In this document: positions 1-64,000 of the stretch, piece by piece
Numbering within the stretch: the first letter of the stretch is position 1
How the letters are laid out: every line of letters begins with the position of its first letter
NCBI GenBank assembly: GCA_001600815.1
Contig: BCKZ01000013.1
Span: 521,621-585,620, forward strand
Direction of reading: 5' to 3'
DNA: 64,000 nucleotides
From: Alloascoidea hylecoeti
Taxonomy: Eukaryota
The notes under the pieces: model-generated
Told to the model about the DNA's origin: nothing
Databases searched by the model: none
What the model saw: the letters and a program-made list of their open reading frames with translations, nothing else
Made by a program: the position numbers and the translations under genes

Positions 1-51
1 TTACGATACTATATTATAATTTCACTCGTCTAAGTTTCTTCTACCGGTAAG

Positions 52-1165
52 CTATAAGGTTACATCAAAAATTAAATTAAAAACTAGAGGGACATTTCTT
101 GGCTCAACTACATTTATTCCTGAAGGAATAACCTGAATATTGGAATCAGTTGCAACTGCTGAAAGATTAGACAGAGCAATTGAAATCTGTAGATTGTCCA
201 TACCATAAACAAGATAGATTGATCTTAAAAAGTTATCACATAGTATAGTTAATCCCTGGCCTATATCTGTTGACTAAAGTCTAAAATAAGATCTAGAATC
301 AACCCCACCATCATCTAATTCGATTGACATGACGAGGTCCGAAAGTTTGATTTTGATAGTAACACACCCGAGGTTAAATTCAAGAATTCTTTGATCGTTT
401 GGTAAAGTGCATTCGGTCGTGATAAACGCTCCAGAAGTGTGTTTAATCCAACAGATCCTAATATTGGCGACAAAATGAAAAGTGGTAGAAGAGTAATAGT
501 GGTACTAGAATCTAAAAGTGCGCTTTGTTTAACTGGAATAGTTTTCCCATCAAAAATAATGCTGTCTAAATTGTTAGCCAAAGGTGGTCAGGGAGTTAAC
601 GGGAGATTATATAAATCTCCTGTCCTGTATATAAATTACTATCAACTCCACCAAAGATAAGAATTCCTGTGTAGGAATTAGTAGAGTGAAAAAAGAGAGA
701 AAAAACACCAGATTTTGTAAATCCAGAGTCAACCAAAGCATGCGTATAATTACGGTAACCGCAATATTCTAGACTTCCCTTGCCCGCAAAAATACCATCG
801 AATCCAAGACCAATAACCCCATATGCACGAGAGTTGCTCTTTGATAATCTCAAGGTAAACTCTTTAACTGTTTGTCTAGCAATAGATAAATCATCCTTAA
901 ACCACTCGCCTGTTGCGTTACTATTATCCGCATACTTTGTATAAAATTTATCATTAAGATGTTTATAAGTACTGGATAACGATTTATCAAAACTACCCCA
1001 ACTTAAATTGCCTGGGTTATGATCAATTTCAGCTTCTTTAGAAAGAATCCATAAATCATTCGAACCAGTATCGACTTGAACGGTAACCTTTTGAGGAGGA
1101 TTTCCAACTTCAATGTCAATACCATACCAATAACGATTCATAGATGGTAAGATGCGCATTAACAA
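52..1165 (-). pseudogene. Decayed pepsin-like (yapsin/SAP-type) aspartic protease pseudogene
   Basis: The first catalytic motif VDTGSNDLW is in ORF 596-1165. A 5-bp duplication at 618-627 shifts the frame (removing it gives YTGDLYNLPL), followed by TGA at 588-590. The second motif is mutated to LLDSSTT (ORF 315-581). After another frameshift and a stop comes ILCDNFLRSIYLVYGMDNLQISIA (normally ILGDxFLR), ending at TAG 52-54. No signal peptide or propeptide is visible. Confidence 0.85.
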
Positions 1166-1350
1166 CTATATAATTTTATTCTCAAGTGTAACACATAATT
1201 ATTTGAACAATTTGTGGTTAGTTTAACTTTTACATGAAATGTAATGAGAAGTTTATCTCGTAATATATGCATATAATGATATTATTATAATTGTATTTAA
1301 GGTTAACAATCGCACGACTTGGGGTAAAAAATTTATGGTGTTTTGTGTTA

Positions 1351-1604
1351 ATATCGTCCAATTGCTGACTGATATATTCACCAATATCAGAGAATATATT
1401 AGCCTAAAGGTTAAATTATTAATTCGGCCACATCATGCTTAAAGGTTCGACCACTTCTTGAAATTATTCGGCTACGAATTGAGCTAATATTAGGCCACAT
1501 CACTCACTAAATATTCGACCATACCGTTTAAATGATCGACCACCTTACACTAGTTTCAGGCCACCTATACTTGCAAACTAAATACTTTTTAATACATTCG
1601 GCTA
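1351..1604 (+). repeat. Degenerate array of a ~10-bp core (TATTCGRCCA-like) spaced about 21-24 bp apart
   Basis: Cores near 1351, 1375, 1397, 1421, 1444, 1465, 1488, 1512, 1533, 1555 and 1595, with non-conserved spacers. Confidence 0.7.
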
Positions 1605-3472
1605 AGCAATAAAGTTGTGCCCTTTTTTGGACACCACTCCAAATAAAAATGACAATATTATAACCAGCTCCTGTGTAACTTACAAAGCCTTAAATTGTTC
1701 TTAAAATAGCGCATAGTATTCCGTGGATTCAAGAGATTATATTAGTTGATGTAAAATAATTTTTCAAAACTAGTATTTAGTGTCTGCGCCCTTAACGCCA
1801 TAGATGGATCGGCCACCCTATCTTGCATGGACACGAAAAGTTTGTGGGAAGAGACATAAGAATTATGTAATTGCTCACCTTTACAACAAATGGAAGGCTC
1901 ATAATCACAATTCCTCCCATATGAACTTTCATGAGGAGATTCCAGATGGGCTCAATTAGATTCACAATTTAGGTCGAGTGAAAAATGCGGCCATTCCAAT
2001 ACCTCTATCTTCTCACTAAACTAACTCATCGTGATTCTAGGTTTATGTATAGGCCTGTTATCTATCTTGAATATGGAATCCTCATCAATATGATAAAAAG
2101 CCTTTCACAAAAGTTCTATGTAGGAACGTCTCATTCTTTCTATTATTACGATCCTCTATACAGTGAATTATGGCGTCCTTTCCAAGTTTAAGCCCACACC
2201 ATAGAACTAACAGACTCAAATTTCCCAATACTATAAATAGTTTTTTTCATTCAAAAGGGTTGGTATGACTGTTGTTGAGCATAGATACATGTATATATAT
2301 TTCTAGATGCCGATCCTGTACGATGGAACATTCATCACTAAATACAACACCATCTCAAATGTCATTAGACCACTCCAGCCTATATGTAGACAATACCATT
2401 TTATTCTCTTGGTTCTTTTATTTTTATACGACCATTTACATTCCATTGTTTTTACCGAATGGTGCGCAAGTTGATCCTTTAAACGTTGCAATTGGGTATC
2501 TTAATTTTGTCTAGCTTGCATATGCATAATACTTGACAAATGTATCTGGATAATTCTAAAAAGAGAAAAGAAGAAAATTTAATAAACATGATCATGATGT
2601 TATAATATTAATCCTTCTAGCACATAGCAATATTAATTATATAGTTTATATGTATTAATTTTATATATCTTCCAATCATGAATGCTCTTTAAATTTTCAA
2701 ACCTCCCAAAACCTCGAGCTGTCAATTATAAAATATATATTCCTTTTATAATTAGCTATTAATATATTGGTCTCTAGTTCTCTTATTATTCAATACTCCA
2801 ATTGCAACATTTTAAACCTTCCTCAAAACAAAGCACAAGTGCACATGATGATCAAATATCTTAATTTCTCAAGAGGTTTAGTCATTTATTTATCATAATA
2901 CAAGAGATAATGCATATGAAGAATTAGCTTATATATATTTCAAGCAGTGATGTCAATTTCTTTGATTCAGATAAAAGTATTATTTATGAAGATGAAGAAT
3001 CTTTATTTTCAGACTTTTCAATGAATATTAATCCAGATTCTTAGTTTTTAGAACAAATTATACAATACCACCTGAAGAATTTGAATCAAAGGATATCATG
3101 CCTACTAATCAACCAAATCTCTAGAAAAATCTTTCTATTGGGCATAATCATTTGCAACAAACTAATGATATTTCCAGCCAGAGAGATACTAAAAATCTTA
3201 TAAAGATTCATTTTTTATACAATATCAATCAAATAAGCGAAAATTAGGATACAAAATTACTATCGATCTTGCAATATAATAAATCAACAGCACCAGCACA
3301 GATGAAAACTTTTGCAAAAAATGTAAAACTATACACTATTATATAATTAGGTCACGAACATCATCCGCAAGCTTTCCCTACTTTATATGTGACATCTCTT
3401 GCAATTACAATAAGATTAACCATGACAATAAGACTTCTCGTGGGGTCAAAAGCTTTGACGCTGGAAGAGAAA

Positions 3473-3912
3473 ATATTACTGTTATCAGAGATAAAGACTG
3501 GTATCAACTATGAAACAAATCAATTAAGCTAATATATAAAAAGTATTCAAAAAATTATATTAAAGCTTCATAGCATATAACTGAAAGTTTGTATCCAACA
3601 AAGTTCATCAGTATTTGGTAAGATTTCAATCAACATCGACTGCATGCACGTTACTGGAAAACATATTTTCATTCCCTTTCGGACTAAGAGAGATTGTTCC
3701 AAAAGATATTTCCAGTGACATGTGAAAACAATTGATATTTATTGGTATCCCAACAGACATTGATAATGGATATAGTTTTAATGATAATAACCTTCAGTCG
3801 TGGAGGTGCATGAGTGAAGCTTTAATATATCCTTTCAACTTTTTTATTTATTAACTTGATTGATTTGTTTCATAGATTATTGACACCATTCTGATCTCTG
3901 ATAACAGTAAAT
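3473..3912. repeat. Long diverged inverted repeat (foldback), arms about 200 bp, loop about 30 bp
   Basis: ttactgttatcagagat...ctatgaaacaaatcaat...tatattaaagcttca (3477-3570) is mirrored by tgaagctttaatata...attgatttgtttcatag...atctctgataacagtaa (3816-3910). The inner arms also pair (actggaaa ~3653 with tttccagt ~3709). Confidence 0.85.
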
Positions 3913-4647
3913 AAAGGTTTTTTTTTGTTTTCTTTTGATACATTAAACTCGTTATTATCAATATTCATATTACTAATTTGGTCGACTCGAATAAAAAATT
4001 TATACTTATAACATGATCAAAGAATTACTTATAATTACTTTAATTTCATTGAGAAAGGAATTAATTAAAGAAAAAAATTAAGTAGAGTTTTAAGAGTCGT
4101 TTTTCATGGAGGAAAATATTTTATCAGTGATGAGCTTCACCCTTTGGGTATAGAAAGTACTTATAACTTTACAGGCGGCTCATTATAATTGATATGTGGG
4201 TGATTATATTTGATTATAATGTATTATGCTACCGTGTTATTTTTGGAGGTGTCTAATTATAAAGGAGCCAGTAAATTAGGATCACCACAATAGTACACAT
4301 CCTTTTTTCTCCACTTTCGCTGGACAGATCCTAATCATCTTTACATAAATATAATCTATCATAGATCATATATCTAAAGATTTTTTTAATTTCAACTATC
4401 GAGATATCTAGATAATCCTCGCTCGGGTGAAACCATTAAAAACTTCCGGGTAGAAACCTATTACAAAATATAACAAAATAAAATAATAAGATTCCCTGGG
4501 TTAATTCAAAACGGGATTTTATTATTCTATGTTGTTGAAATACATTATGATCTAGATGATCCTGAGATGAAACCTCTTTATATCTTCGCGCTTTATTATC
4601 ATCTTTTACATGGATATTTCAAGTTACTATGTAGTAATCAATATATG

Positions 4648-4732
4648 TTATCATTTAATTTTTATTATCATTTAATTTTTATTATCATTTAATTTTTATT
4701 ATCATTTAATTTTTATTATCATTTAATTTTTA
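4648..4732 (+). repeat. Minisatellite, 5 x 17 bp (TTATCATTTAATTTTTA)
   Basis: Five perfect tandem copies read directly. Confidence 0.95.
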
Positions 4733-4852
4733 TAACTTTATCAATAATCTTTAGCTAAATTTTGATCAAGTTTATAATTCTATCTTTTCTATAGACAAAT
4801 AAATTATAGCTTGCTATAGCTAGAGAGCTACATGTATATGTATCATAAATAT

Positions 4853-5968
4853 TTAAGCAGAAACAACAATACTCCATTCACTTTCATCTTCACCATATTG
4901 TAATTTAGCAATCCATTCAGCAACTTTTTCAGTTAATTCACCAGTTTGTTTACCAGGTTGTAAAGGAACTTCAATATCTTTCCCATGCCATCCAATTGCT
5001 TTAATTGGACTAACAACAGCAGCAGTTCCAGAACCAAACGCTTCAACCAATAAACCTTTTTTAGAAGCTTCAATAAGTTCATTAATTGTACAATATCTTT
5101 CAGAAACAGTCCAAATTTTAGGATCTAATTTTTCTTTTGCTAAATTAATTACAGAATCTCTTGTAACACCTTCTAAAATTGTACCATCTAATGGAGCAGT
5201 AATTAATTCTTTTTTACCAGATTCATCAGCAATAACAACAAAGAAATTCATTGTTCCAACTTCAGTTATATTATGTTCAGGACCAAATAACCATAAATTT
5301 TGTTGATAACCTCTTGAAGCAGCTTCTAGTTGTGGTTTTATACATGGAGCATAATTAGCACCAAGTTTGTTATCACCAACACCACCTGGCCATGCTCTAA
5401 CAGCATAATCAGTAGCTTCTAATTTAACAGCTTTAAAACCAGTTTTATAATAAGGACCAACAGGAGAACAAATAACATAAAGTAAAGCTTTATCAGGAGT
5501 ACCAACGCCAAGTTCGGAAGTTGTTCCGATAAGAGTTGGTCTAATATATAAAGAATAACCACGACCTTCAGGAACAAAATCTTTATCTAAATCAATTAAT
5601 TTACCAATTAATTTAATAAGTTCATCACCATTAAAAGTTGGTAAACAAATTCTTTCAGCAGATTTGTTCATTCTTGCCATATTTTTTGAAGGTCTAAAAA
5701 TACGAATATTATTATTATTATCTCTATAGGCTTTCATACCTTCAAATGATTCAAAAGCGTAATGGAAAACACAAGCAGCTGGATCTAAAGATAATGGACC
5801 ATATGGTTTAATTTCAGGATCAGCCCAACCAGAATTGATATCCCATTCAATTGAAAGCATATGTTTGGTAAAATATTTACCAAAAACCAATTGATCTTTT
5901 GGAGGGCATGTTTTTTGAGAGGATGATTTTGTGATTTTTAGCTTTGAAGCGTCGAGGGGTGCGGACAT
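4853..5968 (-). CDS. BAT2: Branched-chain amino acid aminotransferase (BAT1/BAT2 family), no N-terminal mitochondrial presequence apparent
   Basis: Class IV aminotransferase motifs FEGMKAY, LYIRPT, KLGANYAP, EVGTMN, ILEGVTRDS and EAFGSGTAAVVSP. 371 aa. Confidence 0.95.
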   Translation of the reverse strand: MSAPLDASKLKITKSSSQKTCPPKDQLVFGKYFTKHMLSIEWDINSGWADPEIKPYGPLSLDPAACVFHYAFESFEGMKAYRDNNNNIRIFRPSKNMARMNKSAERICLPTFNGDELIKLIGKLIDLDKDFVPEGRGYSLYIRPTLIGTTSELGVGTPDKALLYVICSPVGPYYKTGFKAVKLEATDYAVRAWPGGVGDNKLGANYAPCIKPQLEAASRGYQQNLWLFGPEHNITEVGTMNFFVVIADESGKKELITAPLDGTILEGVTRDSVINLAKEKLDPKIWTVSERYCTINELIEASKKGLLVEAFGSGTAAVVSPIKAIGWHGKDIEVPLQPGKQTGELTEKVAEWIAKLQYGEDESEWSIVVSA

Positions 5969-6058
5969 AATTGATAAATAGAGATGGCAGAAAAAAAGAT
6001 AGCCGGAGGAGGATTTAAGGATTATGCGTGAAATTTATACCAACCAAAAAGATGCAAC

Positions 6059-6081
6059 TGACTCATACATACCGCTTACAG
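6059..6081. promoter_or_regulatory. Gcn4-type site (TGACTCA) plus a near-Leu3-type site upstream of BAT
   Basis: TGACTCA at 6059-6065, about 90 bp upstream of the BAT ATG. CCGCTTACAG at 6072-6081 is one mismatch from CCG-N4-CGG. Confidence 0.5.
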
Positions 6082-6133
6082 CCGTGATTTTGATTTGATA
6101 TATTTATTTATATATTTACACTTTTGTATACAT

Positions 6134-7087
6134 TTATATATTCAATCCGACCCCAGAAAAAAGACCGGAAAGTCGGGATAAAAACGTAGGACGTCCCTTT
6201 TTAGCAAACCTCCCTGTTCCAATCACAAGTTTCCTTCCATGAACAGTCTCAACGTCTCCAGTTACAATAACGTCTTTTCCATCTACATTTTCCACTTTTG
6301 TTCGAACAACAACAAATTGATTTGTACGGGTTGGGAATCGATAACTTAAAGATAATCCCAAAGCTTTTGGTTTTAATCCATTAATATTAGTTTTTTCCAA
6401 AAAAGTTTCATTATCTAATAATGAACTTCGACTTAGTGTTTCATCTAATATAGTTGCTAATATACCTCCATGGACTAAAAATGGAAATCCACATAATCGC
6501 CTACCTAAATGAACAATCATAATTTCTTCTCTGGTTTTTAAATTTGTAAATATTATTGGTTTAATTGCAATTCCACCAGGTTGTGATAATGAACCAGTTA
6601 ATGAACCATCAATTAAATGTTGTTCAACTCTATCCCATGCTCTACTAATTTTCCAATCTTTTGAATTTTTCAAATTTCGAACAATTGATAAATTATTTAA
6701 TTTTATTTCTAATTTTTGACTATGTTCAATTGCTAATGGGGTATTTATTAATGGTAAAGGATCTTCAAAAAACTTATTATAAATTGTATATAATGGTAAG
6801 AAATATGCAATTCCAATACCTGATGTAAAACAAAAGAGATAAAATGGCCATTTTTTATTAGATTTAGATTTGTGGTCTTCATTTGTTGATGATGATGATG
6901 ATGATGAATATTTACTTTTTTGTAATATAAAATTTATATTATTATACCTTATAGATGATAAAATTTGCCCATTAACATTAGATCTAACATCAAATGGAAT
7001 GCTAGAAGTGATCTTAGGGATTCGATACTTTCCTTGGTGTACTTGGTGTATCAAACGATTCTGAACAGTAGATTTTAACGTGAACAT
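6134..7087 (-). CDS. FMP10: Mitochondrial HotDog-fold thioesterase, FMP10-like
   Basis: HLGRRLCGFPFLVHGGILATILDE thioesterase motif, a basic presequence-like N-terminus and one TM segment. First ATG at 7087. Confidence 0.75.
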   Translation of the reverse strand: MFTLKSTVQNRLIHQVHQGKYRIPKITSSIPFDVRSNVNGQILSSIRYNNINFILQKSKYSSSSSSSTNEDHKSKSNKKWPFYLFCFTSGIGIAYFLPLYTIYNKFFEDPLPLINTPLAIEHSQKLEIKLNNLSIVRNLKNSKDWKISRAWDRVEQHLIDGSLTGSLSQPGGIAIKPIIFTNLKTREEIMIVHLGRRLCGFPFLVHGGILATILDETLSRSSLLDNETFLEKTNINGLKPKALGLSLSYRFPTRTNQFVVVRTKVENVDGKDVIVTGDVETVHGRKLVIGTGRFAKKGRPTFLSRLSGLFSGVGLNI

Positions 7088-7374
7088 TATTGATATATTT
7101 AGAAGCAATTAGATTTATTGGAATTGAGTATCTGGAGATGTCCATATCGGAGGTTTATAAGTATACGCAAACACCCATACGTCTTTCGTAATTGGACATA
7201 TTTTGAACTATCAGAGCAAATTTATAAATAATAATTTTCCCTTTCTCCGACTTTTTTCTACTTTTCCATTCCGGAATATGTTTATTAAATTTATTAAACT
7301 TTTAAAGATGTGAAGAAAAAGACATAATGCATATGATATGATATGATAATAATAATAATTATAATGTACGTTTA

Positions 7375-8907
7375 TTATTTCTTCTTATTCCACCAACTAT
7401 TTCTTTTATTTTTATTTTTACTCTGTTCTCTAATAATTTCTTCTCTTCTTAATCTTTGTGTATAACCAACTAAACTTTCAATAACTCCTTCATAAGCTAA
7501 TTTATCCTTTTCACCTTCTTTTATTTGATCACACCAAATTGTTAATAATTTCTCACCTTCTTTAATATTTTTATTTATAATTTGAATTTGATTTTTTAAT
7601 TCTAATTCAGATAATGTTGCAAGATAAATTTTCGATTGAATTGATTCTGTATAATTTGATAAAATTAATGATGTATTATTAATTAATTTTAATCTTTCTT
7701 GTTGTGTTAATTTTAATGATTCAATTGTTGGTAATTGAAATTTTAAAATATCTAAATCAATATTTGTATCATTAATAGATTTTTCTTTTAAATGTTGATT
7801 ATTTCTTCTTGATTTAATTCTACTATTTGTTGGTGAATGATATGGTGATTTAATGATTAATTCATTTCCTTCATTCTCATTATTTGATATATTATTATTA
7901 ATTATTAAGATTTTACCAGTTTCATCATCAAATTGAAACATTGATCTTGTTTTTTTAGGTAATACTTCATCAAGATTAACTGGTACACCTAAAGAAATTA
8001 AAAAATATCTTCTAATTGCTGATTTTTTCCAATTTGGTGGTTGTAAATGTGGTGTTAATGCTAATTGTTGCCAAACTGATTTACTTCTTTCATTTAATAA
8101 TAAATTTGAATCAATTGATAATGTTGATTCAACTTCATGTTCATCTATTTGTATTTCATTATCATTATCATTATCATTGTCAATTTCATTTTCATCTATT
8201 TTTAATTCATTTTCATTTTTTAAAACTGTATTATCCGATAATGTTGAAGGAGATAAATCATTTTTACTTATAGATGATTGTATTTCTTTTTCTTTTTCTT
8301 TTTCATTTATTTGTAATTGTAATTGTGATTTTGAACCAGATTCATTAAAAGAATTATCATCATCAAAACTACTATTATCAGTTATAGTTGTGGTTGTTGA
8401 AGATGAAATATGTTGTTCAATTGATATAGTTTCTGAAGTAGTTTCAGATATAACATTTGGATATAATTGATTTAATATTTCTCTTATACTTAAATCCAAA
8501 GATGCAGAATTTTTAAAATCTAAGGTATCCAAACATTTAATTGATGTAGTTGTTATTGTTGATGTTGATGATGATTGTTGTGGTTGAGATTCAACTGTTG
8601 GTTGTTGTTCAATTTCTGCTTCTTCAAATGAATCAAATGATGCATCAGAAAAGGAACCGAAATCATCATCTTGATCTTCATTATCATCCTGATCTTCGTT
8701 ATCATTTTGATCTTGATTTTCATTTTCTTTATCGTTTTTTATACTTAGACTTAGATCGCTATCTTTTTTGTTAAGATCAGCAATATTATTTAAATCGGTA
8801 TCATTTTGTACATTTAAATTTAATTTTTCATTTGCATTTGATTTTGATTCAACGGTTTTATGATTTATAGAAATATCAGTTATATCACTTTCATTATCAC
8901 TATTCAT
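7375..8907 (-). CDS. Conserved fungal protein, DUF5102-like, acidic low-complexity N-terminus
   Basis: DDDFGSFSDASFDSFEE and WQQLALTPHLQPPNWKKSAIRRYFLISLGVPVNLDEVLP, plus C-terminal YEGVIESLVGYTQRLR. First ATG at 8907. Confidence 0.7.
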   Translation of the reverse strand: MNSDNESDITDISINHKTVESKSNANEKLNLNVQNDTDLNNIADLNKKDSDLSLSIKNDKENENQDQNDNEDQDDNEDQDDDFGSFSDASFDSFEEAEIEQQPTVESQPQQSSSTSTITTTSIKCLDTLDFKNSASLDLSIREILNQLYPNVISETTSETISIEQHISSSTTTTITDNSSFDDDNSFNESGSKSQLQLQINEKEKEKEIQSSISKNDLSPSTLSDNTVLKNENELKIDENEIDNDNDNDNEIQIDEHEVESTLSIDSNLLLNERSKSVWQQLALTPHLQPPNWKKSAIRRYFLISLGVPVNLDEVLPKKTRSMFQFDDETGKILIINNNISNNENEGNELIIKSPYHSPTNSRIKSRRNNQHLKEKSINDTNIDLDILKFQLPTIESLKLTQQERLKLINNTSLILSNYTESIQSKIYLATLSELELKNQIQIINKNIKEGEKLLTIWCDQIKEGEKDKLAYEGVIESLVGYTQRLRREEIIREQSKNKNKRNSWWNKKK

Positions 8908-9268
8908 TTTATTGTATGGTATGATACACGTATGAAGAGAAGTGAAGTTGGTTCTTAAAATTACAATGTGATGTATGGATGGATGATTATTATTAGAAAT
9001 ACAATAATACAAAATAACAATTTGCAAAATTTAAAAGTCCATTAAGATAATAAAATAAACAGAAATAAATAAAAATAAAAATAAAAATAAAAATAAAAAT
9101 AAATAAAAAAAATAAAAATATACATAAATAAAAATATAAATTAAGTAAACAAAGAAAAATATGATAAAAATATCAAACTCAAACAAACAATGCAGCAAAC
9201 ATAAAAAGAAAATATGAAATGAAAAGCAAGAAAAGAAAATTATCATTATAATCGTAATACAAAAACTC

Positions 9269-10165
9269 TTAAAAAGAACTCCAACTCCAATCAGCAGGTA
9301 CACTTCCAATAACAGGATCCAAATTTTTACCTTCTTGATTTTCATTTAAATTTTCATTTTCATTTTCATTTTCATTTCCATTTCCATTTCCATTTCCATT
9401 AATTATACCTCGTTTCTTTTTTGTTGAAATTAAATCACCAACTTTATCTTTATTTTCTTCTGCATCATTATCAAGCTGTATTGATAAATCATTTTGACTA
9501 ATTTCTTTACTATGATTGCTAATGTTATAGGAATTTTCTCTGAATATTCTGTAATCATCAAAACAGGAATCACAGACTTTTTGCAAGGAACCATTTGATT
9601 CTTCGTCTTTTAAAAATTCAGCGTTATAGTCTAGCTGGATATAATTTTCAACATGTTCCGAACAGAAGATTAATCCACATCTTCTACAATGATGGCGTCT
9701 TTCCAACCACGTAAAAGGCTTATAACATAGTGAACATGAGGTTGAAGAAGAATCGGGTTTCCAGTGGGACCTCGTTGGCGAAGAGAATATTGTCGAAGCC
9801 AGAGGTTCTTTTGATCTGTCACTGTTTGAATCTTTGGGGATTGCATTCACTGGGTTCCGGCTCACATTGGAAGCTTTCGACTTTGCGGGTGTGTTCGAAA
9901 GCGACAGGTCGGGCGACAGGTCGGGAGAGGTCAGGGAGAACGTGCTTCTGAGCACGGCCGGGACGTACAGCGGGGTCTTGGGCTCGCGCAGCTGCCTCAG
10001 TGGCTTGGGGTCGCCCCGCGGCTCGCCCCGCTCGCCCCGCGGCTCGCCACGCTCGGGGCCCGCACGTGACGGGGGGTCGGCACCCGGCTCGCGTGGGTCC
10101 CTGGGCTCGCGTGTCTCCAGCACCAAAGTTGCGATGGAGCCCCCTGAAAACTGAGAGTCTCCCAT
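9269..10165 (-). CDS. PIB2: Pib2-like FYVE-domain TORC1 activator (short form)
   Basis: FYVE domain (WKPD...CSLC...RRHHCRRCG...C...VCDSC), motif-E-like RQLREPKTPLYVPAVLR, and tail VIGSVPADWSWSSF matching the Pib2 tail motif. Likely ATG at 10165; an upstream in-frame ATG exists at 10306. Confidence 0.85.
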   Translation of the reverse strand: MGDSQFSGGSIATLVLETREPRDPREPGADPPSRAGPERGEPRGERGEPRGDPKPLRQLREPKTPLYVPAVLRSTFSLTSPDLSPDLSLSNTPAKSKASNVSRNPVNAIPKDSNSDRSKEPLASTIFSSPTRSHWKPDSSSTSCSLCYKPFTWLERRHHCRRCGLIFCSEHVENYIQLDYNAEFLKDEESNGSLQKVCDSCFDDYRIFRENSYNISNHSKEISQNDLSIQLDNDAEENKDKVGDLISTKKKRGIINGNGNGNGNENENENENLNENQEGKNLDPVIGSVPADWSWSSF

Positions 10166-10340
10166 TTTTGTTGTTTCTGCAAATTTATTTATTATTTGGA
10201 GTGGATGTCGAAATTTATTCCGGCCGTGCTGAGATGTGCCCCGCCGCAGTATTTGGCAGCACGGCAGACACGTATTCCTTTTCTTTCCAACCTCATTACT
10301 ACTCATACACAGTTCATATCCAAGTATTTGTTAGCCAACA

Positions 10341-12527
10341 ATGAAATTGTGTTCGCTGACGCAAAACGTCCAGCCGGAAACTCTCCAGAAACTGCTTTTA
10401 CTGCTAAAGCTGATCATTTTCCCCTTAATTGCTTCGGTTTCAATTGCTTCTCGTTTATTTTCGGTAATTCGTTTCGAATCAATAATTCACGAATTTGATC
10501 CTTGGTTTAATTATAGAGCAACCAAATATTTAGTTGAAAATGGGTTCTATAAATTTCTGAACTGGTTTGATAATAGAACTTGGTACCCGCTTGGAAGAGT
10601 TACTGGCGGTACTTTATATCCCGGCCTAATGTTAACTTCTGGTTTTTTGTACAAAGTTCTTAGGTTTTTAACTTTACCTGTTAATATCAGAAATATTTGT
10701 GTTTTATTAGCTCCTGGTTTTGCCGGAATCACTGCTTATGCTACTTTTTTATTTACTTCCGAAATGAAAGATAGTTGTGCTGGTTTATTGGCTGCGATTT
10801 TCATGGGAATTGCTCCTGGTTATATTTCAAGATCTGTCGCTGGTTCTTATGATAATGAAGCAATTGCAATTACTTTATTAATGGTTACTTTTTATACTTG
10901 GATAAAAGCTTTAAAATTAGGTAGTATATTATGGGCTTCAATATCTGCTCTATTTTATTTTTATATGGTTAGTGCATGGGGTGGTTATGTTTTTATAACA
11001 AATATTGTTCCATTACATGTTTTCATATTATTATTAATGGGTAGATATAGTCATAGAATTTATGTGGCTTATACAACTTGGTATGCAATTGGTACAATTG
11101 CTTCAATGCAAATTCCATTTGTTGGTTTTTTGCCAATTAAATCAAATGATCATATGGCTGCTTTTGGTGTTTTTGGTTTATTACAACTGGTTATATTTTT
11201 AGATTATGTTAAATCTTTAGTACCATCACAAAGAAAATTTAAAATTTTATTAATTGGTTCAATTGTTTTATTATCATTAATTGGTATTTTAGTATTATTT
11301 GTTTTAACAACAACTGGGAAAATTGCTCCATGGACTGGTAGATTTTATTCATTATGGGATACTGGTTATGCAAAAATTCATATACCAATTATTGCTTCAG
11401 TTTCTGAACATCAACCAACTGCATGGCCTGCTTTTTTCTTTGATACACAAATGTTAATTTGGTTATTCCCTGCTGGTATTTTTTTGATTTTTCAAGAATT
11501 AACTGATGAACATGTTTTTGTAATTGTTTGGGCTGTATTAGGTTCTTATTTTGCTGGTGTTATGGTTAGATTAATGTTAACTTTAACTCCTGTTGTTTGT
11601 GTTTCTGGTGCAATTGCAATTTCAAAATTATTAGATGTTTATATGGATTTTACTTCATTATCAACAACAAATATCAAGACAAATCTTCTTACAATCTTAT
11701 CAAAAGCTTCAGTTTTACTTACTTTTGCAACTTATTTAGGTTATTTTGTTTTCCATTGTACTTGGGTTACTTCAAATGCTTATTCTTCTCCATCAGTTGT
11801 ATTAGCTTCTCGTAATCCTGATGGTTCTCCAGCTTTAATTGATGATTTCCGTGAAGCTTATTATTGGTTACGTATGAATACTCCATATGATTCAAAAGTA
11901 ATGTCATGGTGGGATTATGGTTATCAAATTGGTGGTATGGCTGATCGTACAACATTGGTTGATAATAATACTTGGAATAATACCCATATTGCAACTGTTG
12001 GTAAAGCAATGTCATCAAAAGAAGAAGTATCTTATCCAATTTTAAAAAAACATGATGTTGATTATATTTTAATTATATTTGGTGGTGTTATTGGTTATTC
12101 AGGTGATGATATTAATAAATTTTTATGGATGATTAGAATTGCTGAAGGTATATGGCCAGATGAAGTTAAAGAACGTAATTTTTTTACAGATTCTGGGGAA
12201 TATAAAGTTGATTCTTCAGCAACAAAAACAATGAAAGAATCCCTCATGTATAAAATGTCATATTATAGATTTTCTGAATTATTTGGTGGTAGAGAAGGTG
12301 TTGATAGAATGAGACAACAAAGAATTCCAATTCAATCACCAGTTTTGAATACTTTAGAAGAAGTTTATACAAGTGAAAATTGGATTGTTAGGATTTATAA
12401 AGTTAAAGATTTGGATAATTTAGGTAGAGAATTATGGAATATTGGTAATAATGGGATTAGTAGTGTTGGAACTACTGGGAAAAAAAGAAGAAGAAGTAAG
12501 AAACCATCTCTTGAATTAAGAGTATAA
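10341..12527 (+). CDS. STT3: Oligosaccharyltransferase catalytic subunit
   Basis: IIHEFDPWFNYRAT, SRSVAGSYDNE, WWDYGYQI, DNNTWNN and DINKFLWMIRI motifs. Confidence 0.97.
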   Translation: MKLCSLTQNVQPETLQKLLLLLKLIIFPLIASVSIASRLFSVIRFESIIHEFDPWFNYRATKYLVENGFYKFLNWFDNRTWYPLGRVTGGTLYPGLMLTSGFLYKVLRFLTLPVNIRNICVLLAPGFAGITAYATFLFTSEMKDSCAGLLAAIFMGIAPGYISRSVAGSYDNEAIAITLLMVTFYTWIKALKLGSILWASISALFYFYMVSAWGGYVFITNIVPLHVFILLLMGRYSHRIYVAYTTWYAIGTIASMQIPFVGFLPIKSNDHMAAFGVFGLLQLVIFLDYVKSLVPSQRKFKILLIGSIVLLSLIGILVLFVLTTTGKIAPWTGRFYSLWDTGYAKIHIPIIASVSEHQPTAWPAFFFDTQMLIWLFPAGIFLIFQELTDEHVFVIVWAVLGSYFAGVMVRLMLTLTPVVCVSGAIAISKLLDVYMDFTSLSTTNIKTNLLTILSKASVLLTFATYLGYFVFHCTWVTSNAYSSPSVVLASRNPDGSPALIDDFREAYYWLRMNTPYDSKVMSWWDYGYQIGGMADRTTLVDNNTWNNTHIATVGKAMSSKEEVSYPILKKHDVDYILIIFGGVIGYSGDDINKFLWMIRIAEGIWPDEVKERNFFTDSGEYKVDSSATKTMKESLMYKMSYYRFSELFGGREGVDRMRQQRIPIQSPVLNTLEEVYTSENWIVRIYKVKDLDNLGRELWNIGNNGISSVGTTGKKRRRSKKPSLELRV

Positions 12528-12816
12528 TATACATATTACATAAGTATAAATGATAGTTAATACATTTGAAATGTATAGAAATAATAGACTGACCAGATAA
12601 GGTGAGATATTTTATTTTATTTTTTGTTTTGGTGGAGGTGATGTTACTCATCTGTCGCAAACTTAAATATTATTATACGGTTACTGGTAACACATATATG
12701 GATAATTGATTGTAACCTCCATTCCTTTTATCAAATCTAATTTTACTTTTCCTCTTTTCCCCATATCTCCGATCGGAACAACAAAACATAATACTTAGCA
12801 AAACATATACAAAAAA

Positions 12817-13863
12817 ATGGTCTATTCATTTACTTTAAAACCTCATAAAGCTTCCGAGATCCCGGATGATATTGATTCATTACTAACTGATGCAAATACT
12901 TTATTAAATGATGTACCAAATTGGGGTAAAGGTAGTAAATTTTCTTATAATTTTCATACAAATGAAAAGAAAAATTTAAAAGAATCTGTTATGATGTATA
13001 CAAAATATATGAATGATGAATATTGGATAGCAAGGATTAGTGTTCATGATCCAAATGAAACTGGTGTAACTTTTGAGGATTTTGTAAGTGGTTTATTAGG
13101 TGCTAAGTTAAAACATTCAAAACATTCAACAACTCAAGAAAATCCTAATAATAATGAAGATAATATAAATATAACTTCTGAATCTACTGGAAATTTAAAT
13201 TCTGAAGATGAATCAACAATGACAAGTGTTAAGAATAATTCTATTCAAACTGGTCAATCATTAACTTCCATGACAACTAGTTCTGATATAACAACTATTG
13301 ATGGAAATAATAAACTTATTACAAATCCTGAAAGTGAATGGATTTTAACAAATCGTCTAAAACATCAAATTCATGAAGCAACTTATGTTGATGTTTTAAA
13401 TGTTTGGAAACCAATAGATTTACCTAATGATGAACAAATTAAAGAAGGATGGGTTGGTAATACTTTAGAATATGAACTTGGATATCCTTTCACAACAAGA
13501 GTTTTTAATCAATTTTATTATCTTGCACCTCCTAAATTTCATCATTTAAACAATACTACAAATACTAATACAAATACAACAGATATTGAAAATGATATTT
13601 CAGAATATTCATTTGTTGTTTCAATAGTTGGAGATTATTTTAAACCAAATCCAAAACATACAAGAGCAGAATATTCATCAATTGAAAGAATTAGAAAATT
13701 AAATAATGGGAAAATTGAATGGATTGTTGCAACATGTTCTGAACCACATGTAACTTGTCCAAAATGGTTACAGCATAAAGTAACTGTTAGAAGTTTAGCT
13801 GCTAATATTCCACAATATTTTAAATGGGTTGCTTCTCATAGAGATTTAATTGAAAGTGAATAA
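12817..13863 (+). CDS. DUF3074-like (START/Bet v1-like fold) fungal protein
   Basis: YWIARISVH, YSSIERIR and IEWIVATCSEP...PKWLQ blocks. Good start context (aaaaaATG). Confidence 0.7.
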   Translation: MVYSFTLKPHKASEIPDDIDSLLTDANTLLNDVPNWGKGSKFSYNFHTNEKKNLKESVMMYTKYMNDEYWIARISVHDPNETGVTFEDFVSGLLGAKLKHSKHSTTQENPNNNEDNINITSESTGNLNSEDESTMTSVKNNSIQTGQSLTSMTTSSDITTIDGNNKLITNPESEWILTNRLKHQIHEATYVDVLNVWKPIDLPNDEQIKEGWVGNTLEYELGYPFTTRVFNQFYYLAPPKFHHLNNTTNTNTNTTDIENDISEYSFVVSIVGDYFKPNPKHTRAEYSSIERIRKLNNGKIEWIVATCSEPHVTCPKWLQHKVTVRSLAANIPQYFKWVASHRDLIESE

Positions 13864-16800
13864 CTCAATCATAATAATTATATCATTCCATATAACTTTT
13901 AACTTATATTAAATGTCTCATCACAACAACATTATTACAAATTTATAGGACAATAATTTTTTTTTTTTTTTTGTGTCTGACTATATTATTTAATTTACAT
14001 TTAGATTATACACTTAGTTCAATATACATATCAAAGGTAAACTTGGTACAGTGATAAGCTTAATACAAATAATCAATCGAAATATTTCAAAAAAAATTCT
14101 TGTAAATAACTGTAAAACTAGTGCTATTAAATAAGTAAGTCCACAATCGTGTTTATAACCATTTGACAATCAGAGTAACTTATCATACTGTATACATACG
14201 ATTGCTACTGTTAAAAACAAATGGTGGCAATAATAATTCATCTTCAGAGACATCTTTAAATAAGCCTTTAAAAATTCAATTTCAAATTCGTATCCTAGCT
14301 CATCAATAAATTATTTTTCTAGAGTGTCAGGCTAAATAAACTACCTCCAGTTATACCCATATATCATCTTGAAAGAGGGAATAATATATCGATACGTCTA
14401 CTATTGAAATTGAGCTAGATTCAGATTATTTCATGGAGATTGATACCAAGTATGTACAATTTTATAAACATTTTTATGACTTCTATTATCGTTAGCCGCA
14501 CATTATTTAGTGTCGACTTTACAACTGCATATTTGAATTCTCTAAAGGGTAGTAAAGGAAGATATTTCCATTCAAATTCCCGGTATCAATTTTTTTCATC
14601 AATTATTAACAAGTGTAATATATTAAAGTTCAAAATGCCTGTTCTCCAAGTTGCACCAAAAAGCCAATCAACTCTTTAGTGAACTGTTCTAAGAGTGTAA
14701 TATATAGAATATCCAACATAATATATGCCTAACTACACCCTTTACTGTTTTTTCCAAATATGTGACTTATGAAGGGAGTACCAGTATCGTCACATTTATA
14801 ACGATATCTACCTTTATTTGAAGTATTCAAAGCAACAAAAAACCGAACCATATAATTTAGATCTTGAGATACCCATATCATCTAAACCTTTGCGATTATA
14901 GCCTAGAATTTCGATACGAACGATAGCCATCTATGTAGTATCAAGCTACTATCAAAATTTAAATACTTGTCAAGGTTATACTGTTGATTCATATTAATAT
15001 CGTAAACTGATATTGTGTGTTTCGGCTTTGGAATATATCTTTAAATTTGAATGAAATTAAAGACATGGTAAAATCTTTAGTTATTAATATTGAAAGCCTT
15101 CAACTCATTTTGTCTCTCCAGCGTTGAAAGAATTTGTTCCCCTATCAGAGAATCTTCTCCCATCTTGCAACCCAAAGAAGAGTTGGATTTGGAGTCAATA
15201 ATTCCGGACAAGAACTTATTTTTTTTTCATTTTCAGAGTAAGTAACTGAGAATATATTGAATTTCTCAAACAGATATTTATATTATTATTATACTACACA
15301 AATAATGGAATTAGAAAACTACTAGCTGATACAATGCAATAACTTGTGAAGCTCAAGGATATGAAAGACAAAAAGAATGATCTTCTTCTTCCAAAATACT
15401 GTTGTCCAACTTAGAAGTTGTAGGATTATGAGCACTCTTTTCTTGGTTTTTTAGAGGGAATAAGTTCTTCTTTAAACTAAAACTTTAAAGTTATGTATCA
15501 ATTTCAGAATATGATAGTACAACAAATATGGTTTTGCTCTACAAGTGATTTTCTTCTCAGTTCAAGCCTCCTAAACCATTAAAATATCCAAATTTATTCA
15601 TTCCAAGAATATTATTCCAATTTTTTTTATATAATTAGTTACAAGAGAATATTGTGATGTATTCTGAGGCTTGAAATACTTTCATGAAATAAAAATATAA
15701 AATCCTCAAAATAAGTCCCCCCAAAATTGCTTCCACCAACTTATATTCGTGTACACCAAATAATATTCATACCTCTAAGAATTTGAGACTATCCAAATAA
15801 ACAGTCTAATTTGAAATTACTTACGTATTTCACAGTGGCGTAATAAATTTGATTTTTCTTCTATGAAGTTGAATAGTTTAGGTAGGGTTTGAGCAGAAGG
15901 AATAGCAACTATGTGTGTTTCTCATTTGGTGAATCTGGTGAAAATTTTCCTATTTGACATTCAACATCTACGTTGAAAATGAGTTCATAACCTGAGATCT
16001 AAATGATATATTAAGATGAAAAAATTAGAATTATGATTAAAAACCTGTAATTAATTTTACTTTAAAAATTCTGTTTTGTAATCAATCATATAAATTATTG
16101 TTATCTTCATGTTTGTACCCGATAACTTTCTTCAATATCTTCTAGCTCGGCGTCTAATAGTTTCAAAAATTAAGTGGGAAATCTTCGTTTCTTAATTCTC
16201 CAGGATCACTATAAAAAATCAAATCAACTTCTTGCGCAATCTAGTATTTGAGTTCTGATTTTACCTCTTCTCTAGCCATTTCAGAAACCCTCGCAAATCT
16301 GAAACAGTTTTTTATACTGTTTTCCCTCTTTCAACTGGTCAAACAATTTTTTCTAAAAACGATAATCTCCTATAACCTCATAGATCTCCTCCAAGAGGGT
16401 TAAATATGTCCAATTCTCTTTTTTGAAACAAGCTAACCTTCACGGTACAATTCTTAGTTATATGAACTGCATTCATCACAATTTTTGTCATATTATATTG
16501 ATGTAGTAGTCCTTTTTTAATAAATTAAATCTTATGAAGTTATAATTATAATTGAAAGTTCTCCTATAAGACTTATAGTAGTGATTTTTTGCTTAATCAT
16601 GGTTGGCCTAATCTTTACTATAAGTTAGTTATACCATATATATGAGGTTAGATATACTATATAACGTTGTAATCTTCGAGATTTTCTTAAAAAACGATGA
16701 TGACTTCAATATTAGCAGTTAAACTTCTTATAATTAACGGTTATCTGGATATTAATATACGTGTAAATTATGTGTTGATATCTATAAAAGTTTACCATTT

Positions 16801-17120
16801 ATCATACAACGATCATCAAAGAAAAGTAACAATAATACAATTTATTAAGTCTGTGCTCAAGCTCCCAATATTAATTGCAAGGCACCAAATGATATATAAG
16901 ATATAATACTACTATAAAATTTAAAGATTTAAGTCAAGGAATGCAACATTATTATTATTAAACTTACTTATTATTATTATTATTTTTTTTTTTTTTTTGG
17001 TTTTTTTTTTATTATTAATTAGTTATATTAATTTTCAGTTTCGACATTATTATCATTTTTTATTTCCCCATATTTATTAAATCCATTCCATTAGGTTAAG
17101 TTAAAATCCATTTGATTAAT

Positions 17121-18524
17121 TTACCAAACATATGGAATAAACATATAAGGACATCTTCTTAAATATTCATCCCAATCAGCACCATATTTCTTCACACATT
17201 TAGCATTATCCCTATAAGCTCTATGAGTCAAAACAATAGCAAAGAATGTTGGATAAAACCAAGGGAAAGGACTAGCAGTACCAGCATTTAAAGCCCATGT
17301 GAAACACATTGTATAATCAGCCGTATAATGTGCTTTTCTTGCATACTTGTACCAACCATCAGTTAATAAACTACTACCATTTTGGCATTTGATATAACTT
17401 GGATTTTCTAAATATTGATGAGGAAGATATGGGAAAGCTTTTCTAATTGTTTTATCACCAGCTAAAGTTTTTCGGAAAAAATTCTTTTGTGCATTACCAG
17501 TATCAAAGAAATAATAAGCAGTGAAAAGAACAACATATAAAATAATTTGATATTCAAGTGACCAATTATATTCAGTTGGTTTTGTCCAAGCTAAATATAA
17601 AGCAGAATGACAATAAGTGAAAGGAACACCAGCTATATTCCAAAAAATAAGCATAAATCCGAATTTTTCATAAGCCATATCCCAAGTTGGAACAATCAGT
17701 TCTTCACCTTTAGCACACGCATTTGCATATAGCCAATGAGCGGTGATTATAAAATAAACCTGTTTTGGAACATATCCTTCTTCGGCATATTTTTTACAAG
17801 CTGTTCCAACACTAAGAAAGAACAAAATAAACCATGGCAATCTAACTTCAAAAAACATTTTAAGGTCCATAATTCCGATTCTTGGATTAAGTGGAGCGCC
17901 TAAGAAAAAATCGTAGATAATACTAGATGTCATTCTATGTTGATCTCCGGTGTAATATGTTGAAGCAAATAAAAGACCAGAAAAACTGAAACCAGTGATG
18001 ATCGCTGCAGTCATGATCTTTCCGAATAGCTCGATTGTTGTTTGTAATTTATAAATATCATAATAGTGTAAAATGGCAGCAACCGCTATACTTGTGTAAA
18101 AGGAGGCCAAAGCGTTGCAGAAATAATCGAGTTGACGGTTATTTAAATGAGTTAGAGGTTGTCCTTTTGTCCAAACACCCGGCAATGTGTAGTAAAAAAT
18201 AGCCTGGACGAAAATAAAGGTACCGAATATCTTCCAGGTGCGTAAATCTGGAATGCCATGATCACAAAAGATGGTGAACAGAGAGTTTAAGAAATCGGTG
18301 ACGGATTCATTTGGGCCGGGGGTTGGGAAGGAGCCTCCGTAAAATTCAGCACCGATCCACATATACCACATTAGTAGGGGAAACCCAATCATCATTCCAA
18401 GAGCTCCAACGGGCCCACCAAATTCCCATTCTTGTTCGGTGCTCGGAGTAGGTTTTGGTGTTTTCGTAGAGTCGTTCTTCCTTTGTTTCAAAGGAGTCGT
18501 TTCGGTGGAGACTTCGTTGGACAT
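17121..18524 (-). CDS. ERG4: Delta24(24-1) sterol reductase
   Basis: [59 protein letters not shown] and KYGADWDEY. Likely ATG at 18524 (aaaATG). Confidence 0.95.
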
Positions 18525-19649
18525 TTTAAAGGACTGGAGTGTGAAAATCAAAATTGTTTGTGTCCTCGAGGAGTTTATAAACATATTTTTAAATCGGTTG
18601 TTCGCTGCAGAGCTGCAGCCTCGCAACGCGTCTCCGAATCATGTCATATCTTAAAAAGAAAAATCCCAACCTTAAAGTAAATAACAGTGAAGTGAAAGCT
18701 TCAAAAAATCCTTCAAATGATCCGAATATCCGTATTATGTTATGAGATCCTTTGGTTTCAAACCTTTAAATCCACAATAGATTTTCAATATCAACATCAC
18801 CTGCATTGTGTGTGATCGTAAATCACTCGGGGATCCCGGCTTTTTACCCCCTCACTCGCCCTGAGACCAGATGCGGTAAACATTGCTTTAAATTTGGTTT
18901 TGAAACTCTTCGCTCCATAGGCCTTGGAATATATGTAGCAGAGTAGCAGTGTTGGAACCAATTGAACGGGGAAACCCAACTTGGTTGATAATGACCATGG
19001 TTGATTCGCGCTCCGGTTCGCATTGAAAAGCACCATTGCTATTGGTGGGTTTCTGCTATAATATTAACTGCAGATTCTGCTTCAGGGTAAAATATAGCTG
19101 CTTTGTGGTTACAAAGTTATGAGATGATAAAATTTTAGGCAATTAATAATTAATTTATATCACGAGCTCGAATATCTGATTCATAATGTCCTAAAAGGCG
19201 TTACAAATCAATTCTCGCTTCCATTAACTGGGAATTTCCACTCTTTATATACTTGGGCTTCTCTAGATCCCATTACTTTTTACTTACTACTTAGTAATAT
19301 TGAGTATTGAGATATAGTATAAGATCTTATACTTGATATAGAAAGAGTTAATTATATACTGCGTTCTCCGCGTACTAATTTTCAATGACATGGATATCGA
19401 TCAAAGATCAGAAGGAGATAAATTCCAGTTTTAAGGCATAGTTATTAGTTACTATCCACAGTTAGAAAACCTTTTCACAAGTAAGAATATACATTAGTAA
19501 TAAATTAGTATTCTAATCTGCATTATCTATTTAACTTATATGCATCGATGGACGTTGTGTAAGCCTGGTAAAGATTAATTTTTAATTGAGCGCTTAACTC
19601 CCTCCTGCCGGGTGGAGATTAAACTTACCCACCCTCAAGGCCCACCCAC

Positions 19650-19975
19650 CAAAACATGGATATGGAGTATTTTCGGGATGTAAGAGGCCTCCTCTTCTTT
19701 CAAAGAGAGAGGAACTAAAGGAACTAAAGGAACAGAATGATATGGCCATGGCATGAACTTCGAAGATAGATTATTGTTGGTGCGGCCTCAGGACGTTTTT
19801 GGATGGTCTCAATAACTTCGTCAGTAATGGATTCAGATCTAGAAAAGTACTCTTAAGCTCAAAAGATCTGTTTTCGGTACGTCCGGGTCTGTAAGTATTA
19901 TAGGGGATTCTAATACTCTATACCTCGTAAAGTGGCAGCCGTTGGACGCTATACTAAACTTAAAATGTCATTCTA
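19650..19975 (+). repeat. Dispersed repeat family, copy 1 (similar to 39115-39490)
   Basis: Colinear shared blocks, including the exact tactaaacttaaaatgtcatt. Confidence 0.7.
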
Positions 19976-21483
19976 TGAGTGATTTGAAAAAGAAGCGAAA
20001 GCTTAATCTTGGCCCGGCTGTAATCAAAAATTATGATATACTTTAAGTAAGTTAACGTAAGATATACCAACAATAGAACAATCACAGAAGTGTTAACTAT
20101 ATCATCTGCTTAAAGTTATAATAACATTTGCAATTACGAACATATCCAAACATAAGTAAACGGTATAAATAGAATGACTATGTAAATTTAGTTAGCAGGG
20201 AGGCTAAAATAGCTTTATTGATAGGACTCCATGGATCAAGCATGCCAAGGCTCCCCACATAGAATAAATACCGATTTCTCAGCATCCATGAAGATGATCT
20301 CATATATTTTCTTATGATATGACACCCCAAGGTTATGAAGATGAAAATTCTAATGGTGGTGAAACTGGATTCTAACATGGAAATACAGCTAATTGGAAAG
20401 CTTTTAAGCCGAGTGATGAAACATCCAAGAATTTCAACATAGACAACCTTTACTCACCCCTAGGCTGTTATGGCGAAAAAGGTTAACTTCATCAAGGCAG
20501 TCGTTCACTCTACGTAAGTATGTATAATAGCTGAAATCATCATTGCTAGAGATTCGCTATCACTGGTACAGAGTCTGAGTTCCCCTATAGTATAATGAAG
20601 TAGCAATTATAATAGAAAGAATAATAATAAGGATAAATAATTTGTAGTATAGCGTTCAAAAATAAGTATAAGTTACATGTATAACATTTTCATTATAATT
20701 TGCAATCGATTAATTAACAATTTGAAATGAAAAAAATAATATAGGATAGGTATAGATTATAAAACAAAAAAAAGTTATTAACAAAATATAAAAAGATATA
20801 AAGATTTATTCACAACTAGAAACACTTTATTGATTTCTTTTAAATATTCTGTTACTAGAAAAAAAATGTATAGACATATAATAGTTTTGTATAATGATGA
20901 TTATAATAATCAATCGCATTTTTATCAACAAGTAATTTGTTCTCTCGAAAACAACACATATAAGAAGAAATATAATATAAATAGAAATCACAATTAGATA
21001 ATAGACAAAAAAAAAAGGAGTATATGCTTTCCGCTAGAATAGTTTATCAGTTAATGATATATATAAATATATATAAAAAGTAAATAATAATAATAATTAA
21101 AAAACATATAATGATAATATAATATTGTATTTATTGTAATTAATGGAGAAAGGAAAAATTTAAACAAGTTACTTATCAATATTAAATAAAAGGCATGTTA
21201 ATATGATATATAAATTTCCATATAAAGCAAATACATGTAAAATGCAAAGCATAGGTATTCAAAATTAAAAGTAAAATGACAACATTTAATGTGTAATGTT
21301 ATAATAATAGTAATAGTAATAATAGTAGTAGGAATACTAGTGATAATAATAATAATAATAATAATAGATGATATTAGTTTTTGTTGCCTTTTGCTTTCGT
21401 ATAAATATTGTATCAATGCAGTTAAGTGTATATATATATGTGCAGTTTTTTTATAAATTTTTTGTGGTCTTTTTTTTTTTATT

Positions 21484-24400
21484 TTAAATGACAATGCTAA
21501 TACTATTAATTTTAGCTTGAATTCTTCTACCATAAGATGTATTTTTCAAACCATTTCCAACGGAAACACCAAATCCATTTCCTTTATCCTCACCATTTAA
21601 AATGACTTTAATTTTTAAAACTAATTCATTTTTCAAATTCATATCATGATCATAATAATCTAAAATAGTTTGAATAACATAATTTGCATATGAATCATTT
21701 AATAATTCAGCAAGGTCACCATTATGTAATATTTGATTAATAATTTCATCAGAATCATAAATTAATTGTTGTTGTGATGCTAATTTAACAGTATAAGAAT
21801 CTGGATAAAAATCTAATGATGGATAAATTGAACTTGGTTTAAAATGATTTCTACCTTCTGGTGTATCATAATGATTTAAAATTGTATTACTTGATCCTTT
21901 ACCTTCATCATCAGGTGTAATAATTTCTTTTGAAACGTTATAAGAAATTTTAATACATTTTTCAATAACATTTGATGAAAATTTTTGTTTTGATAAAGAA
22001 CAAATTTCTCCAGTTTTAACAATTTCATCAATTAAAATCTTTGAAATATAAAAATTATTAATTTGTAAGAAATATTGAATAACATAATTACCAAATGGAT
22101 CTTTAATCAAATTGAAAAAACTTGGTTCTTCATTACCAATTGAAAAACCATTGTTGTTATTAGATACACCATTTGAAGAATTGAATCCTTGTTGTAATCC
22201 TTGGGTTCCAATTGGACGAATTAATAATCCATTCCTTGGAACAATACCATTTGATTGACCACAATTAATCAAATTGTCTAAAATTTGAAATTTTTGGCGT
22301 AAGTTTGAAAAATCAATACATCTTTGTAATACACAACATCCATGTCTATGAGTAGCAATACCATAACAATTTTCACAAATTTCATCAAAAATAAATTGAC
22401 AACTAATACAATCTAAACATCTTAAACATTTTTGAATAACATGATTTCCATTTAAATCTTTGATAAGATAAACCACATTACTTTTTAATGATGAATTGAT
22501 TAATGCTTTAATTTGTCTTTCATGATGTTCAGCTTGTTTACTTTGTGGAGAAGTTTCAGTTACTTCAGCTGGTGCTGGTGATGATCCCAGTTGTTGTTGT
22601 TGAGTATCACTGTTATTATTATTGTTATTAGTAGTAGTAGTAGTATCATTATCAGTGGAGTTTGGATCATTTGGGTCATTTGGGGCAGGAGTAATATATT
22701 CAATAATCTTTTGTAAAGATCTTGTACCATGTTGATTAATAGCAATTTTAATTAAAAAATCACCAGAATTACAAATTTTTTCAATAACTGCTGTTTTTTG
22801 TTCATCACTAATATATTCAACTAATTTTTGACATAAATAATTACCAAATGGATCAATCATAAATTCTAAAATAAATGGAAATGTTTGATTAAATATAACA
22901 TCAGTTATAGTTGGATTATTTTCAGATAATTTTTTTTGTAAAAAACGACAACCATGTTGATCTTTACATAATGGATAAATATCATTAACAATATTTTCAA
23001 ATGGAACTTTTGCATATTTATTAATTTCTTGTTCATGGCGTAATTTACTTGGCTTTTTTGAATTCCGCTTATCCATTTGTTTATATTCTACATAATAATA
23101 AAATCAGTTAGTTAAAATAATCAAAAGAATGAAAATTAGGAAATTGAAAAAACTTACCACCTCCATAGGAACTTGAACCAAAATCATTACGACCTTGAGG
23201 GGACATACTTTGAAATCTTAATGATTGTAATCTTTGCATTTGTTGAAAAGATAATTGATCAACAGGACTTAATGGACCTGAACCTTGTTGTGATTGTTGA
23301 TTATTGGATTGTAATTGTTGTTCATTCCAATTCATTGGTGGAACTTGACTAATTGGAGACAAAGTACCCATATTATCATTCATTCCATTCATAATTGGAC
23401 CAGAATCAGGACCAGGACTTGAATAAAAATTATTATAGTTATATGGACTATATGGTGTAGCACCATTATAATCATAATTGAAATTATACCCCATATTCAT
23501 GTTCATATTCATATTCATTGGTGCTCCAGAATTATTCATTGATATGTTCATACCAGTATTGGACTGTTGTTGCATTTGAATTTGATTTTTATAATCATCT
23601 TGATCATATTGTTGAAAACCTTGATATGCATCAGGGGGACCCATTTGAGCTTCAAATCTTCTTTGATCCTCCAATGGAGAAGATAATTGAACAGAATGTC
23701 TTCTCGGACCAAGAGGAGAAGAAAGTTGATTTGGATCATCTAAATAGAAATTATTTTGATTAACACCCATTGAATGCTTTAAAAATTCTTGAGACGTTGC
23801 ACCAATTGAAAACCGATTGAAATTTGATGTTAAGGTATTAATAGGATCAACTTGATAACTATCATTAATAGGCATTGTAGATCTTGATGAAGAAGTTGCT
23901 CCTAAAGGACCAGCAACAGAAAAGGACCTTGTTGACTTGAAATTTCCAAATGGGAATTGTTTTTCAGATACTTGATCTAATCTTGAATTTCTCATGCTTG
24001 AAGGAACAACGGAAATGGAATTTCTTGCGGCGTTGTTTGGAATGGGGATATTTGAGTCTGGAGCCATCGCAGAAGGTAAAATTGAAGAACTTCCGGAATT
24101 TTGACCGGCTAAGATTCCTAAAGAACGACCTGTGGGATATCTTGTATTTTCTTCAGTCATTGGTGTTTGAATGGCATTAATAGAGGAATTTATAGCAGGA
24201 GAACCAGGAGAATGAAAACGATCATTTGTCATTTGTTGCTGACGAACGGGATTATTCATACCAATAGGAGCGCTGAATGAGGATCTGTAGTTATTTGAAG
24301 GGTTTCCTGGTGTGGTGGTCGTATTGATCTGGAGTTGTGGTTCACTGGACATATTCATATTTAGTCCCTTGTTATCGGATCCGCCTGCTTGATACATATC

Positions 24401-24715
24401 TGGTAAAATGTTCATATTAAAACGAGGGTCCATGATTCCTTCTGGGTGGGCTGTTAGATCAGAAACAGATGACTGAGATGAGTTGAATAAAGACATGTCG
24501 TTAAACAGCAGAGATCTATTATAGTCTTTTGTAGAGGGTTGGTTTGCCAAGGAAAGGTTAAGTGAGGAGTGTCTAGAAGAGGCACTACCACTCCTGACAC
24601 CTGCTGGGATTTGTGGGGAGATTCCTTCGTGATCCGAGGATTGGGAGAGATCTGGTGTCATGTTTGCAAAAGACTTTGGTCTTTGGTTGGAATCATTGTG
24701 TCCTCGATTATCCAT
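21484..24715 (-). CDS. Pumilio-family RNA-binding protein, Puf4/Mpt5 type; exons 24715-23158 and 23087-21484 (1053 aa)
   Basis: Eight Puf repeats (GCRFLQ, GNYLCQ, GTRSLQ, GNHVIQ, GCCVLQ, GNYVIQ, SSNVIE, ANYVIQ). A 70-nt intron joins ORFs 23108-24715 and 21484-23076 in frame (G|AA TAT AAA CAA ATG). Confidence 0.9.
23088..23157 (-). other. Spliceosomal intron of the PUF gene (70 nt, phase 1)
   Basis: GTAAGT donor, ACTAAC branch at 23106-23111, TAG acceptor. Splicing restores the frame. Confidence 0.9.
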
Positions 24716-27700
24716 TTTAAGAACAAAATTTTCAATTTCTTAATTTCTTTCTTAATTTTTCAATTTTTCAATTTCTCAATTTTTCACGGCCCTAAAATTT
24801 TTTCTGGGACAGAAGGTAAGGGGGCGTGGGACAAAAAGATTCAAGACAAAAAAATTCAATATAAATATATAAATAATAATAGAAATTTAAATGTGAATAT
24901 AAAAGCAATAGATTCGGTTATAAAAGAAGTATTTTCTTCTATTGGAGAAGAGCTGGTGACTTATTTGATGAAAATTGAAATATTAGTAAGTACAAACACA
25001 ACCACAAACAGAGTAGTAGAGGAAAGAAATAAGAGCACGAGAAAGCTCAAATAGTACGTAAAAGGCCACCGGGGAGTAAAATATAATATCAAATCAGACT
25101 CCAGGAAATAAAACCTTGTAACAGTGGCTATAATAGAACAGTTTGGTTGAACAGTTATATAATTAACAAAGACAAGCGAGGCGAGAGGAAAATCGAGGGA
25201 AGAGAATAAGAAGAAAAGAAAAAAGATTAATATCAATCAATATATATATAAATATATCGTAGGAATGAAGGTGAAATGCAACAGCTACACATACTACGCA
25301 GGCACTTTGAGGAATGAGTGTCAATTGAAAACCTCCACCAAATGCTCCGACCCGGCAACACCCGCCGATTCGCCAGTGGACTCCTGTAGTAAAGTGGCCG
25401 CCAGCGCAACCCCCCTGCCAGGCTTGCCACGCTTATCAGGTGTGCCAGGTGTGCTGGCCACTGTGGAGCCCCTATTTATGGCTGTCAATCCAGCATATCC
25501 GGGTGGAACATACAGTACTACATTCACCAGCCATAGTGTTTTGACCATATACCCAAGAAAGCTGTGGCCATAGCTGAGTCTATCAGATTTGGCATCTTTT
25601 ATCCCTAATATGAATTATCTTAACATGTACTTACTTGCTTCCTAAGCAGGCGACATTCTTATAATTATCACAACTCGCCCTATACTATGTTACATTCACA
25701 TCGATATCACTATACTACATTTATGATCTGTTGGGAAACATGCCAATGTATACAAAGCCACACCTGAAATCATTCAGTTGGAATTCAGAGAAATAAGCGT
25801 GAGTTTAAGAAAATCTAATGGTAATATACTACTATTTATAGAAGTGAAAAAAAGTGTTGATTTGATGGGGTATTTAATGTTGGTTGATTTAATAAATTTC
25901 AATTTATATTCGGTCGGTTCGTATTTCTGTTCCACATTCTAATTTTTGAGTAAATGTGCATGTTACACTAAAAAATAAAATTGAAAGATGGGCCATCCCC
26001 GATCTCGAAGATCAATTAAAACTCCAATTATACAAAGTTATAAGCCAACAATATAACATAGTATCATGTTTGGATTTTCTTTTTCTTTTTTATCTTCATT
26101 AAATGTATTTAAATTGTTGGTTATTAAAGTGTGAAATTCTCACCATTCTTGTCCCTGGAATTTAAATTTAACTTTTGCTAATGGAATTGAAACTTTTTCA
26201 TTTCCTGCAAATTTCCATTCCAGTTTCATCACCAGCCTTATGAGCCGAAATTGGAGTATTAATGCATATACTGTATATGTTAACAACTACAGTCAATTGC
26301 GAGCTTCAATATCCATCAAGAAAATAAGTGTATTGAATAGCCTTGATATTTATAGATTTCATTGTAATTGTTAAATATGAATGTCATAATTAAAGTTCAT
26401 ACGTAGAATCGATATCGATATCTCCATCATTTCATACGGATTATCGCTAAAGTGATCTGACCAATTGCAAATTCTATAACTTATAGTTATGTTATGTTAG
26501 TTAACTTGGAAAAATATACTGGCTGATCATCATAAAATTTCAGCTCGTTGCAATATGTAATTAATCCTATTCAAATAAAAGTCATGTAGCTCTAAGGACC
26601 AGCTCTTGCAATCTTAATCGTTTTGATGGTGCCATATATAGAGTTCTTTTAAATAAATTATATTTAAAAAGTTTTACTAAAGTCAATGAAAGGAAAATGA
26701 ATTAGAAAAGTAAATTATAAGACATACGTAGTACCTATTACGTACCATAGATATTCATAATAAAGTCATTAATTACTCATCCTCGAATTCACAACAATTG
26801 TGGAGAATCACTATTAATTATAATTATATCCATAATTACGAATTTAAACCTTCAGAAATCTTTGTCGCTTAATTATAATATGACATTGAACGACCCATAC
26901 ACATTTCTCCTATTGATATTTGATAAAGTGAATAGAATATTTAAAATTTCAGGGGTGAATTTTGCTAGTAACGTATAAAAGTATGAATATAGTTCTAGAT
27001 AGCAAGAGATTCTCGTAAAAACTAAGGATCTGAGTAGGATTAAAAGGATCGAGCAGTCCAAAACTGTTAATATTACATTTCAACTATGAATTGTAAAACT
27101 ATTAACAAATATAAATTATGAAAATATAGTATTAATAAAATCCACTTGATCTCGGAATTTAGATATTATAATTTTTTTTGTAAATATTGTTGTCGTGTAG
27201 GTATTCTTCTACGATTTAGCTTTTTGAGCTCAGAGTTTACTAACTCCAACCTTTAAACGTCATTTCAGGCATGCCACGATTAACTGAAAAGTGCCATGTG
27301 GGCATCATATGATACCTCTAAGTTTATAAAATAGTCAAACGTTTCTTTAATGCAAGCGCTGTACTGAAAAAGGAGGATTTATGAGGCTTAAAAATATTTG
27401 TGGGACCAACCCCAAGACGCGAAAGAGCTCTTCCTCTTTTTAGAACCACCAAATCATAACCCGCAACTAAAATGAAACGTACAAGGAATGAAAAGAAGTA
27501 TAAGGAGAAACAGAACAAGCTCATATGATCATACTCTCTGCTGTTGAAGCAACTGTCGTGTGTGAAAATTACCAAAATTTTTGGACCTGCTCGATACTTT
27601 GATCCTGCTCGAAACCTTTTCTGGTCTGAGGGTTCTTTTTTTCTTTGGCTCTCCCATTCCAAGTGGCACGCACACCTGTTCTATCGATTTTCTATACTCT

Positions 27701-29972
27701 CCCCCCTTTATTTTTTGGCTATTTTGGAGCCCGTGTACCCCGGGACTTTGGGTGTATAACGAAATATATCCAAAACCCCCATAAATACTACTAAAATAAA
27801 TTTCGCACTCTTTAATATTAAAATTCGTAAAATAGCTATAACAAAAATGTAATTTTTATAAATAATTATTCGTGAATTATAAAATATTGTTTGATCATAG
27901 AATGGACGAAGATGAATGAAATATAAGGAAAGAGACATTATTTGAGAGAGTATAACAAATTTTCGTGATTCAATCTATATGTATCTTAAGTAGAAACCAA
28001 TATATCAGATGTTGTCGATAGATATAGAACTTCAGTTCCTCAAAACCACATTTCTTACACTAATTTCCTTAAAAAAACTAAAAAGTGTTAAGTGTCATGG
28101 ACGGAAAAGAATCTCCTAAGTGTGTTTATATCATTTTAAAACTGTTATATGAATATTACAATTATTAATTAATCTTAAATTTTAATAACATCGCCATGAC
28201 CATAGAAAAGGTATGTAGTTATGAATTATATGAAGTGGTTCAAATTCATAAAATAAGGCAATTATATTTGGCCAACTATATAAATAGAGTCATGATTCGA
28301 TACCATTAATATCACTCATATATCTCCCGGTCATTCTATTCTTTCATGGACAATTGTTTTGTGTTCAGTATTCTAAATTGCCGTTCTATCTTAAATTTTT
28401 GATGTCATCAAACATGTCGGTAGTATCGCCTATTTGACGTTATAGTTATACTTAAATACTAAAAAGTTTGTTCCGTATTATTGTTGAATTAGAGTATCTA
28501 TTTCTTTACTTAAATTAAACTCATAGATATATTAAACGAGTGAACAAGTCCGGTCCTTTTCCATGAAATTAATATTTTAATCTTCAATTGAAAGTAATGG
28601 GATGAGAAATTTGAACTAAAAGAAAAACAGATTATTCGGTAATAACAGAAGAAAATGGAGTTTAACGGCGCTTAACTTTCAAATGCTATCTTAATTGTAA
28701 TAATTTCCCTATAATTAAATCACCATTGATTTACCAATATTTTTTATATTCACTAGACCTTGGTACCTTGTTGTTAACGTTACATGGTAAATTTAAAGAT
28801 TTTAAAGTTATAGCATCAGAACCCTATCAGATCGATCGGGTTAATTATGGGTTATTAAATTTTACGGTACTAACGGTAATTATAAACAAAACATTCTTTT
28901 GATCATATAAATCTTAGACTTCTTCCCCAGTATAGGATACATCGATTGGGACCCAGACAATGAAATTGAATGAATATTATACTCCTAGCTATACTATAAA
29001 TCCTAGAACTCTATGGGTTTAATATAAAAAGACAAGGAAATTGATGATTATAAGTTATAACCATTCCATTCAAAACTAATATTATTCGTCTAAATATTAG
29101 ATATCCCCCATTTTCACGTTTGAAAGCTAGCTTTCATGGTCAGAATTCAAGATCATACTACAAAATGAATATTTTTCATAACTGGTACCTGTTTTCCAGA
29201 AACAAGAATGCATTCAATGCAATCGTAAAAGTATTTTAAAAGGTTAATCTTGAATCTAATTAACCTCGTTAAACTATAATTCTTGACTCGCTCTATCTTT
29301 TCGATTACGAGTTCTCCCAGCCTATAAGAACCTCTACAATAACACTAACGATTGTAAAGTTAATAAAACGTTTTCAATTGATTTGATTATCAAATTTTAT
29401 AATATTAAATATTACTAAAATTCAACTTAAATTTCTATATAAAAGACAAATGTATTTATCATATCATATTAAGTAAGGACAAGAGGGCAAAAAAAATTAG
29501 AAAAAAAATATATAAGAGACGGTATTAAAGTCGAAGAATATCAAAAAATAATTAAGTATATAATAATATAATTTGTTTTTCTGTTTAAATTCCTTTAAAT
29601 GATAAAACAAAATATGCATCTGAAAATTTAAAATAAATAAAAAAAAAAAAGATTAAAGAGTTTTTTTTATAAAATATTAGGAAGTAATTTTCTTTCTTTT
29701 TTTTACGGTTTTTTCTATCATTAGTATCCATATCATTTATTAAACATCATCCATTTCAAAATAAAAAAATAAGATATTATTATTAAGTATTATTCTTTCT
29801 TTGCCATCTTGTCATTGTATTATTATACCGAATTGCATCGTATTAAATTTAATTTAATAATCAAAACTTTATTAAAACTCATTAACAAACATAATTAAAA
29901 TTAGACTCAAAAACGAAAGGTATTATTATTATTATATGCGCAAAATTAACATTAACATTTAACTTTTTATTA

Positions 29973-32900
29973 TTAACCAGACTTCTCGTGTTGAGTAGAG
30001 ACTCTTTGCATTGAAACAATAAAGTCTTCCAATGTTCGTTGTGATGGTTTATCTTTCTTGGATTCTCCATGCATGAACCTATCAAAGGATTCAGAACCTT
30101 GCATAAGATAGTATAATCCACCCAAGACACAGAAAACACCGAAACTGAAAATCCAGACTCGGACAACAGCAACAATGGAAGTGTCACCAGGACAGAACCA
30201 ACCCCAAATACAGAAACATGTAGCAATAACATCAACGATGAAAACTGCACCAGCTAATTGCCATGATGGAATAGAAGACCAGAATGGACCATTAGCACGA
30301 GTAATGAAAATTAACCAATTTTCTGTAAGAGAAATTTGTAAAAACATAACACCATCTTGAGTACCAAAGTTTTGGATAATACCACCACCACGAACAAACA
30401 TAGTAGTTAAAGTGATCCAAGAACCAACAGCTAAGACAATTCCAAGAATAATAGACATACCCCATAATGTGGGTAAATTCCATTTAACAGGTTTTGGGGA
30501 GTATGGAGCATTATCATAAGCAATGGCTAAAGTAGCAACATCAGCAAAAATAGCGATAAAAACAACAAGATTAATATCCAAAGAGTTATTTAAGATAGCA
30601 ATCCATAAACCCAAAAAGATTTCCAAATGTAAAGATAAAGCGATACGATAAACAACGTAAGAGTACATTCTGTGGAAAATTTGTCTAGAAGTTTTTAATA
30701 TTAATCGGTAAAACTGATAGAGTAAAAAAGATAAAGTAAATAGTATATTAAATAGGAATAAGAAAAAGTAGAGAGTTAAATCCAATGGATTTAACTGTCT
30801 TATATATGTAACTATATAGGCTAAATAATAATAAGGAGGTGGCAATAATATTAAGGGGCTTGCTGTAGTATATGAATGACCACGTAACCCCTGCATATCT
30901 AATATGCAAGGCATGTAGTTTAATATAAATCTGAAACATATGTAGATCATTTGATGATTGATCTGCACTGCATATCGGATATGTAAGCATGAAATAAGTT
31001 AATTAAAATTGAAATAACAACATTTAAAGCATCAATAATAGCAGATAAACCAGGGGCCAAGAAAACAATATCGGCAGCAGATCTAGCAGCATCGGAAGCA
31101 CCTTCAACAGCAATACCAGTATCAGCTTTCTTTAAAGAAGGAGCATCGTTAACACCATCACCAGTCATAGCAACCAAGTAACCACGTTGTTGTAAGATTT
31201 CAACGACATTATATTTATGTTGTGGGAAAACTTCAGCAAAACCATCAGCAGCTTCAACGAAATCATAAACTTCAGAACCGGGCATATCACCAGCACCACC
31301 AAGACCAAGACGTTCAGCATTATAAATGTTAGTACCGAGACCTAATTGACGAGAAGTTTCTTTAGCAATACCAACAGCATCACCAGTTAACATCTTAACA
31401 GATAAACCTAAATCTCTAGCTTCGTGGACAGTCTTTGCGGTATCATGACGAGGAGGATCCATACAAGGCATAATTCCCAAAATTTCCCAATGACCTTCAC
31501 CACGCTTTCTAGCAACACCAAGAGATCTGAAACCACGGGAAGCAAATTCAGCAACGATATTCTTATAGTTTTCCAAAACTTCTTCAGAAACTGGATGATC
31601 TTCTTCGACAGTTTTCAAAACGAAAAGAGGAGCACCTTTAACACAAACAATTCTTTCACCTTGTGGAGATTCAACAACAGCAACAACTCTCTTTGAAACA
31701 GGATCAAAAGGATGGAATTCAATAACTTTGTATTTTGGTAAAGCAGCTTTAGCACGAGGATATTGTTTCAAAGATTTTAAGAAAGCTTTATCAATAGCAT
31801 CAAGACCCTTCTTCTTTCTGGTAGCAGCTAAACAAGCAGTTAACATAAGATCATCAGGTTCAACACCTTCAACAGTGTAAGGTTCATGTAAAGATAACTT
31901 GTTCTTGGTTAAAGTACCAGTTTTATCGGAACATAAAATTTCAACACCAGCTAAAGATTCAATAGCAGATAATTTTTGAACAATAGCTTGCTTTTTGGCC
32001 AAGTAAGCAGCACCAACAGCCATAGTAGTTGTAACGACAGCTGGTAAACCGACTGGAACACCAACAATTGTAATAGCTAAAGTGTATCTTAAGATTCTGA
32101 CAATTCTGTTAGTTCTGTAGAAACTCGCAACCCAAACGACTAATAAAGTAGCAATGACCAAAACAAGTAAGATAGTACCAATACCGTTCAAAACTTCAGT
32201 GAAATGACCAGTACCAGAGGAAGCCTTGTTGACTAAAGCAGCAGCACGACCGACGAAGGTATTGTCACCAGTAGCAGTAACAACCATGAAGGCTTCACCA
32301 CGTTTAACAGTGGATGAAGAGTAAGTAGAGTCACCAGAATGTTTGTCGACAGCCAAACTTTCACCAGTAATAGCAGATTGATCAACCTGTAAAAAGCAAT
32401 CTTCAGAAACTAATCTACCATCAGCTGGGATAACGGTACCTTCTTCCAATTGTAAGATATCACCTGGAACGACTTCAGCAGCAGGGATCTCAACTAAATG
32501 ACCATCACGAATAACACTGGCTTGATGGGCCAAAGTTTTCTTCAATTCTTCAACGATACTACCAGCTTGGAATTCTTGAATAAAACCAACACCGGCATTA
32601 AGGAGTAAAAGACCACAGATAACACCAAAATCAACCCAATCTTCAAGACCAGCAGCTAAAACAGCAGCAGCTTCCATAACGAATTGAATTGGACCGACAA
32701 AAAACATACAAAACTTTAAGATGAGATTTTCAGACTCTTCATTCATTTGATTGAGACCAAACTTCTTTCTTCTTTGTTGAACTTGATCAGAACTAAGACC
32801 GACTCTTGGATCAGTTTGCAATAATTCTTCAGGGACAGGTCTAGCGGAACCACCAGCAGCTACAGATTCATTATCGAAATCATCATCACCTTGAATGGAT

Positions 32901-33001
32901 TGCAATTCTTCGACAAGAGCGTCGATGTCAGCATCCTCTTCTTCAGCAGGAGGAGCAATAAACTCCTTCGTTGGCTCTGTTGTTGGGTCGAGCGACGACA
33001 T
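29973..33001 (-). CDS. PMA1: Plasma-membrane H+-ATPase, interrupted at ...IIDAL^KTSRQ... by a 324-bp insertion plus 5-bp duplication (899 aa if removed exactly)
   Basis: [42 protein letters not shown] and C-terminal [13 protein letters not shown] at 33001. Both halves are otherwise free of stops and frameshifts. Confidence 0.93.
30699..31022 (+). mobile_element. Solo-LTR-like insertion (324 bp) inside PMA1 with 5-bp target-site duplication
   Basis: Direct repeat tttaa at 30694-30698 and 31023-31027. Termini are TATT... and ...AACAACA (TG...CA with one change). Internal TATAAAT near 30924. Size is typical of yeast LTRs. Confidence 0.75.
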
Positions 33002-33329
33002 TATGTTGAATAAACTATTATGAACTAAACCGAAAGAGTGTTGGAGAAAAAAAAAGAAGAAAAAAGCGGGAAGAGGGAGTTTTATAAGCAAAACAAAGGA
33101 ACAAACAAAGAATCTGAGATTTGGGAAAAGCAAAAAAACGCAAAACGCAAATTATTACAAAAAACGCAAAAAACGCAAAAAAGCAGGCCAGCCTTTCATT
33201 AGCCGTAAACAATCAAAGTACGGCTTGCATGCAGATGGATGCATGCTGGCTACCTCAAAAGGATTCCTCTTCCGGGGTCTTCTTCCCTCTTTCTGGGTCC
33301 AGGAGCTCGCAATTAGGGTTGTGTCTGGC

Positions 33330-33780
33330 TTTAGGGTTTCCCTTTCCAGAGGAGGGTCCTGGAAGAAGGGAGCGAGCGGGCAGAACGCGATGAGAACATG
33401 ATCATCACAAGCTGGGACGCTGGAAATCGGGCTGGAAATCGGGCTGGAAATCAGACTGGAAATCAGACTGGAAATTGAATGGGTTGCGGGAATATCGAGC
33501 TAGCGGGTCTTCTCGCGCACCGACGCCGCACCCGCATTCGCACCCGCACCCGGGCCTCCTGCGTTCGTGCATGCTTGTTATTCCTTGGCAGCTGCAGCGG
33601 TCTATTTATGTTTTGCCGCATGTGTCTTGTAGCGTCTGTTTTGTGATCTGATCTCAACGTTACAATCTGTGCTGTGCTAGCTGGGGCGGCCCTCTGATTG
33701 GCCCGTGCCGTTGCCGAGTGGGTCCCGAGACCAGCAGAATGTGTGGTCACCGCACGTGACCTCTCTCTTCGGCTCGATTA
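33330..33780. promoter_or_regulatory. GC-rich PMA1 upstream region with candidate sites
   Basis: About 5 x 12-bp CTGGAAATC(GGG/AGA) at 33420-33475, GCACCC repeats at ~33527-33551, CTTGGCA (Rim101/PacC-type) at 33584-33590 and CACGTGAC (Cbf1-type) at 33753-33760. Confidence 0.55.
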
Positions 33781-34821
33781 TAGTTGCGCACAATAAATTG
33801 TTGTAGGAATGTAGTGTTAGTGGCTACGTCATACCTACTAGCAGCACCCGACCCGATCTGCCTGTTATTTAACCGACCAACAATTCAATTATATAATTGT
33901 TGTACAATTATAATTGTCAACAACACCACTCATCCACACTTTAAACCTCCTGAATTAATTTTTCTAATTTTTCTCAGTTCTTCTTCGTTAATTGCTCTAG
34001 TTACTTCCATCCATAATTTATACTTCTTGACTGGTGATGACAATCTCCTCGCACTTTTGTCTTGCCATTCCAAGAAATTTGTGTCTTCGTGCACAACTGA
34101 AAATTTTTTACCAATTTACACAAATATCCTAATCGCAATTGAAGATCCCAAACTGAAACTCCAAACATACTTTATCCATTTTAGACATATCTATCCCACC
34201 ATCACATTGATTCCGTTACATAATTGCTATTTGATTCTTGACTGTTGAAAAGTTGAAACTTCCTCTGATTATACCTTTATATGCATAGCTTGAAGCATCT
34301 TCTCATTATAGCATTATAATTACTACCAGCATCACAGCTAGCGATAATCATGACGATTCAGACACCAAATTCAGATTGTGCAAGAACCTGCAGCTTTCAT
34401 TGATTTACGTTTGTTTCCTTATCTATGTATTCAATTTCAACATCTTAAGCTTATAGGTTTATCAAAAAAATTGCAATTTTTTGATAACGATAGTTTTGGA
34501 ATTAATATTTTCTTGATATGTTGTGATTTGTAGAATCAATTGATATTGCTCCTTAATGTTAATTGTTATCGATATCATAATCTAAACCTATAGAAATCTT
34601 AATTGATGTAAATGAAAAAAATATATTTTGATTAATTATTAAAGTTAAACTATTTTCTAGTCTGTTTGGTTTGATTTAAATAAAAGGAACCTACTTCTCC
34701 ATTAATTTTATTTTTTATCTCTTCTAAACTATATTTAAATATCTAGTATCTAATAATTAATTACTTCTTCTAAATTTTTAGTAGCGTTCTCTTGGTCAAT
34801 TGCATACTATGAAGGTACCGA

Positions 34822-34823
<2 letters not shown>

Positions 34824-34856
<33 letters not shown>
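34824..34856 (+). repeat. (CAT)n microsatellite, about 11 units
   Basis: Read directly. Confidence 0.9.
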
Positions 34857-34857
<1 letters not shown>

Positions 34858-37800
34858 GCTTAATGCCCATAATTCATTAATATAATCTGATGTTCATGAT
34901 TACGTTCTGTTTCATAATCGTTTTTGATTTTGTTGACATATCATATGATTTCAAATTTTCAATTGGTTACGAGGAAATTGATTGCAATTGGGTGTAAATC
35001 GATGTAATTGATAGATCATGATTAGATTATAGATCAATGGTCATCACAACAACTGTTTAATGATATTATTATATATTTAAAACAATAACGTGGTATGTAA
35101 CATGTTATATGATCCTATACTTCAATTGAACAATTTGAACAATTTACACCTGTAAACACAATTGCAACTGTATGAAGTTTGTTTTTCTATGAACCTCCAA
35201 TTGCAAATTTTGAACAGATAAATACAAAAATAATAGTCGTGCGATCCATGTCTATTTTAATATAAGGCTTACATTATCTGATTACATGAATCACCTTAAT
35301 TCTATTGTTATGCTTACTTTAATGTATATAGAATAGGTTCATTAATAACAAAGAAGAATGACTATGCAATTCTAATTAGATATGATATAAACATTGTGAA
35401 GGGTCTTTTCCGATAATTTATATAATTACCTTATATGCCCAAGAAAGAATGGGACAATTTCAAGAAGCGGTCATTGCTATAATACTATTTTGTTCCTGAA
35501 ATAACATTTTCATCTTTTAAGATCATAAGTTTCATAAATATATATCATCAATTCCATGATCATTTTCTAAAAATTTAATGATTTATAATAAAGTATTTAT
35601 ATACTGATCAAAATTATTGAATGAATGAGGGATTTTTTAACATTTTTACTTTAAATCTCTATTCCACACTTGAAATTTAATTTCGAACATACCGGTCCGA
35701 ACTTCACAACTGAATTAAGGTTTTAGGTAAAAAAAAAAGTCTCTGTTGTTCAATTGCTACTACAAAATGTCAATTTATAAAACAAGCCAACATATATTTA
35801 TCGATCCAAAAGTTAAGACGTTTCAAATAATAGTTGTAGATATACTTCATATACTAAATTGAAATTTATATATAACACTCCAAAAAGTTTCATTTTATTA
35901 TGTATGATTTTATTTATACCCTGTGGTGGATCCTTTTTCTTTCTCACCCCATTCAACATTTTTCTAATTAAGTAATCAAGCACCAATTGAAAATTTGCAA
36001 ACTTTATTACTTTATTTTTGTTTTGTTTACTTTTCTATTTCGCTCTTTTGATATTTAGAATTTTAAAGTTTATCAAACCGTTTTGTGTTTTTTTTTTTTT
36101 TTTAAATTTTATTTTTTTGACGTCTAAACTATAAATTTATATTAAAATAAAAAAATATTATTTTACAAGTAACTAAATCTTTTTTCTTCTCTAGTTTTCT
36201 CCTATCATGTTTAAAATGTTATGATAAGCAATTTTTAAAGAAAAAAGCAATTTTTAATTTCTTAATTTTTTACTTTTTGATTATCGGATTTAAAAATTAA
36301 AAACTAGTTTAAATTAACACTATTATAGATAACATATCAACACTCTTATAGATAACATACCAACACCATATCAACTATCAACTAGAGCTTTATCAGCTAT
36401 AAACGTCTATAGTGGATAGTGGATAGTGAACTGAACAATTTAAAGATGTGCGTGCAATATCGTAAGCTTATTCATTTACGTATACGGTTATATCAACCAT
36501 TACAAGGCATTTATATCGATATGGTACAGGATGTCATAATAGCTAGTTAGGTTGTAGATGTGAACAGATCAGCAGTTGCATTAACTACAATGGACAAGGA
36601 AACCTTTAATTACATGTATAAAGCAATCTAAACATAAATAACTGATGATCTAATCATGAATTTTCTCTGAAGCAATTTATAATAGCATACAACAACGTTA
36701 ATGTTATAATTAATTACATTACCATGGCCAGGAATTTCTGGAATTGTAAATCTTCTCTGTTATGATATTAGCTAATTATAATCGAACGATTAATATTTCA
36801 ATTTTTAACACCTTTAAATTTTAAGTTCATCGTGATCGAGATGGTGTAACAACAGACATGTCTTAGCATATAATTAATAATGAAGCTTCAATGTTTCTAT
36901 TAATGCTGCAATTAACAATCGATTAAGTAATTAATTATAAGGATTGTCTTAATGTTTAAATGTTTTGTTAAACATTTTTTACATACACTTAAAATAAAGA
37001 TCAAATATATTATAATTACGGTGTGGTAACACTGTGGTAACACTGTGGTTGTTACTACATGTGAATTATAACAGTTTTTTTTATTCTATTTAATGGTTTA
37101 AATTTTTTTCACTTATTATCATATATTTTTATGATTATGGGATAATAATTAATCTAACACATGCTTTCAATCTTTAAATAATAAATTTAATAATAATTAA
37201 AGGATTCGAAGAAAAATTCAAAGTGGAGGATAAACAAAGTATGGATGGATCCAGTAGAGATCAGGTACCCGCATACAACATATCTGCGGTACCGACGCAC
37301 GCTTACTTCAATTCAATTATTATATTATTTGTTCATATTCAGCATTATAGGAAATTTAAAGATATCTCTCAAACTCCGCAGAATTAAATATATCACTCAT
37401 ATCTCATTTTACTACCGATTATCTAATAACTGTCCTAGTGGAGTATTTTTGGGTATATCGGTAGTATCGATGGTGAAAAATATAATGACAAACTAAAGAC
37501 TATTTATTAATAATGAGCTATTAAATATTAATATTATATAAATAAAAAAAGAAGTTTTATCCCGTAAGATTATAAATAATTATATATTTTTCCAATTGAT
37601 CCTCGGATTCTTGGCATCCAAGAATGTGGGGAAGATAATTTTTTTTTTTTTTTTGTCGATTCTAAACTAGTTATTTATCTAGTTTTGTTTGTTTTGACAG
37701 CGGCTATTCTTTTTTGAATCTTTGCAAGAATTGATCATCGGTTGAACGTTAAAAGTTATTAGAAGACAAAGCTGTAAAACCATCAACTCTATTGGCTGGA

Positions 37801-39114
37801 ATAATCTTCCTAAACGTTAACAGTTTTTTATCGGAATTTCAAGTATTAAAATATATGGATGCTTATTACCTCGTGTTCAAAAACTACATCATTAATTTCG
37901 AATTCTGTAATTCTTCAAAATATTAATTGACGTAATGTGTCATACTTATTAGCCAGCCTACAAAGTCTAGCTAGTATTCAATGTTACAAGCAACTTCTTA
38001 TTGGTTAGATAAGCAAAGCGGTCTCAAGTCTTAACTTTAGTTCTTTTGAAAATAGCTTGTGTGTTAGTAATATATTACATTATATTGTTCTAATTAAATT
38101 ATAAGGCGACGTTCTCACTAGCTAGAATTCTAGTACGTAATATATTTATTTGGTTATAACCTAGCTTTTGATCATAATTACATCTAAAAATCTTTAATTT
38201 GGCAATTTGGTGTCTTTTTTTTTTCAAACTGCTTCTTCAAATAATTTGTGGTAAGTCAACCCATGCATTTCAGATGAGCTTGTTTTAACTTGCACAGGAC
38301 TGATATTGTAGAATCTATAGCTAGCGCTACGGTCATTCTATTGCAATGAGATAGCTAGCTTAATAAAAGGTCACAATTGGTCATGATCATATGTTACACC
38401 AAGATCATAATTAACTCCATCTACTATAACTGATCAATATATATATAATCATCAATCTTACTGGATATTGATAACTAGTATTAATATAAATTTCCAATTT
38501 TCTATCCGCCTGTCTTTTTAAATTTAATCCCACACGTTATAATTATATATTTGCAATGATAACCAATAGACAGGATTCAATGATAATATGACACCTGTTC
38601 ACGTCTAGATTAATGATGATCATATGCTTTCTTAACAATTTTTTTTAAATTTGTTGTTTTAACTATGTTTACATACAACAACATGTTATTATGACTCTTT
38701 AAATTTCTTTTTCATTCTGCAGCTAGTTATAAAGTCTTAAGCTTGAGCCGCAACCACCGGGAATCCGCATTCTTGATCCCTAGTCAATTTTAGGATCCCG
38801 ATATCTCCCAGCTTATATACACCTAAAGAATAAAGGCATCCATCAAGTCTCACATTTGAAGTATTTCCCTTTTTCGGTCATTTATACCGGTAATTAAATA
38901 TGAGATAAATCTTGATTACTATATCTATTCAATTGTAGCCAACAGTCAAATGTATAACATTTATTAGATCTAGCAATATAAATTCCCCTGTAAGGTATAT
39001 ATAGTTATAGATGCACCTTAAGATCAATATAATATACCCTATTAGCGCTAGCTAAAACATCTTAATTTTTGATACAAAATTTACCATTACAAAGACCTCC
39101 TTAATATCCCTTCT

Positions 39115-39490
39115 GAAAAAATATGGATACGAAAGAGTTTCGGCCCGTAAAAGGGCCTCTTCTAAATGAGAAGAACCAGAATAGTACATAAAGATATGGT
39201 ATTAAGATAGGTTGCAGTGGTCTCAGGAAGTTTGAAATGGTGTTGCATTTAATGACTAATAAATCGGCCACTACAGGATCTGGAATCTGGATTCAGAAAA
39301 TTATATGTTAGACAGTATTCGGGCTTAGACTCTTCACCTCAAAATATTTATAATATAAGGAAGCCTAAGTCTGTGAGTACTAAGTAGGTATCATGGTCTG
39401 AAATTTGGAATGATGTTCGTACTTTACTGCTCAGAGATCCTGACACTCCATGCTTCGTACTAAAGCTACTAAACTTAAAATGTCATTTTA
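39115..39490 (+). repeat. Dispersed repeat family, copy 2 (similar to 19650-19975)
   Basis: aaaatatggatacg...gggcctcttc, ctcaggaagttt, gtctgtgagtacta, gatcctgacactccatgcttcgta and tactaaacttaaaatgtcatt, colinear with copy 1. Confidence 0.7.
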
Positions 39491-41419
39491 TATAGATAAA
39501 TAAAATATATAGAATTTAAAAAACATTATGTACCATTTTAAGAGCATTTTAAGGCCTTGTGGAGTACGCAGTACTCAATACCTGATTAATATTGTGGTTA
39601 TAATATTGCCATTTTTATTTAGAATGTTGCAACTTTAGACTTGGCCATTGCAGAGTGGTTGGCCATCCAAAAATAAAACAATCGCCAACATCACCAAAAG
39701 TTCACTGGATATTCTGTATAGACAAACTATCTGCCCTAATCCTTTCACCTGACATATTTGTATCCGTTTTTCTGTTTTAAGCCCAAAGTTGGAGGGTTTC
39801 TTCTTCTTTTATTTTGCACAACGCACGATAACAATGCAACCACTATACCACAAAGTAAAACTTAAATTGATAAATATAGGGGAATAAATAGCTAAGTCGC
39901 CTTAACTTGTCATCCAACTAAATGTAAAGAAAATAAAGGGAATTTTCTTGGTCTTAATGAAAAATGATACCTACTTCCAAAAAAAATGTCAAGAATTGTT
40001 AACATAAATTGGGGTTTGTTTTTTAAATGTGTTATAACGTTTGACTTTATATATAAATTATAAATTCCAGTTTCAGACCTCAAATATCGAACATCAATTA
40101 CATCAACATTGATATACCTCGTCAATATTAATATTATGTATTAATAGTATATATTGAGTCAATTCTGGTAAGTAATTCTCATTATTTTCCATAATTATCA
40201 TATAGCTTAAACATAAAGTCGTAAAACAAATCAATTAATATTAATCACATTTAAGTATATCCTATATGAATTATTTTAATCAAATATATCCTTTTAGGTA
40301 TTATTTTCATATATGATTATAATTCAATTTTGATGATTAGCTCAAGCTCAAACTATGTTGATGATTTATATTTTTGTTTATCATATGGTGCGTGCCACTC
40401 AAAATGAGCAACTTTTTTCTGGAGCGAAATTTTGGTCTCTAGAAAAGTATGCATGCAATTGTACATACTACGATATGAGGAAATATAATAGCATACATTT
40501 GTATGCCCTCATCTAAGTAAAGTAGATTATATTGCAGCTATGCATGTGAATTACATGATCGTATCCAAATATGTCCTTATTTTTGTATGACCGTGAAATA
40601 TGGAGGCCTGCATAGTTAAGAAATAGGGACAAAATATTTGACAGAGAAGAGAAAATATTAATTTGAAAATAAAGAGGTTTATATATATTTTCCATTTATT
40701 GACCTTCTGTTTCCTTTAATATAAATAATTGAAGTGGTTTTGATGGTGTGGTCACATTTCCTGGGAAGATCGTTAAAATATTTACTAAAATTTGTTCATT
40801 TTAAGTGGCGTGCGCAGTTTAGGCCGTAGTAATTACATTTATAAAGTGTTTCCAGTTATTTTAGGCACCTAGATAGAAAGGGTATATGTATTACATAACA
40901 TGTAACGAGATATATTTGTCAATAATTTGTTTCTGCCTTAACGAAAGATTTCTATCCACATACCGAAAACAACCGGAAATATTTTAAATGATAATGATAA
41001 TTATTCTTAAAATTTTATATTTTCTCAAACATGTGAAAATTTCCTTTATAATTATAAGTTATATCTTATTTATACTGACGCTTTGATTATGATACCAGTT
41101 GCAATTGAACTACCAAATAATTAAACCCAGTCAGTTCCTATATTATTGTAAATGATGAAAAACAATTTCCCAAGAAGTTTGAGAATTTTTGATATCGGAT
41201 AAACTTACAAATAGTCAATCCGAACTCGAGGCGTGGATCAGTTAGATCCGAACAATCATGAAGAAGATATTTGTTTTGCAATTGATTCCCTCTATTAATT
41301 TTACAGTTTTATATATAAGACCTTATATTGATTATTGAAATTAGTCATTAATAAGCTTAGAAAGCTATATTGTTTTTTCTAATATATTTTATTTGCGTCT
41401 GAATGATTATATTAATATT

Positions 41420-41467
41420 GGTATTAATGAAATCAGGTATTAATGAAATCAGGTATTAATGAAATCA
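41420..41467 (+). repeat. Tandem repeat, 3 x 16 bp (GGTATTAATGAAATCA)
   Basis: Read directly. Confidence 0.9.
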
Positions 41468-44338
41468 TATAGTGTACATGTTTAAAGAAATATTGCAAAT
41501 AAAATTTGATTATAACATTATGATTGTTAATTATAATATCCATAGATATATTCATCGTCAATTTCATTTAAGGTCCATCATTTCCTTATGACCTGAAGCT
41601 TTTATTTCCAAAACTTAAGCTCATTTATATATTTCAACAAATAATACAATTGCAACGTTAACTAATAATTAACAGAACACAATTAACTAATACCACCAAC
41701 TTCAGTTACTTGCTGCTTCAACCCTCCATTCTCATCTAATCTGTATATTAAAAGGAATAAAATTACATTATTTTAAATAACAGTGATATATGTGCAGTCA
41801 CAAGAACGGATCATAGCATCCCAGATAGAAAATCCATACAATTTCCCTTAATTTCGGCCAAGATTAAAAAACTTTATTCATAACTATTTAAGCTAAATAT
41901 TCGACTACATGATGGATTAAATTAACGGGCTATGGGTCAACTATGGTTCTTAACCACAAATATTTTCTAAAATTATAGTATGAGAAAAATTATTAATAAA
42001 CTTGATCTCCAGCTATTAATAAATTATCATGCTGTCTATAGTTATAGTTAGCTATTAATTGTATCTATAAGATAGTTATAATCAAATATAGCTCTATAAC
42101 TTTGGCATAATTAAGTAAATCTACCATCTCACGACAAGACCTATAGATTAAGATCTAGAGCTTACGTCAAGTTTTATAGCTGACTGAAAACTTAATTAAG
42201 GGGTTTCAATATATAATTCCTTAAGTTTGTGAAAACTTTCTTTGTTTTCATGAAAAATGCTTTGAGTTTTCCCAATATAATTCGGTAAGTAATATGTTTT
42301 CTATTAATATTGGATATCTCATACCTCTACCTATACCTAGACTGTATAAATATAGCCTATAGCTTACAGCAGCTGTAAACAACAAATGGTAACAACTAAA
42401 AGTAGAGCCGGTCATAGTTATTTTCCGAAAAAACTAATATGGCATATTTTTTACATAGATACATTAGGTGAAAGAGGAAGTTAAACCGGGCGCTTAAGTA
42501 ATAACATAGGGAATATATACAGTCTCTAGCTTAGTAGCTTTGTGTCTAGTCCAAATATTAACTACCACTTTAACTACCAATTTATTTTGCTGGAAATAAA
42601 CATAATAGGCAGCGAATTAAACTTTAAGTATATTCTAAATTTCCAATTGCTCCATAGTTATTACAAGTAGCTAGATCCTAGTCCCTTATTTAACAGATTG
42701 ATTTTCTATTTTTCCATAGTAATTAACCTTGTAACTTGGAATGTTTATGATATTAACTGAATAAAACTTGAAATTTTGTTCATATTAGTTATATTAATGT
42801 TAATATTATTATTACTGTCAAAAATCTGGATAAAGATTTTGCTACCACGTATGTACACATCATTATTGTAACATTATGAAGTGTTACATAAAGGAATTGA
42901 CAAAATTCAGACAGTAAATGTACAAAATGTTTGATGTAACTTTTACTTTAGAATTACTTTTTAGACTTTGGAGCCGTTGACTAACTAAAAGATTTCTATT
43001 TATAACTTCTATTCTTTATTTATACTAATTTTATAGTGTTCGGAAGAATAAATCAAATCTAAAACACTAATTATATAAGTTTGATGAATATGGTGTTTCA
43101 TAATCAATCGATACTATGAGGTTATAAATAAACGCCCATTAAGCGCCAAGCCACCAAAAAAAATCTTACTTCCAATTGATCATGACAATCTAGCATTCTT
43201 ATAGTCATTTAATTATAAGATTAAAAGTTAAATCATAATCTGATTACAAATATAAAATATTGCGAAGATTCAATTCATAGGAAATTAGGAATGTAGGTTA
43301 CGGCCTTACGAACTAAACCCTGATCTGCTAACCAGTACACACTAGACCAAGCCCTAGAAATACCTATAAATTAATTTATTAAATTGAGCCCACAATATAG
43401 TTTAATTATAAATATAATAATTGTAATTAAAAGTTTAATTGAAGGGTAAATCTACAGACGTAGCCATTTTGGAATTCAGCAATTTATTTGACTTATATAA
43501 CAATATTACCTATATAATGACTAGATATTCACCAAAATGTATAACAGTTACTTATAACCCTTTTTTTCTTGGCCGCTTTTTCAGTTAAAAAGGAGCCAAA
43601 TATCTGGTGTATATAGCCTTATAAGTATTCAAAAGAATGGCCAAACGTTATTGTATGAAATAGAAGCGTCCATAGATAAACCCTTAATTGAATCAATAAG
43701 TTGAGAGCATATATTAGTAGTACTAGATGTCACACAGTGTCATATATCTCTAAATAATGTATCAGTGCTTCTATCTCTTCTAGATCAATACCTTTCAATA
43801 TAACTTTTTATCTATATAAAAACAAATGAATGAAAAATTTGCAAATGTAAGGAAAAAAAAAAAATTTGTAAGAATGAAATTAAATGAATAAATAATTATA
43901 TAATTGATGAATGTTCCTATTTATTTTTTATTTTTATTTTTCAAAAATATAAGAAATGAAATTTTAAATCAATTGCAATGCATATGCTAAATGAAGGATT
44001 AATATATTTTTTAAAATGTTTTTTGAACAATCAACAATAAATTAAATCTAAACAAAAATAGAACAGTTATTATGGGATATTATCCAAATCCAATGTTTAT
44101 CAGTTGAACAAACATTTCCTTTACCAATAATAATGTACGAAGGAAGTGAAAAAGGTGCCAAAATATATAAAAACAAAACAGACCAAACCACTTAAAAAAA
44201 CCGTTTTAAAATTTCTTATGGTGAATACATATAGTCATAGTCAAAAATTGTATATGCAAAAAAAAAAATAGAGGATTTTCTTTTTTTTTTTTCCCTTTCA
44301 GCTTGCAATTGATCATGACCATTTTTGCTAAACTTCAT

Positions 44339-45847
44339 TCAAAAAAAACAAAATATATAGGTAAAAAACAAAGCAGATAAAACAACAAGTGTATTTGGTA
44401 AGTATAGGGCAGAACCCATCGAAGTTGATGTTGAAGCTGCTTTTGAAGAACCAGTACTAGTAGAATTTGTATCATCATCACTTAAAGAAGAATCAGCATT
44501 TTTACCACTTGATAATGTAACTGAATAAATATCATCGTATGCAGATGCTTGTGTTGCACCAGGAACACCATTTGAACCGGAACTTATTGTTGCAATTGAA
44601 GAACTTGTTTGATTTAATTGGGCAGTTGCTAGAGAAATTTCATAATTATCTAAATCATAAACAACATAAGCATTTCTTAAAAATGAATCACCTAAAATAA
44701 TACTTGATGATGAACTACTTAAAATACCCAAAGCACATAAATCATTACCATTATCTGATTTGGCAGCTGAACCATCTTTATGTGTAACAGTTAATAAGAA
44801 ATTTCTTAATGGAACAGAAACAGTTGCACCAGTAAAATTAAAATGAAGATAATTTGTATTACTACTGTTAACACAGTCTAAAGTATAAGCACCAACAGAA
44901 GAAGAATAAGTACCACCGACAGCTTTACCTAAACTAGCAACATAAGTTTCAGGAACATAAGTTAAAGTTGTACCAGAATCCAAAAGAGCAGGTATTTTTT
45001 CAGTTATATGACTAGATGTAGTACCATTAATTGTTGTATTTAAACTACTTAGAGTAATTTGCAATTTAATTGGTTTTGTAGTAGACGAAGAACCAGTAAT
45101 AATTTGAACAGTTTCTAAATTGCCAACATATTTTGCATGATCGACAGCACCAAATAAAATTGAACCAGACGAAGCATCAACTCCATTTAAATATAATGAA
45201 TAAGCTCTTGAATTAATTATTCCAGAACTAACCAAAGCAGCAGGTAAATTTCGATATTTATAAGGATTTATTGTATATTGTGATAAAGCAGTTGTTTCTA
45301 ATTCTTCAAAACCAATACCTAAAACTGGAACGGTTGAATTTGAAATATTTCCAATTGCAAAATAAAAATCATCAATTGTTAATTCATCACCTATTGTTAA
45401 AGTATCCCAACCCCAATCACCTTGAGCGATGGTATTATCTGCATACTTTATATTAAAGTCCGAGTTATTGTATTTATAGGAGGTTGAGGATTCAACATCA
45501 AAAGTACCGTAAAGAGTACAGTCAACTTCACTAGTACAATAAGAATTATCCTTTGACATCACCCACATATCAGCAGATCCAGTATCTAATAAAACAGCCA
45601 TGTTTTGACCGGGTGTACCGAGAGTGATATTAGCCATGTATTGAGTATCTTCATTGTCAAGAGAAAACTCGGCATAATCTAGACTTCTTTTTTTCAAGGA
45701 CTTGTATTTATTTTTGGAGTAAGAAGTAACGGAAGATCTTTTGGCTTCGAAATCAATTTGGAAATGGCCATTGCTTTTGGTTGCGGATACCGAGGATAGT
45801 AAAGGGAAGATGAACAGGAAGAGGTGGAGGGCGTCTTGTACCAGCAT
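44339..45847 (-). CDS. GPI-anchored aspartic protease (yapsin/YPS-like)
   Basis: Signal peptide, KKR processing site, LLDTGSADMWV and LLDSGTTLT catalytic motifs, ILGDSFLRNAYVVYD, S/T-rich stalk and hydrophobic C-terminus. First ATG at 45847. Confidence 0.92.
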   Translation of the reverse strand: MLVQDALHLFLFIFPLLSSVSATKSNGHFQIDFEAKRSSVTSYSKNKYKSLKKRSLDYAEFSLDNEDTQYMANITLGTPGQNMAVLLDTGSADMWVMSKDNSYCTSEVDCTLYGTFDVESSTSYKYNNSDFNIKYADNTIAQGDWGWDTLTIGDELTIDDFYFAIGNISNSTVPVLGIGFEELETTALSQYTINPYKYRNLPAALVSSGIINSRAYSLYLNGVDASSGSILFGAVDHAKYVGNLETVQIITGSSSTTKPIKLQITLSSLNTTINGTTSSHITEKIPALLDSGTTLTYVPETYVASLGKAVGGTYSSSVGAYTLDCVNSSNTNYLHFNFTGATVSVPLRNFLLTVTHKDGSAAKSDNGNDLCALGILSSSSSSIILGDSFLRNAYVVYDLDNYEISLATAQLNQTSSSIATISSGSNGVPGATQASAYDDIYSVTLSSGKNADSSLSDDDTNSTSTGSSKAASTSTSMGSALYLPNTLVVLSALFFTYIFCFF

Positions 45848-47189
45848 GACGTCCTTAAATTTCGTTAATTTGTTGAGTATGGATATATAATTATTAGGGA
45901 TCAATCAGACGCTAGTCAGTCGGTCAGTCAGCGAAGAAAGGAGAGTACTCAAAGAACCGACAAACAAACCCGTGGAGATGGAGACGAGGAAGAAAAAAGA
46001 GGTTTTGGGGGAAACAGAGGAATGGGAAATCTGGGATTATTTATAGCTACTATTTAATTTTCAGCCCCCAATGTGTAATATTAATCTGAAGCAGACCCAC
46101 CTTCACTTCCAAATGTGCGACAAATTTGGTGGGAGCTGCCGAATCCGGACACTTACTTGTGACGCTTTTTTGTATCTGTTTCGCTGGGTTTCAATTTTCT
46201 TTTCCTTTTCCTTTTCTTCTCTTCTTTTTTTATAACTTTCAAACAATATTCGTGATTTTCCCAGTGAAATAACCCGAGGTCATAATTACAAACGTTAATG
46301 TATTTTGAAAGGAGTAGCGACACGCACAGGTGCAGATGCCTCAGAACATGGTACCTGCAGCACGCATTACGACAAAAACAAAATGAAATCTATTAATATA
46401 AGACGGACATCTTCTGGTATATAGTAAAATCCCTTTTTTCCTCCCCACAATCTTAATCAACACAGTCTGTCTGAGGCTGGACTCACTCACATATATTTTT
46501 AATAATCACGGCGTATACTATAATCACTAGATACTGGGTTTTTGCTTCGTAGGCATCGTTTTTACTTCGAAAGTTTAGAACATTTTATGAATTTTGGTTT
46601 TTGTTGTGAACTTTAATTAAAAAGAACACAAAATGAAACAACATTAGTGACTACGAAAATTCAATTAATATCAGGAATGTCAGGAAAATAGAATATTAAC
46701 AATTTAATCAAAAAAACTGACGAACTCTCTTGATTCTTCTCAGTCCAGCTCTTTCTCCAATGGTAATTTGTTGAAGATTAAAGGGTTTCCTTGTATAGAT
46801 ATACATATACATATGCTGAATTCTATTCAAAAATGTACCTAAATAGTTAAAATAAGATTTTCCGATAAAAACAATATAAATGGTATGTCGCCTCAGCTTT
46901 GTATATTTTCACCGGCGCGGGTTTAGGTCTCGCCAAGAAACCCTAACTGAAGTATTCTTATTATTTTATCAAATATATATCTATAATACTCTATATATAG
47001 TTAAATTTATTTTATTTTTTAAATACAACTCATTATAATTAGAAAACAAACATAAAATCTATCATTCTTTTTATCTGATGCCAATTTTTTTTATCTGATG
47101 CCAATAACGTCAGCAACAAGTGTATTTATCTTCTTTATAATCCCTTCACATGGTAAAACAAACTCGCTGGGTTATTTTTAGCTTGTATC

Positions 47190-50100
47190 TCAATAGTATC
47201 CTAAACTATACCCTGCGTACTCAGATACTAAATCATTTAACTCATCACCATAAAATCCATCTGGATCAGACTGACCATTAACTCCCTTATTTTGTCCTTG
47301 AGCATAACCTGCCATTCCCATTGATCCATTATTTGGAACTCCACCATCAACACTCATATACATCATACTATTATTTAAATTTGGGTTATTATTACCATTG
47401 TAATTAATTGGTGATTGTGTAGAATTAGTAGGAATTGCTCCTGACATACTTGAATTGAATAATGGGAAAAGTCCTGTACTTGAAAGTCTACTAAATGGAG
47501 GTGGAGCCATATTTATATTAATATTTTGATCAAAACGTGATACGTTCTTTAATAATGATCCATTACCTTCACTATTTGACTGTGATTGTGTTAATGAATT
47601 ATCATTATTATCATTATTATTATTATCATTATCATTATTATTTACACCAGTAGTATTAATCGGTATACCGCCATTTAAAACATTTGTAATACCTGATTTA
47701 AGAGACATTGATCCTTGAACTTCTTGCCATCGTTTAAACGATTCCTCGACTTTCTCTGTTGATGGTACCATTGCAACTTGAGGTATTAGATCATAAGCAT
47801 GTGGTGGCGTTATATCACTATCACCACTATTCACTACTGATATAACATCATCTTCAAAATCGTCACCGGCTGTAGACGATGTAGCATATGAAATACCAGT
47901 TGTTGAATTTGCAACTGCAGGAGCTGTTGATGAAGTACCCGCTTTTAATGGAGAGCTCATTGCAATTAGACTATTATCATCATCATCATCATTTACCAAA
48001 AAATCAACTTTACATCTTTTTAGATATGTTTCAGTAATTTCTTTACCACCAAGTACTGAATAAACCGCTGAAACCAATTGTTGTTCATCTGCCCTTTCAT
48101 TAGCAGCAACTATTGAATCCTTTCTATCTGAACTAATATTATTATTACCGTTATTATTAGCGGTAGAATTAGCAGTGGCATTATTTTTAGCTCCTTCTTC
48201 CTTTTTAATCTTCTTTTTTTGAAATTCACTACCACGAATCATATATAAATTTCTTAACTTCCTCATTGTTGATAATCCTTGATCCAAAATTGGTAATTTA
48301 ATTGTGAAAACATCACTACTAAAATTTGTTAAATCTTTTAATAACATATTCGTATCATTTATTAAAAAATCAATATCTCTTTGAGGTAATCCTTGTTGAG
48401 ACACTAATAACATTGATTGAATAACACCACAATAAAAAGTTTGATGAACACTTGCCATAAACATATGATCAGTTTTAACATCATAAATTTTTTTTAATTT
48501 TTTATAAACTTGAAACATTGAAATCGCTGAACTTATACAAACATCCCATGCCATTGGTATTTGACCTTCTAAATATAATTGATAAATCCTAAATCGATGT
48601 AAACAAATACATGAATGAATCATATGATGCATAAATCTAAATTTTTTTTTAAAATGTTCAATTTCTTCTGGAGTTTTTGATGGATTTTTATAAATTGATA
48701 AATCTGGTAATTCTCCTTTTTCATCTGATTTCATATACCATGGTAATTTATTAACATAATCACATAGTTCTTTATCTGTTTTAACTAATCCTTTTAAAAC
48801 ATGTAATTTATCCTTTTTTTGTTTTCTTAAATTTGAATTTGTAAGTGATCTTGGTGATTTACCATCATCATCTTCTTGTTCTGATAAATTAGAATTATTA
48901 TCACTTCTATCTTGCCTTAATTCATGTGTTAATTCATAAACTCCATTTAAAATTTGCATAATTCTTGCCCTTATAACATCAATCGAATTATCAGTTGGTA
49001 TATCCATTGGTTTTGGTACTGCATTTGAAGTTTCTGTAATATCTAAATCATCAAGATTACCTGGTAATGGAACTTTTGAAGTATATGATCGAATCATTGG
49101 TGGTCTTCCGAAACTTAGTGCACGGAATGTATCACAACCACATAAATCCCACCATAATCTTCTTTTTAATTCCCTTTCAATCTGATTCCCTTTATTATGA
49201 ACATCAATTTTATGTAAACCTAATGCAAAAGCATGAGAAATACTTTGAGCTAAATATGATGTCAATAATTCAGGTCTTCGTGTAACAGATAAATACATTT
49301 GTGTTTGAGAAAAAGTTTGTAATTGAATTAATTTTGGATTTTCATCAGATTTTGAAGCTCTTAATGCTTCTCTTGAAGCATGAAACCAAGCTTCACATAA
49401 AAGTGTAATATTTCTTGAACAATCTTCCATAGAATTTCCAGCATCAATTTTTCTTGCTAAAGATTGTGGTAAATGAACACAACCTACAGTTAAAACCATT
49501 AATAATAATGAAATCCAAGGTAAATCCATATCATTAAAATTATCCAATTTTTCAAAACTTTCAACTTCTTTATAAAATAAAGGTACATGAATTGTTCTAT
49601 AAATATAATCAACTTGATTGAAATAAACATCTAATATTATTCTACATTTTTTTTTTGATGGTAATAATTGTGAAATGTTTAATTTTAATGTGCTTACAGA
49701 ATCAACTCGATTATAAATATCTTGAGGTGAATATTTAATCAATGCTAATTCTTGTTGTAATTGTTCAATTTGTCTGTTTAATTTAGAAATGGTTTCTTCT
49801 TCTGTAAGGGTTTCATTTTCTTCAGGTTCTGTTTTGGCAATTGGGGATTTGATAACTGATAATTCTGTAGAAATGTTTTGTCTAGGATCATTTAAAGGAA
49901 CTATAGGTTTAATATCTGCTGGTAATCGTTTTACTTGTTGATGCGTATGATGTCTAGGAATTATCTGATATCCTTGAAAATTGATTTGTTCTTGAATAGT
50001 ATTTGTTTTCTTAATTGGTTGTTGTACTTGTAGTTGTACTTGACGATGTAGCTTTTGGGGGATTTGAGAATATACATTTAAATTTGAAGTTGGAATATTA

Positions 50101-50954
50101 TTGATAGCGTTTTGGGGAGTATTCTGAGTAGGATGGGAATTTGGATTTATAGTTGATTCGGTTAAATCACCACGAGGCTCAATTAGATTTACAACTTGTT
50201 CTGAAACCCTACTAGGAATTTGATTAGAAATATTTAAGTGATGATTTTGATTTCTCAGTTCAACTGGAGGAGGAACGATGGGATTTGGACCATGATTGGA
50301 AATCTCAGCAACCTGGTTAATATTATGTATCTGTTGGGGGATCTGAGAATAGTAACCTTGATTATTTGTACTTGGATTATAAGTATATTGTGGCTTATTA
50401 GGATACAATTCATGGTCATAACCGCTGTTCGTCGGCGCGGGTTGTTGTTGTTGCTGTTGTATTTGCGGCACACAAATATCAGTTATATTATGATTATTAG
50501 TATGATGCTGATTCATGTTTACTGGATAATGAAATAAAGTTGGATTTCCATTAAGATCCATATCATTCCTTCTTCTCCTCTTCAAAAACTCATTATCATA
50601 TTCATAACTATTCATGGCAAACCGTTGATGATTATGATGATTTGGAGAAGTCATGTGCTTCGGTGATCTTGGATGAGCAGGATCTTCAAGACACTGTTTT
50701 ACTCTATGATGCTTAATACAAGAAGAACATGGGATCTTATTATCACATTTTATTTTCATTCTTCGACATAAACCACAAGAATAAGTTCTTCTTGGAGTTC
50801 TTTTCCGATTTCTATCTTTTTTTGAAGAATCAAAAGGGAATTGTGAATCGTCCTGATCTATATCAACATCGCCAGAAGCATCACCCGATGAATAAGGGTC
50901 GGTGATGTTATTGGAGTTATTAATTATTGCTGATAATTTTGTATCTATGTTCAT
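47190..50954 (-). CDS. Zn(II)2Cys6 transcription factor with fungal-specific TF (middle homology) domain
   Basis: SCGLCRRMKIKCDNKIPCSSCIKHHRVKQC and ALGLH...ERELKRRLWW...D...SFGRP...LPGNLDD. Confidence 0.92.
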   Translation of the reverse strand: MNIDTKLSAIINNSNNITDPYSSGDASGDVDIDQDDSQFPFDSSKKDRNRKRTPRRTYSCGLCRRMKIKCDNKIPCSSCIKHHRVKQCLEDPAHPRSPKHMTSPNHHNHQRFAMNSYEYDNEFLKRRRRNDMDLNGNPTLFHYPVNMNQHHTNNHNITDICVPQIQQQQQQPAPTNSGYDHELYPNKPQYTYNPSTNNQGYYSQIPQQIHNINQVAEISNHGPNPIVPPPVELRNQNHHLNISNQIPSRVSEQVVNLIEPRGDLTESTINPNSHPTQNTPQNAINNIPTSNLNVYSQIPQKLHRQVQLQVQQPIKKTNTIQEQINFQGYQIIPRHHTHQQVKRLPADIKPIVPLNDPRQNISTELSVIKSPIAKTEPEENETLTEEETISKLNRQIEQLQQELALIKYSPQDIYNRVDSVSTLKLNISQLLPSKKKCRIILDVYFNQVDYIYRTIHVPLFYKEVESFEKLDNFNDMDLPWISLLLMVLTVGCVHLPQSLARKIDAGNSMEDCSRNITLLCEAWFHASREALRASKSDENPKLIQLQTFSQTQMYLSVTRRPELLTSYLAQSISHAFALGLHKIDVHNKGNQIERELKRRLWWDLCGCDTFRALSFGRPPMIRSYTSKVPLPGNLDDLDITETSNAVPKPMDIPTDNSIDVIRARIMQILNGVYELTHELRQDRSDNNSNLSEQEDDDGKSPRSLTNSNLRKQKKDKLHVLKGLVKTDKELCDYVNKLPWYMKSDEKGELPDLSIYKNPSKTPEEIEHFKKKFRFMHHMIHSCICLHRFRIYQLYLEGQIPMAWDVCISSAISMFQVYKKLKKIYDVKTDHMFMASVHQTFYCGVIQSMLLVSQQGLPQRDIDFLINDTNMLLKDLTNFSSDVFTIKLPILDQGLSTMRKLRNLYMIRGSEFQKKKIKKEEGAKNNATANSTANNNGNNNISSDRKDSIVAANERADEQQLVSAVYSVLGGKEITETYLKRCKVDFLVNDDDDDNSLIAMSSPLKAGTSSTAPAVANSTTGISYATSSTAGDDFEDDVISVVNSGDSDITPPHAYDLIPQVAMVPSTEKVEESFKRWQEVQGSMSLKSGITNVLNGGIPINTTGVNNNDNDNNNNDNNDNSLTQSQSNSEGNGSLLKNVSRFDQNININMAPPPFSRLSSTGLFPLFNSSMSGAIPTNSTQSPINYNGNNNPNLNNSMMYMSVDGGVPNNGSMGMAGYAQGQNKGVNGQSDPDGFYGDELNDLVSEYAGYSLGYY

Positions 50955-51255
50955 TTGAAATAATAAATTAATATGCTAAAGAAGATGTACGGAAAGAAAG
51001 AGAAAAACAGAAGGATAGTATTAATTAATACTGTACGCAGACGCAGACAACAATTTCAAAAAGGTTTCTGTTAATCAGGGTTGCTTTTAGTTTTAAACTT
51101 TAGTACAACTTTATAACGTTTTTTTCTCCAAAAAGATGAAATTTCTATTGGTGTGAAATCTTGGCTTCGGCTGTGTTCAGCTCACGAAGGTCCACTCAAC
51201 GTCCGTCTGTTTTGCCTGCGCGCCCTGACGAAAGTTCAGTCCTGCAGCTATACCG

Positions 51256-51263
51256 GTCACGTG
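51256..51263. promoter_or_regulatory. GTCACGTG (Cbf1-type bHLH site) upstream of the Zn-cluster gene
   Basis: Exact RTCACGTG in a local GC-rich patch about 300 bp upstream of the ATG. Confidence 0.45.
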
Positions 51264-52790
51264 TCGCGATAGATATAGCTGAGTGTGTTGAGCTTAGTCA
51301 TGTATTACGCAATCTCACATTGAAGTTAAGATTTGGATATTGCAAAAATAAAAAAAATACAAAGCTAAAAGCTAAAGTAAGACATTACTACATACTAAAA
51401 GTTTTCCAAATTATAACTATATGGAATACAATATTTACATAGTAGAGATTCTCTTTGAAATTTCTTTGCATCCTTTTAATTCGTTGTGATCATGTATAAA
51501 CTTACCAATCATAAAACTCTAATAAACTTATTTTTATACACGTGATAAGGTTACTAGGTTCAAAATTTAAATAAAAGAATTTAGAGGTTTTTCTTCTTCT
51601 TTTCTTCATCTTCTTTTTCGTTTCAATACAATTTAAAAGAATAATTAAATATATACTAATAATCACAATTATGCATTAGTATTATTGTTCTAGAAAAGAT
51701 CAAGAAATTGTTTGCATTGAAGAAATATCAAATATGTAGCCATGTTGTTTTATGTATAGCTGTAGCTAGATCTAATGGAATTGTAACGAAGGAAAATTTA
51801 AGCTTTAAGATGATGATATATAGCTTAATTCCAATTAATTATTATATCTAGATGAGCTTTCAATAGCCAAACTTCCACAGCTCTGTTTCATTTGTACCTT
51901 TTAGCAGCTTTAACTATATTTCAGGTCGGAAAAAACCACCAATGTTACATAGCCATTATAAATTCTAACTATTTATTATATATTAATGCCATTATTATAT
52001 ACAAACAAGTTCTATAACTAATAACTATAATGCAGCTGATAGATCTAAAATTTTCTAACTTTTGCTTATACAGTAGTAGATAATACTGTAATTAAGTTGT
52101 CACCGGTACTGGGTACCAAGTTACACCGGTAGCTATATCGATAGATGCGAATCCTAGTTAAAATTAATATCGCAATTGCTATTGACATCGGCTTTCGAAC
52201 ATTCTTGAATTCAATTCTGTAGGCTTTAGTTCATTAAAGAGAATACTTAATAATAATGTTAATCAAGTAGAAAATATTGTTATTGCTAGTCGCAGCCAAG
52301 TAATAAGAACCCCTGTGATATTCTAGCCGTGTAACGGAAGCTACTATAAGGATCTATATTAACGTAAACCAAGACTATATAATACTAACTAAATAAGGGT
52401 AACAGTACATACTAACAACACACAAATCCAAACTTGATTATTAATAAACAAGTTTACTACCGATACTTTTAGATTCCTTGCCTAACGTAAAATCAACAAT
52501 CATGACATACTTTCCAAGTTTCTAAAAGGTTTAAACCTATGTATTTTCACGGATCATCATAGATAATCCGTGTGTAAAGGTGGTTGACTAAAAGGAAAGT
52601 AAGTTTTATATGTCGCATTTTTGGAGGTGTATTTTCCATAAGCCAAGAAATGACCAAGGAACCTCATAAGGATATATATAACTTTGAGACGTTATAGGTA
52701 TTTATTCATATCTTATGCATAATTAATAGATTCTAATTATAAATCATTTCGGTATAGCTACTGCAGAGAAATCCTCTAAATTATACAATC

Positions 52791-52833
52791 GTACATAAAA
52801 TATAGTACATAAAATATAGTACATAAAATATAG
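52791..52833 (+). repeat. Tandem repeat, 3 x 14 bp (GTACATAAAATATA)
   Basis: Read directly. Confidence 0.9.
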
Positions 52834-53089
52834 GGTTTGTCAACTGCAAGCACATATGCATGTACAAACGCAAATTTAAAAACTATCGACAATTCACAGA
52901 GAGTTTATGAGTTTATTAATTATTATATTGAAGCATCTTTGATGAGACTCAAGAAGAATCTGAAAGATTTCTTTTATAGATTTTAGAAGCCTTAGTACTG
53001 TATCTTCACCTGCTTAACGATACCGAACACTAGAAGTGTAACGGACACAATTTTCGTCGGCCTGGTCAGAAACTGCATCCCAAGAAAGC

Positions 53090-53190
53090 TGACTCCTTGG
53101 AAATATATTATTGACCTCCAAAAACATACTTACAGGATTCAAAAAGAAGGGTATATAACCATTCCATCCAGAAGAAATACAGTGATGGAA
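53090..53190 (+). mobile_element. Relic of a pogo/Fot1-type (DDE_1) transposase
   Basis: The frame starting at 53111 reads LTSKNILTGFKKKGI*PFHPEEIQ, matching the NIxxGFxxxGIxPFxP motif. PW occurs just upstream in another frame. Confidence 0.6.
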
Positions 53191-55201
53191 AAAACACAGC
53201 TAGATCGATTAAAAATGCTTCTATTGCATAAGAAGGACTCACTGAAGAGGCAGATAGAAAAAATATGAAGTGATTGGATGATTTCGTGGAAGAATCATCG
53301 GATTCTGATGGAAAGGCTAGTTCTCTCCTATGTACACGCTTAAGTCCTATCGGCCGCGCTACTTCGTAGATTTGCTAGAACCACATAAGGCTCAATAAAA
53401 CTTGAACGAGCCATATTATGGAGTTGATTCAGGTGTGAGACGGCTTACCAAAATTGTACCTATTTTTAACACCATGGAAATGGTGAATGATGTCGAGAAG
53501 ATGTCTTCATCTTTAATTGCTGAGTGACACCAAATATTTCTAAAATCTATAAAATGAAACCTTCTAGATTCATCTGTGTCTCACTAAAGAAGAGTATATT
53601 CAATGTTACAGTCTCAAATGGTAATTAGTAATAAAAGCTTAAACACCATTTACAACTTATAACATGGCGGTGACATTCCAATATATATATATATAGTTAG
53701 TTTTGTTATTAATTATTTAATTAAAAATATTTTAGGGTTTATGTTTGTGTTCTGTCTCTAGCATATATGCGTGCGGCTGTTGTTACGAGACTCACCCTGC
53801 ATATGCATTGAGTATTTTGAGCAAGAAACGAACAGTCCTTCTCTATCTATGTAACTATATGCTATATATTTTCGAGAAACATTAAGTTTGAGGAATTTAA
53901 ATTAATGGTAATTAATCGGCAACCATTTCGAAGTAGGAGATTCTAAAGATTATTTCACACAAATGTCTAAAATTAATTAGTGAACCTGTGAGCAGTGTGA
54001 GTTGATGATCTAATCTTACTTAGTTATTTCATCTGTATATAAATAAATCCATATACCACCTCTAATAAAGAGATCAACTACGTTCCCCTTTTATAACATT
54101 ACAGAACCAAAATGGGGTGATTTTAATTAAACACAATTGCAATAAGCAGAATCTCAGCCTTCAAACACTCGAGAAGATTTGTTAAATACAAGGAATCACT
54201 GATTAATGCTCAGATATAGAAATATCGTTTGCGGTATTTGAAACGTATCACGTTTGAATAAACTTGCCAAATAACACTATATTTGGTCACTGATTAATGA
54301 TAGCTTTATCAATTAATATTCGATGTATTCAAATAATCTTTGGGACCTATACCAAATTCACGGAAAAGTCTAAAAAAGATCTTACGAATCATTAGTAAAG
54401 TTATCTAAGAAGCGCTAACTAATTTCACTAAATGTGGCTAAATAAATTGTTTGAGAGTCTAATGAAAGCCTAACTGAATGGTTGATTAACAGTGTTATTT
54501 AGTCCTGTTGTAATTACTTTTAATTATAACAGACTAACAATGATTATAACAATACACAAAATAATAAATTTCAATTTCATAAATATCTTTGTAATTGATC
54601 AGATAAGTTTTATTAAAAGGGAATATCTGCTATTATAGTGTAGCAATTTAGTATAGCAATAGCAACTCTAATGCACTATACCATATCAAATAATATTAAT
54701 ACAATTGCAATAGTCCTCAAGCATTTCGCGATATCTATCGTTTCTCGAAAATAACGGTTACGAATAGTAGTAGCATATACAGGAGATCCATAAATAGAAT
54801 TGAAAAATGATACTAGTTGTCGGGATAATAATGAGACAGTGTATACCGGTATACAAAGGTTAGTTGTTACTAATTATAATTAAGTGTTTAGGTCTATCTA
54901 TGGGTTTACACTTACAATGATCCATATTCTTCCAGTTAAGTGGACAGCATTTTCAACTAATAATTACAGTTGCAATTGACCATCGTGTGTAATTTGACGA
55001 TAATTTATATTGATGTTCTCCTCATGGATTGAAAAAATAAGATGGCAAAGATGGGGTTAAAAGATAAAGACATTTACCCGGCCACATTATTCGCAACTGA
55101 TGTTTGATACAGGTCCGATGTATTTAAGTATTACGTATAGTATTAATGATTGCATCTCTCTTTGTTTTCCAGTAAAAATCTATTTTATTATTCCTGACCC
55201 G

Positions 55202-58200
55202 ATGTCAATTTTGACATTCTTATTAGTTTATGCCTTCGGAGGTTTAACCTTCATTCCCTGTTTGGTTCTTTCTACCCTATTTCTATTCTATAAGTTTTCA
55301 CCAAAAGTACAAATTAGCGAAGATGGTAGCGTGGATATAAGTGACGAAAAATCAGATCACAGCACACCAGGTACTGTTGATTTTGACCTGAAGGCATCTC
55401 AGATTGAAGAAATGAGAGATTCTGGCTTAAGTACGTACTTTACTGGTTGGTTAACTGTAACGCGGGATTATTCTCTTTTCCCTAATTCTTTGCCGGAATC
55501 CTCGCAAAAACACTCCAATTCAGCTTATTCTTCCTTATATAAATTGGTAAATAAAGGAAACAAGGATTCTTCGGATTCTAAATCCAATGATTCAAGTAAT
55601 GGAAAACAAGGGAAATCTAAAGATAAATCGAGCTTTTTCTGCGTCTTAAAACACGGTAATCTATTCTTATATAAAGATGAATCACAGACAAATGTTCAAC
55701 AGGTTATAGTTCTTGCAAACTACATCATATCTTTTTGGCCGCGAAATGTTCCAGATGCTAGCCTCTTTTTAAAAAGAACAGCAATATGTTTGATCAGGAA
55801 AGAGCCAAGACGACCTTCAATGGATGAAGCAGGAGCGCCACCTCCAAACTCTGCTGCTTCGTTAGATTTGAAATACAGCAAGGAAAAATCATATATTGAT
55901 ATTTTGAATGATTCAGAACCTCCTAAGACCGCGTTTTATTTATTTTCGGAAAACAATTATGAAAGGGAAGACTTTTATTTTGCTTTAATTCGTGCCGTTA
56001 AATCTACAACTGAAAAAGGTCAAATACCCAAACTAAAAATATCAAAAAATGAAAAAGCGATTGACCCAACAGTTTTTGCTGAAACTACTCATTATAAAAC
56101 GGCAGATATTATAAGCTTGATTCAAACTTTAAATTCATCTGAAGCACATTTACAATCAAAATGGTTCAATGCTGTTTTGGGAAGATTGTTTTTATCTGTT
56201 TATAATACTCCAGAATACGAGGCTATTTTTAGAAAAAAGCTGATTAAAAAATTACAACGAGTCAATAAACCTGGGTTTTTAACTGATTTAGAAGTCAGAA
56301 AAATTAGTATTGGAAATGCCCCTCCATTTTTTACTTCTCTAAAATTAACTGATTTATCCCCAGAAGGTAGGATGCAAGTAGAAGCGCATACTTCATATGC
56401 CGGAAATTTATCCATCCAGATTGCCACCAAGATGGAAATTAATCTAGGGTCTAGATTTAAGACCCGTGAGGTTAATTTATTACTAGCAGTAACATTACAA
56501 AATCTAGAAGGTAATATGGTTTTCAAGCTGAAACCACCTCCATCGAATCGATTATGGTATGCTTTTAAAGAAATGCCTAATATGTCTTTGAAAATCGAGC
56601 CAATTGTTTCATCAATGCAAATAACCTCAAGTGTTATCACGAAGCTAATCGAAAACAGATTTAGAGAGGCATTGAAAGAAACATTGGTTGAGCCATTTTA
56701 TGATGACATTGCATTTTTCGATACAGAGGGTGAGATTTATAGGGGTGGAATATGGGATAAGCACGTAAGACCCAAAGTAGCCAAAGTCCAAGAAACCGAA
56801 GAATCAGTAACCCATAACATTATGGAGGCCTCACACCTTAATAAGGCTAATACTGCACTAAACCTTTCTTCTGGTTCCAGTTCAGAATGGAACGAATCTG
56901 ATAATAGTTCATTAATAAATAAGAAATCAGCCACTTTGAATGACATATCTTCCTCCTCAACCAGCTCTACTGCAAGTACAAACAAATTACCTTTCTTGGC
57001 ACCAAAGAAAACTTATTCCGTGGCTGAAGTCTCAGAAGATCAATATTTATCTGATGGTGTGTTCATCTCGAAAAATGATACAAATGACAATGACACTAAC
57101 ACAATATCAAATATAGATTCAATTAATAAAGATAATGATGAATTTGCTATACAATCAGAGACTTCTTCTGCTACTGAATATGAATCGAATGGTTCAGTTT
57201 CTGGTTCAGTTACTTCAAGTACCAAAGAAGCATCATCAAGCATTCGTCATATTGTTGAGGAAAAGGATAAAGAATCACATTATTCTAAAGAAACGATTGC
57301 AGTTGCTCGTGCAACAACCCAAAAAGCAGTCTCAAGTACAATTAAAAAGATTGGGAAATGGTATAATACTAAAAAGACGAGCAATGGTCATTTATCTACT
57401 AACCATGCAGCACCTGAAATGATTCAATCAAGAAGAAGTCCCCGAAATAAAGAAAATACGAACGTTTCCGATGATATTGTGGAGGATCAGACGATTCTTA
57501 ATAAATCTGATACGAATACTCGCAAGAGAAGAATTAGCGCGCCGAAACCTCATAACTTCCCCCCTGAAATATTAGGACTGATGGAGGCAAGTGAATCAAG
57601 TCCTCGGAGGTCTCCACACTCACCCATAGAAAAGCCTATATCTGAGAATATCACCGCAGATTCGCCAGCTCTTAAGGATTCAAATACTTTCAGTGAAGAA
57701 AGAGATCGCTCAATACATAGTTCAAAGTCGGTTAGAAGAAAGCCTCCTCCCTCAATCAAGCCGGAAGCAGAAACAGAAGCATCGGAAGATAAGGAACAGG
57801 CATCAGATGACATTGATTCTAAAGTTATAGAACCTGGTTCCTCAATTTCAGTAATGGTACTTGATCCTGAATTTCAGAGAACGTTATCAACTAGAAGCAT
57901 ATTACCACCACCGCTACCACCCCGAGAGCCTTCACCAGTGCATTATGAACACAATACAATGCCAAGATCACAATCTATCCGGTATCCTCCCAAGAGAGCT
58001 GTGGGTGCTCCATCTACGAAAGAAACATTACTTCCAAGTCCTATTGTTGCAGAATCAAATTCAAGAGAGCCATCGCCACCTACTCTACCTCCACGTTCCG
58101 TAAAAAGGGAGAGAAGTAAATCGAGTTCCACATCTACCGAGAATGATCTTTTGGATGACAGTAATGTGAAAAGCAGAAGTTCCTCACTTTCTAGCTCTCA

Positions 58201-58285
58201 ACTACTAGATTCACATTCTACATTAACACCACCACCACCAGTGTTGATAAATGATGATGAAAAGAATATTGATAATGATTTGTAA
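55202..58285 (+). CDS. NVJ2: Membrane-contact-site protein with N-terminal TM, PH-like and SMP domains
   Basis: FLLVYAFGGLTFIP TM, FFCVLKHGNLFLY (PH), and WFNAVLGRLFL and KPPPSNRLWYAF (SMP), followed by a long disordered tail. Likely ATG at 55202; the ORF opens at 55100. Confidence 0.88.
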   Translation: MSILTFLLVYAFGGLTFIPCLVLSTLFLFYKFSPKVQISEDGSVDISDEKSDHSTPGTVDFDLKASQIEEMRDSGLSTYFTGWLTVTRDYSLFPNSLPESSQKHSNSAYSSLYKLVNKGNKDSSDSKSNDSSNGKQGKSKDKSSFFCVLKHGNLFLYKDESQTNVQQVIVLANYIISFWPRNVPDASLFLKRTAICLIRKEPRRPSMDEAGAPPPNSAASLDLKYSKEKSYIDILNDSEPPKTAFYLFSENNYEREDFYFALIRAVKSTTEKGQIPKLKISKNEKAIDPTVFAETTHYKTADIISLIQTLNSSEAHLQSKWFNAVLGRLFLSVYNTPEYEAIFRKKLIKKLQRVNKPGFLTDLEVRKISIGNAPPFFTSLKLTDLSPEGRMQVEAHTSYAGNLSIQIATKMEINLGSRFKTREVNLLLAVTLQNLEGNMVFKLKPPPSNRLWYAFKEMPNMSLKIEPIVSSMQITSSVITKLIENRFREALKETLVEPFYDDIAFFDTEGEIYRGGIWDKHVRPKVAKVQETEESVTHNIMEASHLNKANTALNLSSGSSSEWNESDNSSLINKKSATLNDISSSSTSSTASTNKLPFLAPKKTYSVAEVSEDQYLSDGVFISKNDTNDNDTNTISNIDSINKDNDEFAIQSETSSATEYESNGSVSGSVTSSTKEASSSIRHIVEEKDKESHYSKETIAVARATTQKAVSSTIKKIGKWYNTKKTSNGHLSTNHAAPEMIQSRRSPRNKENTNVSDDIVEDQTILNKSDTNTRKRRISAPKPHNFPPEILGLMEASESSPRRSPHSPIEKPISENITADSPALKDSNTFSEERDRSIHSSKSVRRKPPPSIKPEAETEASEDKEQASDDIDSKVIEPGSSISVMVLDPEFQRTLSTRSILPPPLPPREPSPVHYEHNTMPRSQSIRYPPKRAVGAPSTKETLLPSPIVAESNSREPSPPTLPPRSVKRERSKSSSTSTENDLLDDSNVKSRSSSLSSSQLLDSHSTLTPPPPVLINDDEKNIDNDL

Positions 58286-58626
58286 AAGCAATACACGTTA
58301 TATGGATGAAAGAAATAATAGGTAGTCTAATAGTCTAATAACTTAACCAAAATATATGCACTAGTGGTGTACAGAATTATATTGTAATTGCAACTTTTCT
58401 GTAAAAGGATAGCTATAGATTTTAAAAAGATAAACTAGATCTCCTATAAGCCAAGTGTTGCCACAGTCATTCAAAGGCAAATAACAACGCCCAACAACTC
58501 CACATCTATGTTTGATTAAAACAATGAACAATTGAAAACACTAGTAAATTTAGAATAAATTTGTAGTTTATTATGGTCGAAACATTTATTTTTAACGGCG
58601 ACATAACGGTAATTTTTTTAATATTC

Positions 58627-58649
58627 CACGTGATGAATACGAGACGCGT
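58627..58649. promoter_or_regulatory. CACGTG and MCB element (ACGCGT) upstream of MEC1
   Basis: CACGTG at 58627-58632 and ACGCGT at 58644-58649, about 140 bp before the ATG at 58787. Confidence 0.5.
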
Positions 58650-58786
58650 CAATTTCGCATCACCTATAGTTTATCATCTTTAGTAAAAGCTCATCATCAC
58701 ACTATGATATAAAAACAGTTGCATCTCCAAAATATCCAAATATATTCGAGGCTTTTGGAGTTTGTAATAAATTTGATAGTTTTTCA

Positions 58787-61700
58787 ATGATATCTTCAAC
58801 TTCTCATCACTCTAATGATGACAGTAGTATCATAGAAGGAGAGTTAGAACAGTCTTCAAAATTCAAAAGAGCACGTCCAAATCCAAGCACAAGTCCTCAT
58901 CCACATTCAAAAGTTGATATAAAATTTCAGAGGCTTATAAATGAGGTCCTCAGTACTGCAAGCTCAAAAGAAAATGCTGAAATTGTTGAAATATTAACAG
59001 AGAGAAGGTTGTTACTTTGTATAGCACAGAAGATTTTGGATCCATTCAAATTTAAGTCATTAACAGGTAAGGTAACGTATTGCAGGCGACTATAACATCA
59101 AAGAGAGTTCTAACTGTATATTTTCTAGAGGAGGATGCTAAACTGGTAATAAAAAGCTTCATGGCACTACAAATAGTAATGGAAAGATCTCCCCAAGTTC
59201 TTTTGTTTAGAATTGGAAGCGATGCAAAATTTGGTAAAATGAATATATCAGACGGAAGAAAAAACAAAACAACACCTATTTACCTTTATGAAATACTTCT
59301 AGACTCAGTTGTTCCGTTTTTAGGGAGTGAAAGTTTTCGAATTGTTAAATTAGCGAGACAAACGATTCAATTGACTTTATACATTCCGGTAAGTGGCTCT
59401 TTGGCAGTTGATTCAAAGACTAGTGATCTTCCCGATGCAAAATCCGACCCTAGGACAAACTCATGGCTCCATAAAAGACACATATCTAAATTAATTGTTG
59501 AGAAAGTGACAGAAATACTAGAAAAATTAATGAATATACCAAGGTACGGTATAAGTGCACTAAGAATAGATCCACTACTGTCAAAATTCGCATCATTACG
59601 GCAGTGTCTATCCGTCAGCTTATTTCTTTTTGCGATTATTATGGAACTTGACGTGAAAAGAAAATTGATGATTGGTGCTAAATTTAATGTTAAAATCCAA
59701 ACAATATACAACAGATTTTGGTTTATCTTAGACTATTGCCAAACAGAAAGTGCGCTAGACTTGAAATCATTGGATATTATTAGAGCAGAGTTACTAGATC
59801 TGATGTGTAACAACAAATCTCTGGAAACAATGAATATTGATCAGGGTTTGAGATGGTGCTCTGAACTCTTAATTAAGTCGAAGAAGGCTTTGACAAATTT
59901 GCCTAGATCACAGATATCGCTATGCAATCTATTACTGTACCTTCTTTCTATAAGCTTAAATAGCAAGAGTATTTTTAGCTTTCAACAATGTATCCCCCCT
60001 TCTTCATTACAACAGTTTTTATATACAGAAAATATGAAACTGTTTCATCCATACCTTGCCAAGTGTTTGAAAACTATATTATTCGTGGAAATTGTGATGT
60101 TACAAATAGATGATAATATTGGTACATCAACTGTTAATGAATTGGAAGAAATTTCAAATAATCCATTTGGTGAATTAAATCTGGAACTAAAACGAAAGCA
60201 ATTACTTGAATCCTTGACATTATTGGCAATGGGAGACTTGCGTGTTGCAACTCAAGATGTACGAACACAAGTCAAACAGCAGAAAATAGAATTTGCCTTT
60301 GAAATGATGGGCAGATTCAATAGTTTCGAAGAAGTGTATGACTTCATAATGAATTGTACTACAGACCAATTTATGTCATTATCACCGGTTTTAATTATGT
60401 CCATTTTAAATGCATTGGGGATTATTGTTTGTGTTGAAGCAGATTGTTTTGATTTACACATTGGTATGTGTAGAAAATGTGATAATATTGTGGGCAATAA
60501 AGGTATTCCAGAAAAAGACGACACAAATAATGAAACAGTGAAAAGAGTGATTGCAGCATTGGAGAGACTATTATCGTTGAATAATGGGTTTGAAGATCAA
60601 ATACTTTACCAAACAACATTTCTGATTTCTCTGAAAAGGGTCTTTACACATTGCGAAGCTCCAGATTACGAGGACTCAAATTTGATTTTTTCATGGTTAT
60701 TTAATAGACTACAAAGTACTACACGCGATGTTAGAATATTGGCTAGTCAAACAATACCGTTACTAATCAATGAATCAGATGAACCAGATAGAAATGTAGT
60801 CCCCGGTAAAGAATATTACAGCGACATTATTTTCAGAGAGTTACTTCAAATTGATATCAACGGGAAGCCATATTTATCAGAGTCCACAATATTGACATGG
60901 GGAAGGCTTGCTTGTGTTCTCGAAGGTGAAAGGTTAAATGTGATACTAATAAAATTGATTGATTTCTTGGGCTTTAAGCATGAATTTCAGGTTTCTTTGG
61001 CTTTTCATCAACTAGAAATGACTGCAAAAATTCGACACAAGACAACATATCAATTGCTATCCCCATTCATGCCAAATATAAGTTTAATGGTTGTGAAACA
61101 GCTAGCAAGAAAATCGTCAATTGCACAAAGAGTTTCCGATTTTATAAATGTTCCTTTATCGGATTTCTTAGTAAGAACTCAGAGCTTCACAACGCCATAT
61201 ATTGTTTTATCAGGACGGTATCAGGTATTGAAATCGATTGCACAAGCTGCAAACAAATCTATTCTAAATCTATGTATGGATAATATGGAGGCCATATTAG
61301 GAGTTCTATTAACAAGTGCAGACCTAGATAATCCAGAAGCAGACATTGAAAAATCAGCCTCTCATAAACTACAACAGATCTCATCTAAATTTCGCGATCC
61401 GATAATTGTTAAAACTCTAATTCTGAGTTCACCTATTAGTTATGCTTGGGAGATTCTGAAAAATGTTGGTACAGATGAAAATAATCCAGAAAAATCGAAA
61501 AGAGTGCGGCAATCACTGTTACTGCTTGCTTCAAAATTCGAATCTAATAGTCCTTCAAATTCACAGGATTCCTTACAATCTTTTTTAAAACTCAATTTGC
61601 TAGGAATAGTTCAATTGTTTTCAGATGTTATTCATGATACTAAGGGAAGGAAGCCTTTCACAGAAAAACTTCGTGCTGTTAAGGCAATAGGATTCTTAGC

Positions 61701-63983
61701 TGAAGCTGCAGGTCGAAATATTGTTGCTGCGTTACCACAATTATGCACTTGCTTCCAAGCAGCATTAGATATACCTGAACTAGAAAGAGTCACTTTTAAA
61801 TCTTTTGGTTTTTTAATTGAAAACCTTGAGGACGAGCATCTAGGCAGTATTATTGACTTGGTATTTTCGATTGTATTACAAAGATGGGTTAAAATGAATC
61901 TCTCAACAAAATTAGAGGCAAAAAATATTCTTATCTCAATCATTTCAAAAGGACCTCTTATTAAACAGCGATATTTGCTTGGACTTCCCGATTTTAATGG
62001 GGTTTCCGAATTAGAAGAAATCCAAGAAAAGATTCAGCGAGTTATACAATCTACAAATGCTACTGAATTTTCGATTGATATGAAACTTCGAAATTATATA
62101 AGAAGATGTTCCAATGATAATCCTTATGTTGTAAAGCAAACTCTTGAAGAAATTAAAAAATATTTGATCTCAAACCAAGATCAATTTCTTACTTTAAAAA
62201 GTGATAAATACAACACCTCAATCTCCAAGTTGGTGATGTCATTATTGGAGGTGATTAATAAATTCAAGGATAATATCACAGATATCCCAGCTCTTTCATC
62301 TAATTGTTTGGGGCTTATAGGAGGCATAGATGTAAATCGATTTGATAGTACCAAAGAATCTGGTGATTTGATAATTCTCAGTAATTTCACTCAAGCTAAT
62401 GAAAGTATTGATTTTGTTATAACATTTGTTCAAGACCATTTGGTGAGTCCTTTCTGGGCATCGGCAGATCCAGGAAAACAGTTATTCCTGGCATATGCTA
62501 TGCAAGAATACCTCAGATTTTGTTCATTGACAGAGTCTGTTTTGAATGGAAATTTGCCGCGCGATTCACCAGAGGTGATTATGTGGCATAGTTTCAACGA
62601 AATGTCCCGATCTACTTTAACTCCTTTGCTTAGTTCAAGGTACTCGGCTACTGTTTTAGCCCCGGAGCAAGTGACATATCCTATATATGATCTAACAAAA
62701 ACCACCTATTCACAATGGCTTAGGAAATTTACTTTAGATTTACTGGGCCGTGCTAGAGGTCACAATTCTGAACAGATCTTTAGAGTTTGTCGTCGTATCA
62801 TTAAAGATCAAGATTTATCTATTAGTTCATTTGTATTACCATATATTGCATTGAACGTTATCATTGATGGATCTGATTCCGAGAGAAAAAATATAACAAA
62901 TGAAATTCTTTATGTCTTGAAAACAGATATATCATCTCTGGATAATGATTTGGCAGAGAGTTTAAGGTCATGTTATCAAACAATTTTTCTGCTAGTTGAT
63001 TATTTCAGCAAATGGTTACATAGTCATAAGCAAGCATCATCCTCTAAAAATCGTGGGCATACACTAGATCTTCCGTCTCCAGCAGCTATAGAGAACATAC
63101 TGGAAGTCATCCCATCAGAATTAATGGCGAAAAGATCAGCCGAATGTGGTGACTACCCACGAGCTATTTTGTACCTTGAAGAATGCTGGAGAGAATGGCA
63201 TGACGATCCAATTAAAAAGGATAAATTGACAAAAATTGATTTTAATGATACCATTCAATCAATGTATGCCAATGTTGATGATCCAGATTCATTAGATGGT
63301 ATATTTGTTAATTTTTCAAACAACAGTATCGAAGATAAAATCAAGCAATTAAGATATAGTGATAATAATTGGACTATGGCACAGGAATTCTACGAAACTC
63401 TTGACGATGTTAAAGGTGGTGATAAATATACCATTGATCTTTTAGAATGCTTAAATGAACATAGTATGCACGAAGAGCTTTTGAAACAAATAAATGAATT
63501 TATTGTTAGGAAAGATATCTCAGAGAGTGATATTCCACAAGAGTGGTTTGGTTTAGCATTAGAAGCATCATGGAGCACCGGCCGTCTTAATGAGATGAAA
63601 AAATGGATTAAATTGTCTGATACATCCCCAAACAGGAAAAATATACAATCATCATTTAACTTTAATATTTCAAAAACTCTTGTTGATTTATCCGAAGAAA
63701 ATTTGGAAGGAGTTGATGAATCATTAAAATGCTGTAGAGAAAAAATATGGATATCATTGACTTCAAAAACAATCAATTCTTTATCCCAATGTCGAAGTGC
63801 TCTAGTGAAACTCCATGGATTATCAGATTTAGAAAGTATTGCAAAATCATCATTGAGTGATGAAGATTTTATACCTGATAGTATCACAAGAATATTAGAT
63901 AACCGGATTTCCTCAGTGGGTGATGATTTTCAATCATTATGGTATTTGTTGTCTATTCGAAGATCTGCTGATATTTTAACAAG
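58787..63983 (+). CDS. MEC1: ATR-family checkpoint kinase, 5' part (exons 58787-59066 and 59129-63983; continues beyond the window)
   Basis: HEAT-rich region, UME-like segment, KQLFLAYAMQEYLRFC, LTPLLSSRY, RRIIKDQDLSISSFVLPY and FAT start LMAKRSAECGDYPRAILYLE. A GTATGT donor at 63984 explains the apparent stop at 63996. Confidence 0.9.
59067..59128 (+). other. Spliceosomal intron 1 of MEC1 (62 nt, phase 1)
   Basis: GTAAGG donor, CTAAC branch at 59110-59114, TAG acceptor. Joins ORF 58787 to the long ORF in frame (G|AG). Confidence 0.85.
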
Positions 63984-64000
63984 GTATGTTATCTGAATCA

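Follow-up and report, generated by a model that had tools for sequence, protein, structure and literature searches.

Taken at face value, the genome assembly analyzed here presents a yeast that survives with an essential proton pump cut in two, and it raises the question of whether this interruption of PMA1 belongs to the gene structure of the species, to an insertion carried by some of its DNA, or to the assembly process. In the window, the whole 64,000-nucleotide stretch of DNA that was analyzed, PMA1 is encoded on the minus strand and its start codon, ATG, is at 33001, as seen from the open reading frame and its translation. Its 5' part (31023..33001, minus strand), defined by reading frame, translation and protein match, encodes residues 1-659, and its 3' part (29973..30698, minus strand), defined by reading frame and protein match, encodes residues 659/660-899 followed by the stop codon. 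Between them lies a 324-bp LTR-like insert (30699..31022, minus strand) in the same orientation as the gene, which is delimited both in the sequence and by contigs of sequencing runs. The insert is bordered by two copies of TTAAA on the minus strand, a gene-upstream copy at 31023..31027 and a gene-downstream copy at 30694..30698. On the coding strand the locus reads ATT ATT GAT GCT TTAAA, then the insert from TGTTGTTATT to CCGATTAATA, running from 31022 down to 30699, and then TTAAA and AACTTCTAGA; after this second TTAAA the PMA1 sequence resumes with AACTTCTAGACAA. The codon for residue 659, the last of the 5' part, uses the first TTAAA copy.

Straight read-through of PMA1 into the insert gives 659 native and 25 foreign residues, followed by a premature TGA inside the insert that is evident from the frame and its translation (30947..30949 on the minus strand, read as 30949-30947). 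The inserted form would accordingly be predicted to be a null allele, whose product is cut after residue 659 with the 25 foreign residues appended. We also considered an intein-like read-through and rejected it because the frame stops inside the insert. Removal of 329 nt, that is the insert and one TTAAA, restores an 899-residue Pma1, and all six registers in which this excision can be placed yield the identical product. In none of the six do the ends of the excised segment read GT..AG or AT..AC. PMA1 contains 0 CTG codons, so a reassignment of CTG would make no difference here. The TTAAA repeat cannot be extended on either side, and at any one pair of positions five letters would agree by chance with a probability of about 0.002 in the local base composition. 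The initial annotation had proposed that PMA1 is split by an insertion with a 5-bp target-site duplication rather than by an intron, and that its exact excision restores the 899-residue protein in no GT-AG register. Both proposals are upheld, by the exact TTAAA repeat, by the six registers and by the existence of the uninterrupted site as DNA, which is described below.

With a GC content of 28% vs 31% for the window, the insert is rich in A+T and has short clusters of G and C. Its first letters are TGTTG and its last are TAATA, and its termini form an imperfect inverted repeat in which TGTTG is paired with TATTA, read from the opposite end; with the 3' end reading GATTAATA, this repeat is reduced to T-R-T-T-R. 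TATA-like motifs lie about 105-120 nt from the 3' end. In its middle, at 30770-30800, there is a near-perfect palindrome of 15+15 nt (93% complementary, arms 1 nt apart), and two related 20-mers at 30891-30910 and 30968-30987 pair as an inverted repeat. The palindrome and the paired 20-mers may be regulatory sites of the element.

The normal splice signals of the organism are displayed by a 70-nt intron (23157-23088, minus strand) of the form GTAAGT..ACTAAC..TAG, which joins two reading frames, 24739-23108 and 23103-21484, of a gene for a PUF-repeat protein. The initial annotation had described introns of 62-70 nt with GTAAG and CTAAC signals, and this description is borne out for the one intron that was examined. 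A regular-expression search of the window for introns of the form GTAAGT..YTAAC..AG returned 3 candidates, not above the number in shuffled sequence (mean 6.9); the other candidates were set aside and the PUF intron alone was taken as real.

The product of PMA1 displays the features of a fungal plasma-membrane H+-ATPase, namely an E1-E2 ATPase domain, a cation-ATPase N-terminal domain, a HAD domain and similarity over its full length; precomputed Pfam assignments are PF00690, PF00122 and PF00702. Named fungal Pma1 proteins among the matches listed, from Myxozyma, Cyberlindnera, Kluyveromyces and Lipomyces, reach 84-86% identity at best over 96-100% of the query, the 658-residue N-terminal part. 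Judged by these matches, the host is a budding yeast that has no close relative among annotated species. The homologs among the 120 matches listed are 790-935 residues long and uninterrupted. The top match, here P0001, is an unnamed 899-residue protein from an NCBI assembly, encoded on a 7267-nt contig and forming a cluster of one. It is identical to the PMA1 5' part at 658/658 residues and, over its residues 659-899, to the 3' part at 241/241 residues. As both parts are thus 100% identical to it, P0001 represents the exact join of the two halves seen in the window. Given that no GT-AG register exists, P0001 could not have been called from the inserted form by way of a canonical intron, and the simplest source for it would be an uninterrupted PMA1 reading frame in another public assembly.

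To trace the locus in sequencing data we used Logan contigs of four runs, X1, X3, X4 and X6, in which depth is a mean per contig and not a copy number, and which can show the presence of a sequence but not its absence. X1 may be the sample behind the assembly that contains the window, and has 0 differences to the window in the flanks and the insert. X4 is labelled as the same organism and comes from another study, and X3 is a wood-decay metagenome. Of 14 runs listed as containing the sequence, none was an RNA run. X6 comes from another organism and lacks coverage of the site; it yielded a 219-nt identical piece at depth 2.6 along with matches to conserved P-type ATPase motifs. A joint from 30693 to 31023, which skips 329 nt and has five shared letters, is found in 3 of the 3 runs that cover the site: on an 8208-nt contig of X1 (depth 57.1, 0 differences), a 6076-nt contig of X3 (depth 9.16, 0 differences) and an 852-nt contig of X4 (depth 9.3, 1 difference). 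These empty-site contigs carry one copy of TTAAA ('both = 5' at the joint), and in all three runs they stand at the depth of the neighbouring PMA1 contigs. No piece running from a PMA1 flank into the insert is seen among the 28 contig pieces listed (66 more exist). Every sequence data set from the species contains an uninterrupted PMA1. The initial annotation had implied an essential gene that is broken and shows no other decay; this implication is not supported, as the empty-site PMA1 stands at flanking depth in 3/3 runs and the intact 899-residue P0001 is on record.

The same three runs contain a second PMA gene without the insert, on an 832-nt contig with a depth of 62, 11.3 and 10.1 in X1, X3 and X4, respectively, which is the depth of the PMA1 contigs in each run. 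The initial annotation had proposed looking for such a gene and for an empty-site allele. The second gene differs from PMA1 at 84 of 513 aligned places (about 84% identity in DNA) and aligns on both sides of the site, at window positions 30588-30695 and 31065-31469. Beside the site, 40 other letters replace the PMA1 stretch, and by eye the frame is kept (..APGLS.IIDA..). The gene lies outside the window and could be a PMA2-like paralog or a homeolog.

The existence of this gene gives some substance to a rival explanation, in which the assembled isolate would carry the insertion in fixed form, with PMA1 dead and its proton pump provided by the second PMA gene. The second gene, in frame across the site and at PMA1-like depth in each of the three runs, could serve such a role, and the assembly itself contains the inserted form only. 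However, X1, which has no difference to the window, holds the empty-site contig at flanking depth. Further, the two halves of the interrupted gene are 100% identical to the intact protein and no relaxed selection is visible in them, although a very young event would look alike in this respect. Hence, we regard a fixed insertion covered by the second gene as unlikely.

The insert itself behaves as a high-depth repeat. In X1 it forms a contig of its own, exactly 324 nt long with 0 differences to 30699-31022, whose depth is 10037 vs 57.1 for the flanking contig (about 176 times, a rough guide, as these are means over whole contigs); at 30724 the depths add up to 15137. From each end of the insert two X1 contigs continue into unlike sequence, the two continuations being mutually unlike as well (agreement 0.6-0.67). 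In X3 the insert lies within a 3087-nt contig at a depth of 92.4 vs 9.16 for the flank (about 10 times) with 3 differences and 1 gap, and in X4 a 731-nt contig at a depth of 90.5 vs 9.3 (about 10 times) covers the last 168 nt of the insert. The insert copies in X3 and X4 are different at 3 places, vs 0 in the dominant X1 copy. Read on the strand of the element, a nine-purine run (AAGAGGGAG) directly abuts the TGTTG end in both X3 and X4, where 30 letters are visible on each side; a polypurine tract in front of a 3' LTR would occupy this position. The 30 letters after the TAATA end do not begin with TGG, as tRNA primer-binding sites usually do. The depth of the insert, taken in relation to the PMA1 contigs at its flanks, spans about 176-265 times in X1 vs about 10-20 times in X3 and X4, and in X1 the insert copies all collapse into the one identical 324-nt contig. 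Within the window, a blastn search with the insert and a self-blast of the window recovered no second copy of it, and the self-blast recovered no other dispersed repeat. Two 24-mers of the insert gave 0 matches each in the metagenome_contigs collection, and one insert 24-mer gave 0 matches in viral_contigs.

This behaviour, in conjunction with the anatomy of the insert, points to a long terminal repeat. LTR retrotransposons leave target duplications of 4-6 bp, mostly 5 bp, and the insert has one of 5 bp; their LTRs begin with 5' TG, in yeasts often TGTTG, and the insert begins TGTTGTTATT. As is typical of LTRs, the unit is also multi-copy and recurs with the same two boundaries in different contexts in X1, with other contexts in X3 and X4. 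The deviation lies at the 3' end, where LTRs have CA (CAACA) and the insert ends TA. Integrases normally need CA at this end. No reading frame for a reverse transcriptase or an integrase is present in the window, and we found no report in the literature of a solo LTR or retrotransposon in PMA1. The insert is probably an LTR of an LTR retrotransposon of the Ty1/copia or Ty3/gypsy type, as suggested by its features in the sequence and in the contigs. Of the initial annotation's reading as an LTR, the discrete multi-copy element and the LTR-like TGTTG start are supported. The accompanying suggestion that one terminus had already mutated after the element landed is not supported: the high-depth X1 contig is identical over all 324 nt including the TA end, and this end was therefore not acquired by mutation after the insertion in PMA1.

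We consider it likely that the insert is a very young LTR of a TG..TA family, placed by an integrase and not fixed in PMA1. The 324 bp would represent a single LTR from a family of LTR retrotransposons that is multi-copy and has non-canonical TG..TA ends, and an integrase-type reaction would have placed a copy in PMA1, duplicating the 5-bp target TTAAA. The insertion would be heterozygous, carried by a fraction of the culture that was sequenced, or confined to the assembled isolate; the assembly would show the insertion-bearing path, with the null allele carried by an intact copy. The identity of the PMA1 copy, letter by letter, to the dominant X1 copy implies that the insertion is very recent, and the intactness of both PMA1 halves would follow from its being both very recent and not fixed. 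As part of this reading as a whole, we likewise hold it likely that the insertion is heterozygous, subclonal or private to the assembled isolate. Among these states, heterozygous or subclonal is the most likely, and fixation in the isolate covered by the paralog is less so. As the path through the repeat has enormous coverage, the assembler could have promoted a subclonal insertion. The true allele may contain a solo LTR or a full-length element; the latter, if reduced to a single LTR during assembly, would have the same appearance.

The more than tenfold difference in depth between X1 and X3/X4 suggests that the element underwent a burst recently, or exists as extrachromosomal copies, in one isolate, and an extrachromosomal source could by itself also yield such a difference in depth ratio. 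A part of the difference may come from diverged copies that are split over several contigs. We tentatively extend the favoured reading, as a possibility short of an expectation, to a TG..TA family that is undergoing a burst at present in one isolate, or accumulates there as free cDNA in the manner of Tca2, with the PMA1 insertion as a fresh heterozygous or subclonal event of that family. If a burst is indeed the cause, then the reference assembly has caught a new insertion in an essential gene of a little-studied wood-associated yeast.

The coverage of the repeat also bears on the possibility that the interruption is purely an assembly artefact and that the repeat was never inside PMA1 in any DNA molecule. 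A join between PMA1 and the insert is absent among the 28 contig pieces listed, every run that covers the site has it empty, and assemblers can favour a path through a very high-coverage repeat. Against this, the PMA1 site and the ends of the repeat share no overlap through which an assembly graph could be mis-joined, and both junctions are exact and together form a 5-bp duplication, the signature of integration. In the absence of mis-joinable sequence and with a target duplication made up from both junctions, a pure artefact is quite unlikely; at most, the assembler promoted a rare but real insertion.

The variable depth of the insert would also be compatible with a captured piece of extrachromosomal DNA, from a mitochondrial genome or a plasmid, that became the patch of a chromosome break. 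The AT-rich composition of the insert, with its short clusters of G and C, would fit such an origin, and the depth ratio of the insert varies between samples, from about 176 times in X1 to about 10 times in X3/X4, in the way that an organelle or plasmid might. However, captures of this kind during break repair do not give a clean 5-bp target duplication, and the unit in X1 stops exactly at the insert ends with two unrelated continuations on each side. The TGTTG start and the purine run that precedes it in X3 and X4 likewise count against a capture, and the difference between strains has a retrotransposon precedent in the free DNA of Tca2, for which a passage of PMC4139406 gives about 50 copies per cell. 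We hence consider such a capture very unlikely, and the target duplication together with the discrete ends argues against a nuclear copy of mitochondrial DNA (NUMT). That the insert is an unconventional intron, or an element removed at the RNA level from a gene that still works, is scarcely credible even though its exact excision restores the frame, as no register has GT-AG or AT-AC ends, three DNA runs contain the 'spliced' form as DNA, the insert occurs at high depth elsewhere in the genome, and the homologs of about 900 residues among the 120 matches listed are uninterrupted; we rejected intron status and RNA-level removal on the lack of splice ends and on the empty site that exists as DNA.

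The surroundings of PMA1 in the window consist of ordinary yeast genes, including those for aspartyl proteases, STT3, ERG4/ERG24, a PUF protein, MEC1/ATR and others; scans of the window gave 0 tRNA genes and 0 Rfam matches. PMA1 lies between two AT-rich, frame-poor stretches at 34300-44300 and 25600-29900. The upstream one extends over 10 kb with a single 99-residue frame and the downstream one over 4.3 kb. Among the 61 frames of at least 45 residues beside PMA1 none has a credible Pfam match and there are no decayed retroelement genes, nor do the stretches beside PMA1 contain internal repeats. These stretches are unusually long for a compact yeast genome, and the candidates for them are a large regulatory region, a centromere-like region or unannotated RNA genes. 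Immediately upstream of PMA1, 33001-33800 forms a G+C-rich island (46.5% vs 31% for the window) that includes 4.8 tandem copies of a 12-mer at 33419-33475, an array of CCGCAC hexamers at 33526-33552 and a palindrome around a CACGTG core near 33750. The repeats and the palindrome are probably promoter elements.

Returning to the question raised by the assembly, the data show an intact allele in every set as well as a second PMA gene. For annotators this means that the split PMA1 is to be treated as an insertion allele or as an assembly path, and not as the gene structure of the species. The event is an ordinary polymorphic insertion of a known kind of element and is as such of modest interest. 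Two modest points stand out. A yeast LTR family seems to function with TA in place of CA at its 3' end, and the more than tenfold difference in abundance between isolates points to a family that may be active at present.

Comparison with known elements places the insert close to the LTRs of other yeasts. Passages of PMC4139406 describe yeast LTR families of 127-780 bp with mostly 5-bp duplications, A/T-rich target cores and TG..CA ends, and give 251-371 bp for the LTRs of S. cerevisiae Ty1-Ty5 (delta, sigma, tau, omega), as compared with the 324 bp of the insert. Likened by features, the Ty1-Ty5 LTRs and the insert share the 5-bp target duplication, the TGTTG start and the presence of many copies per genome, whereas the former end CAACA and the insert ends TAATA. 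The insert interrupts the coding region of an essential gene that is highly expressed, whereas the usual landing sites of Ty elements are silent chromatin and the vicinity of tRNA genes. Solo LTRs arise through recombination between two LTRs. To our knowledge, no yeast LTR family has been described with TG..TA ends.

Candida albicans, in the account given in parts of PMC4139406, has many small LTR families (127-780 bp) with mostly 5-bp duplications and A/T-rich target cores, in line with the insert. Its element Tca2 (pCal) has an imperfect terminal repeat, TGTTGG..CCATCA, that recalls the imperfect ends of the insert, and accumulates as free linear DNA at the copy number given above (same source and parts). 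It thereby offers a precedent for the depth of about 176-fold in X1 vs about 10-fold in X3/X4, where extrachromosomal copies of the unit may likewise be present. The comparison is also one with a different organism, the best named Pma1 relatives of the window being only 84-86% identical.

For the non-canonical ends the nearest parallels come from plants, where LTRs of the non-TGCA kind include those of Tos17 (TG..GA) and AtRE1 (TA..TA) and a 'TGTA' type, according to sections of 10.1101/137141. Like the insert, these elements combine non-canonical ends, TG..TA among them, with short LTRs (mean 272 bp), and they tend to land in or near genes, as the insert did in PMA1 (10.1101/137141, same sections). 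They are Copia elements of plants, whereas the insert is from a yeast. In its consequence for the host gene the insertion may be compared with the classical Ty and solo-delta alleles of yeast genes, in which an LTR element in or beside a gene gives rise to an allele, null or altered, that some strains carry and others lack. Those alleles were selected in the laboratory in genes that are non-essential or conditionally needed, whereas the present one lies in PMA1 and came to light in a genome assembly.
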